The translations under genes were made by a program, and so were the position numbers. A stretch of 64,000 nucleotides of DNA from a virus, in the IMG/VR virus record IMGVR_UViG_3300036399_001951, positions 32,001 through 96,000 of that record. One strand, written 5' to 3'. Below are positions 1 through 64,000 of the stretch, in pieces. The first letter of the stretch is position 1, and the number at the start of each line of letters is the position of its first letter. The notes under the pieces were generated by a model that was not told where the DNA came from, made no database searches, and saw only the letters and a list, made by a program, of their open reading frames with translations.

Positions 1-345
1 GGCTCATATCTATATGTTTTTCCAGATTCATATTCTAACATATCTGTTGAGGGAAATCATCCTAGCCTGTCTAGTAAGAAAGTAGAATTTGGAACAGAAC
101 AATCCATAAATATTCCAGTTCTATTTCAATACAGATGCTCTGATAAATTAGGAAATATTGGAGGATATAGATTAGGAACTTCACTAAATAATATAACTTA
201 CGCTAAAAAAATTGGAATAGACATCTTCTTAAAGAATGAAGGTCCTTTTTCTTTTGATTTAGTCGTATCTACTAAATATAAGAAAGAAACAACTTTAGCT
301 GCCCCAATTGTTCCATCTAGAGGAGTTGTCAATGTAACTTTTTAA
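1..345 (+). CDS. 3' end of a gene truncated by the window edge, probable virion structural protein
   Basis: Frame 1 is open from base 1 (GSYLYVFPDSYSNISVEG...GVVNVTF) to TAA at 343-345, directly upstream of the 1659-aa gene. Confidence 0.75.
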   Translation, partial: GSYLYVFPDSYSNISVEGNHPSLSSKKVEFGTEQSINIPVLFQYRCSDKLGNIGGYRLGTSLNNITYAKKIGIDIFLKNEGPFSFDLVVSTKYKKETTLAAPIVPSRGVVNVTF

Positions 346-354
346 TGATATAAA

Positions 355-3300
355 ATGGCAGAAATAAAATATTCTAAAATATTAGATGACACTGCAAGTT
401 TTCAATTAGTAAGAACCAATCCTAAATTAACAGGTAATGTTAAGTTTACGGTAGATTCTTTTGATAACATGTGGTTGAATACTATCGACGCAAATGAAGA
501 ATTGGCTAAAGATCAATACAAGAGAGTTGCTATTGATCCTACTAAATCTTTGTCAGCAAACATGTATCGACTATTAAATTCAGGTCAAACTCCAAGAGAG
601 ATAGTATTTGATTTAAAGGAGTCATTTGAAGCAGATCGAACATCAACTGATTTTAAAGATCAGTACGATTTTTCTAATTATTTTAGCGGAGCTAAATATT
701 TAGTTAGCAGAAGATATTCTGAAAAATTATCTTATTTTGCACCTCTATATTTAAAAAAAGAGGTTCCAGACTATTTTATTGTTCTCAAAATAAAGGATCC
801 AATAAATAAAAAAATAGATCAATTAGAAGAAGAATATCCGTATGACCGTGAGTCTTACATGAGAGAAACCTTTAAAAATTCTAAGATAATTAAGACCTTT
901 AACCTAAAAAAAGGAACAAAGGTAGGGGACTATCTTAGAAATTATGTAAATTCTGAATCTTTTCCACCCTCTTCACTAAACGTTTCATATCAAGAAGGAA
1001 ACCTTACTTATTGGAACGGAATATTGTATGATTCTGGAGTAATTGGATCTAGAGGTGAAAATTTATATGAATTCTATCAACAGTCAAATCCTCTTAAATT
1101 TTTTGAAGAATTTATTACTGGCGGATTTGAGAGAAATGGAGTTATTTACCCTAATATTTTGAATATGGAATTCATATTCGATGATCCAACTGAACCTGAT
1201 TTATATGATTTTGATAGATATATTGGATTCTATGTAAATGCAATAGAATTAACTAAATTGGATATAGACCTAGATCGAATGTATGACGAAAGAGGATCGT
1301 GGGAAAATACTCCTAGATTAAGAAGAGAAACTTTTGAATGGGAACAAATTCAAGTGACTCAATCTAACTTAAATGGTACAATTGTTCCGGTTAAAAACTC
1401 TAACATTTATTTTTCAGATCTTGAAGATTCCTTTTCTGATAAAGAGAATTTATTTTTTAATTACTTAATTGATAAATTTGATCAGTTACATTTGTTAAAA
1501 TTAGATTCTTCTTGGGAAATTGACTATAGTCCAGCTAGCTTAGAATTAAAATCAGCTAAGCTTAGACTCGCTGATACTAAAATAGATTTTGGAAATCTAT
1601 TTGGCCCATATCAAGTATTTGTGCAGGATAAAGCAAATTCAACTCAAATTAGAGGATTCTCAACCCAACATCTAAAAATAGATCAATTTAATCACTTAGA
1701 TGAAATTAAAATATATCATCCGCTTGGAACAAAATCTGATTTAAACGGAAAATTTGACTTAATCAGGGCTGCGTTTTCATACTCTGAGGTTCCTAACCCT
1801 GGGGACGCGTATATTTATAATGATATAGACGGAGTTATTGGCGAAGATATATTTTACTTTAACCCCACTGGTCTGGTAAAAGAAAAAACATCTGCTATTG
1901 CAACTTGCATAAACGCAATTAGAAATCTTCCATTGAAAGCATACGCAATTAATGAATATATTTTTATTAAAGCTAATTCTCCTGGAGAATTTGATTCTTC
2001 CTTTAAAATAGAATTTAGATCTCCTCTTAATGTTTATTCAAATATTACAATTGGAGGCATTACTGGAAACAATTTAATAGGTAATTTAATTAATTTTGAA
2101 GGAGGATCTAGAGAAAGTGGAAACAGATTAATATTAAGCAATGATAATTATACTAGAATAAAAGAAAATCTAGATAATATTTTGGTTAAAACAGTTGAAG
2201 GTTGGTCGAAGATAAGAAAAATATCTAGATATCAAGATACTATTTCTGAAAAGAATACTTTAACTGAATTATCCAGAACTGAAGTGATATCAGATTATTT
2301 TAGTAAAATGGTTATAACATTAGATTTAGATGTTGAACCTCAAATCACTTACGCAGAGTGCTCTATATTTAGAAAGTATCAACCTGGATTAGGTCTAATA
2401 TCCTTCTTTCCAATCAAAGATTTTGATTTTGATTTTTATTCAAGTGAATATTTAAATTTTCCTGTTATCGATTTATATAAAGATTATTTTATTCCACCTG
2501 AGGTAAAATTATTAGATCATAATTATACATATGAAATTATTGGAGATGGGAAAATTTCAATTAATGGAGTTACATACTCAACTGGAACACCGATTATATT
2601 AGCACCTTCAACTGAAAAATATTCATATTCAATATTATCTGGTGATGTATACGTCTCTTACTTAAATGATACATCTACACCTGGAGCAAGGTTAGACGTT
2701 GCAATAAATGACCAGAATAGAGAACTTCAAGAATTTCCAGGATTCTTCTTATTAAAGGATCCAGATCTAGTAGTTCCAGAACAGCAAGGTAGATTTTTTG
2801 AACTTAGGAAAAAATATTTAAATGGACTAGCCTCAAATGAGTATGATTACTATAAAGAAAATTATAATACAGATTTTGCTCTTAGATCTAAAATGTTACC
2901 GTATATTACGAAATGGATAATTTCAAATGGAAAGGATTCTAGGGACAATTTCTATAGATTAAATTCAGAATTAGTATTTGGGTTTAATAACTTTTCTCCC
3001 GATCACGAGGACAGGTCACAAAATCCAGATAACTTTACTCATGAGTGGTTCTATATAGAATCTAATTTTAATTATCTAGAGGATCCATCTACTGTTTTCT
3101 TAAATAATAGTTATTTTGATCAGCCATTTGATTTAAATAGGGCCCTAACAGAGAAGGATTATTTTGTAAATTATTTTACATATACACCAACATTTAATGG
3201 CTCTGAAGTAGGAAGAACGCAATTTAGATATTCTCCAATAAATAAAGATTTTTTAAATGAATTTTCTTGCTTCTTTAAAGGTTTTAAAATAAATTTTAAA

Positions 3301-5334
3301 GAATACATCGATCCAAATAATTTAGATAATGCAGGTATACCTATTCCAAATCCTAACTCAACTAGATTTAAGGATTATAGATTCACTAGCTTGCTAAAAT
3401 TGGTTAAAGAGAAAATAAATGATGATACTAAACCTCCTCTAAACTATAGATTTATAGAGCATAAGGATTTTAAATTTGTTATTTTATTAATTGAATTAAA
3501 CATCGGAGACATTTCACAGGTAGACGATTATTGGAAGGAAGTGCAATCGGCTCCAACTACAACATCGCCTGTTGATAGAAATAATTTTTTAAATTCAGAT
3601 CCTAATTTAAGTTCTGCTTATGTATTTGATTCAATAAATGGAGAATACAGAATTAAATTTAAAACAATTGATGGAATAAATATATCTGATATTACTCATT
3701 TAAGTCTTTATTCTTTAAAAAATAAAAAATTTAATAATTTATTAGATAATTATTCTAACATCAAGCTTTCTCAAAAAATAAACTTAAGCGCATCAGGTGC
3801 TTTCACCTCGGGTGGAAATGATATCGAAGGGCTTAGTAATTTAAATTTTCTAAATTATGATTCTAGAATATCCGATGAATTTAAAAGATTCACTGATTCT
3901 ACCTTCTTAATCGGAAGGAATAACTTTTTAAACGTAGATCAGTTTTTAGATTTTGCACCTGGATTAATTCCTCAAAATACTAGTAAAATAATATCGTCCT
4001 CTTTAAAATCAATTAGTTTATCAACTAATTCAGACATTGCACTAGTAGATGAATTAGGTGTTCCCGCCTTTACCATACCGGCAGCAGTTCCTGCTTCTTA
4101 TTTTAGAAACAATTATACTTTTAAAATAATGACAGGTGGTAAACTATATTTTGAATCCCTATTTCAAAAATTATCTTTTGGGGAATTTAAAAGACTTACT
4201 AATTCATTGAATCCGTTCATTGAGTATTCCTCTTATAGTTTAAATGGATCTACTCTCACTCAGGATTCTGATGTAAATTGGTATATTAATATTCCTAATT
4301 ATTCTAATATTACTAAAGTTGACGCAATTATAGCTCAGCCTGACGCTAATAAACCTTCTAATTTTTCATTTAGTTCTCTAGTTGGATTCTCATATCAAAG
4401 ATCTCAATTGGACAATCCATATGAAATTAATAGATATGAAGGAGGATTTTCTCCATTATTCAAAGATGTATCTGCCTTTAAATCAAACCAAATATTTATA
4501 AGTAATTCAATCTCTGATCTAGAGAATGCAAATACTAGATTTAATTTAGAGCTTCCTGATTTCTTAAAAATTATAAACTTTAATCATATTAAAATTTCAG
4601 ATAATAAGATATTAGACTTAGAATCGGATCAAATATTTGAACCTAAATATGAATTGGTAAATGAAATCGCAATTGGAAGAGCAGATTATGATCTTCTACA
4701 GTCTAATTGGGATTTTGGATTTCATTATAAATATTCTGATAAGTCCACTAAGAAAGCGGTGCCCGGCACTCTTAGAATAGAGGAAGATGATTCCTTTATT
4801 TCTAAATTAATAAATCTTCGAGATGAAATAGAATTAGAAAATTATTCGACTCAAATATTTACTGATCTAAATCAAATTAATTTAGATGATATAGAGTTAG
4901 CCTATGTAGATAATCCTAGAGAAATTGAAGGCTATATTAACATTAAAAACGTTCTAACTTCATTTTTAATATCCGATGGAATATCAGAAAAATTTAATGA
5001 ATTTTTAGTTAACAGTGTTGATTACATTGGAAATAATAATTCAATTGAAAGTTACACAGTTCAATATATTAAATTAAATATTATAAAACTTTACAACATT
5101 AATGGAGTAGAATTATATACCAAATCTATTGGTAATACTTCAACTGAAACAGGAAATCCAAATACTATTGAATTTGAATTTTTAAATGATCAGCAGCGCA
5201 ATGATTTAGGATATACATTGAATAGAAATTTACAAATAAATAAAACTGACAGATTTATACTTAAGTTTAAATTTAATAAGAATTTTAACAACGGGTTATC
5301 AATAAGTCCAAAGGTAAAAATTAAATTGATATAA
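355..5334 (+). CDS. Large hypothetical protein, probably virion structural (baseplate-associated)
   Basis: 1659-aa ORF in a structural operon; no catalytic motif recognised. Confidence 0.55.
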   Translation: MAEIKYSKILDDTASFQLVRTNPKLTGNVKFTVDSFDNMWLNTIDANEELAKDQYKRVAIDPTKSLSANMYRLLNSGQTPREIVFDLKESFEADRTSTDFKDQYDFSNYFSGAKYLVSRRYSEKLSYFAPLYLKKEVPDYFIVLKIKDPINKKIDQLEEEYPYDRESYMRETFKNSKIIKTFNLKKGTKVGDYLRNYVNSESFPPSSLNVSYQEGNLTYWNGILYDSGVIGSRGENLYEFYQQSNPLKFFEEFITGGFERNGVIYPNILNMEFIFDDPTEPDLYDFDRYIGFYVNAIELTKLDIDLDRMYDERGSWENTPRLRRETFEWEQIQVTQSNLNGTIVPVKNSNIYFSDLEDSFSDKENLFFNYLIDKFDQLHLLKLDSSWEIDYSPASLELKSAKLRLADTKIDFGNLFGPYQVFVQDKANSTQIRGFSTQHLKIDQFNHLDEIKIYHPLGTKSDLNGKFDLIRAAFSYSEVPNPGDAYIYNDIDGVIGEDIFYFNPTGLVKEKTSAIATCINAIRNLPLKAYAINEYIFIKANSPGEFDSSFKIEFRSPLNVYSNITIGGITGNNLIGNLINFEGGSRESGNRLILSNDNYTRIKENLDNILVKTVEGWSKIRKISRYQDTISEKNTLTELSRTEVISDYFSKMVITLDLDVEPQITYAECSIFRKYQPGLGLISFFPIKDFDFDFYSSEYLNFPVIDLYKDYFIPPEVKLLDHNYTYEIIGDGKISINGVTYSTGTPIILAPSTEKYSYSILSGDVYVSYLNDTSTPGARLDVAINDQNRELQEFPGFFLLKDPDLVVPEQQGRFFELRKKYLNGLASNEYDYYKENYNTDFALRSKMLPYITKWIISNGKDSRDNFYRLNSELVFGFNNFSPDHEDRSQNPDNFTHEWFYIESNFNYLEDPSTVFLNNSYFDQPFDLNRALTEKDYFVNYFTYTPTFNGSEVGRTQFRYSPINKDFLNEFSCFFKGFKINFKEYIDPNNLDNAGIPIPNPNSTRFKDYRFTSLLKLVKEKINDDTKPPLNYRFIEHKDFKFVILLIELNIGDISQVDDYWKEVQSAPTTTSPVDRNNFLNSDPNLSSAYVFDSINGEYRIKFKTIDGINISDITHLSLYSLKNKKFNNLLDNYSNIKLSQKINLSASGAFTSGGNDIEGLSNLNFLNYDSRISDEFKRFTDSTFLIGRNNFLNVDQFLDFAPGLIPQNTSKIISSSLKSISLSTNSDIALVDELGVPAFTIPAAVPASYFRNNYTFKIMTGGKLYFESLFQKLSFGEFKRLTNSLNPFIEYSSYSLNGSTLTQDSDVNWYINIPNYSNITKVDAIIAQPDANKPSNFSFSSLVGFSYQRSQLDNPYEINRYEGGFSPLFKDVSAFKSNQIFISNSISDLENANTRFNLELPDFLKIINFNHIKISDNKILDLESDQIFEPKYELVNEIAIGRADYDLLQSNWDFGFHYKYSDKSTKKAVPGTLRIEEDDSFISKLINLRDEIELENYSTQIFTDLNQINLDDIELAYVDNPREIEGYINIKNVLTSFLISDGISEKFNEFLVNSVDYIGNNNSIESYTVQYIKLNIIKLYNINGVELYTKSIGNTSTETGNPNTIEFEFLNDQQRNDLGYTLNRNLQINKTDRFILKFKFNKNFNNGLSISPKVKIKLI

Positions 5335-5336
5335 TA

Positions 5337-8300
5337 ATGCCAATTAGAATAAATTTAAAGGAGCTATTTGATAGCGATTCTCAATCAATAACAGTTGATA
5401 AATTAAATTTTAATTTCAACAAGTTGTTAGAATTAGGGATAGGTTTACCTGGAGACGAGGGAGTAACTGGTCCTCAAGGAGGAGTAGGACCCGCTGGACT
5501 TCAGGGTCCAATCGGAGACGATGGAAACTATTGGTTCGTAGGTGCAGGGGATCCTAATCCACAAACTTTTACAGATTTAGAAGATAATGATTTTTATCTA
5601 GATACTTCAAACAGTTCTATTTGGCAATACGATGCTTCAATTAATACATGGAATGTCGTAGTAGACTTTGCCGCCGTAATTAATAACTACTTAAATTCTT
5701 TAGGTGCAACCTTTATACGAGGCCTAGGAGCAGGTAGCCCTGATGATAATAGATACATACTATTTCCAAATAGAGGAAATACAATCCCAGATACTGTTAC
5801 TGATGGGTTAGGTGGAACCTCAAATAACGATATATTATTCCTAAGTAATTTTAATGAGAAGTTAGGGGTAATTAATATTGCTAATTTTCCTACTAATTCT
5901 GATAATTTATATAATGCAATACAAAAAATATATGTAGACTCTACATCTGGTATACCAGGTAGATATCATTTAGAATTAGGATCCCTATATCAAGATACAA
6001 ATGGAACCCTAGATAATTTAATATCGAGTCTTAAAACTAATCTTAAGTTTAGGCATGTAGTTGACGATCTGGGCGGTAGTTCTAATTTCCCGGCAACTAA
6101 TAATTACTTATACTTAGGAAAAATAAGTCTAAGTAAGCCAGAACTTGCTCTAATCGGGGAGATTGATTACAATGCTGCTCTTGAGATAATTACTCCTAAA
6201 TATAATAATGAAGGTGCTCCTGTTGTTAGAGGAGAAGTGGTTACCCGAATAGGATCAAGGGAAGCACTTGGAGAATATTTTACAGGTTTAAACATAGACG
6301 GACTAACAATTGATCTTTCAGGTTTAACTGGAAAGATTGCAATGGGTATAGCTAGTAATTTTAGTAGCATAAGACCCGAAGTAGACGGACTGGATTATTT
6401 AATGCTAGAAAAGGATTCTAGTATCGAAGCTATTTATTTAAATGGAAAAACCCTGCAAAATGAAGGAAACATAGAACAGATATCAACTGGCGAAGTTTCA
6501 ATAGCCGAGTCTGTTACAAATTCATTTACCGAGGAACAGTGGCAATATAATCAAGGAATAGCAATTGCCGGCAATAAATTAATTACCGTAGGTGGGGACC
6601 ATTCTCCAATTGATATATCCCAGAATGGAAGAATAAATCTATATAATATAGTTAATCCTAAAAAACCAATATTAGAATATACTAGGAATACTTCAAGTTC
6701 GACTACAACGCTTGTTCCAGGTCCACCACCTTCATTCGTAACTTCTAGATATATATTCGGAGCAGGAATATCTGATGTTAAGATAGCAGGTGAATATGCA
6801 TATTTCGTAAATAATCAGGACGGGACAACTGCTGGCGTATCATCTCTTTCAAGCACATGTGCCAGGTTTCAAATTGGTAAAATATACAATGATTCTACCA
6901 CAACTGAATCTATCAGAAGAATTTCAATTATAAATGAAACCGAGGCTAGATTAGAAGGGGCATATCGACTAGAAGTAAGAGGATCATATGCATGGGTTAT
7001 CTGTAATCCGGATTATCCAACTAATACGTTAAATTTTGCACGCTTAACCTCAGTTGACATAGCCAATCCTACGGTTCCAGTTGTAGCAGATTCATATATT
7101 GATACTGGTGGGACTAGATACATATCAATGGATGTATCTGATGGTCAAGTAGCAGTTTTAAAAACTAAAGTTACTAATCCTGGACTAACCACTCGTAATT
7201 TACAGGTAGATCTTCTTCTTTTTGATGCATCTGATCCCAATTCAATAACTTCTCCTACTGCATCAACGGATGTAACTAATAGAGTATTTTCACTTACTGG
7301 CCCTACAATTACTGTATCGCAATTACCTGCAAACGTTGGGGGAATAAGGGTATTAGGAAGTTATGCATATGTAGTATGGAACAAGCAATTATTAATTTAT
7401 GATATACAATTAGGAACGGGTATTACCCCAATTAAATTATCTGATACATCTTTAGGTATTTCGTCAGCTACATTTACATCTATTGCTATTGATGTAGAGA
7501 TTTTAGGAAATACGGCATATGTTTTAGCATTTAACCCAGGTGCTGATCCTAATAATCCTGGAACGATTATAAAAGTTGATATCTCAGATCCAAGTAATCC
7601 TTACGTTATTTCTGAAACTAGATTAATAGGACTAGCTAGACCCGGTAGGCTTAAATATTCTGGAAAATACTTATACGTAGTTTCAGCAAGTATGACCACC
7701 CCAGCTGTCGCATCCGGAGGTCTTTTTGTAATCGATATTGATGGAATCCGAAGTCCTGGGGCGCATATTGATAGTATAAGAGCAGGTGAATTGCACGTAG
7801 ACAAGCATGCTGTTATCCAAGAAAACTTATCTGTTAATCACTCTCTCAATGTTGGACCAGGTGGTATTTATGTAGATGCAGGGTTAGGAATAGCCGCCGA
7901 TGGTCCGATAGGATCAATACATAATGTAAGTGGAGGAATTCCGTCTGGCGGATTTAGTAATCTAATGTTTAATGTCACACAACCGACCGCAACAAGTGCC
8001 AACTTTAATTTTAATATTAATGCTATTAAGGACATTAACGTTTCAGATCAATTAATATTAAATGAAACCTTAATCCTTAGCAATACGGCAGCATCTGAAA
8101 TGAGAGGAGGCTTTGTTGGCAATAGAATATCTAGACTTGGAGGGGTCTATAATTATGGAACTGCATCCTCTCCAATACCAGAATCATTTGTTGGTAGCTT
8201 GATCGCGTTAGGATCTAGCTCAACTGATAATTTTTATGGAGATATCAGAGGCACTAATATTATACTAGGCTCGGGTGTAAATGCATACGACACTTTTTTC

Positions 8301-8897
8301 GGACACAACGTTCAAATTAACGCAGGTGCAGATTTTTTCGCAAATGATATCTATGGATATAAATTTTCTGCAAATCCAACTACTGCGGGAACGGTTTATG
8401 GAATAGTAATTGATGGTGCAGATAAGAATAGAATATCTGGAGAGCTTGATTTAAATGGAACTAGTCCAACTACACCCGACTTTAGATTTTCCAATGGAAA
8501 TCTATTCAATTTTACAAATAGTTTATATAATCCAAGTGGCGTAGTTTATGCAAATTCTGGAGAGCTTTCTTTAAAATCAGGAACTTTTGTATTTAATGGC
8601 ACTTCTCCTGATCCGGATTTTAGCGGAATATGGACAAAGATTGGAAATGTAGTTCAAGTGCAAGCAACATTGGTGGTAAAGCCAAGTGGAGGATATCGCA
8701 TGTATCTACCTGTACAGCCAGGTGGAGGAGCAAGTATCGTTACCTTTCGAGGAATGTCAATTCAAGCATTCGGCACTGGCGTAGGTACCGGTAGAAGAAT
8801 CAATTTCGCTTCACCCGATGCAGGTGAACTCGACATTGCCTTGGGTATCCCAAATTCTGGAAATTATCAGATTTCGATATCTTATGTTATTGGATAA
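5337..8897 (+). CDS. Fibre/appendage protein with short collagen segment and LVIVD-type beta-propeller repeats
   Basis: N-terminal DKLNFNF anchor-like motif, Gly-X-Y run (GVTGPQGGVGPAGLQGPIGDDG), repeats LTSVDIANPTVP, IIKVDISDPSNP, LFVIDID. Confidence 0.65.
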   Translation: MPIRINLKELFDSDSQSITVDKLNFNFNKLLELGIGLPGDEGVTGPQGGVGPAGLQGPIGDDGNYWFVGAGDPNPQTFTDLEDNDFYLDTSNSSIWQYDASINTWNVVVDFAAVINNYLNSLGATFIRGLGAGSPDDNRYILFPNRGNTIPDTVTDGLGGTSNNDILFLSNFNEKLGVINIANFPTNSDNLYNAIQKIYVDSTSGIPGRYHLELGSLYQDTNGTLDNLISSLKTNLKFRHVVDDLGGSSNFPATNNYLYLGKISLSKPELALIGEIDYNAALEIITPKYNNEGAPVVRGEVVTRIGSREALGEYFTGLNIDGLTIDLSGLTGKIAMGIASNFSSIRPEVDGLDYLMLEKDSSIEAIYLNGKTLQNEGNIEQISTGEVSIAESVTNSFTEEQWQYNQGIAIAGNKLITVGGDHSPIDISQNGRINLYNIVNPKKPILEYTRNTSSSTTTLVPGPPPSFVTSRYIFGAGISDVKIAGEYAYFVNNQDGTTAGVSSLSSTCARFQIGKIYNDSTTTESIRRISIINETEARLEGAYRLEVRGSYAWVICNPDYPTNTLNFARLTSVDIANPTVPVVADSYIDTGGTRYISMDVSDGQVAVLKTKVTNPGLTTRNLQVDLLLFDASDPNSITSPTASTDVTNRVFSLTGPTITVSQLPANVGGIRVLGSYAYVVWNKQLLIYDIQLGTGITPIKLSDTSLGISSATFTSIAIDVEILGNTAYVLAFNPGADPNNPGTIIKVDISDPSNPYVISETRLIGLARPGRLKYSGKYLYVVSASMTTPAVASGGLFVIDIDGIRSPGAHIDSIRAGELHVDKHAVIQENLSVNHSLNVGPGGIYVDAGLGIAADGPIGSIHNVSGGIPSGGFSNLMFNVTQPTATSANFNFNINAIKDINVSDQLILNETLILSNTAASEMRGGFVGNRISRLGGVYNYGTASSPIPESFVGSLIALGSSSTDNFYGDIRGTNIILGSGVNAYDTFFGHNVQINAGADFFANDIYGYKFSANPTTAGTVYGIVIDGADKNRISGELDLNGTSPTTPDFRFSNGNLFNFTNSLYNPSGVVYANSGELSLKSGTFVFNGTSPDPDFSGIWTKIGNVVQVQATLVVKPSGGYRMYLPVQPGGGASIVTFRGMSIQAFGTGVGTGRRINFASPDAGELDIALGIPNSGNYQISISYVIG

Positions 8898-8924
8898 ATT
8901 TTAATTAAAAATAAAAATCAAACA

Positions 8925-9227
8925 ATGGGACTAATTATAAAAACAGAAATTAACACAGACGGAGGATCTATCTCTAATTCTTACATGAATATTTCAAAAT
9001 TTGAAGTAGATTCTGAATCAGAAGCCAGAGTATATTTGAACTTATATGAAAATAAGGCCCTCAGAGAAGAGGATCCTATTAAAAATTTGATCTTTAGTAA
9101 ATCAGTTGTACGCCGATTTGGTTTGAGCAAAGAAGAACTGGATAAAACAGATGTATACAACAGTATGTATACTAGACTTAAATCTATATTAGAAGAATCT
9201 AATTTAGAAGTGGAGGACGATCTTTAG
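8925..9227 (+). CDS. Small protein, possible fibre assembly chaperone
   Basis: 100-aa ORF immediately after a fibre gene; position-based call. Confidence 0.45.
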   Translation: MGLIIKTEINTDGGSISNSYMNISKFEVDSESEARVYLNLYENKALREEDPIKNLIFSKSVVRRFGLSKEELDKTDVYNSMYTRLKSILEESNLEVEDDL

Positions 9228-10030
9228 TCCCAAGATTTAATTGTAAAGGGCAAGACTCTTTCCTGAAGAAGGATCTCGTATAATTCGTCCAAAATATTAG
9301 GATTGAATTGATAATCGAGGCCGATTCGTTTAGTGAAAGAAACAGATTCAGCCATAGATCTAACTGCGAGGCCTTGATCCACATTTCGATTTATTATTAT
9401 GAAGATTACATTCAAGTCTCCGTTAATAGATTTTAATTTAGGATTTTTAAGCTCAATGATCTTATTCTTTAAATCGTCCAGTACTTCAATGTCAACTTCT
9501 AAATCGACTATCTTTTCTATTTTTTGGCCCAGCTTAAATCTTCTATCAAATCTGATCTTCCAAACAGAATAATTAGACTTCTTTCTTTGATTAACTATAA
9601 AGAATATTTCTTTCTCTTTATAGATATCTGGATTTATGAAATAGGCTCTAGATTTATCAACTGCATCCAGCATTCTGTCCAAGTGATCTATTAGAAGACT
9701 GGTGAAAAGATAATTGGCATTCCTAAATATTTCTAATAAATTATCTGGCACTTCATATACCTTCCTCAAGTGTTCTCTAATTTGAACAATTTTAGGATCC
9801 TTCCAATTTGGCTTAAAATCTGAATCTATCATGCTGCCTTCAATAACTAAATTGTTTAGATTTAAAGTATGAAACATGATTTCATCAAATTTAGAAATAT
9901 CTCCTTGATCTAGGTGTTCTCTAAATCTTTTATTTGCTGCCAATAGAACGTAGCTGTAATATTCAGCATCTAGGTGAGATCCACCCTTAGTGATCCATAA
10001 GGGATCTAGTATGTATTTAGATTTGCTCAT
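9224..10030 (-). CDS. Hypothetical protein
   Basis: 268-aa ORF with normal composition, convergent on 8925..9227. Confidence 0.7.
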   Translation of the reverse strand: MSKSKYILDPLWITKGGSHLDAEYYSYVLLAANKRFREHLDQGDISKFDEIMFHTLNLNNLVIEGSMIDSDFKPNWKDPKIVQIREHLRKVYEVPDNLLEIFRNANYLFTSLLIDHLDRMLDAVDKSRAYFINPDIYKEKEIFFIVNQRKKSNYSVWKIRFDRRFKLGQKIEKIVDLEVDIEVLDDLKNKIIELKNPKLKSINGDLNVIFIIINRNVDQGLAVRSMAESVSFTKRIGLDYQFNPNILDELYEILLQERVLPFTIKSWD

Positions 10031-10086
10031 CTATATTATTATATATTTTACCGAAAAACTTGAATCAGTTTACTTAAATGTTGAGA

Positions 10087-10093
10087 ATAAATA
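10087..10093 (+). promoter_or_regulatory. Putative late promoter ATAAATA (T4 TATAAATA-like)
   Basis: The same motif lies shortly upstream of operon starts at 13086, 15920, 16911, 28589, 34724, 35685, 38443, 44070, 47524, 47801, 51312, 57121 and 60447, and on the minus strand at 28507, 51301 and 63950. Confidence 0.6.
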
Positions 10094-10119
10094 ATAAAAA
10101 TTAAAGATTCCTATTTGCG

Positions 10120-12279
10120 ATGTCTAAAACTACAATAAAATTATTGATTGACCCTGAGAAAAATTCCTTAACCTTTAGTAAGAATTTTAGAATTTTTAAA
10201 ACCTCAGAATCTATTTGTGATATTTCTTCTCTTACTGATTATGTAGAAGATATCATAATCAGCTCACCTAGTGCAGTCGACTTAAATTACCTAAGAAGAT
10301 ATTTAAGATACTCTAGAAATTCACTAGACTGGTCCCTATGGTATGAGGTGGAGCCTGGTGATATTGGAGAGGCTGCGAATATCATATTTGAAGACGGATC
10401 TGACTTTTATTTTGAGATTAAGTATGAATATGATGACGGAACAACCGATGAATTAGGTTCAATCATCGAAATCAATGAAATAAAATTAAGATTCCTAAAT
10501 TCAGTTACTGCAAGCACACAAAATACATTTGCTCCGGTTGTGATATGTTCAGATGAAAGATGTAGCACTATTATAAATAATGCTGATCCAAAATTTAGAC
10601 CCTATCAAGTAGATAGTGCAGTTAATATGTTTAAAGAACTCTCTTTCTATACCAACAAGGTATATGGACATGAAGTGGTTTATTTTAGAACGTTACCTGA
10701 ATCCGATAGCGGAGACTATATTTTTAAAGAGTGGACCCTCTATAAAAATGTGGATCGTAAATGCATTAAAGTTATGGTACCTGGAAATAAGTTTCCTTCC
10801 ATGGATCCTAAATTTTCTGAATTTGAATTAGAATTTCAATTACCTTTTGAGATCCACATAGATCATAGATATTTTCAATCTATTTTTGGAAAAGCATCTC
10901 AGCCTAGACATCGAGACTTTTTATATTTTCCTCTCCTGAATAGAATGTATGAAGTACAAGGATCCTATATAAACAGATCCTCTATTATGATGACTCCTGT
11001 GTTTTGGAAAATAAGCCTTAAGAAGTACAATCCAAATATTGATATGCTGCTTACTGATGATACTAGACATTTCTTGGATAATGTTATACAGTCAGCTGAG
11101 GAATTATTTAGAGAAGAAGTCGAGGCAGATATCAAAGATGGAACTATGCCACAACAGTATCAAGTCATCAGCCGAAGATTTGATTCGTCTAGAAACTCAA
11201 TTCATCCTGAATTAAGATTGAGGCCTTTAAAATATACATTCAATCATAATAGTTTAATTGAAAATTACTACGACCTCTCCTCTATTAGTCCAACTGATGC
11301 CACGTATAGGCTCACTACAGGCTCACCGACGGTTGCATCTGATGTCAACCTAGTAAGTCTCCCTAGCTTAAATCCAGGGGACCCTGGTAGTTATAACACG
11401 GTACTTGCTTATCAGAGCTCTGATCCATTTATTAGTTGGAGAAATAATTTCCTTATCACAACTGATAAGAATGTAAGTGGAAATAACTTTAAATTTATTC
11501 GGGTACGGGGTCCGATTGATACAATACCTAATCATGTAGGCCAATCCGAATCTGGCAGATATATTAGAATTGAAGCCTACTCGGATCTTTCATTTAAGAA
11601 GCAGCGTCCTATTATGACTACATTTGATGAAAATGGAAACCCAGTAGTTAAATTTAAAGTAAGAGAGCCTTCTGTAATTTATAACGCGGAGCCGCAGTTT
11701 AATCTGACTGACTTGAGTAATATTTCTTTTACCGCTCTGTTTAATGTTAATTCAAGCGCAGACATATTGCAATTTATAAATGGATGGGACAACGAAACAG
11801 GAGCTGGAATCAGAATATCTGGACAGTTTATAAGATACATTGGAACTGAACCAGAAGGGGATCTGAATATATTAGTAGAAATAAACGGATTCCAAAAGCA
11901 ATTCTCGGTCAATAATTTTGTATCTGGAGAATGGCATGCACTTGTGATCTCAGTATCTAATGAATTTAAGCAAATTGGAGGATTTATATATTCAATCAAG
12001 GAGGATCCAGCAGATATTATGAATCATACTGATTTTGTTCAAGTATTAAATTCACAGGGAGACTTTCAACCACAAGAATTTAATTTAATAGACCAAAAAT
12101 ACTATATACCTTCTTCTAACATGTTAATAAGTAATATCAGATTATTCAATACTATGTTAAAGGAGGATGAGCATGATTTTATATTGAGTCAACAATACAT
12201 AAAAGATGAATCAAAATTATTAATTATTGATAATTGTAAACCTCAATTAAATCTTCCTTATATCAGTAAAAATAGATAA
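10120..12279 (+). CDS. Neck protein (T4 gp14-like) with a C-terminal LamG/ConA-like domain
   Basis: YGHEVVYF...FEIHID...P..RDFLYFPLLNRMYEV resembles gp14-type head closure proteins; C-terminal GEWHALVISVS...ISNIRLFN; sits upstream of a gp15-like gene. Confidence 0.55.
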   Translation: MSKTTIKLLIDPEKNSLTFSKNFRIFKTSESICDISSLTDYVEDIIISSPSAVDLNYLRRYLRYSRNSLDWSLWYEVEPGDIGEAANIIFEDGSDFYFEIKYEYDDGTTDELGSIIEINEIKLRFLNSVTASTQNTFAPVVICSDERCSTIINNADPKFRPYQVDSAVNMFKELSFYTNKVYGHEVVYFRTLPESDSGDYIFKEWTLYKNVDRKCIKVMVPGNKFPSMDPKFSEFELEFQLPFEIHIDHRYFQSIFGKASQPRHRDFLYFPLLNRMYEVQGSYINRSSIMMTPVFWKISLKKYNPNIDMLLTDDTRHFLDNVIQSAEELFREEVEADIKDGTMPQQYQVISRRFDSSRNSIHPELRLRPLKYTFNHNSLIENYYDLSSISPTDATYRLTTGSPTVASDVNLVSLPSLNPGDPGSYNTVLAYQSSDPFISWRNNFLITTDKNVSGNNFKFIRVRGPIDTIPNHVGQSESGRYIRIEAYSDLSFKKQRPIMTTFDENGNPVVKFKVREPSVIYNAEPQFNLTDLSNISFTALFNVNSSADILQFINGWDNETGAGIRISGQFIRYIGTEPEGDLNILVEINGFQKQFSVNNFVSGEWHALVISVSNEFKQIGGFIYSIKEDPADIMNHTDFVQVLNSQGDFQPQEFNLIDQKYYIPSSNMLISNIRLFNTMLKEDEHDFILSQQYIKDESKLLIIDNCKPQLNLPYISKNR

Positions 12280-12284
12280 TATAT

Positions 12285-13070
12285 ATGAAATCATCAAATC
12301 ACGAAAACATTCAGAATCAAAACACGCAGGATATCTTCTTAAGAAATGCCACTCTTTCCCTATTAGATCTACTTAATCGAGAAATAATAATTGATATGGT
12401 AAGAGAAGGCAAGATAGAGAAGCATGAAATACCTTTCTTCTATAATTTTGCAGGTAGTCAGGGATTTATGAGAGACTTTTTCACGGAGGTACCCGACGAT
12501 TGTAAGTATCCTGATTTTGCAGAAGGAAACTACGACATAGTTCCTCGAGGAATAGTTACTCTAAATAGTTTTCAGATAAAATCAACTGATATTACTAATA
12601 AATTTGTTAGGGGTACTTTTACTCAAGAAGATAGAAATGAGAATGATCAAAAGGTAATGAAAGCCTATTCTTCTAGGCTCTTTAGTTTACCAATGTCTTT
12701 AAAATTTGACATTAAAATTAAGGCGGATAATTTAAATAAAACCTTTAAAATTATAGAAAAAATATTTGATTATTACTATAAAAATAGAGTGCTCTATTTT
12801 CAATACCGAGGAATTAGAATTCCAGCCCAAATTACATTCCCAGAAACTATATCCAATGATAAGAAGTATAGCTTTACTTATGCAGATGATACCTATGTTA
12901 CTATGACTTTTTCAATTGACATGGAAACCTATTATCCTAGCTTTGAGGATTCTTCTACTAGACCTAAAGGAAATGTAATTAGACAATTCGGTTCATATCA
13001 GAAACTAAATGGAACTGGCACTATAATTAATGGTGATTGGATTGATTCTGATTTCCCACCTAGTGAATAA
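12285..13070 (+). CDS. Tail sheath stabiliser / tail terminator (T4 gp15-like)
   Basis: IPFFY...VPRGIVTL...PMSLKFDIKI...TFKIIEKI pattern and position after the neck gene. Confidence 0.55.
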   Translation: MKSSNHENIQNQNTQDIFLRNATLSLLDLLNREIIIDMVREGKIEKHEIPFFYNFAGSQGFMRDFFTEVPDDCKYPDFAEGNYDIVPRGIVTLNSFQIKSTDITNKFVRGTFTQEDRNENDQKVMKAYSSRLFSLPMSLKFDIKIKADNLNKTFKIIEKIFDYYYKNRVLYFQYRGIRIPAQITFPETISNDKKYSFTYADDTYVTMTFSIDMETYYPSFEDSSTRPKGNVIRQFGSYQKLNGTGTIINGDWIDSDFPPSE

Positions 13071-13113
13071 TCTGAAAAAATTTTAATAAATAAATAAAAA
13101 TAAGAGACGCTAA

Positions 13114-15555
<2,442 letters not shown>

Positions 15556-15562
15556 TGCAAAT

Positions 15563-15889
15563 ATGTGGAATTTTTTTAAGATAGAATTATACGTTAACGA
15601 AGAAGTGGTAAATGCAAATCTATTAACCCCTGATTTCTTTGAGCGACCTGACGATTTAGCAAATAAAGATGAATTGGAAGGAATATACCATTATTTATGT
15701 AGTGAGATGTTACGCAAAGGTTCAGCAACTTTAAATAGTGAAAATTGGAACACTCTAAAGGTATCTCTTATTAGAGAAGGTTCCACAATCTCAGAATTAA
15801 GTATTGATAGATTAGATTTCGATTCACAAGTCAGTTCTTCTTCCATAGGAGAAGCAATATTCAATTTATATACAAATATTACAGTATAA
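15563..15889 (+). CDS. Small hypothetical protein following a fibre gene
   Basis: 108-aa ORF starting 7 bp after the fibre stop. Confidence 0.6.
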   Translation: MWNFFKIELYVNEEVVNANLLTPDFFERPDDLANKDELEGIYHYLCSEMLRKGSATLNSENWNTLKVSLIREGSTISELSIDRLDFDSQVSSSSIGEAIFNLYTNITV

Positions 15890-15943
15890 TCGCATTTGTT
15901 TTATATCTAATCGATTTTAATAAATAATAAAAAACTTTTTTAA

Positions 15944-16621
15944 ATGCCTCTTAATTTTCCAATACCATCATCAATAGGAGAAATTTATATTGGCCCGAGC
16001 GGCAATAAGTGGCAATGGGACGGTAGTATATGGAAAATCATATCATCTACTATTGACGGGCCAACTGGACCAACTGGACCTATCGGTAATACTGGGCCAA
16101 CTGGGCCAACTGAAAAAAAGATAGATTCATTCTATGCATATGACATGGGTACCACTGTAACAGGATTTGTCTGGAACGGTGATACTATGACTGCAGGTTC
16201 AACCATCCAATGGATAAATCAAAGATGGAGAGCTCAAGAATTTAGTGGAACTGCGCCTGCAATACAAGGATGCATGGCTGGAACTACCGTACCTTCATAT
16301 TTTCCGCCTGGATCAAGTATTAAAATTATTATTGTATCATCAGCTGCAGCGGCAAACATTACAGGTGATATAAAACATTTTATAGGTTTAGCGAAACCAA
16401 CTGCTGGTGGTGCATTAGGAACAGACACAGAAACTGAGTGGCAATCTTATGTTTATACTGCAAATGGTAATACATTAACGTCAACTTCTCTTACTTTCTT
16501 AGGAACCGACGTTGATCCTGGAGATCCAGTCGCCGTCCTAATGTATAGGAATTCAAATGATACTCAAGATACATCTACTGGATTATCTTTAATAGTATCG
16601 ATAAGTATAGAAATGGTATAA
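15944..16621 (+). CDS. Short fibre/decoration protein with a brief collagen segment
   Basis: N-terminal NFP...G..Y..P.G..WQWDG..WK module shared with 16933; [18 protein letters not shown]. Confidence 0.7.
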   Translation: MPLNFPIPSSIGEIYIGPSGNKWQWDGSIWKIISSTIDGPTGPTGPIGNTGPTGPTEKKIDSFYAYDMGTTVTGFVWNGDTMTAGSTIQWINQRWRAQEFSGTAPAIQGCMAGTTVPSYFPPGSSIKIIIVSSAAAANITGDIKHFIGLAKPTAGGALGTDTETEWQSYVYTANGNTLTSTSLTFLGTDVDPGDPVAVLMYRNSNDTQDTSTGLSLIVSISIEMV

Positions 16622-16635
16622 AATAAAGAATAAAA

Positions 16636-20408
<3,773 letters not shown>

Positions 20409-20409
<1 letters not shown>

Positions 20410-20996
20410 TGGCAGTAACGACAGTAACAACAGCAATGGCAGGAGCAATCAACTACACTAGGGTAGTCGATTCTTCATCGGACTGGGCATCAGTTCCGAA
20501 TAGTACTTATTTTTATGATAAATCAAATAAACTAGTCTATTTTAAAACCTCAGCTGCTCAGGTTTTACCTATATTTTCTGAATATAATTATGATTATGTT
20601 AGTGTTCCTATCAGTTCGGCTCAAATATTAAGCATGGGAACTTCTCCCATTTCTTTATTAGCCGCACCTGGGGTCGGGTTCTATTATGATATTCCTAAAG
20701 TAATTCTGGAATATACTCACATTTCAACCGCATATACATACCCAGGAGGAGCAAAAAGATTAGGGATCGGATATGCTCAGAGTGCAGTAATAAATGCTGA
20801 TTTATTGTCCGATACAAATAATAGAGTTTGCATTATTGAACCTACTAAACATCAAATTGAAGGTAGTAATACCATTCATAATACTATAGAATTAAATCGA
20901 GCACTTTCATTCAGTACTGATAATTTTTCAGACCCTGCCACTGGGAATGGAACTATACTTGCTAAGATATGGTATAAAATCAGGAGTTTCGGTTAA
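20409..20996 (+). CDS. Fibre-associated hypothetical protein
   Basis: 195-aa ORF coupled to the fibre gene by a TAATG overlap. Confidence 0.65.
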
Positions 20997-21711
20997 ACTC
21001 AGCTAGGAAGATCTCAGAATTATTTCCAACTGGCACGATTGAATATCCAATATTATTCAAGAATTGAAATAACTCAGATCTCAATTTAGACGCAGGTATC
21101 ATGTGCTCTCTAGTTTCTCTCCATTCGTCCCAGCTTTCAAATAAAATAGGAGGCCAATTATTTTTTTCTAGAGTCTTTAATGCTCCTTTAAGAACATGTA
21201 TTTCGTGACCCTCTACGTCAATCTTAATTAGGCCAATATTCTCTATATTTAGATCATCTAATCTCTTTAGAGGCAACTTGAGTGTACCTAATGATGACTC
21301 TTCTCTCTTTTCTCCTAGAAAAGTAAATCCATTTCCTCCGCCGTCTTTAGATCTAACATAATAAGTGGCTTCACCTTCATCAGATGATAATCCGAAACTG
21401 TAGGCTGTTATCTTATGATTTAAATCTTTTAAAAAAATATTTGCACACATACAGTTATAAACCTCCGGGTTACACTCAAAGGAATAAGTATGTTTTGCAT
21501 GAGGAGCAATCGTCCAGCTATAAGTACCAATATGAGCACCGATGTCTACAAAGTTAACTTCTGAATTTATAAAATTATCAATACACCATTGAATATGTCC
21601 CCATTCAGGTATGCCTGAACTGAACATCCAGGCTCCAACATTAGGGTCATTTATAAAAAAGGATTCAGGATCTAATTTAATGAATTGTTTTTTAGGATTT
21701 AGTATATACAT
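20980..21711 (-). CDS. FkbM-family SAM-dependent methyltransferase
   Basis: FVDIGAHIGTYS, SFECNP, LIKIDVEGHEIHVLKGA motifs. Confidence 0.9.
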   Translation of the reverse strand: MYILNPKKQFIKLDPESFFINDPNVGAWMFSSGIPEWGHIQWCIDNFINSEVNFVDIGAHIGTYSWTIAPHAKHTYSFECNPEVYNCMCANIFLKDLNHKITAYSFGLSSDEGEATYYVRSKDGGGNGFTFLGEKREESSLGTLKLPLKRLDDLNIENIGLIKIDVEGHEIHVLKGALKTLEKNNWPPILFESWDEWRETREHMIPASKLRSELFQFLNNIGYSIVPVGNNSEIFLAEFNRNS

Positions 21712-21716
21712 GATTT

Positions 21717-23687
21717 TTATTTTAGATAGAACATTTTATTATAGAAATAGGTAAGAGGGACCCTGATTGATTTTGAGGTACTGTCCCAAGTTGAATAATT
21801 AAATTCTAATTCTTCGTCATTAACTGAATTTATAGAGAGACAATATTCGATCGGTTCTCCTTCAAAAGAGAATGGAGAACTGTGCATCACAGGCTTACCG
21901 TTCTTTTCCATAATTATTAAATAATGAAGATATGTCCTTGGGTTTTCATAGTTAACTGAATGAACTACTATGTATAATAGACCACCTATCTCAATTGCAG
22001 AAGTGGATCCTCTAAAAAAAGAAAATAAGACTGGGACTTCAAATTTTCTAGCCTCACTCATACTTGGATATGAATAGACTGTAACTGGATTCCAACCATA
22101 AATAATTTCATTCTCATTCAAAAATACCCAGTTCTTTTCGCAGCCTGATCCTGTTGGACTATCGAATACCTGATCAACTATAATCTTTTTATTCTCAACA
22201 TCATATATTCCAGAACATATTCTATTTCCTTGATTAGGACTTATAAATTGGGAAGTTGCCAGGAATTTAATCGATCCATCCTCTGCCTTAAATAATCTAA
22301 GATCTTCAATGCCTTCTACTCTTGCACCCTCATGTATTGGAACTCTATATTCTTCTTGCATGATCCATTTTCCATTAAGCAAATTTAGTGTTTTAACGGG
22401 TTCTTTTGCAAGTTCCTCCCAACCCATATGTCTTCCGTCAGATTGATAGTGATATGCTCCATTAGATCGATCTATTTTATAATTAACTAGTCTAATATTA
22501 TGCAAATCTGAATCTATTTTACAATGAGATGAGTTTATAAAACCATCTGGAATTATAGAAGGATCTATTTCTATCGATTCTATCTTAAATCCATCTTTAG
22601 TGAGAGTATTTGCGTAAAACTTTAAATTATTAAATACTGATCCTATTGTATGATTAGCTGGATTATCTGATAGATATGAAATTGATATTCTAGAGCCTAA
22701 ATTTCTAGTAGATGGATTTAAATAATAATATAGGATCGACATCTCATATTCAAATAATTTATTCTCATATAAAGAATAATTCACAAAGAGCCTGTCCTCT
22801 TTAGGATAAGTTATATCTTTTCCAAGATTGTAGAATTTAAGTGCGTCTTGATGTTTTCCAATCTCTCTGAATTTTTTACACATCTCATATAGAGCCTCGG
22901 CTCTTCCTGAATGATATTCATGTCCTTTAATTGCCCATTCTGCGGCTTCATCCAATTTATTTAATTGAGAATAGCAGTTACTAATCATATAGTAACTGTA
23001 CCATACTTCTTCATACCATCCTCCCATTAAAACTCTTCTCTTATAAAATTCGATTGCCTTTTCAAAATTCTGAGTATCTTTATGGGATTGAGCTAAGTAG
23101 AATACATATCTTTCATTATTAGGCTCGTCAATTAATCCCTGCGTTAATAATTTGATGTCACGTTCAAACTTATCTTCCTTGCTTCCACCATCTCCAATAT
23201 CATTAATTAATATCGATTCTAAGAGTTTTCCTCCTACATTACAATTATCCGCAGCTAAATATTCATGAGTAACTCCAACTGATTTCCATCTATATTTAGA
23301 ATTCATTACGCGAATATTAGTGTACTTAATTCCAGGATTTTGTTGAAACACCTCGTAATGAGAATAATTGGTATCTAATTCAGATTTATTAAATCCCTCA
23401 TTAATTAGGACCATATCTGCGTCTATAGTTAAGATCCAATTGCACGAAGATTCTCTAGCTAAATCAAGAGCCTCAGTTCGATTATGGCCGAAGTTCTTCC
23501 ATTCTCGATCGATCACTCTTCCCTTTATTCCGCGATCATTAAAAAATTTAATTATTATTTCTTGGGTTCCATCGGTCGATCCAGTATCTACTATACAATA
23601 TTCATCAATTATTCCCACTGTACTAGCCAAGCATCGCTCAATGACTCTGCTTTCGTTTTTAACGATCATACACAAAACTATTCCCAT
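21717..23687 (-). CDS. GT2 glycosyltransferase with TPRs and a C-terminal beta-propeller-like domain
   Basis: LCMIVKNES, IVDTGSTDGT, NFGHNRTEAL, LTIDADM (DxD), GVTHEY; TPR helices FYLAQSHKD; C-terminal GIEDLRLF, CEKNW. Confidence 0.85.
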   Translation of the reverse strand: MGIVLCMIVKNESRVIERCLASTVGIIDEYCIVDTGSTDGTQEIIIKFFNDRGIKGRVIDREWKNFGHNRTEALDLARESSCNWILTIDADMVLINEGFNKSELDTNYSHYEVFQQNPGIKYTNIRVMNSKYRWKSVGVTHEYLAADNCNVGGKLLESILINDIGDGGSKEDKFERDIKLLTQGLIDEPNNERYVFYLAQSHKDTQNFEKAIEFYKRRVLMGGWYEEVWYSYYMISNCYSQLNKLDEAAEWAIKGHEYHSGRAEALYEMCKKFREIGKHQDALKFYNLGKDITYPKEDRLFVNYSLYENKLFEYEMSILYYYLNPSTRNLGSRISISYLSDNPANHTIGSVFNNLKFYANTLTKDGFKIESIEIDPSIIPDGFINSSHCKIDSDLHNIRLVNYKIDRSNGAYHYQSDGRHMGWEELAKEPVKTLNLLNGKWIMQEEYRVPIHEGARVEGIEDLRLFKAEDGSIKFLATSQFISPNQGNRICSGIYDVENKKIIVDQVFDSPTGSGCEKNWVFLNENEIIYGWNPVTVYSYPSMSEARKFEVPVLFSFFRGSTSAIEIGGLLYIVVHSVNYENPRTYLHYLIIMEKNGKPVMHSSPFSFEGEPIEYCLSINSVNDEELEFNYSTWDSTSKSIRVPLTYFYNKMFYLK

Positions 23688-23731
23688 ACTTATTCCTGTT
23701 TAATTATTATATAAGAATTATCAAAATAGTT

Positions 23732-24280
23732 TTAATCAAAATTAATATCTAGATCAAAATCAAAGTATGCGAATTTAGCAGTAAAAGTACCAAAGTTTGG
23801 AGTATTTGAACTATATGAAAGTTTTAGAGAATCTTGAGATTTAAGAATTGGTTTATTGAATACCACATTAGATACTAAATATCCTTCGTTATTTAACATG
23901 CTTAATGTCATGGGTGAAAGCACTTGATTTTTATTTTCAAAATCTAAGTAATTAAGAGCATTGTCCAAAAAGATCCAATAATTTAGATAAGCATCTGCCA
24001 TTTTAAAGGTTAGAGTAAATTCCCTAGTGAATAGATCTGGGATTGGAGTCGAATTTTTATACTCCTGTCTTTTACCTAATAATCGGGTTTGGGTAACAGG
24101 CTGCATTGACCACCCTGAGAAATCTATTCCCTGTACAGTAGAAGACATAAAATCCTCTATTGTATCATAGGGCAAGATTAGACTTTGATAGTATTTCTTA
24201 TATTTTTCCTTAACCTTTTCTGCAAAAAAATCAGGTGGAAATAGAAAAACAAATCCGTTATTTCTAGCGTTTAAAATCAT
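23732..24280 (-). CDS. Tail completion / tube-like protein (T4 gp3-like)
   Basis: VQGIDFSG...[16 protein letters not shown]...MTLSMLNN...F pattern of the tube fold. Confidence 0.45.
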
Positions 24281-24285
24281 TTCTT

Positions 24286-24567
24286 TTATTTTTTATTTTT
24301 CTTAGCCTTTCTAGCTTTAGCTGCTAGATCCTTATCCGCTCCTCCCCAGGTACCAGAAGATTTAGTTGCAAAAGAATTAACTCTAGCCATTGCCCATTGA
24401 TGTTGACCTACTCCAGGACGATGTCCTGTTTTCCATGCAGCAAGTCCTCTATTGTAAACCTGTTTCAAGATTCCCTTTGGAATCCCAGTTTTTTCAGATT
24501 TATTTTTTAAAGCAGTATCTGAATTTGAAGATTCTACTAAGTATTCTAAAAATGTAAAGATTTTCAT
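24286..24567 (-). CDS. Conserved viral protein (DUF5824-like) with N-terminal tag
   Basis: [33 protein letters not shown]. Confidence 0.65.
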
Positions 24568-25241
24568 TTTTTATTTAATTGTTTTTTTACTTCCCTTCTA
24601 ACGCTCTCCATCTTTTTAGCGTATGCTGGATTATCGTTTCGATTAAATACTATCTGTTGGTTTAGGCTTCCGGTAATCTTACGCATATCTCCTCCTCTAG
24701 TTCTAATTAACCATTTTGCAAGTTCTTTTACCCCAAGTTTTTTAAATTTTCCATTAGCATCTGGTGCATCTGAATCATGCCAGTCTGGAGAGTTTTTAGT
24801 TTTTCTTTTTTCATCGACTTTTCCTTCGTTCTTACTTTGCCAATTTGCTGAAACTGAATCTTCTTCAATAGGTCCTCCTGCCGCCCAAGTATAGCACGTA
24901 CGAGCAGAGTGACATTTAAAGTGATGCATCCAACAATAACCAAGTTTTCCATCCGGATCTGAAACCTCCCCTGGCATACAATCTTTCATTCTTGGTGAAA
25001 TATCAAAAGCTACACAATTTCCACAATTAGATTGCTTTGCAACCTCAGGTTCAGTATTCCATTTTTTAGCATACTCGTCCCAATATTTTTCGTCATTGAG
25101 GTTTAGTGGTCCATATTTAATATAGTCTGCCTCTATTGCTTCGTTACGATTTTGAGTATTTACCTTTAGATCTTGAGTAGCTAACGGACAAGAGTTCGTA
25201 CCTTGTTCAAGGATTAAATATTCATTAAAATTTAATATCAT
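24564..25241 (-). CDS. Cys/His-rich probable metal-binding protein with N-terminal tag
   Basis: CGNCVAF...GYCWMHHFKCHSARTC. Confidence 0.65.
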   Translation of the reverse strand: MILNFNEYLILEQGTNSCPLATQDLKVNTQNRNEAIEADYIKYGPLNLNDEKYWDEYAKKWNTEPEVAKQSNCGNCVAFDISPRMKDCMPGEVSDPDGKLGYCWMHHFKCHSARTCYTWAAGGPIEEDSVSANWQSKNEGKVDEKRKTKNSPDWHDSDAPDANGKFKKLGVKELAKWLIRTRGGDMRKITGSLNQQIVFNRNDNPAYAKKMESVRREVKKQLNKK

Positions 25242-25798
25242 TTTCCAAACATTTTTTCAAAATTCTTAGTGTGTTTACTCTTTTGAGTTCCCCATCGTTT
25301 ACCTGTTTTTTGATTATAATCAGCTTTCCATTCTCCTTTGGGATCACTTGTGTATGCTGTTGGGTCATCATCATCTTTGTTAGCATGTTTCTTAATCTCG
25401 TTTTTCATTGCTTTAGCATCTTTAGTTAAATATACCGGATTAATCTTTTTTTTTTCAGTTACATATTGAGAATAACTAAGCACCTCGGCCTTTTCATTTA
25501 TTTTATTAGATTCCTCCCTAATAATTAATTCACCTAATACTTCCAATCTACCAACTTCCCTCTGAAATTCTATCTGAGTCATAGAAGTAGATATTTTTTT
25601 ATAAGTTTCATTAAATTCCTTTTTTGCCCCGGCTAAATCAAATTTTCCAGCGGCTGCTTTTTTATAGTAAGGAAGTTTAACTTTAAAATGGTGCCAAGTT
25701 AAAAGGGCAAGTCCTCCCTTTTCCTTTGCATTATTTACAATCTTTTCAGCACCGGCCTCTCTGGTATCTGCAAATGATTTAAATTCATTGTTTTCCAT
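25238..25798 (-). CDS. Hypothetical basic protein
   Basis: 186-aa ORF with overlapping start/stop junctions in the operon. Confidence 0.65.
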   Translation of the reverse strand: MENNEFKSFADTREAGAEKIVNNAKEKGGLALLTWHHFKVKLPYYKKAAAGKFDLAGAKKEFNETYKKISTSMTQIEFQREVGRLEVLGELIIREESNKINEKAEVLSYSQYVTEKKKINPVYLTKDAKAMKNEIKKHANKDDDDPTAYTSDPKGEWKADYNQKTGKRWGTQKSKHTKNFEKMFGK

Positions 25799-26051
25799 TT
25801 TCTTTTATTATTTTTAGGGTCAAATCTCCAGTTCCTTTAATTAACCGATGCCAAACCCCTGATTTAATTTCAATTTCATTAATTATTACCTCAGGCAATT
25901 GATCTTCAATTTGTATCATCCAATCAGTTTCTTTAATTGAGCTTATAATTCTATCTTCTGCATCTCGATGCCAAGTTAGGTCATCTGAATCAGAATCTTC
26001 ATCAAACTCTCGTATAACATAATTATCTATTTCAGTATCAAAATAAATCAT
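25785..26051 (-). CDS. Small cupin-like protein
   Basis: WHRDAEDR...I.SGVWHRLIKG. Confidence 0.55.
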   Translation of the reverse strand: MIYFDTEIDNYVIREFDEDSDSDDLTWHRDAEDRIISSIKETDWMIQIEDQLPEVIINEIEIKSGVWHRLIKGTGDLTLKIIKENGKQ

Positions 26052-26593
26052 TTTTTAATGTTTAGATTTTTAACTATTGATTTTATTTTAGGATCGCTAT
26101 TTTGTATTAATCTCTTTGCAACATTAACTGCCTCTCTTGCAGCTTTAATTCCAACTTCTTTATTTTCATAATTGAATATTACATTATATTCTCCTTTTTT
26201 TCTAGTTTCTCTAGTTCTTCCAAATCCAGTATCATCCCCGGCAAGAGTTTGTAATTCTAAAGCAATGTGCTCAATTATATGTCCCAACCAAGTTCCCCTC
26301 TTAACTCTTGAGAAAAATCCTCCCTTTCTTCCAATTGAACATCTATGATCATCCATCGATGGCAAATATTTCTTAAGGTTATCATAGAAATTAGGGATTT
26401 TATTCGATGGAAATTTTTCCCATTCTCCTAAATCTAAAATCATATGAATTAATTTATCTTTAGAATGATGCCATTTATTTTTACCTTCAATTGTTTTTAT
26501 AGACGTTATTTTTAAATCGCTGATGTTTGGTAAATTGACCTTAGTTTCAGATCTATTCGATTCAAATAAACTATATGCTATTAAATATTTCAT
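26048..26593 (-). CDS. Standalone cyanophycin synthetase N-domain homolog (putative metallohydrolase)
   Basis: HRCSIGRKGGFFSRVKRGTWLGHIIEHIALELQTLAG..GFGRTRET matches the CphA1 N domain; start placed at ATG 26593, which overlaps the upstream stop (TAATG). Confidence 0.85.
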   Translation of the reverse strand: MKYLIAYSLFESNRSETKVNLPNISDLKITSIKTIEGKNKWHHSKDKLIHMILDLGEWEKFPSNKIPNFYDNLKKYLPSMDDHRCSIGRKGGFFSRVKRGTWLGHIIEHIALELQTLAGDDTGFGRTRETRKKGEYNVIFNYENKEVGIKAAREAVNVAKRLIQNSDPKIKSIVKNLNIKK

Positions 26594-27171
26594 TACCAAT
26601 ATCCCGGATAAGTTTTTCCTCCCCAAAGATGAGCATATCTATTAATTCTACAGGCCCAATAGCCAGCCATCGTCCGATCCTTTTTTTCAGCACATCGATG
26701 TCGAGCTGCAAAACTTTTTCTAGCCTTTGGATTACTTACCTTTGCGCTTAATCCAGGGTCTCCAAACTGTATCTTTTTAATATTTCCAGTAGAAGGATTC
26801 TTAACGTATACTACGTATTTTTTAGATCCCCCACGCATAGGTCTTCCTAATTCAACTTCCCTGCCTTGATATTTGGCTTCTTCAATTGAAAAATCCTCTA
26901 GTGGCATATCTAACGCAACTTCAACTCCTTGATATATGCCAGTTTTACCAAGATCTGTGGTCTCAAATAAATAACCATCGAGCCTTCCTAATTCAAGAGA
27001 TCTCATTTCAAAAAGCATTCTGGCCTCTACTAATAGTTTAATATGAGCAGAGCTGCCCGGCCTATATACGGATTCAGTAATCGACATTCCTTGATCAACG
27101 TGATATTGCAAAGAATCTGAGATTTTAGATTCTCCTAGGTATCTGCTAAAGCTTTTAATTCTAGTTATCAT
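26593..27171 (-). CDS. Conserved phage protein with N-terminal tag
   Basis: KKYVVYVKNP..GNIKKIQFGD...RKSFAARHRC...GYWACR. Confidence 0.65.
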   Translation of the reverse strand: MITRIKSFSRYLGESKISDSLQYHVDQGMSITESVYRPGSSAHIKLLVEARMLFEMRSLELGRLDGYLFETTDLGKTGIYQGVEVALDMPLEDFSIEEAKYQGREVELGRPMRGGSKKYVVYVKNPSTGNIKKIQFGDPGLSAKVSNPKARKSFAARHRCAEKKDRTMAGYWACRINRYAHLWGGKTYPGYW

Positions 27172-28484
27172 TGTATTAATATTGTTTTATCATCTATCAC
27201 AGATCCTATTTTAAAAGATCCTCGATTAACTAAACAGTCTCTAAGTTCAGCTGAAATCATATTTTTTGGATCATTATCAATATAGCTCTTAGAAATAGTA
27301 TTATTGGTTCCGTGATATTTGCATTCAATCAATTTAGAATTTTTTATAAAATTAGATGCAATCACGTCGCACTCTTCTAATTTTGAATTCCTGATCTCAC
27401 ATGCATTAAATAGACAATTTTTAGCATCTGCCTCGACTGTACAATTATAGAACTCAATTCCTTCTATTACGACATTTTTATCTATCTTTGCTCCCTTTAC
27501 CTGAAGCATTTTTCTAGTGTTGTCCCAATTAATATCAGCAATGTGAACCCCTCCAAAAACAACTAAATCGAATATTTTTTCTCTAAAAACAGGATACGTA
27601 GATTCAATTAAAAATTCTTGAGATCTAAGATCGTGATATAGTTTAATGTTAGGATAATTTGACTTTAGGTTTAATGGATTTTTAGTACTATCTACTGCTC
27701 TTTTATATTCTTCAATTAATGAGTTTAATTTAGATCTTTCATTAATATCATAACTAAAGTTTTCAGATAAGGTATTGTATATTCGGTTTATGATAGAATT
27801 AATCGTCCCCTTTGCTTCAATTTTCCTTTTTTGATAATCTTTTCCGCCAATGTAGGTTATTTCAATTATACCTTCATTTATTTTATTAAACTGATGTCCA
27901 AAGAAATCCGACTCTGGAAAATTGAATTGGCTCGAATCTGCCTTTTCAATTATTGAATTTGAAATATACGAAGTATACGGATGCTTAGAATGAAAGTAGA
28001 AGTAATTACCCTGAGGTATTTTCTTTCTTTCAGTATCATCGGTGTTCCATGATTCTAAGATTTGATCTTCGTCCAGTCCAATTAAATACTTAAATTTATT
28101 TAATTTTGATATTCCAAATGGTAAATTTAGTTTATGTTCATTCATTGAGATGCCTACCGTGAGCTGACATCGATCATCAGTTTGACCAAAATGATCAATT
28201 ATATTCATACTTTGCAGCATTAATCTTATCGCGTCATGATATGGCAAAAGACCCGTTTCAAAAATAAAGGTCTTAGATGAATGAGAATATTTGTTGGAAA
28301 GCTTAAACACATCGGTGTTAGGTTTAAAAGATTCATCTACTCCTTTAAACCACTTTACTTTTTTGCCAGTATTGTTTGCAATCTTTGATGCCATGTCTCT
28401 TCTTCTGAGAGGAGACTTAAATTCAAACTTAAATGATAGGCTTGAATTTAAATAAAGGTCGCTTCGATCTAATCCAAATTCCAT
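27168..28484 (-). CDS. Degenerate amidoligase (COOH-NH2 ligase)-like protein with C-terminal beta-solenoid repeats
   Basis: Motif order FKFEF, FETGLLPY, TDDRCQLTVGIS, IEITYIGGKDY follows amidoligase motifs with key residues substituted. Confidence 0.5.
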   Translation of the reverse strand: MEFGLDRSDLYLNSSLSFKFEFKSPLRRRDMASKIANNTGKKVKWFKGVDESFKPNTDVFKLSNKYSHSSKTFIFETGLLPYHDAIRLMLQSMNIIDHFGQTDDRCQLTVGISMNEHKLNLPFGISKLNKFKYLIGLDEDQILESWNTDDTERKKIPQGNYFYFHSKHPYTSYISNSIIEKADSSQFNFPESDFFGHQFNKINEGIIEITYIGGKDYQKRKIEAKGTINSIINRIYNTLSENFSYDINERSKLNSLIEEYKRAVDSTKNPLNLKSNYPNIKLYHDLRSQEFLIESTYPVFREKIFDLVVFGGVHIADINWDNTRKMLQVKGAKIDKNVVIEGIEFYNCTVEADAKNCLFNACEIRNSKLEECDVIASNFIKNSKLIECKYHGTNNTISKSYIDNDPKNMISAELRDCLVNRGSFKIGSVIDDKTILIQ

Positions 28485-28616
28485 TTATTAGTCAATATCT
28501 TTAGATTATTTATCTAAGATTAATTGTATTTGATAAACAGTATTAAAATCAGTATAAATAATTCGCGATCCAATTTAATAATTTCGGTATAAATAATATA
28601 AATTACATCTAATATA

Positions 28617-30296
28617 ATGCCAAGTCAATTTTCGCCATATAAGATACTAAGCTCGTTTAAGGCAACAGTGGAGGATATTACTCTAGATACAATTAATTAT
28701 CTAACTGCCAGATTTAATCAAAGCAAGGCTGTATTTACGGCAGCTTCTCCATTTGGACAAATTTTAATTGTAATAGAGAATCTAACTCAATTAATATTCT
28801 ATTATATAGAAGATTCTATAACTGAATTGAATATAAATGAGGCAACTCGATTGACATCAATATATTCATTAGCTTCGCTCGCCGGGCATAATCCAAGTAG
28901 AGCAACTTCAGCCATTGGAGAAATATCCCTATCATTAGAAACGGATGAAACCGATCTTCCGGCAGATTATGTAATTATTTCAAATCTAACCAGATTAACA
29001 AGCGAAAACAACGGATTAATATATTTATTAGATTTACCCCAAGATCAAATAAAATTTTCTCTTAGAGGAGAAGATAATGGTCTTAAATTACAAATAAGAC
29101 AAGGGATTATAGAATCTCAAACGTTCACAGGGTCTGGGAAGCCATTGACTAGCTTTTCAGTTGCCAGCCCTCAAAGTTATTTTATAGATAATTTTTATGT
29201 AAATGTATATGTTAATGATCAAAAATGGAAAAGATATGAATCGATGTTAGATATTCCATTAAGTGCCCCTGGATTTATTATTAAAACAGGTATAACATCT
29301 GGATTAGATTTATATTTTGGAAACGGATCTTACGGATTAATTCCTCCTCCTGGATCAAAGATAACTGTTGAATATATAGTAACAGAAGGACCTGGCGGAA
29401 ATATTAAGACTACCAATACTTCGTCAGTCAATTTTTCTTTTGATGATACTGGATTTACTATTACTGGAGAAGAAGTAGATCTAAATAAATTTATTAAAAT
29501 TAAAACTGAAAATCCTCCTTATTTTGGAACCAATCCTGAAAGCGCAGATTTAACTAGATTAATTGCTCCAAAAAACTCTAAAAGCTTTGCTTTAGTTAAT
29601 CCAGATCATTATGAAATTGTTCTTAGACGATTAGGACTTTTTTCTTTGATTTCAATATATTTAGATCCGGTTGATGATAGAATGTTAAATTTATTTTTAA
29701 TACCTGATATAACTAGATCATTCAATACTCCGCAATCCTATTTTGGCGCAGATTTAGATATATTTAGAATGAGTCAATTTCAAAAGTCTGAATTGTTGAA
29801 ATATCTTGAAAAATCAGGAAGTAAATTAGTTTCAACTGACATTAAAATAATTGATCCTGTAATAATTAAATATGTAATTAATCTTAGTATAATCGTATTC
29901 GATGATGTTCCCGTAGAATTAATTAAATCCGATATCTATTCTTCTTTAGGTTTATATTTCATTAATAATACTCGAAGAAATAGAATTCCAAAAAGTGATT
30001 TAATTAAAATAATCGAAGAAGTAAAAGGAGTTGACTCAGTTGCAGTTACAATTGTAGGGGAATTAAATGAGGCAGCTAAGTCTGCAAATCCGGGAGCTGC
30101 TTTAATTGGATTAGATGATTATAATGATATTATAATTACAGACGGTCAGCTTCCAATAATTAGAGGAGGATTTAGTGACCGATTTGGAAACCAATATGCT
30201 TCTGGAATAGGACCTGTTGATCCTACTGGTGTATTAAATCCGCTAGGAGCAGTTAATATTAGAATAACTGATATTGTACCAAGACAATTAAATTAA
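28617..30296 (+). CDS. Baseplate wedge subunit (T4 gp6-like)
   Basis: EATRLTSIYSLASLAGHNPSRATSA, LYFGNGSYGLIPPPGSKITVEYIVTEGPGGN. Confidence 0.8.
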   Translation: MPSQFSPYKILSSFKATVEDITLDTINYLTARFNQSKAVFTAASPFGQILIVIENLTQLIFYYIEDSITELNINEATRLTSIYSLASLAGHNPSRATSAIGEISLSLETDETDLPADYVIISNLTRLTSENNGLIYLLDLPQDQIKFSLRGEDNGLKLQIRQGIIESQTFTGSGKPLTSFSVASPQSYFIDNFYVNVYVNDQKWKRYESMLDIPLSAPGFIIKTGITSGLDLYFGNGSYGLIPPPGSKITVEYIVTEGPGGNIKTTNTSSVNFSFDDTGFTITGEEVDLNKFIKIKTENPPYFGTNPESADLTRLIAPKNSKSFALVNPDHYEIVLRRLGLFSLISIYLDPVDDRMLNLFLIPDITRSFNTPQSYFGADLDIFRMSQFQKSELLKYLEKSGSKLVSTDIKIIDPVIIKYVINLSIIVFDDVPVELIKSDIYSSLGLYFINNTRRNRIPKSDLIKIIEEVKGVDSVAVTIVGELNEAAKSANPGAALIGLDDYNDIIITDGQLPIIRGGFSDRFGNQYASGIGPVDPTGVLNPLGAVNIRITDIVPRQLN

Positions 30297-30309
30297 ATAA
30301 ATTTGTACC

Positions 30310-30555
30310 ATGTTAAAAGATAGCATATATAGAGAAACTTTAAGTAGAAAGGATAGAAGAATAAATTTAGGATACGATTATAAAGATAATATAATGAAAA
30401 ATACTCTATCTTCTCAAATGTTTGGAATAAACGAAACATTAGATAGGTTCATTAAGTCGGCTAATGATTGTGTATATGAATGGATTGAAGCAGTTAAGAC
30501 CATTAAAGCATATGCGAATCCGGCAGTAGATAAGAACGACAATAAAATCAATTAA
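30310..30555 (+). CDS. Small hypothetical protein
   Basis: 81-aa ORF with a TAATG overlap into the next gene. Confidence 0.65.
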   Translation: MLKDSIYRETLSRKDRRINLGYDYKDNIMKNTLSSQMFGINETLDRFIKSANDCVYEWIEAVKTIKAYANPAVDKNDNKIN

Positions 30556-31277
30556 TGGCAAACGGAAAAATAAGTAAGGATAACAGAAAAATCCTTAAAA
30601 ACGAAATAGAAAATCTATTAAGTAGCATCAGTTCTGACAATGAGGATATGGTTCTAGATAATGAATTATCTAATGAGATTAGATCGGAAAGCCAATACGA
30701 CTTTGATCAAATGAGCGATCAATTTACTCAAAAGGCAAGAGAAATAACAGATTCTCTTTTTAAGAATTTTGTAGATATTGGAATATTTGAAAAAAATGAC
30801 TATGCTCGACATAAGAAAGAATTAGACACTATTAATATTTCAAATTTATTCTTTCAATTAAAAACTCTTAAAATATCCATAATGAAGATTATGGAAGAAA
30901 TAGCAACTGGAAATGTTCAACCTAGATTATTGGAGGTGATGGGTCAATTGCAGGATAAGATGGCAAACATAACTAAAATGCAGGCTAACTACATTCTTTT
31001 CTTAGAGGATACTTATAAAAAATTAAACAATGATGCCCCTGCAAATCCAGATTCTGCCCGCGTAGAATCCAGCGATATTGAAGGAAAATACTTTATCTCG
31101 GTTGGAACTAAAAATGTAATACAAAATCTACCTGATTCAGATATTTCAGATGATGGAGATGCTAATTTAATAGATCCAAATAATAAATTAAATTTGCTTC
31201 GTAAATCAGATATAGTGATTAATGAAGAAGAGAATAAGTCAGGCGAAGATTTCATTGATATTACTGAAATAATTTAA
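30555..31277 (+). CDS. Terminase small subunit (T4 gp16-like)
   Basis: PRLLEVMGQL resembles the gp16 PRxxEVxGQL motif; directly upstream of TerL. Confidence 0.6.
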   Translation: MANGKISKDNRKILKNEIENLLSSISSDNEDMVLDNELSNEIRSESQYDFDQMSDQFTQKAREITDSLFKNFVDIGIFEKNDYARHKKELDTINISNLFFQLKTLKISIMKIMEEIATGNVQPRLLEVMGQLQDKMANITKMQANYILFLEDTYKKLNNDAPANPDSARVESSDIEGKYFISVGTKNVIQNLPDSDISDDGDANLIDPNNKLNLLRKSDIVINEEENKSGEDFIDITEII

Positions 31278-31280
31278 GAT

Positions 31281-33257
31281 ATGAAAGATATAATGTCCAA
31301 TAGTGGAGGATATTCCACAACTCGGGTATCTGCTATAGGCGGAGACTCTAAGGACAATAATTATATCTGGACAACTGAGAAGATAAATCAATTAATTGAT
31401 GACATCAATAGCGGGGTAAAGGACGTTCGAAAATTAGGAATGTCTCCATTTAAAGATAATGATATAAACTTAAGAAGAGAAAATTTACCATTTGAATATA
31501 CTCCAGAAGAAATCGAAGAGATGTCAAAGTGTAAATCTTCCTTAATCTATTTTGCGTTAAATTATTGCGTCATTCAAACCAACAACGGTAGAATGATAGT
31601 AAAGGACGCAGGAGGTCTTAGAGACTTTCAAAATCAGATTTTAAAAGCGTATAAAGATAACAATCTCAATATATTAATGGCAAGTCGTCAAACTGGTAAA
31701 ACAGTAACCTCTGCCATTTTTATTCTATGGTTTCTACTATTTCATCCCGATAAAACTGCTCTATGCGTAGCAGATAATTTTACAACCACTAAAGAATTAA
31801 TAGATAAATTTAAAATCAGTTTAGAAGGTCTTCCGTTCTTTATGAAGCCTGGGATTGATGTTGTTAATGCAAGTAATGTAAAATTCGATTCAAATAGTAG
31901 ATTAGTAGGACGAACAACAACTAAAAAATCAGGTATTGGTCTATCAGTTAACTTATTATATATAGATGAGTTTGCTCACATTAACGAAGCTAACTTAGAT
32001 GAATTTTATCGAGCAATTTTTCCAACAGTAACAGCTGACCCTAACGGTAGAATAATCATAACGTCTACCCCTAATGGTAAAAATAAATTCTGGGAAATAT
32101 GGACAGATGCAATAGGCAAAAAATCAAGCTTTTATCCTTTAAGAGTTGACTGGTGGCAGATTGCAGGTCGTGATGAAGAATGGAAAAAAAGGAAAATTGC
32201 AGATCTTGGATCAGAAGAAGATTTCAATCAGGAATATGGCCTACAGTTCTATTCTTCAGACAAATTACTTCTAAATTCAAAGGATCTAAGAAAATTAGAT
32301 ATTATTAAACAAGGATACGAGAATGTAAATTTAATATTACAGGAGGATCTATTTGATTACAATCAATATATTTTCTTCCATCGAAATTATCTAAATAGAA
32401 CAGTCTCAGATTTTAAACAGGATCTAACTAATTATGTATTTAGCATTGATACTGCAGATGGAATCGGAGGAGACTACTCGGTTCTTAATATCTATAAAGC
32501 AGTTCCTTTGCCAGTTAGGGAATTGAGTAAAAAGATAAACATTGTAAAAAATGAGGTCGATGCAGTTTCGCTAGTTCAAATTGGATATTTTAGATCTAAT
32601 CAAGTTGATATTAACGAATTTTCAGTAGTGTGCGAACATATTATATATGAAATATTCAATACTGATCAAACTAGAATTGTACTGGAATTAAATCACAAGG
32701 GGGACATCTTATTAAACCGATTTAAGGAAAATGATAAATATTGGCCCGGACAGATGGTACATACTAAGCATACTCAGGCAGCACTCTCATTTAAACCTGG
32801 TCTAAGATTAGGTCCAACTAACAAAATTAAATATTGTGAGAAGTTTAAATATCTAGTTGCAATTGACCGAATTATTCCAAATGATTGGATAACGGTTTCT
32901 GAGCTTGGATCTTTTGGAAAATCTAAAGGTGGTTTATATAGAGGACAAAACGGAACAGATGATATGGCAATGACGTCAGTTAACATGTCCTCAATATTTG
33001 AATCGAGTCAATTTTGGGAAATTGCCGTTGAAACCTTTGAGAGAGCACCATCTGAATATCTTAAAGAAGTAGAGGAAAAAATATTTAACGTTCATAGAAA
33101 TAATGGAAAGTCTTCTCTATATGATTATGATGAGATTAGAAGAATGAACACTGATACGTATACAGCAGCAAGTGGTAAAACTATTAAAAGAAACGTATTT
33201 GATATTGAGACCCAAGATCAGATAGAAAAAATAAAAAACAGATTCTTTAAATCTTAA
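31281..33257 (+). CDS. terL: Terminase large subunit (T4 gp17-like)
   Basis: LRDFQ, ASRQTGKT (Walker A), LYIDEFAH (Walker B), ITSTPNG, IDTADG..GDYS, DDMAM. Confidence 0.95.
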   Translation: MKDIMSNSGGYSTTRVSAIGGDSKDNNYIWTTEKINQLIDDINSGVKDVRKLGMSPFKDNDINLRRENLPFEYTPEEIEEMSKCKSSLIYFALNYCVIQTNNGRMIVKDAGGLRDFQNQILKAYKDNNLNILMASRQTGKTVTSAIFILWFLLFHPDKTALCVADNFTTTKELIDKFKISLEGLPFFMKPGIDVVNASNVKFDSNSRLVGRTTTKKSGIGLSVNLLYIDEFAHINEANLDEFYRAIFPTVTADPNGRIIITSTPNGKNKFWEIWTDAIGKKSSFYPLRVDWWQIAGRDEEWKKRKIADLGSEEDFNQEYGLQFYSSDKLLLNSKDLRKLDIIKQGYENVNLILQEDLFDYNQYIFFHRNYLNRTVSDFKQDLTNYVFSIDTADGIGGDYSVLNIYKAVPLPVRELSKKINIVKNEVDAVSLVQIGYFRSNQVDINEFSVVCEHIIYEIFNTDQTRIVLELNHKGDILLNRFKENDKYWPGQMVHTKHTQAALSFKPGLRLGPTNKIKYCEKFKYLVAIDRIIPNDWITVSELGSFGKSKGGLYRGQNGTDDMAMTSVNMSSIFESSQFWEIAVETFERAPSEYLKEVEEKIFNVHRNNGKSSLYDYDEIRRMNTDTYTAASGKTIKRNVFDIETQDQIEKIKNRFFKS

Positions 33258-33300
33258 TTAGGATTGTGGTATAATTAATTTACGATTAATACTGTTCAAC

Positions 33301-33609
33301 ATGAGTAAATTACAATTTCACGGAAAGCTAACGGTAGAACAATTATTTGTTCAATATCGATGGCAAATTTATGATAACATTATAAAATCTATAGAAAATA
33401 ATTATAACGATTCTAAGATTGAAAAAATTGAAATTGTTGAAATTAGTACAGGTGATACTAAATATCCCATAATTTTATCTAGAGATAAATTCGTAGAATG
33501 GCTAAATCGGTGCATTGAATTCTTCGAAGAGTTAGAGGAGTATGAAAAGTGTCAAACTTGTATAAATATCATTCGTGATATAAATAAAAATAATGTAAAA
33601 GCTAACTAA
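33301..33609 (+). CDS. Hypothetical protein with a C-terminal UVR-like helical hairpin
   Basis: IEFFEELEEYEKCQTCINII. Confidence 0.6.
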   Translation: MSKLQFHGKLTVEQLFVQYRWQIYDNIIKSIENNYNDSKIEKIEIVEISTGDTKYPIILSRDKFVEWLNRCIEFFEELEEYEKCQTCINIIRDINKNNVKAN

Positions 33610-33613
33610 AAAC

Positions 33614-34243
33614 ATGGGATTTGAAACAACTAACCAACAAGCAAATGAAAGAATTAATTACATTGCATCGAAATTTCAAGATTGTTCGATAACTGAAAGA
33701 CAAAAGAATGAGCTTGTCGAATTAATTTATCCAAAATTAAAGTATTTTGTGTGGACCTTTTGTAGAAATGATGATGATACAGTAGAGGCTCTTCAGTGGT
33801 CTTTAAAAAAAATATTTAAAAATATAGATAAATTTGATTTTAATAAGGCCAAGTTTACAACTTGGATTTATACAATTACTCGTAACGAGACCCTTTTTTA
33901 TCTCTACAAAAAGAATCAGCATCCTACTGTGAGCCTAGAATATATGGGCAGCGGTGGAGATATTTCAATTGAATATGACTCAGACGGAGTTCAGTCCGAA
34001 ATAGACCATCTGTATTCTGAGACAGTATCGGCAATAAATCAAATCGAAGACTCTACTCTTAGAAATATAGCAATTGATAAGATGATAAAGAATGAAAAGA
34101 TTAAGGAGATATCTGTAAAATACGATATAAACGAAAATACAGTTAAAACCAAGCTTAGGAAAATTAGAATTGACGTAAGGGATAACGTACTTTTAAAGAA
34201 TCCTGAATTTAAAGAAACACTAAACCATATATTTGACATATGA
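33614..34243 (+). CDS. RNA polymerase sigma factor, ECF-like
   Basis: Region 2 IDKFDFNKAKFTTWIYTITRN; region 4 IKEISVKYDINENTVKTKLRKIR. Confidence 0.85.
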   Translation: MGFETTNQQANERINYIASKFQDCSITERQKNELVELIYPKLKYFVWTFCRNDDDTVEALQWSLKKIFKNIDKFDFNKAKFTTWIYTITRNETLFYLYKKNQHPTVSLEYMGSGGDISIEYDSDGVQSEIDHLYSETVSAINQIEDSTLRNIAIDKMIKNEKIKEISVKYDINENTVKTKLRKIRIDVRDNVLLKNPEFKETLNHIFDI

Positions 34244-34704
34244 AAATTAAAGACTACATTTATCCTTCTCGAGTTTTAAATAGATATCGAGAATATTCTA
34301 AAATCAGAAAATATAGAAAGATCTATATCAAGATTGTAGATAATCTTGAAAGCACAGGTAAACTCCAAGAAATGGGAATTACTCGCCAAAATAAATTTCT
34401 TCTTTTAGGAATTAATTTAAACGAGCAGATTTTAACTTATGATGAACTTACAATTGAACCTGCAGAATTAAGATATGTGGGAGATAAGCTTAAAAAGTAT
34501 ACTGATTTTTTGCAAAAAGAAGGCATATTGGATTCAATTTTTGTAGATTATGAAAGAGTCAAAACTGAAGATTACTATGGATATATCATTCAAATAAAAT
34601 TTGAAGATAGAAAATATAACCAGAGAGATTATATCTATAGCGTATCATATCTTTTTGGAATTCCAACCTTAATAATAGGTTCTTTAGCTCTCATTTTTAT
34701 TTAA
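34240..34704 (+). CDS. Hypothetical protein with C-terminal transmembrane anchor
   Basis: Hydrophobic end YLFGIPTLIIGSLALIFI. Confidence 0.65.
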   Translation: MKIKDYIYPSRVLNRYREYSKIRKYRKIYIKIVDNLESTGKLQEMGITRQNKFLLLGINLNEQILTYDELTIEPAELRYVGDKLKKYTDFLQKEGILDSIFVDYERVKTEDYYGYIIQIKFEDRKYNQRDYIYSVSYLFGIPTLIIGSLALIFI

Positions 34705-34745
34705 CTTCTTTTATTTTTTTAAAATAAATAATAAAAAGAACTCAT

Positions 34746-35057
34746 ATGAACATCAAAGAATTTATTAATAAATGGGTATGGCAGATCTTAGCTGCCCTAT
34801 TTTTTCTATTATATTTAGGAAAAGGGTGCACCAGTAGCAAAGTATCTAAAATAGAAGACAAATCAGATAGATTAGAAGCAAAGATTGATTCCCTATCTAC
34901 TGTTGTTTCTAACTTAGATAAGAAAACTTCCTCTCAAAAGGAAATAAAAGACGCACTTGAATTGGTAATGCTAGACTACCTGATATATGAAGATGATTTA
35001 GATAAAGGAAAAACTAGTCTATCTAAAATAAAAGATAAAATAGAATCAAATGATTAA
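34746..35057 (+). CDS. Membrane-anchored coiled-coil protein, possible lipoprotein/spanin component
   Basis: Hydrophobic N-terminus ending LGKGC, followed by heptad-like region. Confidence 0.5.
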   Translation: MNIKEFINKWVWQILAALFFLLYLGKGCTSSKVSKIEDKSDRLEAKIDSLSTVVSNLDKKTSSQKEIKDALELVMLDYLIYEDDLDKGKTSLSKIKDKIESND

Positions 35058-35685
35058 TTGGTTAAAAAGAAATAAGAATCTAATAATTCAAAATTCATTT
35101 TTGCTTCCAATATTGTTGGTAGTAATTATGTCAATTAGCCATGTAGTTAGCTGGTATGATTTAGGTAATCCTATAAGCTGGGCAATCTATCTCTCTATTG
35201 CAATAGAAATTTTTGCATTAGCTTCAGTTTCAGCAGCAACTATAAAGATAAATCGCGCCTCAATTTGGTTTCTATTTGGCCTAGTGACTTGCATTCAAAT
35301 CATAGGAAACATCTTCTTTGAATACAAAGATATAAATGTAAACGGTCAAGATTTCCTATCCTGGGTTGAATTAATAAAGCCATTTTTTGAAGACTGGGAT
35401 AATACTGATCATCGAAGACTATTGGCAATAATTCAAGGAGGTACTCTTCCGATGATGTCGCTTACTGCCCTTCACTATTACATTAAATTTACCGATCAGA
35501 TTTTAGAATCAAATAGTAAGGATCCAGATGATACAGAAGAGGATTTAGCACAGGTAGATACACCTACAGATATAGAACCTGAAGATTATTCAAATGATGA
35601 AGATAAAATTGAAAAAAATATTCAACCCGAGCCTATATTTAAGGCCGGAAGAGTAAATCCTAAATTTGCTAGGCTTAAAAAATAA
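35050..35685 (+). CDS. Multi-pass membrane protein
   Basis: About four hydrophobic segments and an acidic tail. Confidence 0.65.
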   Translation: MINWLKRNKNLIIQNSFLLPILLVVIMSISHVVSWYDLGNPISWAIYLSIAIEIFALASVSAATIKINRASIWFLFGLVTCIQIIGNIFFEYKDINVNGQDFLSWVELIKPFFEDWDNTDHRRLLAIIQGGTLPMMSLTALHYYIKFTDQILESNSKDPDDTEEDLAQVDTPTDIEPEDYSNDEDKIEKNIQPEPIFKAGRVNPKFARLKK

Positions 35686-35697
35686 TAAATAATACAG

Positions 35698-36228
35698 ATG
35701 CTACCCTTAATAAACAATATATGCGATTGCTGTGATAATAATCAATCAATCCTACAATTATTTGAAGATAAATGTCTCAAAATAGTAGAAGGGGCAAATA
35801 TTGTCGGGTCGTTCTGTATTAACGATTTTGCGTTTCCAGTAGATAGTCATTCTTGTATAAATTATAACCTAAGTTCAGGAGAAGAATATACTATGTTTGA
35901 CAATGGAATATTAACGACAGGATCTCCATCACTAGATTTAATATCTGGAAATCTATATGTTAGAGGAATAATGATTAAAATTGTCTATCCTACTAACGAT
36001 GATAATGGTGAAGAAATTTCTATCGTGGATAAGAATGTTGAATTATGGATCGAAGATGCCGAAACTTTAGAATATAAAAGATATTATTTATACAATCTAT
36101 TTACTATGTTTACGAATCCTAAATCAAATGATCCAAAGACTTTAATAAATAAAATAAAAGTAATTAATCCGAATGCTGATTATAAGATTAAATTAATTGG
36201 ATTAATTACTTATGGAAAAGCCCAATAA
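35698..36228 (+). CDS. Hypothetical protein, probably structural
   Basis: 176-aa ORF after a late-type motif. Confidence 0.6.
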   Translation: MLPLINNICDCCDNNQSILQLFEDKCLKIVEGANIVGSFCINDFAFPVDSHSCINYNLSSGEEYTMFDNGILTTGSPSLDLISGNLYVRGIMIKIVYPTNDDNGEEISIVDKNVELWIEDAETLEYKRYYLYNLFTMFTNPKSNDPKTLINKIKVINPNADYKIKLIGLITYGKAQ

Positions 36229-36240
36229 ATTAATAGATAT

Positions 36241-36669
36241 ATGAACACTAATATCCCTACAGAAATTTTTGAAATACACCCAGCATCATCTGCCAGTCCA
36301 GAATTGTCATATGGTCCAGTTTGGATTAGCACTGATCGCAGAGAGCAGGATCCTAACAAAACTACCCTCAAGTACTCTCAAATAGGAGGACCTAAGGCAT
36401 CCGATAAGATCGGAAATGCACATGGACCTATTTTTAGAATAGAGGTATTAAGCGCAACTGCTTCCTATATCAAGGTTTGGGGATTAGACAATGACGATAT
36501 TAATGCTCCGGTATATCCAATTACTAGATTTACAGCAGCAGGAGCCAGTCCATATCTAGATATATGGCTTAAGAAATTTGAATTCACTAATTCCGCAGGT
36601 GATCCGGTTTCTCCTGGAACTTATAAAGTAATTGGTCATAGAAAAAGAAACTATCCTGCAGTATTCTAA
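36241..36669 (+). CDS. Hypothetical protein, probably structural
   Basis: 142-aa ORF in the operon. Confidence 0.6.
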   Translation: MNTNIPTEIFEIHPASSASPELSYGPVWISTDRREQDPNKTTLKYSQIGGPKASDKIGNAHGPIFRIEVLSATASYIKVWGLDNDDINAPVYPITRFTAAGASPYLDIWLKKFEFTNSAGDPVSPGTYKVIGHRKRNYPAVF

Positions 36670-37139
36670 TGAAGAGACTAAATGAACAGAGCAGCACTGT
36701 AACTGGGTTCCAAAGTAGGGACTACATGAGAGGCCTGCCGTTCTATGGTCAAAAGGGAGATTTTAATTTCGTTACCGGTCGAAGCCAATTTACCCCAGGA
36801 GTATCAATTAAGCAAGTTCCATTAAGCGATATGTCTAGGAGCGGTGATCCTGGAGTGAGCGAGTTTGATCGAAATGTAAATATCATAAGATACAATTATA
36901 AACCAGGAGACAGGGTCAGGGGAATTCTAGTGAATTCTCAAATTAAAAATAAAGGAGGAAAAATGGTAGTCGGTAGACTATTAGAAGTAAAGGTAGACCG
37001 TAGAAATAACACAATCAAAGCCTTTATAAAAGATCCTAAGACTCTACAAAAGAAAGAAATCTATATCGATACGATGGAGCGCTTATATGAATCTAATTCA
37101 TTTAAAGCAATGACGTTCGCTCAGTTTATTGGATCTTAA
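36669..37139 (+). CDS. Hypothetical protein with SH3-like core and tag motifs
   Basis: MKRLNE start, YKPGDRVRG, C-terminal LYES..KAMTFAQF. Confidence 0.6.
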   Translation: MKRLNEQSSTVTGFQSRDYMRGLPFYGQKGDFNFVTGRSQFTPGVSIKQVPLSDMSRSGDPGVSEFDRNVNIIRYNYKPGDRVRGILVNSQIKNKGGKMVVGRLLEVKVDRRNNTIKAFIKDPKTLQKKEIYIDTMERLYESNSFKAMTFAQFIGS

Positions 37140-37206
37140 TCTAGCAAAATATATTAATTGCAAAACCTTTTTATTTTTTTTTATATAAAATAAAAAAGAT
37201 CATCCT

Positions 37207-38244
37207 ATGGAAATAAATGAAATTGACGAATCAGAAGCTCAACAATATTTAGATGAGATTGATAAAGCGAGTGGAGTAAACAATTATAAGGAAAAATTAC
37301 AAACGATTGAGCCCGTTTCTGAAGATAGTACTCAAGTTGAAACACCATTACCAAAGCAGACTTCTCTTGGAAAAGCAAGAGGATTTGAGGAAATTAGCTT
37401 AAGTGCAAGCGAAGAATCTCCTTGGAAAATATTAAATCTTGAAACTTTACCATCTAATGGAATGTTTTATCCAGCTAGGGTAGAGATATTGATTAGATCT
37501 GCTAAAACCAAAGAAATCAGACACTGGTCTACTATGGATGACTATGATCCGGTTGATATAGATGAAAAGATAAATTTTATCCTAAATTCGTGCACCCGAA
37601 TTAAAATCCCAGGAGATCCAGCTCAATTTACATATAACGATATTTTACTAATTGATAGATATCACATCCTATTTAGGATATATGAATTGACTTTTCCAAA
37701 TCAAGAAAATAAATTAATGGCAAATATTAAATGCCAAGATAATAAATGTGGATTTGTAAATAAGGTTCAAGTATTGAGTAGAAATTTAAAAGGATTTGAA
37801 TTACCTGGAGAATACTTTAAATGGTATAATGAAGATGAAAGATGTTTTGTTATACCTTCTGAAAAACTACAAGAGACTCTTAAATTCTATATGCCGACAA
37901 TCGGAGTAAATACCAAAATCAGACAGCGTAGAGAGTTTGAAATTAATTCTGGACAGGAGAAAGATCCTTCATTTTATGATATTGCTCCCTATTTAATTGT
38001 AAATTGGAAAGCAGCAAATACTCAAAACCTAGGAGAATTTAAAATTAGCATGGAAGGCTGGTCAAGCGCTAAATTTAGCGCAATCTATAGATTTGTAAAA
38101 GACATGAAGGATACGTCTACAAATAAAGTTCTATGTACATGTGAAAAATGTAAAGAAAGAACGGAGAGCTCGATTTTTTTGGGAGGAAGCTTCACTGTCA
38201 AAGATATTTTCATTATTTCAGCTAGATTTGATGAACTTATTTAA
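37207..38244 (+). CDS. Baseplate hub / tail assembly chaperone (T4 gp26-like)
   Basis: LPSNGMFY, ILLIDRYHILFRIYELTF, Cys pairs CQDNKC and CEKC. Confidence 0.6.
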   Translation: MEINEIDESEAQQYLDEIDKASGVNNYKEKLQTIEPVSEDSTQVETPLPKQTSLGKARGFEEISLSASEESPWKILNLETLPSNGMFYPARVEILIRSAKTKEIRHWSTMDDYDPVDIDEKINFILNSCTRIKIPGDPAQFTYNDILLIDRYHILFRIYELTFPNQENKLMANIKCQDNKCGFVNKVQVLSRNLKGFELPGEYFKWYNEDERCFVIPSEKLQETLKFYMPTIGVNTKIRQRREFEINSGQEKDPSFYDIAPYLIVNWKAANTQNLGEFKISMEGWSSAKFSAIYRFVKDMKDTSTNKVLCTCEKCKERTESSIFLGGSFTVKDIFIISARFDELI

Positions 38245-38446
38245 GCTTAATAAAGACTTGGCGGTGAAGCTTAATCAATCCTTAGATACTCTTTATAATT
38301 TAGAATATATGGAATATTCTCTCTTAGTTAATATAATTAACGAGGAGACAGAGGAACAAAATAAAGAAATAGATATGCAGAATCAAATTAATTCACAGGG
38401 CGGCAGTTATCAGGTCGGACTGCCTTCTCATTTGAAACCTAAATAA
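38231..38446 (+). CDS. Small hub assembly protein (gp51-like as seen in T4-like cyanophages)
   Basis: MNLFKLNKDLAVKLNQSLDTLYNLEYMEYSLLVNII; ATG at 38231 overlaps the upstream gene end. Confidence 0.55.
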   Translation: MNLFKLNKDLAVKLNQSLDTLYNLEYMEYSLLVNIINEETEEQNKEIDMQNQINSQGGSYQVGLPSHLKPK

Positions 38447-38471
38447 ATAATAAAAAGAACTTTTAATTAAG

Positions 38472-40982
38472 ATGAGTACAGAGGCTGAGTTAAAGAAATT
38501 ATTAGCAGGTGATTTTAACGAGTATGTTCAAAAATATATTGCTAACTTTGGAACTATTTCAGGATCGGCTAAAAACATAGAAGACCCGGACCCTCAAGCC
38601 CGAAAGAACATTAAGTTTCTTTATCCTAAAATCGACGCATCTGACTCGGATCCAAACACGGGAGCTAGCTCCCCTGTATTAGATAAGATCTTTCCTAAAC
38701 CTGCCGACCCAAATATGTTCGCGTTGGCGCATGATAAGTCTCTTAAAAATTTAAGAGATGGCGTAAAAGGAACTCCAACCACTGCATACGTATACGAACA
38801 ACCAGGATGGAAGCAGTATTTTGATTCATTGTCAATGGCCAGACAGTTTGGATACGAAGCTATATTTCTCTCAATTGGACTATCTAACTATATAATGAGT
38901 CTGGATGAGTATAAGCAATATGTAGAAGATCTTAAGTCGAGTCCCAATTATGGCCAGGCCGTCGTGCAGGAACTTATTGATAATGGATGGTTGACTGCTC
39001 CATCTCAGTATGGAGACGGGGCAATAACCCCTAAAGGTAAAGCAGTTCCTATTGAAACGAGAAAAGAGCAGATTAGAAAAGTAGCTCAGGCCCTGTGGCA
39101 TTGGCAAAATTCAAAGAAGATCATGGCATTCATTGATAGTTATAGATGGTTTCCTTATAAAAAGCCAGATAAATTAAAGAAGAGTGACGATGCGAATAAT
39201 AAAGATCGAATAGCTGCATATAAAGATGATGTTAATATAATCAGTTCAACTGATGCGAACGCATACGGTAAAGTAGATGCATCTGGGCAAATTCCCACAG
39301 TAGATTCAAAATTTGAAGCTAGATATAGTAGAAAGATATTCACCATTCTACAAGACATTCTATATAGCACTGAGCTTGAATTAAAAAAGATTAACCCTGA
39401 ATATAGCGGAAATCTATTTGAAGAGTTAGTAGAAGGGGATAAAATACTTCGAAGAAAAAGAGCACTAGATTCTCTATTAAAGAATGGTGAGCTTGATCCA
39501 GATTTATTTGAAAAAAAGGTATGGGAGGCTCAAATTGAAGCATCATACCGTAAATTTATTGAACACTCTGAAAAAGGAAGTATAAAGGGATATAAAAAAG
39601 ATAAAAACGGAGAATTTGAGCGGGACAAAGACACTGGCGCATTAATACTAATTGACTTTACCCCTGCCCAATATATAGAACAAATTCTATCTGGAAGCAG
39701 TGAATCTTTTATTGCTGCTCTTAATAGTATAAAAATATCACCTAAATATAGAGCATGGAGAACTGACCCTGGGGGTCTACCTGCTGTGCTATTTGTATGG
39801 GAACCAGATCCTGAAATTTTAAGAGGAATATTTATTCTTAAAGCATATGCTGGTGATCCAGATAAAATCAACAGTATTATATATCCAAAGACTCCTCTTG
39901 CTGATGTAGATGCACCTAAATCTGAAGGTGGAGTAATTAGAAAAATATTTGGAGAAAAAGTAGGCTTTAAATCTGGAGAACCAAGCGTGTCTACTTCAGG
40001 TGGATTTCTTTTGACTCCAGAACAAAGAAAAGAATTGAAAGAGGAGAGAAAACAGGCGAGAGTAGAGAAAAGAGAAGAAAGAGAAAATAAAAAAGACGGA
40101 GCTAGTGTAGGGTCTGGATCTAATTCAGTTGGTGTATTTGAAGCCAAGGCAGGATCCCCTGAGCCTGAATCATCTTCTGTAGTAGGTGGAGCTACAAATA
40201 TTACTAATATTAATAATCAAGAAATAACAGCTAATGATCAAAATAAGACTATTAATGAAGGATCTAATGTATTAAATTCAAAGGACAACACAAATGTAAT
40301 GGTTAAAAATGAGAGCCCAGATTCTTCTGGGTCAGGTGGAAGTGGATCCTCTCAGGTTAATGTTAATACGGCAAACGAAACTAAATCAGTTGCAAATATT
40401 AATAATGCTAGCACTGTCTCAGGTTCAGATAAATCAGTGGATATGTCACAAACAAATCCATCTATATCGAATACCCAAAATGAATTATCAAAGTCAATTA
40501 ATAATTCAAATGTAGGAGGATCTGCAGGTTCAAATCAATCACTGAATACATCAGTTACGAACTCAAATCCTGTGATTTCAAGTTCATCCATTAATAATCA
40601 AAATGAATCTAATATTAATTCCTCAAATATTGCTAATAATATTAAAAATGAGTCTAAGGGATCAGACGTTAAAGTAGACCGAAGTCAGGTTAATGTATCT
40701 AACTTAAAATCCAATAGCGTTAATTCTGAATCATTAACTGCATCTTCTCAAAATCCTCCAATGATAAGCAGAGGGGACGCTAATTCTTCAACAGTAAATA
40801 ATATCACTAGTCAAAATGAAGGAGATCAGACTGCGGGTAATGTGACTAATAATACAGATAATTCAATGTCAAAGACTCCAATTATTCAAAACAATATCGA
40901 TATGTCTGAGATGATTAGTCGACTTAAAAGAATTGAGGAGGCCCTATTGAGTCCACTAGAAGTTAAAATAATAGACGCATAA
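38472..40982 (+). CDS. Hypothetical virion protein with Asn/Ser-rich low-complexity C-terminus (possible hub/tape-measure-like)
   Basis: 836-aa ORF following the chaperone pair. Confidence 0.45.
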   Translation: MSTEAELKKLLAGDFNEYVQKYIANFGTISGSAKNIEDPDPQARKNIKFLYPKIDASDSDPNTGASSPVLDKIFPKPADPNMFALAHDKSLKNLRDGVKGTPTTAYVYEQPGWKQYFDSLSMARQFGYEAIFLSIGLSNYIMSLDEYKQYVEDLKSSPNYGQAVVQELIDNGWLTAPSQYGDGAITPKGKAVPIETRKEQIRKVAQALWHWQNSKKIMAFIDSYRWFPYKKPDKLKKSDDANNKDRIAAYKDDVNIISSTDANAYGKVDASGQIPTVDSKFEARYSRKIFTILQDILYSTELELKKINPEYSGNLFEELVEGDKILRRKRALDSLLKNGELDPDLFEKKVWEAQIEASYRKFIEHSEKGSIKGYKKDKNGEFERDKDTGALILIDFTPAQYIEQILSGSSESFIAALNSIKISPKYRAWRTDPGGLPAVLFVWEPDPEILRGIFILKAYAGDPDKINSIIYPKTPLADVDAPKSEGGVIRKIFGEKVGFKSGEPSVSTSGGFLLTPEQRKELKEERKQARVEKREERENKKDGASVGSGSNSVGVFEAKAGSPEPESSSVVGGATNITNINNQEITANDQNKTINEGSNVLNSKDNTNVMVKNESPDSSGSGGSGSSQVNVNTANETKSVANINNASTVSGSDKSVDMSQTNPSISNTQNELSKSINNSNVGGSAGSNQSLNTSVTNSNPVISSSSINNQNESNINSSNIANNIKNESKGSDVKVDRSQVNVSNLKSNSVNSESLTASSQNPPMISRGDANSSTVNNITSQNEGDQTAGNVTNNTDNSMSKTPIIQNNIDMSEMISRLKRIEEALLSPLEVKIIDA

Positions 40983-40983
40983 T

Positions 40984-41232
40984 ATGAATATAAAACCCGA
41001 GCTAATTAGCGAGATGATCCGTTTAAGTAATGAATATAATCACCTTCATTCTCAAATGATGGAATTAGAAACAGAACTTATAAATTTATCTAATAAGAGA
41101 GAAATTTTAAGTTCTAAGTTAAATGATTGTCGATCCCTTGAAAAAGTATTGATAAATAAGATTGAGAAGGATACCAAGCAAACGGTAACCGCTGATCTTT
41201 TAAATAATATATTATTAAATGAAAAATCTTAG
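40984..41232 (+). CDS. Small coiled-coil protein
   Basis: 82-aa heptad-rich ORF. Confidence 0.6.
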   Translation: MNIKPELISEMIRLSNEYNHLHSQMMELETELINLSNKREILSSKLNDCRSLEKVLINKIEKDTKQTVTADLLNNILLNEKS

Positions 41233-42010
41233 AGAAAACTTAACTTTCATTATTATCCTAGTCCTAGTCGCTGTGATTCTATGGATGAGATGGGAAAATC
41301 AATTAGCTCAAAAGAAGCTAATGGAAGAAGTCAATTCAGCGAATCGAGAACTGGTAAAATTAGATAAGCTAAAAAAAGAATCAGACGGGCAATATGCAAA
41401 ACTGGTTAATTATTTTAGTTCTCAACGAGAATTAAATCAACAGCTAGCTGAAGATAATAAAGATCTTAGTAAATTATTAAAAAAGCAGGATGAAAGACTA
41501 CTAATGATTAACAAATCTATTATTTCATTAGAAGGAGCAGTATCTGAAGGTGGAGTCACAGTTGATCCTAAAGATACTTCAATTATCAATCTTTCCCTAA
41601 AATATCCGAGCTCGGAAGAGGCATTTATAAATTGGAATGGTAAGATATTTTCAAAAACCAAATCTTATCTTGGAGAATGGTCATTCGGTAAATTACCTTT
41701 ACAAATCATATTAACTGAAACTAGCAGAGGATTATGGAATTCTAGATTAATTGGACCTAGTTGGTTGAAGGTAGATAGTATGCAAATTAACAGTCTACCA
41801 CCTGATAAAATAGTTTCCGTTGAATATCAAAAAGTAGGATTCCTATTAGGAGGAGGATATTTTAAGTCGTTCTCTCAATCTCAAACCGATGCTTTCTCTA
41901 TTACTGGCGGGGCTTATATTAAAAATCATAATCTATTAGTGAATTTAACTAGCATAGGTCAAGTTGGAGTAAGCTATGTATATAGATTTAATGCTAAAAA
42001 GAAAAAATAA
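41219..42010 (+). CDS. Membrane-anchored coiled-coil protein with C-terminal amphipathic beta strands, spanin-like
   Basis: N-terminal TM, coiled coil, then VGFLLGGGY...VGVSYVYRF. Confidence 0.5.
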   Translation: MKNLRENLTFIIILVLVAVILWMRWENQLAQKKLMEEVNSANRELVKLDKLKKESDGQYAKLVNYFSSQRELNQQLAEDNKDLSKLLKKQDERLLMINKSIISLEGAVSEGGVTVDPKDTSIINLSLKYPSSEEAFINWNGKIFSKTKSYLGEWSFGKLPLQIILTETSRGLWNSRLIGPSWLKVDSMQINSLPPDKIVSVEYQKVGFLLGGGYFKSFSQSQTDAFSITGGAYIKNHNLLVNLTSIGQVGVSYVYRFNAKKKK

Positions 42011-42012
42011 AA

Positions 42013-44046
42013 ATGACTCAAAGTAGATTTGTAAATATATCGACATATTGTATTGCAGAATATATGTTTGAGCCCTTAAGCTCAACTAATTTTCTAAGCG
42101 AAGATTTTATATTATTAGAAAACGAAACTCTAGATATTAATCAAATTATAAACACCGATGCTGCCTTAAATACTACTAGAAACGTAAAGGATTTATCAGT
42201 GGTACCGATAGGAAATAATAAGTTTGCATACTTAGATTCTGAAAAGATACCTGACTATTTATCATATGATACTAATATTGTTCAAACTAATGTAAATGGA
42301 TATTCTATTCCATATGATAAGGTAAGATTTCACTTCATATCTGGATTTACTCCAACTCAATTCGAGGGACTGATCTTAAGTATCCGACACCTTCAAAACA
42401 ATGCAAAGACTAATGTTTTTGCAAATATAATTTTAACTAGAGAAACATTTGACGATCTAATAACATTTAATCCTAAGCCTCTATTTTTAGCAAATTCAAC
42501 ATACGATAGGTATGTGGATATTAAAATACCTTCAATTAAAAATATTAATGAAGATTATAAAACGGCTCTTAATCAGGCTAATACGTTTGCAGCTAAAATA
42601 ACGCCATCGCCTAGTGGAGGATATAGTGGATTTGTTTACAATAATCAGATTACTGTAAACCTGTCTGAATGTCGTAGAAGGTCTGTTATAAACACTAATG
42701 TCGGAACAACATACGATATATTTGAAGTTAGTGATAGCTTTGATGCTTCATTATCTCAAAGTAATGAATTTGACTCAGTGGGAGCATATGTTGGAGAATC
42801 TACAAATGGAGATTTTATTGAGTATTATTTAACATACGAAGGAGGATTTCCAGAGGATCTAATTGCTATTTTAAACCGAAGAAATCCGTCTAATGATTGG
42901 ATTGTAATTCACCAACTTAGTATTTTTGAGCAATTAGGAAGCTCATTTGTAAATACAGGCAGACAGGTAATATTCCAAGAGGATAAATTTGATGAACCAC
43001 TTGTTATTAGACCAGTATTGAGAAATGCAGGCCATGCAGTGAGTATGGCAATCGATCTAGTATGTAGATTAACTAATAGATTAAATGGGGAGCAGATAAT
43101 TAGAGAGGCCTCATTTACTCTGCTTTCTCCTAAAAAATACGGAAGAAATCTAACGGTCATTCCATTAACAGACGAGCCGCAAAGTCAAAAAATATACAAC
43201 AAAATAATAAAAGCTAATTTTGAAGCTAGTAACTTATTTATTGAGCCTTCATTTGCCCCTGGATTTGGAGTTACTCCAACTCAAGAAGAGGCCCCTGCTC
43301 AAAAATCAGTAGAGTATATTCCAATATTCTTTAGCAATAATAACATATCTGCATCTAATTCTAATGGACTTTTACAGACTTCAGATACTGCAGATGAGGT
43401 TATATTTGGACCAGGACAATTAAGATTTATTGTTTCTCCATTTGATAACGCAATCAAAATTAAACTATACAACGTAATCAATGAGGTTGCGATTCCATTA
43501 GATTTAAATTTAAATAATTCTAGATTTCAATTAGTCTTTGATTTAGATACTGGCAAGGTACCAATTTCTAATACAAACAGTGCAACTGAGGAGAACCTAT
43601 CAACTGGTGAAATAATGTTTAAAATCTCTAAGGCTGATAGCCAAAAGATTGTAGAATCATCAAATAGATCAGTTTATATAACTTCAATTGCTCAAAACGG
43701 AACTGAAAGCTTAATGTATTCTGGAGAATGGAGATTATCATCTGAGCAGTCTGAAATAGATGACCTTGTGAAGTCTATAAGAGGAGAAGTGACTAAACGA
43801 ATTAGTGATGCTGAGCGAATTATAGAATTAGAAGAAGAAGTAGAAGAATTGAGGAAACAGATACTTAACTCCGCCGTAAAAGGAGCTAGAGATGCGATCA
43901 GGGGATCGATTAAACTAAAAGCAGTTGCTCCAACTGTAAATAGAGTATTTACTAAAAATCCAACCGCAATAAAAACAAACGCTGGGAATTTAGATGATTT
44001 AGGATCCAATAGAAGAAAATTCGATCCATTCGATAGAAGAAAATAA
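42013..44046 (+). CDS. Hypothetical protein, probably structural
   Basis: 677-aa ORF; no catalytic motif recognised. Confidence 0.6.
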   Translation: MTQSRFVNISTYCIAEYMFEPLSSTNFLSEDFILLENETLDINQIINTDAALNTTRNVKDLSVVPIGNNKFAYLDSEKIPDYLSYDTNIVQTNVNGYSIPYDKVRFHFISGFTPTQFEGLILSIRHLQNNAKTNVFANIILTRETFDDLITFNPKPLFLANSTYDRYVDIKIPSIKNINEDYKTALNQANTFAAKITPSPSGGYSGFVYNNQITVNLSECRRRSVINTNVGTTYDIFEVSDSFDASLSQSNEFDSVGAYVGESTNGDFIEYYLTYEGGFPEDLIAILNRRNPSNDWIVIHQLSIFEQLGSSFVNTGRQVIFQEDKFDEPLVIRPVLRNAGHAVSMAIDLVCRLTNRLNGEQIIREASFTLLSPKKYGRNLTVIPLTDEPQSQKIYNKIIKANFEASNLFIEPSFAPGFGVTPTQEEAPAQKSVEYIPIFFSNNNISASNSNGLLQTSDTADEVIFGPGQLRFIVSPFDNAIKIKLYNVINEVAIPLDLNLNNSRFQLVFDLDTGKVPISNTNSATEENLSTGEIMFKISKADSQKIVESSNRSVYITSIAQNGTESLMYSGEWRLSSEQSEIDDLVKSIRGEVTKRISDAERIIELEEEVEELRKQILNSAVKGARDAIRGSIKLKAVAPTVNRVFTKNPTAIKTNAGNLDDLGSNRRKFDPFDRRK

Positions 44047-44098
44047 TTACTTTTTCAATTTAAATGAAGATAAATAAATTAAAATAATTAGCATAGAA

Positions 44099-46117
44099 AT
44101 GAAAGATTTCGTAAATAGTGTGTTACACGAATTGCAAACTAATCCGGAAGTTAACTCAAATCAATTAATCGGACTTGTTATAGAATCTGCAAATAAATCT
44201 ATCCAAACCGGAGAAAGATATGAAGTGATATATGAACAGGTAAAAAGAGGACTAATTGAAGTTAATAAACATGTTAAGAGTAACTCAGTTAAAAATATAT
44301 TAGATCAATTTAGAAAAATAGATTTTAAACCAGAATCTAAATTAAAAGAATTTGCTAAAATAGCTAACTTAGGAGGAAAATTAAAAGGGATTAAGGAATC
44401 TACCGCGTATTCTCATCCAATGATTGCATATAAAGTAGATGAATATTTAAGTCGAATTAATTCTGGAACTCCGGAATTTACTCTATATCCTTCTTTCATT
44501 CAAGATTTTAAACAGCATTCTGTTGAATCTTCTGTTGCCAATGCAGTTAAATCAGTAAGTAAAATAGTAGAATCAAACTTAGCAGATTTTGAGATGCTAA
44601 ACACGATCCAATTAATGGAATCTTACAATTCATCAGGTATGTATGCTAACATTATTCCAGACCTTACTGATATGTTGTTGGAGAATACTTACACATCAGA
44701 TATTATTAACTTTAAGTATGGGCAAACTGGATTACCTATGATAACGGGTCTAGTTAATTCTCTTAAGTTGATAGAGTCTAAATTAGATGATACTTTTAAT
44801 TTGGGAATTGGCGATTCTACTACTACTGTTAGAAATGCAATTGCTCCTGCTATTAAAAGTAGTAAGACATCGGTTTTAACTTATATGGACAATAGATTCA
44901 TTAGAGTTACTGAATCAAACAATTTAGATGGTAGTGAAGTTGAAGTATTCGTTAAAAAAGGAGGATATAGTATTTCTGAAATTGATCCTAATTGGGTTAA
45001 AGAAAATCATTCAGATTTCTATTCTTTTTGCGAATCTTTTGCATATTTAGGATTCAAAGAAATGGGTCTATATGAAGGTATTGAAACTTCTTCTATTAGA
45101 GGATTTAAATTAGGCCTTGTTCCAAATCAAAATAAAGAATTGGATTTATATTTAAATGAATCAAAGGTTCAAAACGTTCATAATATTAATTTAACTGAGG
45201 CTCTTGCCCTAGTTGATGATCGAACTAAGAGAGCAGTTAAAACAGTATTTGAAAATATCAGATCAGTATTTAATTTTGAATTTATCAAGAATATCAAGAA
45301 TGACATTACCTTAGCTGAATCTACCGTATTTAATTTAGGTAAAAACTATTTCTTGTGCCAAAAGCCAAATGTAGCTGAAAGAATTTGGGATCCAGTTGAT
45401 GAGGCTAAATTATATGAACATTTTGCTACTAACTTTAATTATGACATCAGCTCAATATTTAAAACTAAAGTTAATGAATCTTTTAAAAATAAAGAGGCAA
45501 TTGAATTTAGAAAAAGAGAAATATTAGAAAGCGTTGAAAAATTAGAAGCAACTGTTAAAAAATTAGACGTTACCATTAATTCTGATGATGTTGACATCTC
45601 TGATATTTCTAGATTAGAAGAATTAAAAGAATCTATTGAAGGTACTATTGAATCCTTAAAATTAGAATATATTGATACTGATCTATTAAAAAGAAGAGTA
45701 AACGAAAAAAAGAAGATAGATCAAGACGGAGACGGAGATAATGACTGGGATGACGTTAAGATTGCTAGAATGAAAGCATCAGCAGAGGCTGCTAAGTCTA
45801 AAAAAAAAAAGGAAAAAAAGTTAAATGAAGAAGCTGAGGGATTTGGCCTATCTAGCGAAGGTCAAGTAACTGGCTCAACTCAAGTGTACTATCTATCAGG
45901 AACCGAAGTTCCTATGGGAGATAAAGCTAAACTTAAATTATCTAAAGACGGATCTGGCTCACCTATGATGCACAGCGAAGGCGTTTATGTAGTTGAAATT
46001 ATAGAAGCACTACCTGAATTTCCATTTGGACCTGGAGAAGCATGGATCCACCAGGCAAAGAAGGTAGACGGAGACAACAAATGGTATTTAACGAGCAGCG
46101 AAGGAGCTGGAGAATAA
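44099..46117 (+). CDS. Possible prohead core/scaffold-type protein
   Basis: Many (L/I/V)xE sites, coiled coil, DQDGDGDND motif, late motif at 44070. Confidence 0.4.
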   Translation: MKDFVNSVLHELQTNPEVNSNQLIGLVIESANKSIQTGERYEVIYEQVKRGLIEVNKHVKSNSVKNILDQFRKIDFKPESKLKEFAKIANLGGKLKGIKESTAYSHPMIAYKVDEYLSRINSGTPEFTLYPSFIQDFKQHSVESSVANAVKSVSKIVESNLADFEMLNTIQLMESYNSSGMYANIIPDLTDMLLENTYTSDIINFKYGQTGLPMITGLVNSLKLIESKLDDTFNLGIGDSTTTVRNAIAPAIKSSKTSVLTYMDNRFIRVTESNNLDGSEVEVFVKKGGYSISEIDPNWVKENHSDFYSFCESFAYLGFKEMGLYEGIETSSIRGFKLGLVPNQNKELDLYLNESKVQNVHNINLTEALALVDDRTKRAVKTVFENIRSVFNFEFIKNIKNDITLAESTVFNLGKNYFLCQKPNVAERIWDPVDEAKLYEHFATNFNYDISSIFKTKVNESFKNKEAIEFRKREILESVEKLEATVKKLDVTINSDDVDISDISRLEELKESIEGTIESLKLEYIDTDLLKRRVNEKKKIDQDGDGDNDWDDVKIARMKASAEAAKSKKKKEKKLNEEAEGFGLSSEGQVTGSTQVYYLSGTEVPMGDKAKLKLSKDGSGSPMMHSEGVYVVEIIEALPEFPFGPGEAWIHQAKKVDGDNKWYLTSSEGAGE

Positions 46118-46138
46118 TTAACATTCACATACATTACT

Positions 46139-46168
46139 AAAGGGCAAATATTTTATTTGCCCTTTTTT
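46139..46168 (+). terminator. Rho-independent terminator
   Basis: AAAGGGCAAATA-ttt-TATTTGCCCTTT followed by a T tract. Confidence 0.85.
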
Positions 46169-46222
46169 ATTTTAATTTAAATCTTAGTATATTTAATTTA
46201 GTATAATAGAATAAAATTAGAT

Positions 46223-46507
46223 ATGTCAGAAAAAGAACAAGAGGAGAGTCTATGTCAAAGAGCACATCGCATCGTATTTGACCGAACAGAAGAAACAGAT
46301 CGAATGTATGGCCCTTTCTCAGAAGGAATGGATAGAGCTGCTGCAATATTCACCGCAAGTACCGGAATTAAAATAGAAGGTAGACACATGTATTTAGCAA
46401 TGGTTGCCCTTAAATTATCTAGAGAAAGCTATAATCACAAATCTGATAATTTATTAGACGCAATAGCATATTTACAAGGATTAGAAAATTATGAAAATAA
46501 AAAATAA
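46223..46507 (+). CDS. DUF6378-like / nucleotide pyrophosphohydrolase-like small protein
   Basis: R.YGPF...MVALKLSR...DNLLDAIAY. Confidence 0.65.
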   Translation: MSEKEQEESLCQRAHRIVFDRTEETDRMYGPFSEGMDRAAAIFTASTGIKIEGRHMYLAMVALKLSRESYNHKSDNLLDAIAYLQGLENYENKK

Positions 46508-47518
46508 ATGAAGAGAGTAGCTATAACCTCAGTATTTGCCAATCTTACCTATAATGATAAAAATCATAGAGGGCTCGAGGCAATGTTTTTTAAAAAAATG
46601 ATGGAGGAGAATGGGGCCCATGTTGATTGTGTTGGATATAAAAACCGTAATGTTCAAGACCTTGACTTTTACATTGATTATAATGATACTGATTTTTCTG
46701 AATACGGAGCAGTTATACTTCAATTAAGTACTGCTAATTTTTTCGGTGGACAGATGGGAGAACATTGCGAAAAGATATGTAATGATCTTGCTAAATATAC
46801 CGGAAAGATTTATATGCTAGTAAATGATCCTAGAATTCCTCCTATGAATTATGCTAAAGTGATTAGCGAAAGATTTAATCTATGCAATGATTCAGTTGAG
46901 GCATGGGATAAAATTATCGAAAATGCAACCTATCTTTTTTCAGGTAAAGATGTATCTAAGTATCTAGGGTGGAATCCTAAGAATTGGAAGCAATTGGATT
47001 GGTTTACTTATATATTCAAGCATCGATTCACTCAGGATGATTCTATTGATCTCTGGGAATCTTCTAATCAAGATTCAGATAAAGAATGGGATCTTGTCTA
47101 TTATGGAGATAAAAGAGGATCCTTTAGAGAAAATCAAATTAGAAAATATTTTCCATCTGATACCAATAATTTATTAATTGGATATAAATCAGATAAAGTT
47201 CCGGCTACATTCATGAAGAAGCTGCAACACTCCGACCTAATGAAAGAATTAGACAAAGTAAAAGTATCCCTAATAACTGGCGATGAGGAACATCTTAATA
47301 ATGTCACTACTTATAGATTTTATGAGACCCTTGCCTCTAATTGTCTGGCTGCGATTCAAATTGAATATGATCCAGAAAAAAGACTAATTCAAGACCCAGT
47401 TTTAAGAGATCTATTATATGTTAAGAATCAAAAAGACATTAAGAAACTAATTGATGCATGGTCTCCTGAATTAATTAATAGACAAAAAGCAGAACTTAGA
47501 AGAATTTTTAATATATAA
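46508..47518 (+). CDS. bgt: DNA beta-glucosyltransferase (T4 Bgt-like)
   Basis: NFFGG, KYTGKIYMLVNDPRIP, DLVYYGDKRGSFRE, LITGD...NNVTTYRFYETLASN collinear with T4 Bgt motifs. Confidence 0.8.
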   Translation: MKRVAITSVFANLTYNDKNHRGLEAMFFKKMMEENGAHVDCVGYKNRNVQDLDFYIDYNDTDFSEYGAVILQLSTANFFGGQMGEHCEKICNDLAKYTGKIYMLVNDPRIPPMNYAKVISERFNLCNDSVEAWDKIIENATYLFSGKDVSKYLGWNPKNWKQLDWFTYIFKHRFTQDDSIDLWESSNQDSDKEWDLVYYGDKRGSFRENQIRKYFPSDTNNLLIGYKSDKVPATFMKKLQHSDLMKELDKVKVSLITGDEEHLNNVTTYRFYETLASNCLAAIQIEYDPEKRLIQDPVLRDLLYVKNQKDIKKLIDAWSPELINRQKAELRRIFNI

Positions 47519-47591
47519 CAATAATAAATAACTGAGATGAAGATAAAAATTAATCCATCTGGTTCTCCGCCACATAGCTTCTTGTTAAGTT

Positions 47592-47786
47592 ATGAAAATG
47601 CGAGAGCATCGTTGGCTTTGGAGAGTCAACTGGGTCCATCTTAATGGATACCAAGCCCCAACTAGGACGGTTGAGGCTAAAACCAGAAAGGAAGCAATGA
47701 AACTTGCTAAAGAATCTTCTAGACTTGCGGATTTTCCGAAGAGCTGGAGATTCATCCTAACTAAACTATGGAAAGGGGACGAATAG
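47592..47786 (+). CDS. Small basic protein embedded in the structured RNA
   Basis: 64 aa with VEAKTRKEAMKLA, a pattern common in small phage proteins; stop codon lies in the terminator hairpin. Confidence 0.5.
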   Translation: MKMREHRWLWRVNWVHLNGYQAPTRTVEAKTRKEAMKLAKESSRLADFPKSWRFILTKLWKGDE

Positions 47787-47798
47787 TCCCCTTTTTTT
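47772..47798 (+). terminator. Rho-independent terminator
   Basis: AAAGGGGAC-gaata-GTCCCCTTTTTTT. Confidence 0.85.
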
Positions 47799-47828
47799 AG
47801 ATAAATAATAAAAATACTGTTTGTTCAA

Positions 47829-49781
47829 ATGCGTCATATACAGCCTTATGCAAATGATTTTATATTCGAATCAAATAATTTAGATAAATATTTTCCGGGC
47901 TTACCTGCTCTATTATATAGAGCGTCCAATGTTGATATAATATTAGAAGAGGGTAGAAATTTAAATCATATTGAATCCGTTATTCCAGAAGATATTCTAC
48001 TTGAAGCTGAATTAAATATGCTTCTTCATGAAGGATCAGCTGCAGTTACTAATTATCATAAAAATCTAGCGATTGGCAAAAACGTATTAGTTGAAAGCCT
48101 GGCTAATTCTATTCCGAAAGAGATAAAAGAAGCCTTTAATAAATTACAAAGAGAATTTAAAAAACTAAATAAAAGTCAGGTAAATAAAATATTTGAAGAG
48201 GCTGAGGCTAAATTAAATGCATCAGGCATGGATATCCCAACTGATTTTAAAGGAAAAGACGCGGCATTAAATGTATCCGGAATGGATATCCCAACTGATG
48301 CCGATGATGTTTCATCTGAATTCGAAAAAGATTTCCAAGACGTCATGAAAGGCATTGAATCAAATCACGACTTTGCTGCTCAAGTTCAACCTGGAGAGAG
48401 ACCTATATTATCTATTTTAAAAAATTTATGGAATGCATTAACAGAAGGTGGAAGTGCTATTGGAGTATTCCAATTTATATTAGATATAGTTGGCCTAGTA
48501 GGTAGCTTTTTTGAACCTATTGGAATGGTTGCTGATGCAATCAACGCTATCATCTATATGGTTAGAGGAAAATGGATGCTTGCTATAATCTGTGTAATTG
48601 CTGCAATAATTCCATTAGGTGGAGATATTATTAAAGGATTCTTTAAAGCAGGAACTAAGGCAGCTAAGCCGGTTATGGACATTGGCACCGTATACTTCTC
48701 AGCTGCAGGTAGAGCAACAGTCGGTTCAGCTACAATTTCTAAGGAAGTAGTTGAACTGGCGGCCAAAGCCTCTCCGGATAGTATTAAGGCTCTTAATTAT
48801 ATCGGAGCAAGTACAGGTCCTGCGGTTACTGGATTTATGAAATACGTAAAAGGTTTCTTTGATAAGTTTTTAGCATCAGTAGTTGGATGGATTCCTTTCA
48901 TTGGTAAGCCGCTAAGGTCTTTCTTTGAAGGAATTGGAAATATAATTGCTCAATTTGCAGGTAAGGCTACTAATTTTGCAAATGATATTCCTCAAATAAC
49001 AGCACAGGCACAGGCTAAGGTGCTAGATGATTTCTTTGCTGCAACTGCAGTTCAAGGTGCGGAAATTACAGCAAAGGGAGATAAATTAGTTGTTAAGAAT
49101 GCTAACGGAATCGTGGAGCTACCTGGAAATGTATTGAAGCATTCTGATATGTTGGCTAGCCGATATGGTAATCAACTATCTAACAATATATTAAAGCAGG
49201 TAGATAACAACGTTGCCGCTTTTTATACTTCAATGTCAAATGTTATTGGAAAAACAAGTAGTCAATATGGAAACCTTCAGAGATTTGGTAGAGGGGCAGT
49301 TAATACCTTTGTATTTACTAAAAAATTGCCTCTATTCATAGGTAAACAGGTTTTAAAATGGATTTCAGGAGATCCTACTCAGCAATTTACGGATTCCGAA
49401 TATGAGGCATGGGGAACTGCTGCCTTAAGTGATATGGCTCGTCAAAGAAGAGATAGGAACTTGGAAGAAAACCCAGATGCGTTTTATGATGTTCCAGTAT
49501 TCGATGGATTAGAGGACGATGAATTCACTAGAGTTGGAACTAAAGTCTTAAATGACTATGCTGAGAAATTTAATCTTCCAAGCATAGGCATGGTTGGTTA
49601 CTATACTCGTGGAGAAAAGGATAAATTACCAGAGGATGTAGAGAAATTCTACAATTCATGCTATGCTGATAGAGTAGGAAGTGGAATGTTACAGGATATG
49701 GAAAATTTTAGAGACGAAACTGGTATATTTGAATCTAAGCGTTCAGCTGGGATGAAGTATATTAAACCTTTTATTATTTAA
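47829..49781 (+). CDS. Tagged protein with a pre-toxin-TG-like hydrophobic hairpin
   Basis: LDIVGLVG..EPIGMVADAINAIIYMVRGKWMLAIICVIAAIIPLGGD. Confidence 0.55.
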   Translation: MRHIQPYANDFIFESNNLDKYFPGLPALLYRASNVDIILEEGRNLNHIESVIPEDILLEAELNMLLHEGSAAVTNYHKNLAIGKNVLVESLANSIPKEIKEAFNKLQREFKKLNKSQVNKIFEEAEAKLNASGMDIPTDFKGKDAALNVSGMDIPTDADDVSSEFEKDFQDVMKGIESNHDFAAQVQPGERPILSILKNLWNALTEGGSAIGVFQFILDIVGLVGSFFEPIGMVADAINAIIYMVRGKWMLAIICVIAAIIPLGGDIIKGFFKAGTKAAKPVMDIGTVYFSAAGRATVGSATISKEVVELAAKASPDSIKALNYIGASTGPAVTGFMKYVKGFFDKFLASVVGWIPFIGKPLRSFFEGIGNIIAQFAGKATNFANDIPQITAQAQAKVLDDFFAATAVQGAEITAKGDKLVVKNANGIVELPGNVLKHSDMLASRYGNQLSNNILKQVDNNVAAFYTSMSNVIGKTSSQYGNLQRFGRGAVNTFVFTKKLPLFIGKQVLKWISGDPTQQFTDSEYEAWGTAALSDMARQRRDRNLEENPDAFYDVPVFDGLEDDEFTRVGTKVLNDYAEKFNLPSIGMVGYYTRGEKDKLPEDVEKFYNSCYADRVGSGMLQDMENFRDETGIFESKRSAGMKYIKPFII

Positions 49782-50260
49782 CTAATTCGATCTAATATAA
49801 TTAATTGTTCCCTGTGTATTAATTCATATGCCTTCATGATAGGAACAAAGCCTGCCCAATCAATTTCATGTAATTGAAGTTGTTCTTTCGGAACTCGATC
49901 TTCAATCATACCTAATTGTCGAGGATCTTTAATATTTAGATAGAAATATATTAATTGATGGCTTAGTCTATTTCCTTTATAAATATCAATTACATCAGGT
50001 GAAGGATTTAAATCTGATGCTTCTATGATTATACCTGTTTCTTCTCTAAGTTCCCTAACTGCGGCATCAATAGGTTCTTCTCCTTCTTCTATTTTTCCCT
50101 TAGGAATTCCAAGAGCACTCTTTCTCCAACTAGCTCCAGTTGGGTGAACTAATAATATCTTACCTTCCCAGGATATCGCAACCCCTGCGGTATTTCTTCT
50201 AGCTGGACCAAATGCCATGTCTAGAGAAGATGAGCTATATTCATCAAATCCCTTTATCAT
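49778..50260 (-). CDS. NUDIX hydrolase
   Basis: Nudix box GKIEEGEEPIDAAVRELREETGI. Confidence 0.92.
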   Translation of the reverse strand: MIKGFDEYSSSSLDMAFGPARRNTAGVAISWEGKILLVHPTGASWRKSALGIPKGKIEEGEEPIDAAVRELREETGIIIEASDLNPSPDVIDIYKGNRLSHQLIYFYLNIKDPRQLGMIEDRVPKEQLQLHEIDWAGFVPIMKAYELIHREQLIILDRIS

Positions 50261-50429
50261 ATCTATTCTTGTATTTAGCTCGATTTATTTCTTCTCGTCT
50301 CTTAACTGACTTCTTTTTAAATGTTTTTCTCTCCTTAAGCTCTTTAATTGTGCTTAATTTATCAACCTTTTGTCGATATTCCTTTAGCGCATATTCAATT
50401 TTCTTATTACCAATTGGAATAACTATCAT
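50244..50429 (-). CDS. rpsU: Ribosomal protein bS21, phage-encoded
   Basis: MIVIPI...IEYALKEYRQKVDK..TIKELKERKTFKKKSVKRREEINRAKY matches Bacteroidota-type bS21. Confidence 0.85.
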   Translation of the reverse strand: MIVIPIGNKKIEYALKEYRQKVDKLSTIKELKERKTFKKKSVKRREEINRAKYKNRYDKGI

Positions 50430-51277
50430 AAATATTTTGAATAATTTAAAGTATGTTTAGATTTAATTAGAGCAGAATCATAAAACTTTCTTTTGTAATA
50501 TGATTTAGTGTGCTCCTCATTAATTTTATTTTTAACCCAATTAGGAAGTCGACTCTTATAGAAATCTCGATAAATAGACTCATATAATAATTTAGATTCA
50601 TGAGGATTTAAATCTAAATTTCGGTCAATTGATTCTACAAATATTTTTCCATTAATAGATTCAATTATATTTACATTATATACGTCTAAATTAAATTTCT
50701 TATTTATGGATTCACATATATTTTCTAGATCTTTAGAATATTGAAATCCGGTTAATTCTACGTCTAATGGAAATTTATTAATCCATTCAACTACACTAAT
50801 TGGATTACCTTTAAATCCTAAAACTTTAAATCTGGTTCTAGCAACTGGATTCTCTCTAAATTTAGAATATATCTTTTCTGCATTCCTTAAAGATCCAATT
50901 GATTTATGTTCGTCTTTAAAATTTTTACCTATTGCAGTTATTGGAAAAGTCAATGATTTTACATTTCTAATGCTATCCACTTCGCTTGGCAAATATCCAA
51001 GATCTTTAAATGATTCTAAAACTGATTCCTGATTTGGAAGCATTGTAGAATTGTATTTATGAGTTAGGCTCTCATTTATAATTTGAGTGGTCTCATTAAA
51101 GGTATCAGTGATAATAATTGGAAAGTCTATTGCAGCCTCCATTAAATCAAACTTATTCTTTATAACTTTAAAATAGGAATGATTAAAATTTTCACTCGTG
51201 GCTATTCCAATCTTATTTAAGAAATTAGAAGGATCCGAAGAGAATTGAGACGAATACTGATCGAAGCTCTTAATCAT
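50426..51277 (-). CDS. Degenerate ATP-grasp (RimK-like) protein
   Basis: LP.EV...LTFPITAIG...RFKVLGFKG...LDVYNVNIIESINGKIFVESID follows ATP-grasp motif order with substituted catalytic residues. Confidence 0.45.
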   Translation of the reverse strand: MIKSFDQYSSQFSSDPSNFLNKIGIATSENFNHSYFKVIKNKFDLMEAAIDFPIIITDTFNETTQIINESLTHKYNSTMLPNQESVLESFKDLGYLPSEVDSIRNVKSLTFPITAIGKNFKDEHKSIGSLRNAEKIYSKFRENPVARTRFKVLGFKGNPISVVEWINKFPLDVELTGFQYSKDLENICESINKKFNLDVYNVNIIESINGKIFVESIDRNLDLNPHESKLLYESIYRDFYKSRLPNWVKNKINEEHTKSYYKRKFYDSALIKSKHTLNYSKYL

Positions 51278-51300
51278 ATGATTTTTTATAAAGTTTTTAT

Positions 51301-51318
51301 TATTTATTCAAATAAATA
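51301..51318. promoter_or_regulatory. Back-to-back divergent late-type promoters
   Basis: TATTTAT-tcaa-ATAAATA between divergent genes starting at 51277 (-) and 51338 (+). Confidence 0.6.
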
Positions 51319-51337
51319 AAATAAAAGCTAGCAAAAG

Positions 51338-52435
51338 ATGAATTCATTTAGCACATGGCAACAATTAAACGAAGGCTTATTCAACCCAGCAAATAAAGGA
51401 AAAGAGGTCATGCTTACTCCGGACGGAAGAAAGCAAATTGTTAAATATAAAGTTCAAGGAGATAATAAGTTTTTAATAAAATTAATTAAAAATGCAAGTA
51501 TTATCGACGAAGGAGGAAATCTAACTAAGACGGGTGCTTCTAAAATGTTTGAATTTATTAATAATCAATTTGAGATTACTGATGTAATTGGAACATTAAG
51601 TGACGCTTGGTTTAAAGATAAAATTTTAATTTACACAGTTAAGAAGGATACTCAATACTCGGAAGGGGAAGGAGAAAAGGGAAGAGAAAAGGTTCAATTT
51701 ACCGTAGCAAATAGAGCAGATTTTCCAAAGCTTCCACCTGACGCTAAGTTTGTAAATTCGGCAATTGCCGAGACCGCGGGATCTGAAGAAAATGCAGCTG
51801 TTGTTACTCAAATTGTTACAGATAATAAGGAAACTGTCGTTAAGGATGATACTAATGAGAATCCAGAGGAAATAAGACAGGAAGAAACTCAAGATGTTGA
51901 AGTAGAAGAAACTCAAGATGATGCTCTTATTGGAAAGAAATTTAGATATTCCATGAGAACTAATGGAAAACTATATCTAATGGAGTTTATGAATAGTGGA
52001 GCTCTACAGGCTGATATAATTGGAGAAAGTAATCCGAACGGAGTAGTTAGTTATGAAAATAATGAATCAGGAGGAACCATCAATTGGACAACTGATATTG
52101 ATGATACGCAATCAAGCGTATCCTGGCTTAAAAATTGGGGATCAGGCACTCTATTTACAGATCAAGAAATCACTAATAAAGTTGATAGAGAATTTTTTCT
52201 TAAAATATTCACAGATGAAGAATATAGAAATAAGATCATTGCGGATTATGAAGCAGAGTGGGGAGGTTCAGAAATGACCGTTGAGAATCTAAGAAAGATG
52301 CTTTATTACAAGGACAATACTAGGATATTCCCTGAAGCAGGTAGTGTTGCAAGTAACGAACCTTCAGCAGAAGAAAAGGATTTACCTAGTGGATCCTACG
52401 GTGGAGGAGGAACTTATACAGGTCAAATCATTTAA
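51338..52435 (+). CDS. Hypothetical tagged protein
   Basis: 365 aa, starts MNSFSTWQQLNEG. Confidence 0.7.
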   Translation: MNSFSTWQQLNEGLFNPANKGKEVMLTPDGRKQIVKYKVQGDNKFLIKLIKNASIIDEGGNLTKTGASKMFEFINNQFEITDVIGTLSDAWFKDKILIYTVKKDTQYSEGEGEKGREKVQFTVANRADFPKLPPDAKFVNSAIAETAGSEENAAVVTQIVTDNKETVVKDDTNENPEEIRQEETQDVEVEETQDDALIGKKFRYSMRTNGKLYLMEFMNSGALQADIIGESNPNGVVSYENNESGGTINWTTDIDDTQSSVSWLKNWGSGTLFTDQEITNKVDREFFLKIFTDEEYRNKIIADYEAEWGGSEMTVENLRKMLYYKDNTRIFPEAGSVASNEPSAEEKDLPSGSYGGGGTYTGQII

Positions 52436-52452
52436 AAAATAAAATAAACGTT

Positions 52453-54027
52453 ATGTACAACCCGAAATTATACATGAATATTAAAAATTATGGGAATTAT
52501 ATTGCTGAAGCAAGCGCTGTCTTGTCAGAGGAATTGAACCCTAGATTAAAGCAATATCTAGAGGATGATCCTTTTCTTGAATATTTAGCAACTAAGTTTT
52601 CTTCTCTTGAATCTGGAGAAACATATGAATTAACTGATCTTCCAAAATCAGAGTATGGTCTTCGAGAAGAGGATAATATTTGGGTAAAAGTAGATAAGTC
52701 TGATCCTAAAATTCCTAAATTCATGATGTGGATTATGAATGATGAGTACCTATACGGTGGAATAGATTTCAACTTAGCTGCAACTATATTATATGAAGCA
52801 GGTAACGTAGGAAGTGCTGTTGGATACGTTGGAAATTTAATAGGCGGTTTATTCGGTAAAGGGGATCCCGGAGATTCTGGAACTGATGAAGATACTGTAG
52901 TGGCAGTTTGTGGAGCAATGGCTGCAATTGCAGCTGAAAAATCAGTTGATCCTAAATTATATTATGATAAGCTAGCAGAGGCATTCAATCAAAAATACGG
53001 AAGCTTAACTGATTTTTTAGAAACTGAATTTTCAGGTAGAGCAGAATCGGCAGCATTAGCTGCATTTAGACAACCAATTGACTCTTCAGTTTCTAGAGGT
53101 TTAAATCTTGGAAGTATTTTACTTGATATCGGACTTACTATTGTTACATTTGGAGGTGGAACCGTAGTAGCAAGTGCTTTAAGAGGAGCTGGAGCTGCCG
53201 CTAAATCTACTAGAATAGGAGCCGGGGTTGTAAACGTAGGAAGTAAACTTCTCAAAGGACCTGCAGCAATTGCAGCTAGATTTGGAGGATGGGTAGGACT
53301 AAGTGCTGCGCAAAAAACAACTTATTTAGGATCTGCGGTTAAAGTTGGAGAAGAAATAAGCTATATAACTCGAACTGGTAAAAATGCAGGAGCTGCAAAT
53401 GCATGTAAAATAATAGACATAACTGAAAACGGAGTTCAATTACAAAACGTGGCTAAAGGAAATACTTTTATGGCAAGTCTAGATGATTTTATATTAGGAG
53501 CTCCTGCAGCAACAGGTAATCGTATTTTAGATGCAGCTGGACTTACAGCTACTGCAGCTGGACTTGCATTAGCTACTAAAAAGACATCAGATATAGTTGG
53601 AGCATCTTCAAGTGATGTAAACGCAGACGGCGCAAATTGGGCAGAAAAGGGAGCTGAGATTATGGGCTGGTATGATACACTAGCCGCTGATCCAAATCAA
53701 TATATGGCATCTTTAGGAGGATCCGACGCAGCTGGATTGGCTCAAGCAATATTAGATTTAAAGAAAGGTTCTGGATTATTTGGAAATACTACCGATCAAG
53801 AAGAACTAGCAATGGCTCTTATTATATTAAGCTTAACTCCAGAAGGAGCAAAGCAGGTAAAAGATGAATATGCTAAACTAGACAATGTTCCGGTATATGC
53901 AGTAATCGACGACGAATTAGGAGGAGATATGGGTCTCTTTGCTAAATCTTACTGGTCAGCTTGTACTGGAGAAGGAAACATGACAGGGCCAATTAAAGGA
54001 ATCCTTACTAAGATTAGAAAAAAATAA
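52453..54027 (+). CDS. Tagged protein with two annexin-like repeats and a central hydrophobic Gly/Ala-rich region
   Basis: SGTDEDTV...AFNQKYGSLTDFLETEFSG and GNTTDQEE...VIDDELGG; likely start at ATG 52474. Confidence 0.55.
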   Translation: MYNPKLYMNIKNYGNYIAEASAVLSEELNPRLKQYLEDDPFLEYLATKFSSLESGETYELTDLPKSEYGLREEDNIWVKVDKSDPKIPKFMMWIMNDEYLYGGIDFNLAATILYEAGNVGSAVGYVGNLIGGLFGKGDPGDSGTDEDTVVAVCGAMAAIAAEKSVDPKLYYDKLAEAFNQKYGSLTDFLETEFSGRAESAALAAFRQPIDSSVSRGLNLGSILLDIGLTIVTFGGGTVVASALRGAGAAAKSTRIGAGVVNVGSKLLKGPAAIAARFGGWVGLSAAQKTTYLGSAVKVGEEISYITRTGKNAGAANACKIIDITENGVQLQNVAKGNTFMASLDDFILGAPAATGNRILDAAGLTATAAGLALATKKTSDIVGASSSDVNADGANWAEKGAEIMGWYDTLAADPNQYMASLGGSDAAGLAQAILDLKKGSGLFGNTTDQEELAMALIILSLTPEGAKQVKDEYAKLDNVPVYAVIDDELGGDMGLFAKSYWSACTGEGNMTGPIKGILTKIRKK

Positions 54028-54039
54028 AAATTCTAATTT

Positions 54040-56442
54040 ATGAATTTTAATTTATATTTAAATAGATTATATGAAGTGGCACCGGCTTCTCCAGAATCTT
54101 ATGGAACAAATATTGGAATCACTGATAAATCTGATAGTTCATATAGAAACAGTCTTGAACAGCCGAAATCAGGCCCGATTGGAAATTTAGTAAATTCTGC
54201 ATGGGCAAATCTGAATGTCCCGACTAGAAGCATTCCAGACACCAGTAATGGTAACATGGGATGTGCTGCCGCTACTTCAATAATCTTTTATAGAGCAACA
54301 GGTTTACCTATTATTCCAGGTAAAAAGATAGTATTGGGTACCAGTACTCTATGGTCTTCCTTTACTAGCCGACCTAATGAATGGCAAAAAATATCTAATT
54401 GGCAAACTGATTGGCAGCCTGGAGATATAATCTTGACATCTAAGGGAAGTAAAGCTGGTCATGTTGGTGTAATAGTCGATGGTGGAAAGATAATATCTAA
54501 TTCATCAGGAGGATTTAACGGAGATAAGAAAGGACAAATTGAACAGAATTATTCAAGCGTCACATCTTGGCAATCAATTGCTAAGAGAAATCCAAAACAA
54601 ACTGCATGTTTTAGATATATTGGAAAATGGAGAGAATCATGGGGAGGTCCTATATATGATAAACCTCAGGATCCAAGTAGACCAGGTGAAATGGAAATGA
54701 AGCATATTGTTGGTGGAAACTCATTTGTAATGGGACCGGGTCCAGATCAACATGCAGGGTATGAAGGATGGATGAATCAAAACGCATGGGATATAATGGC
54801 CCCTGTTGGAACTCCAATATGCTCTGTGTTTTCTGGTAAAATAAATAAAGTTACTCTCTTAAGTGATAGCGAAAATACTTTTGGCTGGAGTGTCTTAATT
54901 TTATCTGATGATAATAAATATCAAGCATTTTATGCTAACTTTGGAGAAGTAATGCCTGAGATTAAAGAAGGATCAACTATTAAAGTTGGAGATATAATAG
55001 GATATATAGGAAAACCTAAGAGCAATCCTGATTGGAGAACTCACTCGCATATATCAATAGGTCCAGATTCTGGATCGAATCTAAAGAATTTTATAGATAA
55101 TTCTGGAAATATTAAAGGAACTGGAGATGTTCCAGTTAGAACAATAATCCCGGTTAAATCAACTCTAAGCGAGCTTGAATTAATAAAAGCTGAGGATTTT
55201 GTCGGAGATCGACTAATCTTAAAAATGGGATCTACTGGAGAAAAGGTAAGGGATCTACAGTACACACTAAAAACCAAGTATGGTTATCCTCTTCCTCAAA
55301 GTGGAATAGACGGAGAATTCGGACCCGAAACCAGAGCTGCAATTAGAGATTTTCAAAGAAAGAGAGGATTATTAATAGATGGAGAAGTTGGAGAGGAAAC
55401 CGCATATGCTCTAGCCAATAATACTCCGATTGATTTAGATAGAAAATCTAGTAAATGGTTAGATCAAACTAAATTTAAAATCTACGACAGTAAACATCGA
55501 AAGATTTTAATTGCTAAATTGGAATCAAAGACATATATCAAAATTAAAAATAGATATGGAACTGAGATAGGAGACGCTCGACTTGAATCCGGTAGAATTT
55601 CAATAAATTATCGAGTTAAAGGAGATAATATAAATCTAGACGGATCTGATCCAAAAGACTCTGTTTATAAGGGAATATATAACATATTTAATAGAATATC
55701 AGGTGGAATAATATCAGAGATACCTACAAATACTGAAAAAGAAATAATTACTCCTGAAACAGAGGAAGAAGACGTAGTTAGCGGAGATTTTAAAATATCG
55801 CATAGATATTCTGGAGTAAAAGCTACTAATATCCAGGCTTTAATAAATGAAATGAATCGCCAGGGGGTAAAAAATCCATATGCTCAAATTGCAATATTAG
55901 CGGTTATTGGCAAAGAATGTGGGTTTGTTCCAAAAAATGAAATTATGAGTTATTCAAAGGAAAGACTGCCTGAAGTATGGGGAGTTTTTTCAAAAACTGG
56001 AAAACGAGTAGAAAAAGGACAGGGTAAATATAACTGGAATGCTCTAGCTGCTCAGCATGAACGTCAACCTGAAAAATTAGCAAATTTTGTATATGGAGGT
56101 CAATTTCATAATAACAGAAGTGGTGACGGTTGGAAATATCGTGGTAGAGGATTTAATGGAATAACATTTAAATCTGGATACGAAAAATATTCTAGTATTA
56201 CTGGAATAGATCTTGTTAGTAATCCCGATAGATTGAATGATATTAATGTAGCATCAGAAGTAGCAGTAAAGTTTTTAATAAATGGAGTCAAATCTTTAGG
56301 AAAAGACCCTATGCAGTTTACAAATCAACAGGATGCAACGTATTATGCAACCAAAGCAAATGCAGGTGGACGCGAAATAAAATATGATGAAACCTATGCA
56401 AAGGCTAAAGAAGTAGAGAAAAACTTTTTAATCACAGCATAA
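54040..56442 (+). CDS. Multidomain peptidoglycan hydrolase (NlpC/CHAP-like + M23 + PG-binding + GH19)
   Basis: GCAAATS...PGDII...GHVGV; WDIMAPVGTPI...HSHI; IDGEFGPETRAAIRDFQ; GDGWKYRGRGF. Confidence 0.85.
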   Translation: MNFNLYLNRLYEVAPASPESYGTNIGITDKSDSSYRNSLEQPKSGPIGNLVNSAWANLNVPTRSIPDTSNGNMGCAAATSIIFYRATGLPIIPGKKIVLGTSTLWSSFTSRPNEWQKISNWQTDWQPGDIILTSKGSKAGHVGVIVDGGKIISNSSGGFNGDKKGQIEQNYSSVTSWQSIAKRNPKQTACFRYIGKWRESWGGPIYDKPQDPSRPGEMEMKHIVGGNSFVMGPGPDQHAGYEGWMNQNAWDIMAPVGTPICSVFSGKINKVTLLSDSENTFGWSVLILSDDNKYQAFYANFGEVMPEIKEGSTIKVGDIIGYIGKPKSNPDWRTHSHISIGPDSGSNLKNFIDNSGNIKGTGDVPVRTIIPVKSTLSELELIKAEDFVGDRLILKMGSTGEKVRDLQYTLKTKYGYPLPQSGIDGEFGPETRAAIRDFQRKRGLLIDGEVGEETAYALANNTPIDLDRKSSKWLDQTKFKIYDSKHRKILIAKLESKTYIKIKNRYGTEIGDARLESGRISINYRVKGDNINLDGSDPKDSVYKGIYNIFNRISGGIISEIPTNTEKEIITPETEEEDVVSGDFKISHRYSGVKATNIQALINEMNRQGVKNPYAQIAILAVIGKECGFVPKNEIMSYSKERLPEVWGVFSKTGKRVEKGQGKYNWNALAAQHERQPEKLANFVYGGQFHNNRSGDGWKYRGRGFNGITFKSGYEKYSSITGIDLVSNPDRLNDINVASEVAVKFLINGVKSLGKDPMQFTNQQDATYYATKANAGGREIKYDETYAKAKEVEKNFLITA

Positions 56443-56488
56443 AACCTAGTAATTCTACAGTTGTATAATAAATAAAAATTATATTATT

Positions 56489-57070
56489 ATGCAAACAATG
56501 GGAAACAATTTAAATCCGGAAACAATTTCAGAAGTAGTTGAGGAAACAGTAGAAGACACTGTAGAAAATACTCTTGAAGATTTAGTTGAGGAAACAGTAG
56601 AAGACACTGTAGAAAATACTCTTGAAGATTTAGTAGAGGAAAAAACTGAAGAATTAGTAGAAGAAGAGAACCTTTCTCCAGCTGATAAGTTAGCTAAGCT
56701 TCAGACTGAAAGAATGGGAAATTTTAACGTCACTCTGTCTTATGACGACGCTTCTTATCTTAAAAATCTCTTAGATAAAGTTGAATTTAAAGGACCTCAA
56801 CAGGCATATTTATTGATTATTTCAAAATTAGAAATGACTCAAATCTGTGAAACCATTAAAGGTCTACCGAAAGAGAGCCGACATAGTGTTGAAATCTCTG
56901 CTGCCGCAATTGAATCTATAAGCTTCTTCATTAATTCTAAAACCGGGAAAGGAATAGATTCTGCCCAAAGATTATTCTCTGCATCTATGCAATTAAGACC
57001 TGCTATTTCACATATCAATAGAATTGAAGATGAGATCGATGCTCTTAAAAAAGAGAACGGTATTTCTTAA
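56489..57070 (+). CDS. Hypothetical protein with acidic repeated N-terminus
   Basis: 193-aa ORF. Confidence 0.7.
   Translation: MQTMGNNLNPETISEVVEETVEDTVENTLEDLVEETVEDTVENTLEDLVEEKTEELVEEENLSPADKLAKLQTERMGNFNVTLSYDDASYLKNLLDKVEFKGPQQAYLLIISKLEMTQICETIKGLPKESRHSVEISAAAIESISFFINSKTGKGIDSAQRLFSASMQLRPAISHINRIEDEIDALKKENGIS
56535..56630 (+). repeat. Exact 48-bp tandem duplication (2 copies)
   Basis: tagttgaggaaacagtagaagacactgtagaaaatactcttgaagatt at 56535 and 56583. Confidence 0.95.
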
Positions 57071-57144
57071 ATAATTGTATTTTGATAATATTTTTTTTGA
57101 AATTTTCATTTATCTCATAGATAAATAATAAAAAACAAATTAAA

Positions 57145-57498
57145 ATGAAAGTTAAGAATTTTTCAGGATTCATGAGATCTAAGTTAAATGAATCAATGGG
57201 CGAGGAATACGATGAAATGGGAATGGGCATGTACGGTGCAAATCCTGAAGACGCTGATGAAGCTGACGAAGACGCTGATGCCTCTGACGAAGATGGAGCT
57301 GACGAAGAGCCACTTACTTTAGAAGATCTTAAAGCTATGATCGACGAACTTACTGAAAGAGTTGAAGCTCTTGAAGGAGGAGGAGACGAAGATGGAGCTG
57401 ACGAAGATGGAGCTGACGAAGAAGGATCTGACGAAGAAGATCCTGCTGCTAATGAATCTTGGAGATTTAATAAATCTAGAAGATACAAGAGATATTAA
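57145..57498 (+). CDS. Small acidic tagged protein, possible prohead core component
   Basis: MKVKNFSGFMRSKLNES, DEDGA repeats, own late motif and terminator. Confidence 0.65.
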   Translation: MKVKNFSGFMRSKLNESMGEEYDEMGMGMYGANPEDADEADEDADASDEDGADEEPLTLEDLKAMIDELTERVEALEGGGDEDGADEDGADEEGSDEEDPAANESWRFNKSRRYKRY

Positions 57499-57540
57499 TC
57501 TTAAGTATTCTAAAATAAATATTATCTAACTAGAAAGGTA

Positions 57541-57569
57541 AAAGGGCGAATTTATATTTGCCCTTTTTT
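57541..57569 (+). terminator. Rho-independent terminator
   Basis: AAAGGGCGAAT-ttat-ATTTGCCCTTTTTT; stem nearly identical to the one at 46139. Confidence 0.85.
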
Positions 57570-57586
57570 ATTTAAAATCTAATAAT

Positions 57587-58024
57587 ATGCAATATAATAA
57601 TTCAAATAGAATGATTCCTCTCTTTGAGAACTATTGTCGTCAAAATCAGATTGATGGTAAAATGATCACCGCGGACATTGATGGCAAATCGCTTAAATTA
57701 AAGGTGGCCTCTACTCCAGATAGTATGATGAAAGGATATTCAAATTCAGATGAGCCTAAAGAAGGGGAAGGAATGATCTTTATTTATCCAGAATCTGCTC
57801 CTCTCTATTTTTGGATGAAGGGAGTAGATTTTCCTCTTGATATTATATTCTTTGATTCTGCAATGAATATGGTTGAATATCTTACAATGGAGCCTTGTGG
57901 ATCTGCTAGGGAAGAGGATCTACCTAGATATCAATCATCTAAGCCTGCTAGATTTGCAGTCGAGGTGCCTGCAAACTGGTGTGAATCTAATAAAATAAGC
58001 AAGAATTGTAGGCTTAAATTTTAA
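57587..58024 (+). CDS. DUF192-family protein
   Basis: GMIFIYP...FWMKGVDFPLDIIFFD...ARFAVEVPA. Confidence 0.85.
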   Translation: MQYNNSNRMIPLFENYCRQNQIDGKMITADIDGKSLKLKVASTPDSMMKGYSNSDEPKEGEGMIFIYPESAPLYFWMKGVDFPLDIIFFDSAMNMVEYLTMEPCGSAREEDLPRYQSSKPARFAVEVPANWCESNKISKNCRLKF

Positions 58025-58068
58025 TACCCAGGTTTAATATAGCTAATATATTTTAGTATATTAAACCT

Positions 58069-59460
58069 ATGAAAATTAAAGAAATATTCGATGAAATAAG
58101 ATTAGAATCTGGAACTAATCTTAAAATGGAAATTCTTAAAGAGAATTCTAAAGCAAATCTTTTAAAAGAAGTTCTATATAATACTTATTCAAATAAGATT
58201 AAGTATCATATCAAGCAAATACCAGAATATTCTCCTAATTCCGGAGAGGAATTTATGGATCTATCGTCTGCCTTAATTATATTAAAATCAATCTCAGATC
58301 GTAAGGTAACTGGAAATGATGCGATCGAATGCTTAAGAGCAGTTTTACAATTGCTTCACCCAGACGATGCTCATGTAGTAGAAAGAATCATTGAGAAAGA
58401 TGCAAAAATTGGGATGGCCCGAACTAATATCAATAAAATATTTCCAGGTCTTATCGAAACAACTCCATACCAAGGAGCCCAATCCTTTAGCGAAAAACGA
58501 GCAAAAGATATATTAGCAGAGGGTCCAGCGTGGAGCCAGATTAAAATGGATGGAAGGTATTGTAATGCCATTATTCAAGAAGGATCTGTATTTTTAGAGA
58601 GTAGATCAGGCGAACCTACTAATATATTAGGAGCAACTATTATAGGGGAGCTTTCTAAATGGGATGACTGTGTTCTAAATGGAGAATTAACTATAGATGG
58701 AGTCGATCGAAATACTAGCAATGGTATTATAAATTCTATCATATCAATGAGCAATAAGATTCAACAAGGTGAAGATATAGATTCTGATATTGAAAACATT
58801 AAGGATCGCCATAGCATTTCATATGAAGATGCACTTGACCTAATTAGATTTACTATATGGGACCGAATTGAGATCGATGAATATTTTGAAGGAGAATCTA
58901 AGGTTCCGTATATGGATAGATTTAGTAAACTCAAAAATCGAATAGATATACACGAATGTTCTATGGTTGGATTAGTAGAGACTCAACTTGTTTTAACATA
59001 TGAAGAAGCTATGAACCACTTTATTTCTGTTTTAGGAAGGGGACTGGAGGGAACTATATTAAAATCAATTACTGCCCCTTGGAAAGATGGTAAGCCTAAA
59101 TGGCAAATTAAAATGAAGCTTGAAATAGATCTCGATATGAAAATAATCGGATTTAATTATGGTACACCAGGAACTAAGAACGAGAATGTCATATCATCAC
59201 TCACGGTGCAATCTTCTTGCGGTAAAGTAGTAACACGTCCAGGTGGAATAGATGAATCTACGATGACCTGGATCACTCAGAATCAACCAAAATTGATGGG
59301 AACCATAGTATCAATGAAATGTTGTGGACTATCTCACGATAATGAGGGAAATTACTCCACGCTACACCCGGTTTTTAAATCTTTGCGTGACGATAAGCAT
59401 GATGCCGATTCTCTAGATAAAATTCTAGAGATTGAAAAAATGGCAAAATTTCTTTCATAA
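58069..59460 (+). CDS. lig: ATP-dependent DNA ligase (T4 gp30-like)
   Basis: Motif I KMDGRY, VLNGEL, EGTILK, WQIKMK, C-terminal OB domain HPVF..LRDDK. Confidence 0.92.
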   Translation: MKIKEIFDEIRLESGTNLKMEILKENSKANLLKEVLYNTYSNKIKYHIKQIPEYSPNSGEEFMDLSSALIILKSISDRKVTGNDAIECLRAVLQLLHPDDAHVVERIIEKDAKIGMARTNINKIFPGLIETTPYQGAQSFSEKRAKDILAEGPAWSQIKMDGRYCNAIIQEGSVFLESRSGEPTNILGATIIGELSKWDDCVLNGELTIDGVDRNTSNGIINSIISMSNKIQQGEDIDSDIENIKDRHSISYEDALDLIRFTIWDRIEIDEYFEGESKVPYMDRFSKLKNRIDIHECSMVGLVETQLVLTYEEAMNHFISVLGRGLEGTILKSITAPWKDGKPKWQIKMKLEIDLDMKIIGFNYGTPGTKNENVISSLTVQSSCGKVVTRPGGIDESTMTWITQNQPKLMGTIVSMKCCGLSHDNEGNYSTLHPVFKSLRDDKHDADSLDKILEIEKMAKFLS

Positions 59461-59513
59461 GAAAACCCGTAAATTATTTAGCTGTATAAATAATCGTTTT
59501 AAATTATATAAAA

Positions 59514-59717
59514 ATGAGATACTATTTAGGAAAAATTCAATTTGAGACCATTGACGACAATAATGGCAGAACTAGAAAAACCAAAGAACAATATTTGGTA
59601 GAAGCATTTGATATTTCAGATGCCGAAAAAAAGCTAAAAGATATGTTTAAAGATAGCATGTCTGATGTTTCAGTAATCAGCGTAGCTGAATCCCCAATCA
59701 TGGGAATTGTTAGATAA
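59514..59717 (+). CDS. DUF4494-like protein
   Basis: KTKEQYLVEAFDISDAEKK...VISVAESPI. Confidence 0.65.
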   Translation: MRYYLGKIQFETIDDNNGRTRKTKEQYLVEAFDISDAEKKLKDMFKDSMSDVSVISVAESPIMGIVR

Positions 59718-59719
59718 CT

Positions 59720-59971
59720 ATGGACAGATTGCCGACTAAAGTTGCTGAGGATATTTACGACGTATTGGTAAAATATGCCGAAGTTGATTCTGATTACTAT
59801 CACAGAGAATTATTTGTCTATCACTTTGGATTAAAGAGAGGAATGAAATCATTCAATCTCCATTGCATGGATGGAAAAAACAGATGGTTTGTGAGAGAGC
59901 ATGAAGAATATAAATTAGTTGGAAAAGGAGAAAATAAAGTAAACTCCATTATAAGAGGAATGTTAAAGTGA
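59720..59971 (+). CDS. Hypothetical protein
   Basis: 83-aa ORF in the operon. Confidence 0.6.
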   Translation: MDRLPTKVAEDIYDVLVKYAEVDSDYYHRELFVYHFGLKRGMKSFNLHCMDGKNRWFVREHEEYKLVGKGENKVNSIIRGMLK

Positions 59972-60417
59972 TGCAGTCTCAATTTAGAGTTCCTTTAGAG
60001 AAAGACTCTTTTTTCTATCAGGATTTTTTCATGTTGATGTCTAATTCAATGCAGGAGCTTCTAATAGATTATCAAGAATGGCCTGATGAAATTCAATTTA
60101 TTGGCAAATTAGGGAAAGAATTAAAAGATATTATTGTAGATAAGGGATGGGATTTCTCAAAATTCAATATTAAATGTTTTAATTCTTCTCCCTTAAATAA
60201 AATAGTATTTAAATATTCTAAGCCATTAACTGTATCTGATTTCAAAACCGAGGATGGATCTATTCCTCACATTAACGCAGATAGTTTAAATCAAAAGATG
60301 ATTAATGGTATACCTGGCCCTGAAACTATGAATAAAATAATTTCCAATTCTATTGGCCGAGGATTCAATATTGAAAAAACTGTTCGACCGGAGTTAGAAA
60401 TACTCTTGATTCGATAG
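59968..60417 (+). CDS. Hypothetical protein
   Basis: 149-aa ORF overlapping the upstream stop. Confidence 0.6.
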   Translation: MMQSQFRVPLEKDSFFYQDFFMLMSNSMQELLIDYQEWPDEIQFIGKLGKELKDIIVDKGWDFSKFNIKCFNSSPLNKIVFKYSKPLTVSDFKTEDGSIPHINADSLNQKMINGIPGPETMNKIISNSIGRGFNIEKTVRPELEILLIR

Positions 60418-60476
60418 TTTAATAAAAAATATCTAATCTTATTGGAATAAATAATAAAAATAAATGATTTATTCTA

Positions 60477-61637
60477 ATGAAAAATTTTAGTTACCTTAGA
60501 GGATTTGATTCGTTTGCCGGTCGTTATAGATTAAACGAAATGGCAAGTAATCTAATGTCAATTCCTGAATTTAAGAAAAAGCCCGAATTGATGAGGTTTA
60601 TTCACACTCTTTCAAGTGAATTAGTTGCCAGAGGATCTGGTAAAGCTGGTTTAAGAAGAGGTGGTAAATTTAGAACTCAACAGCAGGATTCAAGCAGACC
60701 TGGTGGATATTATGGTGGAGACTGGCCGGAGCATCAAGATTTTAGATTATCCCATGACGTTATGATTAAAGGAGAGAAAACCGGAAAAGATAGAATATAT
60801 CAGTGGTTGGATAATTTGAATAAGCAAAAAGATACAGATCCTCATGCAATCCTAGTTAGTCCAGATTCAGTTGCACCTCAACTTTGGTATTTAACTAAGA
60901 AGACAGGAACCCTTAATCCAAAGGAAAGAATGGCAAGATTTGGAACAGAAGACAGATCTGCTGCCTGGAAAGAGGGTATTTCAGTTAAAGCTGGTTATTT
61001 CATGAGAGCTATTACGATTGATGCTGAGACAGGAGAACCTATTTCAACATGGACAGGTACCTTAGGTCAATTGATGGATCACGTATCTGAATATTCAGTT
61101 CTTTATATTTTAGAAGATGAAAGAAGAGCCGTTGAAAAGGCAGAAAAGAGAAGAAAAGAAGCTGAAATTAGCAAAGATAAATTCTTAGATTATTTTAAAG
61201 GAGAATATATAAACGTTCTTAATAAAGCATGGCAGAAAAAATCAGGAAATAGAGCATCTGAATTTGAACAAATGAAGAGCCAAATGTCTCCTGAGGATTT
61301 CGCTGACCCTGTAAAATTACAAGAATTAACGCAAAAGGCAAATGAAATAGGCGGCGGCGGATTTAATCCTAGTGATCTTTCAGTTTATTATGATAAGTGG
61401 TTAGAATATATGGCCGAAGCAGGCCATTATAAAGCATCAGAATATTTGCACGATAAGAAAGCAGATCTTGCCGATGTTCTTAAGAAACATACTATAATGG
61501 GAGCATGTAACAGATTTATGCAATATATCTTAACTGGAAAAGTAACCGGACCTCACTTAGATGTTCTAAAAGATTTAGGTATCGATACTGAAGGCATTGA
61601 TTCTGGAGATATTGATCTTTCAGATTTAGATATTTAA
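60477..61637 (+). CDS. Hypothetical tagged protein
   Basis: 386 aa; starts MKNFSYLRGFDSFAGRYRLNE; late motif at 60447. Confidence 0.7.
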   Translation: MKNFSYLRGFDSFAGRYRLNEMASNLMSIPEFKKKPELMRFIHTLSSELVARGSGKAGLRRGGKFRTQQQDSSRPGGYYGGDWPEHQDFRLSHDVMIKGEKTGKDRIYQWLDNLNKQKDTDPHAILVSPDSVAPQLWYLTKKTGTLNPKERMARFGTEDRSAAWKEGISVKAGYFMRAITIDAETGEPISTWTGTLGQLMDHVSEYSVLYILEDERRAVEKAEKRRKEAEISKDKFLDYFKGEYINVLNKAWQKKSGNRASEFEQMKSQMSPEDFADPVKLQELTQKANEIGGGGFNPSDLSVYYDKWLEYMAEAGHYKASEYLHDKKADLADVLKKHTIMGACNRFMQYILTGKVTGPHLDVLKDLGIDTEGIDSGDIDLSDLDI

Positions 61638-61656
61638 TCTAAAGTTATATAAAAAG

Positions 61657-61687
61657 AAAAGGAGAATTTTAAAATTCTCCTTTTTTT
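61657..61687. terminator. Bidirectional terminator between convergent genes
   Basis: AAAAGGAGAATTTT/AAAATTCTCCTTTT inverted repeat with A and T tracts. Confidence 0.85.
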
Positions 61688-61707
61688 ATGTCATTTAAAA
61701 TTTAGAT

Positions 61708-63930
61708 TTAAAGAGATCCAAATGCTCTTAATTGCTCTTGGAATGTTTCTGAGAATGGCTTCATAATTAAATTAATTTTTCTAGCTTTATCTTCAGTTGT
61801 TCTACCTGCTTTAAAATCTTCTGAGATTTTATATAATTGTCCTACACTTTTAGCAAAATTAGGAGCAACCTCAGCTGTATTAGCGACTGCAGTTGCTAAT
61901 AAACCTACATCTTTAACTTTCTTGGTTTCCCATAATTCCTGAATCCATTTACACCAGTATAAAGTTCCTTGTACTTTAAGTGTATCATCTGAATCTTGAA
62001 TATATGAAGTAATTAAACTCAATATTGCTTGTAATTCAGAAGTTTCTTTAACCGGAGGTATATCAGAAAGAGGTCTAGGAAGACTCGGATCTTTAAAAAT
62101 ATTTTCTATTTTTTCATATAGAGTACCGTTGTCATCTGTATATTTAGCGATAATTTTAACCCAGCTTAAAAACTCTTGAGCTGCTGATCGGCCGATAATT
62201 CTACCTAAAGTAGTTCCAATATCATATCTACCATCTTCATCCATCAATGCATATTTAAATGCGCCAGATACCTTCATATTAGGTTCAGTCGCATCAGGTA
62301 CTTGATTTAAGTATTTAGGATCCATTAAGATTTGACTTGAAATCTGAGCCCATGCAACTGTCCAGCTTCTAGGGTTTGGATATCCAAAGAAAACTCCTTC
62401 TTCTGCGGCTTCAGCTTTAGATTTATCTAAGAAATAAAATGCTTTAAAATCAGTTTTAATCGGCTCTCCTTTTCTATCGAAGTATTCAACCTTAGCTGGC
62501 GTGCCATCTATTGTTCTCAGGTAACTTAAAAATTCTTGAGGTATGAAATATTGTTCAGATCCATCAATCATTAGAGGGGCTCCTTGTGATCCCTGTCTCA
62601 TTATACCATTCTTAGGACTTCTAGCAACTTGCTCAATCCAATTTTGAATAGTTGGAACTAGGTGGAAATGACCTCCTGTAAATCGGCTACCTACTGCAGC
62701 TTCTAATTCAGTAACTGGACCATCTGATCTACGGTTACCTGCTGCCATTACTCTCCATCCCCATGGCATAGTATATCTTCCACTTGCAGTTTGTCTATCT
62801 AACAATAGGGTAAGAGAAGCTCCTAGCATCATAGGATCAGCACGGTTAATCTCATCAAAGAATAGGATTCCTTCTTCAGCGTCTGCCTCTCCTGGCAACC
62901 ATCCTGGAATTGTCTGTTCCTGACTAATTTTACCTCTCATTGAAGCAGGTAGGATAACTTTATCAGTTCCTGAAAGATCTCCTAAATCTAATTCTTCTCC
63001 TGGTTTATCTTGATATATTTTTGCTTTCTCAACTGATCCGGTTTGAAATAGTAGAGGAACTCCACCTAAATCAGTCGGAGTAAAGTTAGCTAATGTAACC
63101 ACCATTACCGGAAGACCTTGTTTTAATCCCTTCTGATTAGCAATAAGTTGAGCTACTGATCTTACAATAGCAGTTTTACCAATACCTGGAGCTCCCCAGA
63201 TCATTGGCATATATCTACCGCCGTCGTCATTATAGATTCTAACTAGCTGTCTAATTAGTTCATCCGGGGTATATACTTCAACTTCGCTCTTTCCAGAACT
63301 AGGTGGAGCAACTGCTCCTGAAGCATCCATAGTTGCTTCAAATATACTTTTAACATATTTAAATTTTCTACTCTCAAATGAAGCCAGTTCAGGTTCTCCT
63401 AATAGTTCTTCCATTCCTTGAGAAGATCCACCTTGAGGTAGATCCATCATTTCTGGTTTTTCTAATTTGGTGCCTTGTTTAGCATAATCCGATCCTCCAG
63501 ATACTAATTCTGGGAAAAAGTTTTGAAGTATTTCTTCTTGAAGAGGATCTGACCATTCCATCCATGCTGGTTTCATTCCTAATTTTATAGCCTTATTTGA
63601 GTTTATTCTCCATGCACCTTTACCGATATACCATTCTCCAACTCTTCTAAGTTCTCCTTTATCGACACCTGCAGATTTTCTAGCTTCCCATGCATCTTGC
63701 AAATATTTTAAAGCAGATTCACCTGATGTAACTAGTTGTTTTCCCTTAGATATTGCCTCTGGACTAGATGACTTTTCCATCAATTCATCTGCATATCTTT
63801 GCATCTTTTGTGCAGATTCTTGAGACCCATCATGGTGTAATAGAAGACCCATATTACTTGAATCAATAGACCTAACTGCCTCGAACATCGGCATCTGGCT
63901 ATAATCTAAAAAGTTTTTTAAAAATTTCAT
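61708..63930 (-). CDS. MoxR-like AAA+ ATPase with tagged N-terminal extension
   Basis: WGAPGIGKT (Walker A), LFFDEINRA (Walker B), VMAAGNR, SRF, PNPRSW. Confidence 0.85.
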   Translation of the reverse strand: MKFLKNFLDYSQMPMFEAVRSIDSSNMGLLLHHDGSQESAQKMQRYADELMEKSSSPEAISKGKQLVTSGESALKYLQDAWEARKSAGVDKGELRRVGEWYIGKGAWRINSNKAIKLGMKPAWMEWSDPLQEEILQNFFPELVSGGSDYAKQGTKLEKPEMMDLPQGGSSQGMEELLGEPELASFESRKFKYVKSIFEATMDASGAVAPPSSGKSEVEVYTPDELIRQLVRIYNDDGGRYMPMIWGAPGIGKTAIVRSVAQLIANQKGLKQGLPVMVVTLANFTPTDLGGVPLLFQTGSVEKAKIYQDKPGEELDLGDLSGTDKVILPASMRGKISQEQTIPGWLPGEADAEEGILFFDEINRADPMMLGASLTLLLDRQTASGRYTMPWGWRVMAAGNRRSDGPVTELEAAVGSRFTGGHFHLVPTIQNWIEQVARSPKNGIMRQGSQGAPLMIDGSEQYFIPQEFLSYLRTIDGTPAKVEYFDRKGEPIKTDFKAFYFLDKSKAEAAEEGVFFGYPNPRSWTVAWAQISSQILMDPKYLNQVPDATEPNMKVSGAFKYALMDEDGRYDIGTTLGRIIGRSAAQEFLSWVKIIAKYTDDNGTLYEKIENIFKDPSLPRPLSDIPPVKETSELQAILSLITSYIQDSDDTLKVQGTLYWCKWIQELWETKKVKDVGLLATAVANTAEVAPNFAKSVGQLYKISEDFKAGRTTEDKARKINLIMKPFSETFQEQLRAFGSL

Positions 63931-64000
63931 TGTAGTGATTTATTTTAATTATTTATCTATGTTTATTAAACATATTTGTATCTAAGAAGATTCCAATCTT

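What the first reader, a model, noticed from the sequence alone, without database searches (positions are those of the whole stretch)
47531..47798. Self-contained GC-enriched cassette folding into a six-way junction RNA that hides its own ORF
Seen in sequence: TCTGGTT (47558-64) pairs with AACCAGA (47681-87) and encloses five hairpins. These are CATAGCTT/AAGTTATG (47573-94), ATGC-GAGA-GCAT (47598-609, GNRA loop), GTTGGCTT/GAGTCAAC (47611-30), TGGGTCCAT/ATGGATACCA (47631-53) and AGCCCCAACT/GGTTGAGGCT (47654-78); the last three abut with no linker. AGCAA/TTGCT (47693-708), a long stem at 47712-53 and a terminator follow. An ATAAATA motif lies at 47524. Both ATGs of the 64-aa ORF sit inside stems and its stop lies in the terminator hairpin. 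Inference: this is an undescribed late structured RNA (ncRNA, dual-function RNA or translationally locked mRNA). I cannot match it to a known family.
Basis: partly seen in the sequence, partly recalled or inferred. Interest (0 to 1): 0.78.

Follow-up and report, generated by a model that had tools for sequence, protein, structure and literature searches.

The report
Small phage gene with self-locking mRNA
The cassette is a real small phage protein gene whose messenger RNA folds into conserved hairpins that bury its own start codon, probably opened by a ribosome translating a tiny upstream leader, which is a phage version of a control switch best known from antibiotic-resistance genes.

Summary
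The 268-nt stretch folds far better than shuffles (z -4.83). It is not a non-coding RNA. The 64-aa ORF (47592-47786) belongs to a phage-only family of small basic proteins: 121 cluster representatives at E<=1e-3, dN/dS 0.09-0.45, confident AlphaFold model. The mRNA is also under structural selection. Three abutting hairpins in codons 7-29 are kept by compensatory changes. They are much more stable than synonymous recoding allows (mean z -3.4, 23 of 26 below -2). A hairpin burying the AUG recurs in 25 of 26 homologs despite unrelated sequences. In 21 of 26 a 6-11-codon leader ORF ends at the foot of that hairpin, usually in Pro or Gly plus TGA/TAG. That fits erm/cat-like translation attenuation or coupling. 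The closing stem of the proposed "six-way junction" is not conserved. In this window the leader keeps Ser-Pro-Pro at the hairpin foot but has lost its stop. Close relatives lack the cassette at this site. In 16 of 26 loci scanned, homologs sit in phage tRNA arrays. The protein's function is unknown.

The parts
47524..47531 (+). Promoter-like motif ATAAATAA, 6 nt upstream of the leader ATG
   Evidence: Sequence. The motif is enriched in the window (36 matches against 19.6 +/- 3.8 in shuffles, 0 of 100 as high). A second copy at 47801-08 precedes the next gene. Promoter function is inferred and was not shown.
47537..47644 (+). Leader / upstream ORF. In this window it is 35 codons long. Ser-Pro-Pro (47564-72) sits directly 5' of the start hairpin. 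The frame then runs across the main AUG and stops in the loop of hairpin 2.
   Evidence: ORF list and positions. Homologs have a 6-11-codon leader that ends at this spot (21 of 26). Only the window and L012 lack that stop.
47573..47594 (+). Start-codon hairpin CATAGCTT / AAGTTATG. Its 3' arm contains ATG 47592-94.
   Evidence: -6.3 kcal/mol locally, z -2.05, all three AUG bases paired. An equivalent hairpin is present in 25 of 26 homologs.
47592..47786 (+). CDS of a 64-aa basic protein (net charge +8, pI 10.5) from a phage small-protein family of unknown function
47598..47609 (+). Mini-hairpin ATGC-GAGA-GCAT containing the second ATG. It is weak, and neither the MFE nor the centroid forms it.
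   Evidence: Sequence and fold. Conservation was not formally tested.
47611..47630 (+). Hairpin 1 (codons 7-13, loop over the Leu-Trp-Arg codons)
   Evidence: 88.5% of cells paired in 25 sequences, and 5 of 8 pairs changed on both sides. RNAalifold also keeps it.
47631..47653 (+). Hairpin 2 (codons 14-21, with a bulged A)
   Evidence: 83.1% of cells paired, and 3 of 9 pairs changed on both sides. The third base of the invariant Gly codon covaries with the variable residue that follows Trp.
47654..47678 (+). Hairpin 3 (codons 21-29). The outer GCC/GGC stem is constant and the inner stem shifts register between homologs.
   Evidence: 58.2% of cells paired in the window's register and 74.9% in the majority register, with covariation 0.267 against 0.163 in shuffles.
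47558..47687 (+). Closing stem TCTGGTT (47558-64) / AACCAGA (47681-87). It is present here but not conserved, and its 5' strand lies inside the leader ORF.
   Evidence: Centroid fold. Only 42.7% of cells are paired in A3, and the duplex test gives mean z -0.45 with 4 of 23 below -1.
47693..47753 (+). 3' coding-region stems: AGCAA/TTGCT and the long imperfect stem
   Evidence: Fold. Conservation is partial: helices 9-11 have 57.6-78.3% of cells paired.
47775..47798 (+). Terminator-like hairpin GGGGAC-GAATA-GTCCCC followed by T7. The stop codon TAG 47784-86 lies inside it.
   Evidence: Sequence and fold. The same element at 89-93% identity follows the glucosyltransferase gene in the cassette-less L001-L003. 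The consensus scanner reported no terminator here.

Best explanation
The cassette is a small, movable, protein-coding unit. It encodes a 64-aa basic alpha/beta protein of a phage-only family. Its mRNA carries a conserved cis-acting fold that keeps the gene translationally shut unless a ribosome is working on a short leader ORF just upstream.

Shown by comparison:
- The peptide is under purifying selection.
- A hairpin buries the AUG in nearly all homologs, although the arm sequences are unrelated.
- In most homologs a 6-11-codon leader ORF ends exactly at the 5' foot of that hairpin. It usually ends in Pro or Gly followed by TGA or TAG rather than TAA.
- Three abutting hairpins in codons 7-29 are kept by compensatory and synonymous changes on the sense strand.

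Inferred:
- A ribosome that pauses or terminates slowly at the end of the leader covers and melts the 5' arm of the hairpin. The AUG 14-28 nt downstream is then free for a new initiation or for re-initiation by the same ribosome. This is cat/erm-type translation attenuation, or obligatory translational coupling.
- The coding-region hairpins keep the otherwise untranslated mRNA compact and nuclease-resistant.

In this window the leader keeps its Ser-Pro-Pro codons directly at the hairpin foot, but it has lost the stop and reads on across the main AUG. Here a pause at Pro-Pro would have to do the job, or the switch may be partly decayed.
For: Coding:
- Homologs at 98, 83 and 77% identity, and further loci at 39-73%.
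- In-frame indels.
- dN/dS is 0.09-0.45 in every pair whose dS is not saturated, and variable columns number 32/33/54 of 62 at codon positions 1/2/3.
- 121 cluster representatives at E<=1e-3 and 58 at <=1e-10.
- AlphaFold2 with a 76-sequence alignment gives pLDDT 84.

RNA inside the CDS:
- On the gap-free alignment A6, hairpin 1 has 88.5% and hairpin 2 has 83.1% of cells paired.
- Fourteen of 26 pairs changed on both sides. Covariation is 0.247 against 0.143 in shuffles (0 of 500 as high) and 0.064-0.132 when the partners are slid.
- The 75-nt hairpin block is more stable than 300 synonymous recodings. The mean z is -3.43, 23 of 26 are below -2, and the window scores -28.0 against -13.8 kcal/mol (z -4.66).
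- Frequent G-U pairs fit only the sense strand, for example U-G in 22 of 25 sequences at columns 15-20 and G-U in 11 of 25 at columns 31-46.

Start hairpin:
- Mean local MFE is -7.8 in 23 homologs against -2.1 at 217 other ORF starts of the same loci (Mann-Whitney p 4e-12).

Leader:
- A hairpin with an abutting ATG-initiated uORF of 4-20 codons occurs in 21 of 26 family genes, and 18 of those leaders end in Gly or Pro.
- Among 246 control ORFs 4 passed the same test. Three of these turned out to be family genes, which leaves 1 of 243 unrelated ORFs.
- In the six NKSPG leaders, the differences in the last five codons are all at third positions (AAC/AAT, CCA/CCT/CCC, GGT/GGC).
- Leader stop codons are TAA in 3 of 21, against 142 of 195 long ORFs in the same loci.
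- The gap from the leader stop to the AUG is 14-28 nt in 20 of 21 leaders.

Precedent:
- erm leader stalling destabilises an inhibitory stem-loop (abstracts of PMC5118997 and PMC11264731, seen in the listing).
- Most known arrest peptides are encoded in uORFs, and TnaC blocks termination (passages of PMC11890864).
Against: - No expression or translation data exist. Lake metatranscriptome contigs cover the neighbouring genes but not the cassette, which decides nothing.
- The window's own leader, and that of its closest relative L012, lacks the stop at the hairpin foot. The canonical geometry is therefore absent in the copy under study.
- Five of 26 homologs fail the uORF test: the window, L012, L018, L028 and L038. 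L038 has only a non-ATG candidate, seen by eye.
- Homologs are phylogenetically related, so the counts are not independent. I count about 13 distinct leader lineages.
- The three coding-region hairpins are not explained by the leader model, and their proposed role (stability or insulation) is a guess.
- Slow termination after Pro or Gly, and the reach of the ribosomal helicase, are recalled from the literature and were not tested here. For the Pro-stop work I saw only reference-list titles.
- The host and its mode of translation initiation are unknown.
Confidence: 0.5

Rival explanations
1. The fold is only a stability or processing element. It makes a small mRNA, usually cut out of long tRNA-array transcripts, compact and resistant to RNases. 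The leader ORFs have no regulatory role.
For: Sixteen of 26 loci scanned have same-strand tRNA genes within about 250 nt of the gene. The structure extends well beyond what is needed to hide an AUG. The whole CDS folds better than shuffles in all 10 homologs tested (z -1.5 to -3.3).
Against: This does not explain why the leader stop abuts the hairpin foot in 21 of 26 homologs against 1 of 243 controls. It also does not explain the Pro/Gly ends, the avoidance of TAA, or the synonymous-only variation in the leader.
Confidence: 0.2
2. The fold is an autoregulatory operator. The small basic protein binds hairpins 1-3 of its own mRNA, and perhaps tRNA-like RNAs, and represses its own translation, as ribosomal proteins and T4 RegA or gp32 do.
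For: The family is basic: median net charge +5, and 63 of 76 members have pI above 9. Weak fold resemblance to ribosomal proteins eL20/LX (Z 5.2-6.0). The hairpins start where the footprint of an initiating ribosome would end.
Against: The fold matches are in the non-specific range (best Z 7.2 to PaaB, and similar scores to anti-CRISPRs and T7 Gp2). The stems vary freely in sequence, and the only constant loop is fixed by the Leu-Trp-Arg codons. No binding test was possible.
Confidence: 0.12
3. It is a dual-function RNA. Besides coding, the hairpin block acts in trans, for example as a decoy for a host RNA-binding or RNA-cutting factor.
For: Structure selection inside a CDS is strong and reaches down to 39% protein identity (L052). 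No known RNA family matches.
Against: No conserved unpaired sequence exists apart from what the peptide dictates. The distant subfamily (L050, L051) folds the same codons differently. No abundant RNA was seen, although the coverage was too low to judge.
Confidence: 0.1
4. It is a pure non-coding RNA and the ORF is fortuitous.
For: High fold z-score. The ORF has no Pfam or PHROG match.
Against: dN/dS is below 0.5 with saturated synonymous sites, third-position variability is in excess, indels are in frame, the family has 121 clusters, and the AlphaFold model is confident.
Confidence: 0.02
5. The inverted repeats act at the DNA level as recombination or mobility signals of the cassette.
For: The cassette is present or absent at the same site in related phages and occurs in at least three genomic contexts. 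The minus strand also folds well in this window (z -4.54).
Against: Many conserved G-U pairs would be A-C mismatches on the other strand. The repeats lie inside the gene and not at the cassette's ends. The element is single-copy in the 136.7-kb record.
Confidence: 0.03

Closest known systems
Leader-peptide translation attenuation of cat-86/cmlA and ermC-type resistance genes
   Same: A short leader ORF sits on the same transcript. A hairpin sequesters the translation start of the downstream gene. The leader's pause site is placed so that the ribosome would melt the 5' arm. The geometry is shown, and the precedent is in abstracts seen.
   Different: No antibiotic or other inducer is known. The AUG itself is buried, not a Shine-Dalgarno site. 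The likely pause is at termination after Pro or Gly with a weak stop. The setting is uncultured phages, often inside tRNA arrays. Three further conserved hairpins lie inside the regulated CDS. The window's own copy lacks the leader stop.
Arrest peptides that act at termination (TnaC, PepNL)
   Same: These are short uORFs whose ribosome stalls on the stop codon and thereby controls a downstream gene (passages of PMC11890864). The leaders here end in Pro or Gly followed by TGA or TAG.
   Different: TnaC and PepNL act through Rho or transcription or other routes, and they have longer, specific peptides. The leaders here are 6-11 residues with little conserved beyond the last 2-5. Stalling is inferred and was not shown.
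hok/mok-type locked mRNAs of type I toxin-antitoxin systems
   Same: These are compact, translationally inert mRNAs of a small protein, whose translation depends on an overlapping upstream reading frame. In the window and L012 the leader frame overlaps the main start in the way mok overlaps hok. This comparison is recalled from memory.
   Different: The protein here is soluble and basic, with no hydrophobic segment (longest hydrophobic run 3 residues; alpha/beta model). No antisense RNA was looked for. I do not file the element as a member of this group.
Translational coupling by hairpin opening in RNA phage MS2 (coat gene to replicase or lysis gene)
   Same: The downstream start is closed by RNA structure and is opened only when ribosomes translate the upstream frame. 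This comparison is recalled from memory.
   Different: That is a different virus type, with long-range pairing instead of a local hairpin, and without a dedicated mini-leader.

Membership tests
Leader-peptide translation attenuation (cat/erm type) | Short leader ORF directly upstream on the same strand | tested here: met
   ATG-initiated leaders of 6-11 codons occur in 21 of 26 homologs. The window has a leader ATG at 47537, but the frame runs for 35 codons.
Leader-peptide translation attenuation (cat/erm type) | Hairpin that sequesters the translation start of the regulated gene | tested here: met
   Present in 25 of 26 homologs, against 41 of 246 control ORF starts. In the window all three AUG bases are paired.
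Leader-peptide translation attenuation (cat/erm type) | Pause site placed so that the ribosome overlaps the hairpin's 5' arm | tested here: inconclusive
   The geometry fits. In the 21 leaders that pass the test the stop ends from 2 nt before the hairpin's 5' base to 8 nt inside its 5' arm, and in 14 of them it lies within 1 nt of that base. In the window the Pro-Pro codons 47567-72 abut the arm at 47573. Actual pausing was not measured.
Leader-peptide translation attenuation (cat/erm type) | Signal-dependent ribosome stalling that induces the downstream gene | not testable with these tools
   This needs toeprinting or reporter assays.
Any Rfam 15 RNA family | Score at or above the family's gathering threshold | tested here: not met
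   No match in the 64-kb window. In E-value mode, 6 matches in 47400-47900 were all far below gathering. The best was SraG (30.6 against 50 bits) on the minus strand over the terminator.
tRNA / tmRNA | Cloverleaf or tmRNA architecture recognised by ARAGORN | tested here: not met
   No gene found in the window.
Type I toxin (hok-like) | Small hydrophobic, membrane-inserting peptide | tested here: not met
   The longest hydrophobic run is 3 residues and the net charge is +8. The model is a soluble beta-beta-alpha-beta fold.
Intrinsic terminator | GC-rich hairpin followed by a U-tract | tested here: inconclusive
   A 6-bp GC-rich stem followed by T7 at 47775-98 is visible and is conserved in L001-L003. 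The consensus scanner listed none.
T4-type late promoter | TATAAATA box about 6 nt before the transcription start | tested here: inconclusive
   The window reads AATAAATAA (47523-31), and L012 has an exact TATAAATA with the same 6-nt spacing to the leader ATG. The motif is enriched. The consensus and spacing rule are recalled, and no transcription start data exist.
Known protein families (Pfam, PHROGs, PDB) | Significant profile or fold match | tested here: inconclusive
   Pfam and PHROGs gave nothing, even at E<=10 for Pfam. A PDB profile search gave 0 hits. Foldseek found nothing at E<=1e-3 in PDB or BFVD. The best VIA Z was 7.2, to PaaB, which is within the non-specific range.

The most novel reading that the evidence does not exclude
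The unit is a phage-borne sensor of the state of the host's translation machinery. A mini-leader ends in Pro or Gly plus a weak stop, so its ribosome dwell time depends on release-factor, EF-P or tRNA supply. That dwell gates the synthesis of a small basic protein that phages usually carry inside their tRNA arrays. The phage could then switch on a countermeasure when translation is under attack, for example by tRNA-cleaving defences. The conserved hairpins in codons 7-29 would be part of a new class of coding-region RNA element.
Probability: 0.2. Interest if true: 0.8.

Novelty: new variant of a known kind. Interest (0 to 1): 0.62.

Why it matters
Leader-peptide attenuators are textbook devices of bacterial resistance and amino-acid operons. 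I found no description of one in phages in two full-text searches. Here the comparative signal is unusually clean for an uncultured system. It combines covariation, selection on synonymous codons, leader geometry, Pro/Gly ends and weak stops. The signal attaches to an unannotated small-protein family of at least 121 clusters that is often embedded in the tRNA arrays of large phages. It gives a concrete and cheap hypothesis to test: whether leader mutations change reporter output. It also gives a handle on an unknown protein that may relate to tRNA or translation biology during infection. Finally, it is a worked example showing that a high fold z-score over an ORF can reflect both coding and structure.

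Tried and rejected
- **Rfam.** Neither mode gave a usable match.
- **blastn against phage records.** The 310-nt spacer found no match among 50,697 records.
- **Protein-level search of the same collection.** It found only two copies of one 735-kb uncultured phage record.
- **Repeats in the own genome.** The DNA is single-copy and the protein family is single-copy. The 136.7-kb record has one tRNA, far from the gene.
- **Closing stem and six-way junction.** The stem is not conserved.
- **Pairing of the upstream UCUCC motif with the GGAGA loop of hairpin 1.** Complementarity exists in about half of the homologs (11 of 23 with z below -1, mean -1.02). The motif is better explained as the Ser-Pro codons of the leader, because its variable base is a third codon position. 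I dropped the pseudoknot idea as unproven.
- **L031 (Chloroflexota MAG).** This is a 37-residue match at 38% identity inside an unrelated 116-aa frame. I treated it as false and left it out of all counts.
- **L045.** This was a pattern hit with no ORF. I left it out.
- **L021.** This is a 5'-truncated copy. I used it only for tRNA context.
- **L019, L020, L029 and L044.** They repeat L011.
- **L025 and L036.** They repeat L016.
- **L026.** It repeats L017.
- **L032.** It repeats L027.
- **L033.** It repeats L023.
- **L037 and L047.** They repeat L035.
- **L040, L041 and L042.** They repeat L030, L028 and L024 respectively.
- **L048.** It is nearly identical to L034. It was counted in the 26-sequence tests, left out of A6, and not scanned for tRNAs.
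- **RNA evidence.** Four lake metatranscriptome runs hold contigs over the two neighbouring genes (47208-47358 and 47865-48400) but none over 47519-47830, at depths of 2-4. This shows neither presence nor absence of a cassette RNA.
- **Fold searches.** They gave only generic small alpha/beta matches, and the Atlas gave only unnamed phage clusters.
- **Terminator scanner.** It listed no terminator at 47775-98, although the hairpin and the T-run are plain in the sequence.
- **Not attempted.** I did not try a covariance model or R-scape. The start-hairpin arms cannot be aligned by MAFFT, so that hairpin rests on energy and geometry tests against control ORFs and not on covariation.
- **Supplements.** Supplementary files of papers were not needed and were not opened.
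Full report
**Observation**

The window is a low-GC phage record. It is 136.7 kb and about 54% complete, and its DNA recurs in lake-water metagenomes.

The finding lies in the 310-nt spacer between two genes. Upstream is a T4-like beta-glucosyltransferase gene (46508-47518; Pfam PF09198 and PHROG 7922). Downstream is a 650-aa gene with a weak tape-measure-like match (47829-49781).

The stretch 47531-47798 folds to -89.9 kcal/mol, against -63.9 +/- 5.4 for 200 dinucleotide shuffles (z -4.83). The opposite strand gives z -4.54. GC rises to 0.445, against 0.26-0.32 around it.

Rfam gives no match at gathering thresholds in the whole window and only sub-threshold noise locally. ARAGORN finds nothing.

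**A cassette that comes and goes**

Eight viral contigs encode relatives of the glucosyltransferase at 76-87% identity.
- In L001, L003 and L005, which I read, and in L002 by BLAST only, that gene is followed after about 30 nt by a terminator hairpin and the ATAAATAATAAAAA motif of the next gene. Only the last 45 nt or so of the window's spacer are shared (89-93%).
- L006 has two other small ORFs at this site.
- L004 and L007 end too early to tell, and I did not read L008.
- The metagenome contig L012 has the same flanking genes as the window and does carry the cassette.
- L013 carries the cassette with the same terminator in another context.

About 240 nt are therefore a discrete, movable unit. 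It is single-copy in this record.

**It codes for a protein**

The 64-aa ORF (47592-47786) has homologs at 98, 83 and 77% identity. Further homologs at 39-73% lie on contigs found by peptide and DNA patterns.

The frame is open in all of them, and the indels are in frame (12- and 6-codon inserts). Among 10 sequences, every pair with unsaturated dS has dN/dS 0.09-0.45. Variable columns number 32, 33 and 54 of 62 at codon positions 1, 2 and 3.

A profile search of 1.84 billion representatives finds 121 proteins at E<=1e-3 and 58 at <=1e-10. They are 43-208 residues long and nearly all under 130. Those with a source name are called 'hypothetical protein'.

AlphaFold2 with 76 sequences gives pLDDT 84 and a beta-beta-alpha-beta fold. 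No profile or fold search assigns it:
- Pfam and PHROGs give nothing.
- The PDB profile search gives nothing.
- Foldseek finds nothing at E<=1e-3 in PDB or BFVD.
- The best VIA Z is 7.2 to PaaB. Ribosomal eL20/LX score 5.2-6.0, and AcrIE2, T7 Gp2 and Dmd score 4-5.6. All of these are in the range the tool calls non-specific.

The family is basic (median net charge +5; the window's protein is +8 with pI 10.5). It has no hydrophobic segment. The pure-ncRNA reading is therefore rejected.

**The mRNA is also under structural selection**

Twenty-five homologs align without gaps over codons 5-31 (A6). On that alignment:
- Hairpin 1 (window 47611-30) is paired in 88.5% of cells, and 5 of 8 pairs changed on both sides. 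One pair, for example, reads GC 13, CG 7 and UA 1.
- Hairpin 2 (47631-53) is paired in 83.1% of cells. The third base of the invariant Gly codon covaries with the variable residue that follows Trp (UA 12, AU 4, CG 2, UG 2).
- Overall covariation is 0.247, against 0.143 +/- 0.012 in shuffles (0 of 500 as high) and 0.064-0.132 for slid partners.

Hairpin 3 (47654-78) keeps its outer GCC/GGC pairs, and its inner stem shifts register. It is paired in 58% of cells in the window's register and 74.9% in the majority register.

I resampled synonymous codons from the loci's own codon usage. The native 75-nt block is far more stable than the resampled versions. The mean z is -3.43, 23 of 26 are below -2, and the window scores z -4.66.

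Frequent G-U pairs fit the sense strand only. RNAalifold on a wider alignment keeps exactly hairpins 1 and 2.

The distant 'VETS' subfamily (L050, L051) folds the same codons differently. The copy in a 735-kb uncultured phage, at 39% protein identity, keeps hairpins 1 and 2.

**What is not conserved**

The closing stem TCTGGTT/AACCAGA, which would make the six-way junction, is paired in only 42.7% of cells. A duplex-energy test between the upstream and downstream segments gives mean z -0.45, with 4 of 23 below -1. The 3' stems are only partly kept.

**The start-codon hairpin and the leader**

Local folds of -30..+6 around the AUG average -7.8 kcal/mol in 23 homologs. The average at 217 other ORF starts in the same loci is -2.1 (Mann-Whitney p 4e-12). 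The AUG is fully paired in 14 of the 23 and partly paired in 7 more. The arm sequences are unrelated between lineages.

Reading the upstream sequences showed a short ATG-initiated ORF that ends at the foot of this hairpin. Examples are MNKNKSPG, MKKNKSPG, MCKNKSPG, MYHNKSPG, MLNSYG, MEELKLDG, MENIHVSSG, MIILSG, METQLPCNSPP, MLERPP, MTRPMPPP, MKNRHGP, MIILKNREGP and MKNKQLKPPK.

With fixed criteria:
- 25 of 26 family genes have the hairpin.
- 21 of 26 have the hairpin plus an abutting uORF.
- 18 of 26 have a uORF that ends in Gly or Pro.
- Among 246 control ORFs the corresponding counts are 41, 4 and 3.
- Three of the four control hits proved to be family genes that were long enough to enter the control set. 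That leaves 1 of 243 unrelated ORFs, and none ending in Gly or Pro.

In the six NKSPG leaders, the differences in the last five codons are all synonymous third-position changes. Leader stops are TGA in 7, TAG in 11 and TAA in 3. Among 195 long ORFs of the same loci, 142 use TAA. The stop-to-AUG gap is 14-28 nt in 20 of 21 leaders and is almost entirely hairpin.

These counts are not independent, because the sequences are related. I see about 13 distinct leader lineages, of which 3 use TAA.

**Mechanism (inferred)**

The arrangement is that of cat/erm-type translation attenuation. There, a ribosome held on a leader ORF destabilises a stem-loop that blocks the start of the downstream gene (abstracts of PMC5118997 and PMC11264731, seen in the listing).

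Most known arrest peptides lie in uORFs, and TnaC acts by blocking termination (passages of PMC11890864). That paper's reference list cites work on C-terminal proline and tagging at termination, of which I saw only the titles. From memory, Pro and Gly before a stop slow peptide release, and the ribosome unwinds mRNA to about +11 to +13 from the P site.

A ribosome dwelling on the leader's stop would then open 5-7 bp of an 8-9 bp hairpin. That would expose the AUG for a second ribosome or for re-initiation.

The coding-region hairpins are not explained by this model. My best guess is that they keep a normally untranslated mRNA compact and nuclease-resistant, or insulate the switch. An operator for the basic protein itself is a live alternative.

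**This window's copy**

The leader ATG (47537) lies 6 nt after ATAAATAA. That motif is enriched in the window (36 matches against 19.6 expected) and is also found before the next gene. L012 has an exact TATAAATA at the same spacing. This would put the transcription start at the leader's AUG if T4-like spacing holds, which is a recalled rule.

The leader reads MKIKINPSGSPP. Pro-Pro (47567-72) sits directly at the hairpin foot (47573). Relative to L013 (NSPP-stop), the stop is out of frame, so the leader runs for 35 codons across the main AUG to a TAA in the loop of hairpin 2. L012 shows the same arrangement. L012 has also lost the main ORF's stop and the invariant Gly19, which hints at relaxed selection in this lineage.

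The switch may work here through a Pro-Pro pause, or it may be degenerate. The window's protein itself keeps all the family's near-invariant residues.

**Context**

In 16 of 26 loci scanned, the gene has same-strand tRNA genes within about 250 nt, usually on both sides. In L016 the leader ATG directly follows the tRNA's 3' end. The window's record has a single distant tRNA.

No paper describing this family or a phage leader-peptide attenuator turned up in two full-text searches. That is weak evidence of absence.

Metatranscriptome contigs show that the neighbouring genes are present in RNA libraries from lake water, but they do not cover the cassette.

**Verdict**

The element is a real small protein gene with a conserved, self-locking mRNA and a probable leader-peptide gate. 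Its mechanism is a new variant of a known kind, and it is attached to a protein family of unknown function. Confidence in the leader-gated reading is about 0.5, and interest is 0.62.

Noticed in passing
L011, L014, L016, L017, L021-L024, L034, L035, L039, L043, L046, L049-L051: Homologs of the 64-aa gene sit inside same-strand tRNA arrays of large uncultured phages. In L016 the leader ATG starts directly after the 3' end of a tRNA-Gly, which suggests a leaderless or nearly leaderless transcript after tRNA processing.
   Followed up: partly
L012:837-1064: The copy in the closest relative has lost its stop codon (TAG to TAT) and reads through the terminator's T-run. It has also replaced the family's invariant Gly19 with Arg, which suggests possible decay of the gene in this phage lineage.
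   Followed up: partly
L006:4030-4350 (L008 is probably alike but was not read): At the same site downstream of the glucosyltransferase gene, these relatives carry two other small ORFs instead of the cassette. The spot appears to be a hot spot for small inserted genes.
   Followed up: no
L039:10725-11109 (minus strand) and L014:1918-2508: ARAGORN calls a tmRNA with tag peptide ADALAFVDGELALAA inside one phage tRNA array, next to the family gene. It also makes a doubtful permuted tmRNA call in another array.
   Followed up: no
window, 36 sites including 44070, 47524, 47801 and 51300(-): ATAAATAA is nearly twice as frequent as in shuffles (36 against 19.6). It often lies just upstream of ORF starts, which fits a late-promoter-like motif.
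   Followed up: partly
family proteins P0006, P0041-P0069 and the L018, L027, L028 gene products: Many family members carry a C-terminal extension with a conserved NGKW motif that the window's protein lacks.
   Followed up: no
window 47208-47358 and 47865-48400: Lake-water metatranscriptome contigs at 99% or more identity cover parts of the glucosyltransferase gene and the downstream 650-aa gene. The phage's sequences are therefore present in RNA libraries, although DNA carry-over cannot be excluded.
   Followed up: no
L017:2940-2960: A tRNA-like T-arm and acceptor end (GGTTCGATTCCAATC...) lies directly before the leader ATG, but ARAGORN does not call it as a tRNA.
   Followed up: no
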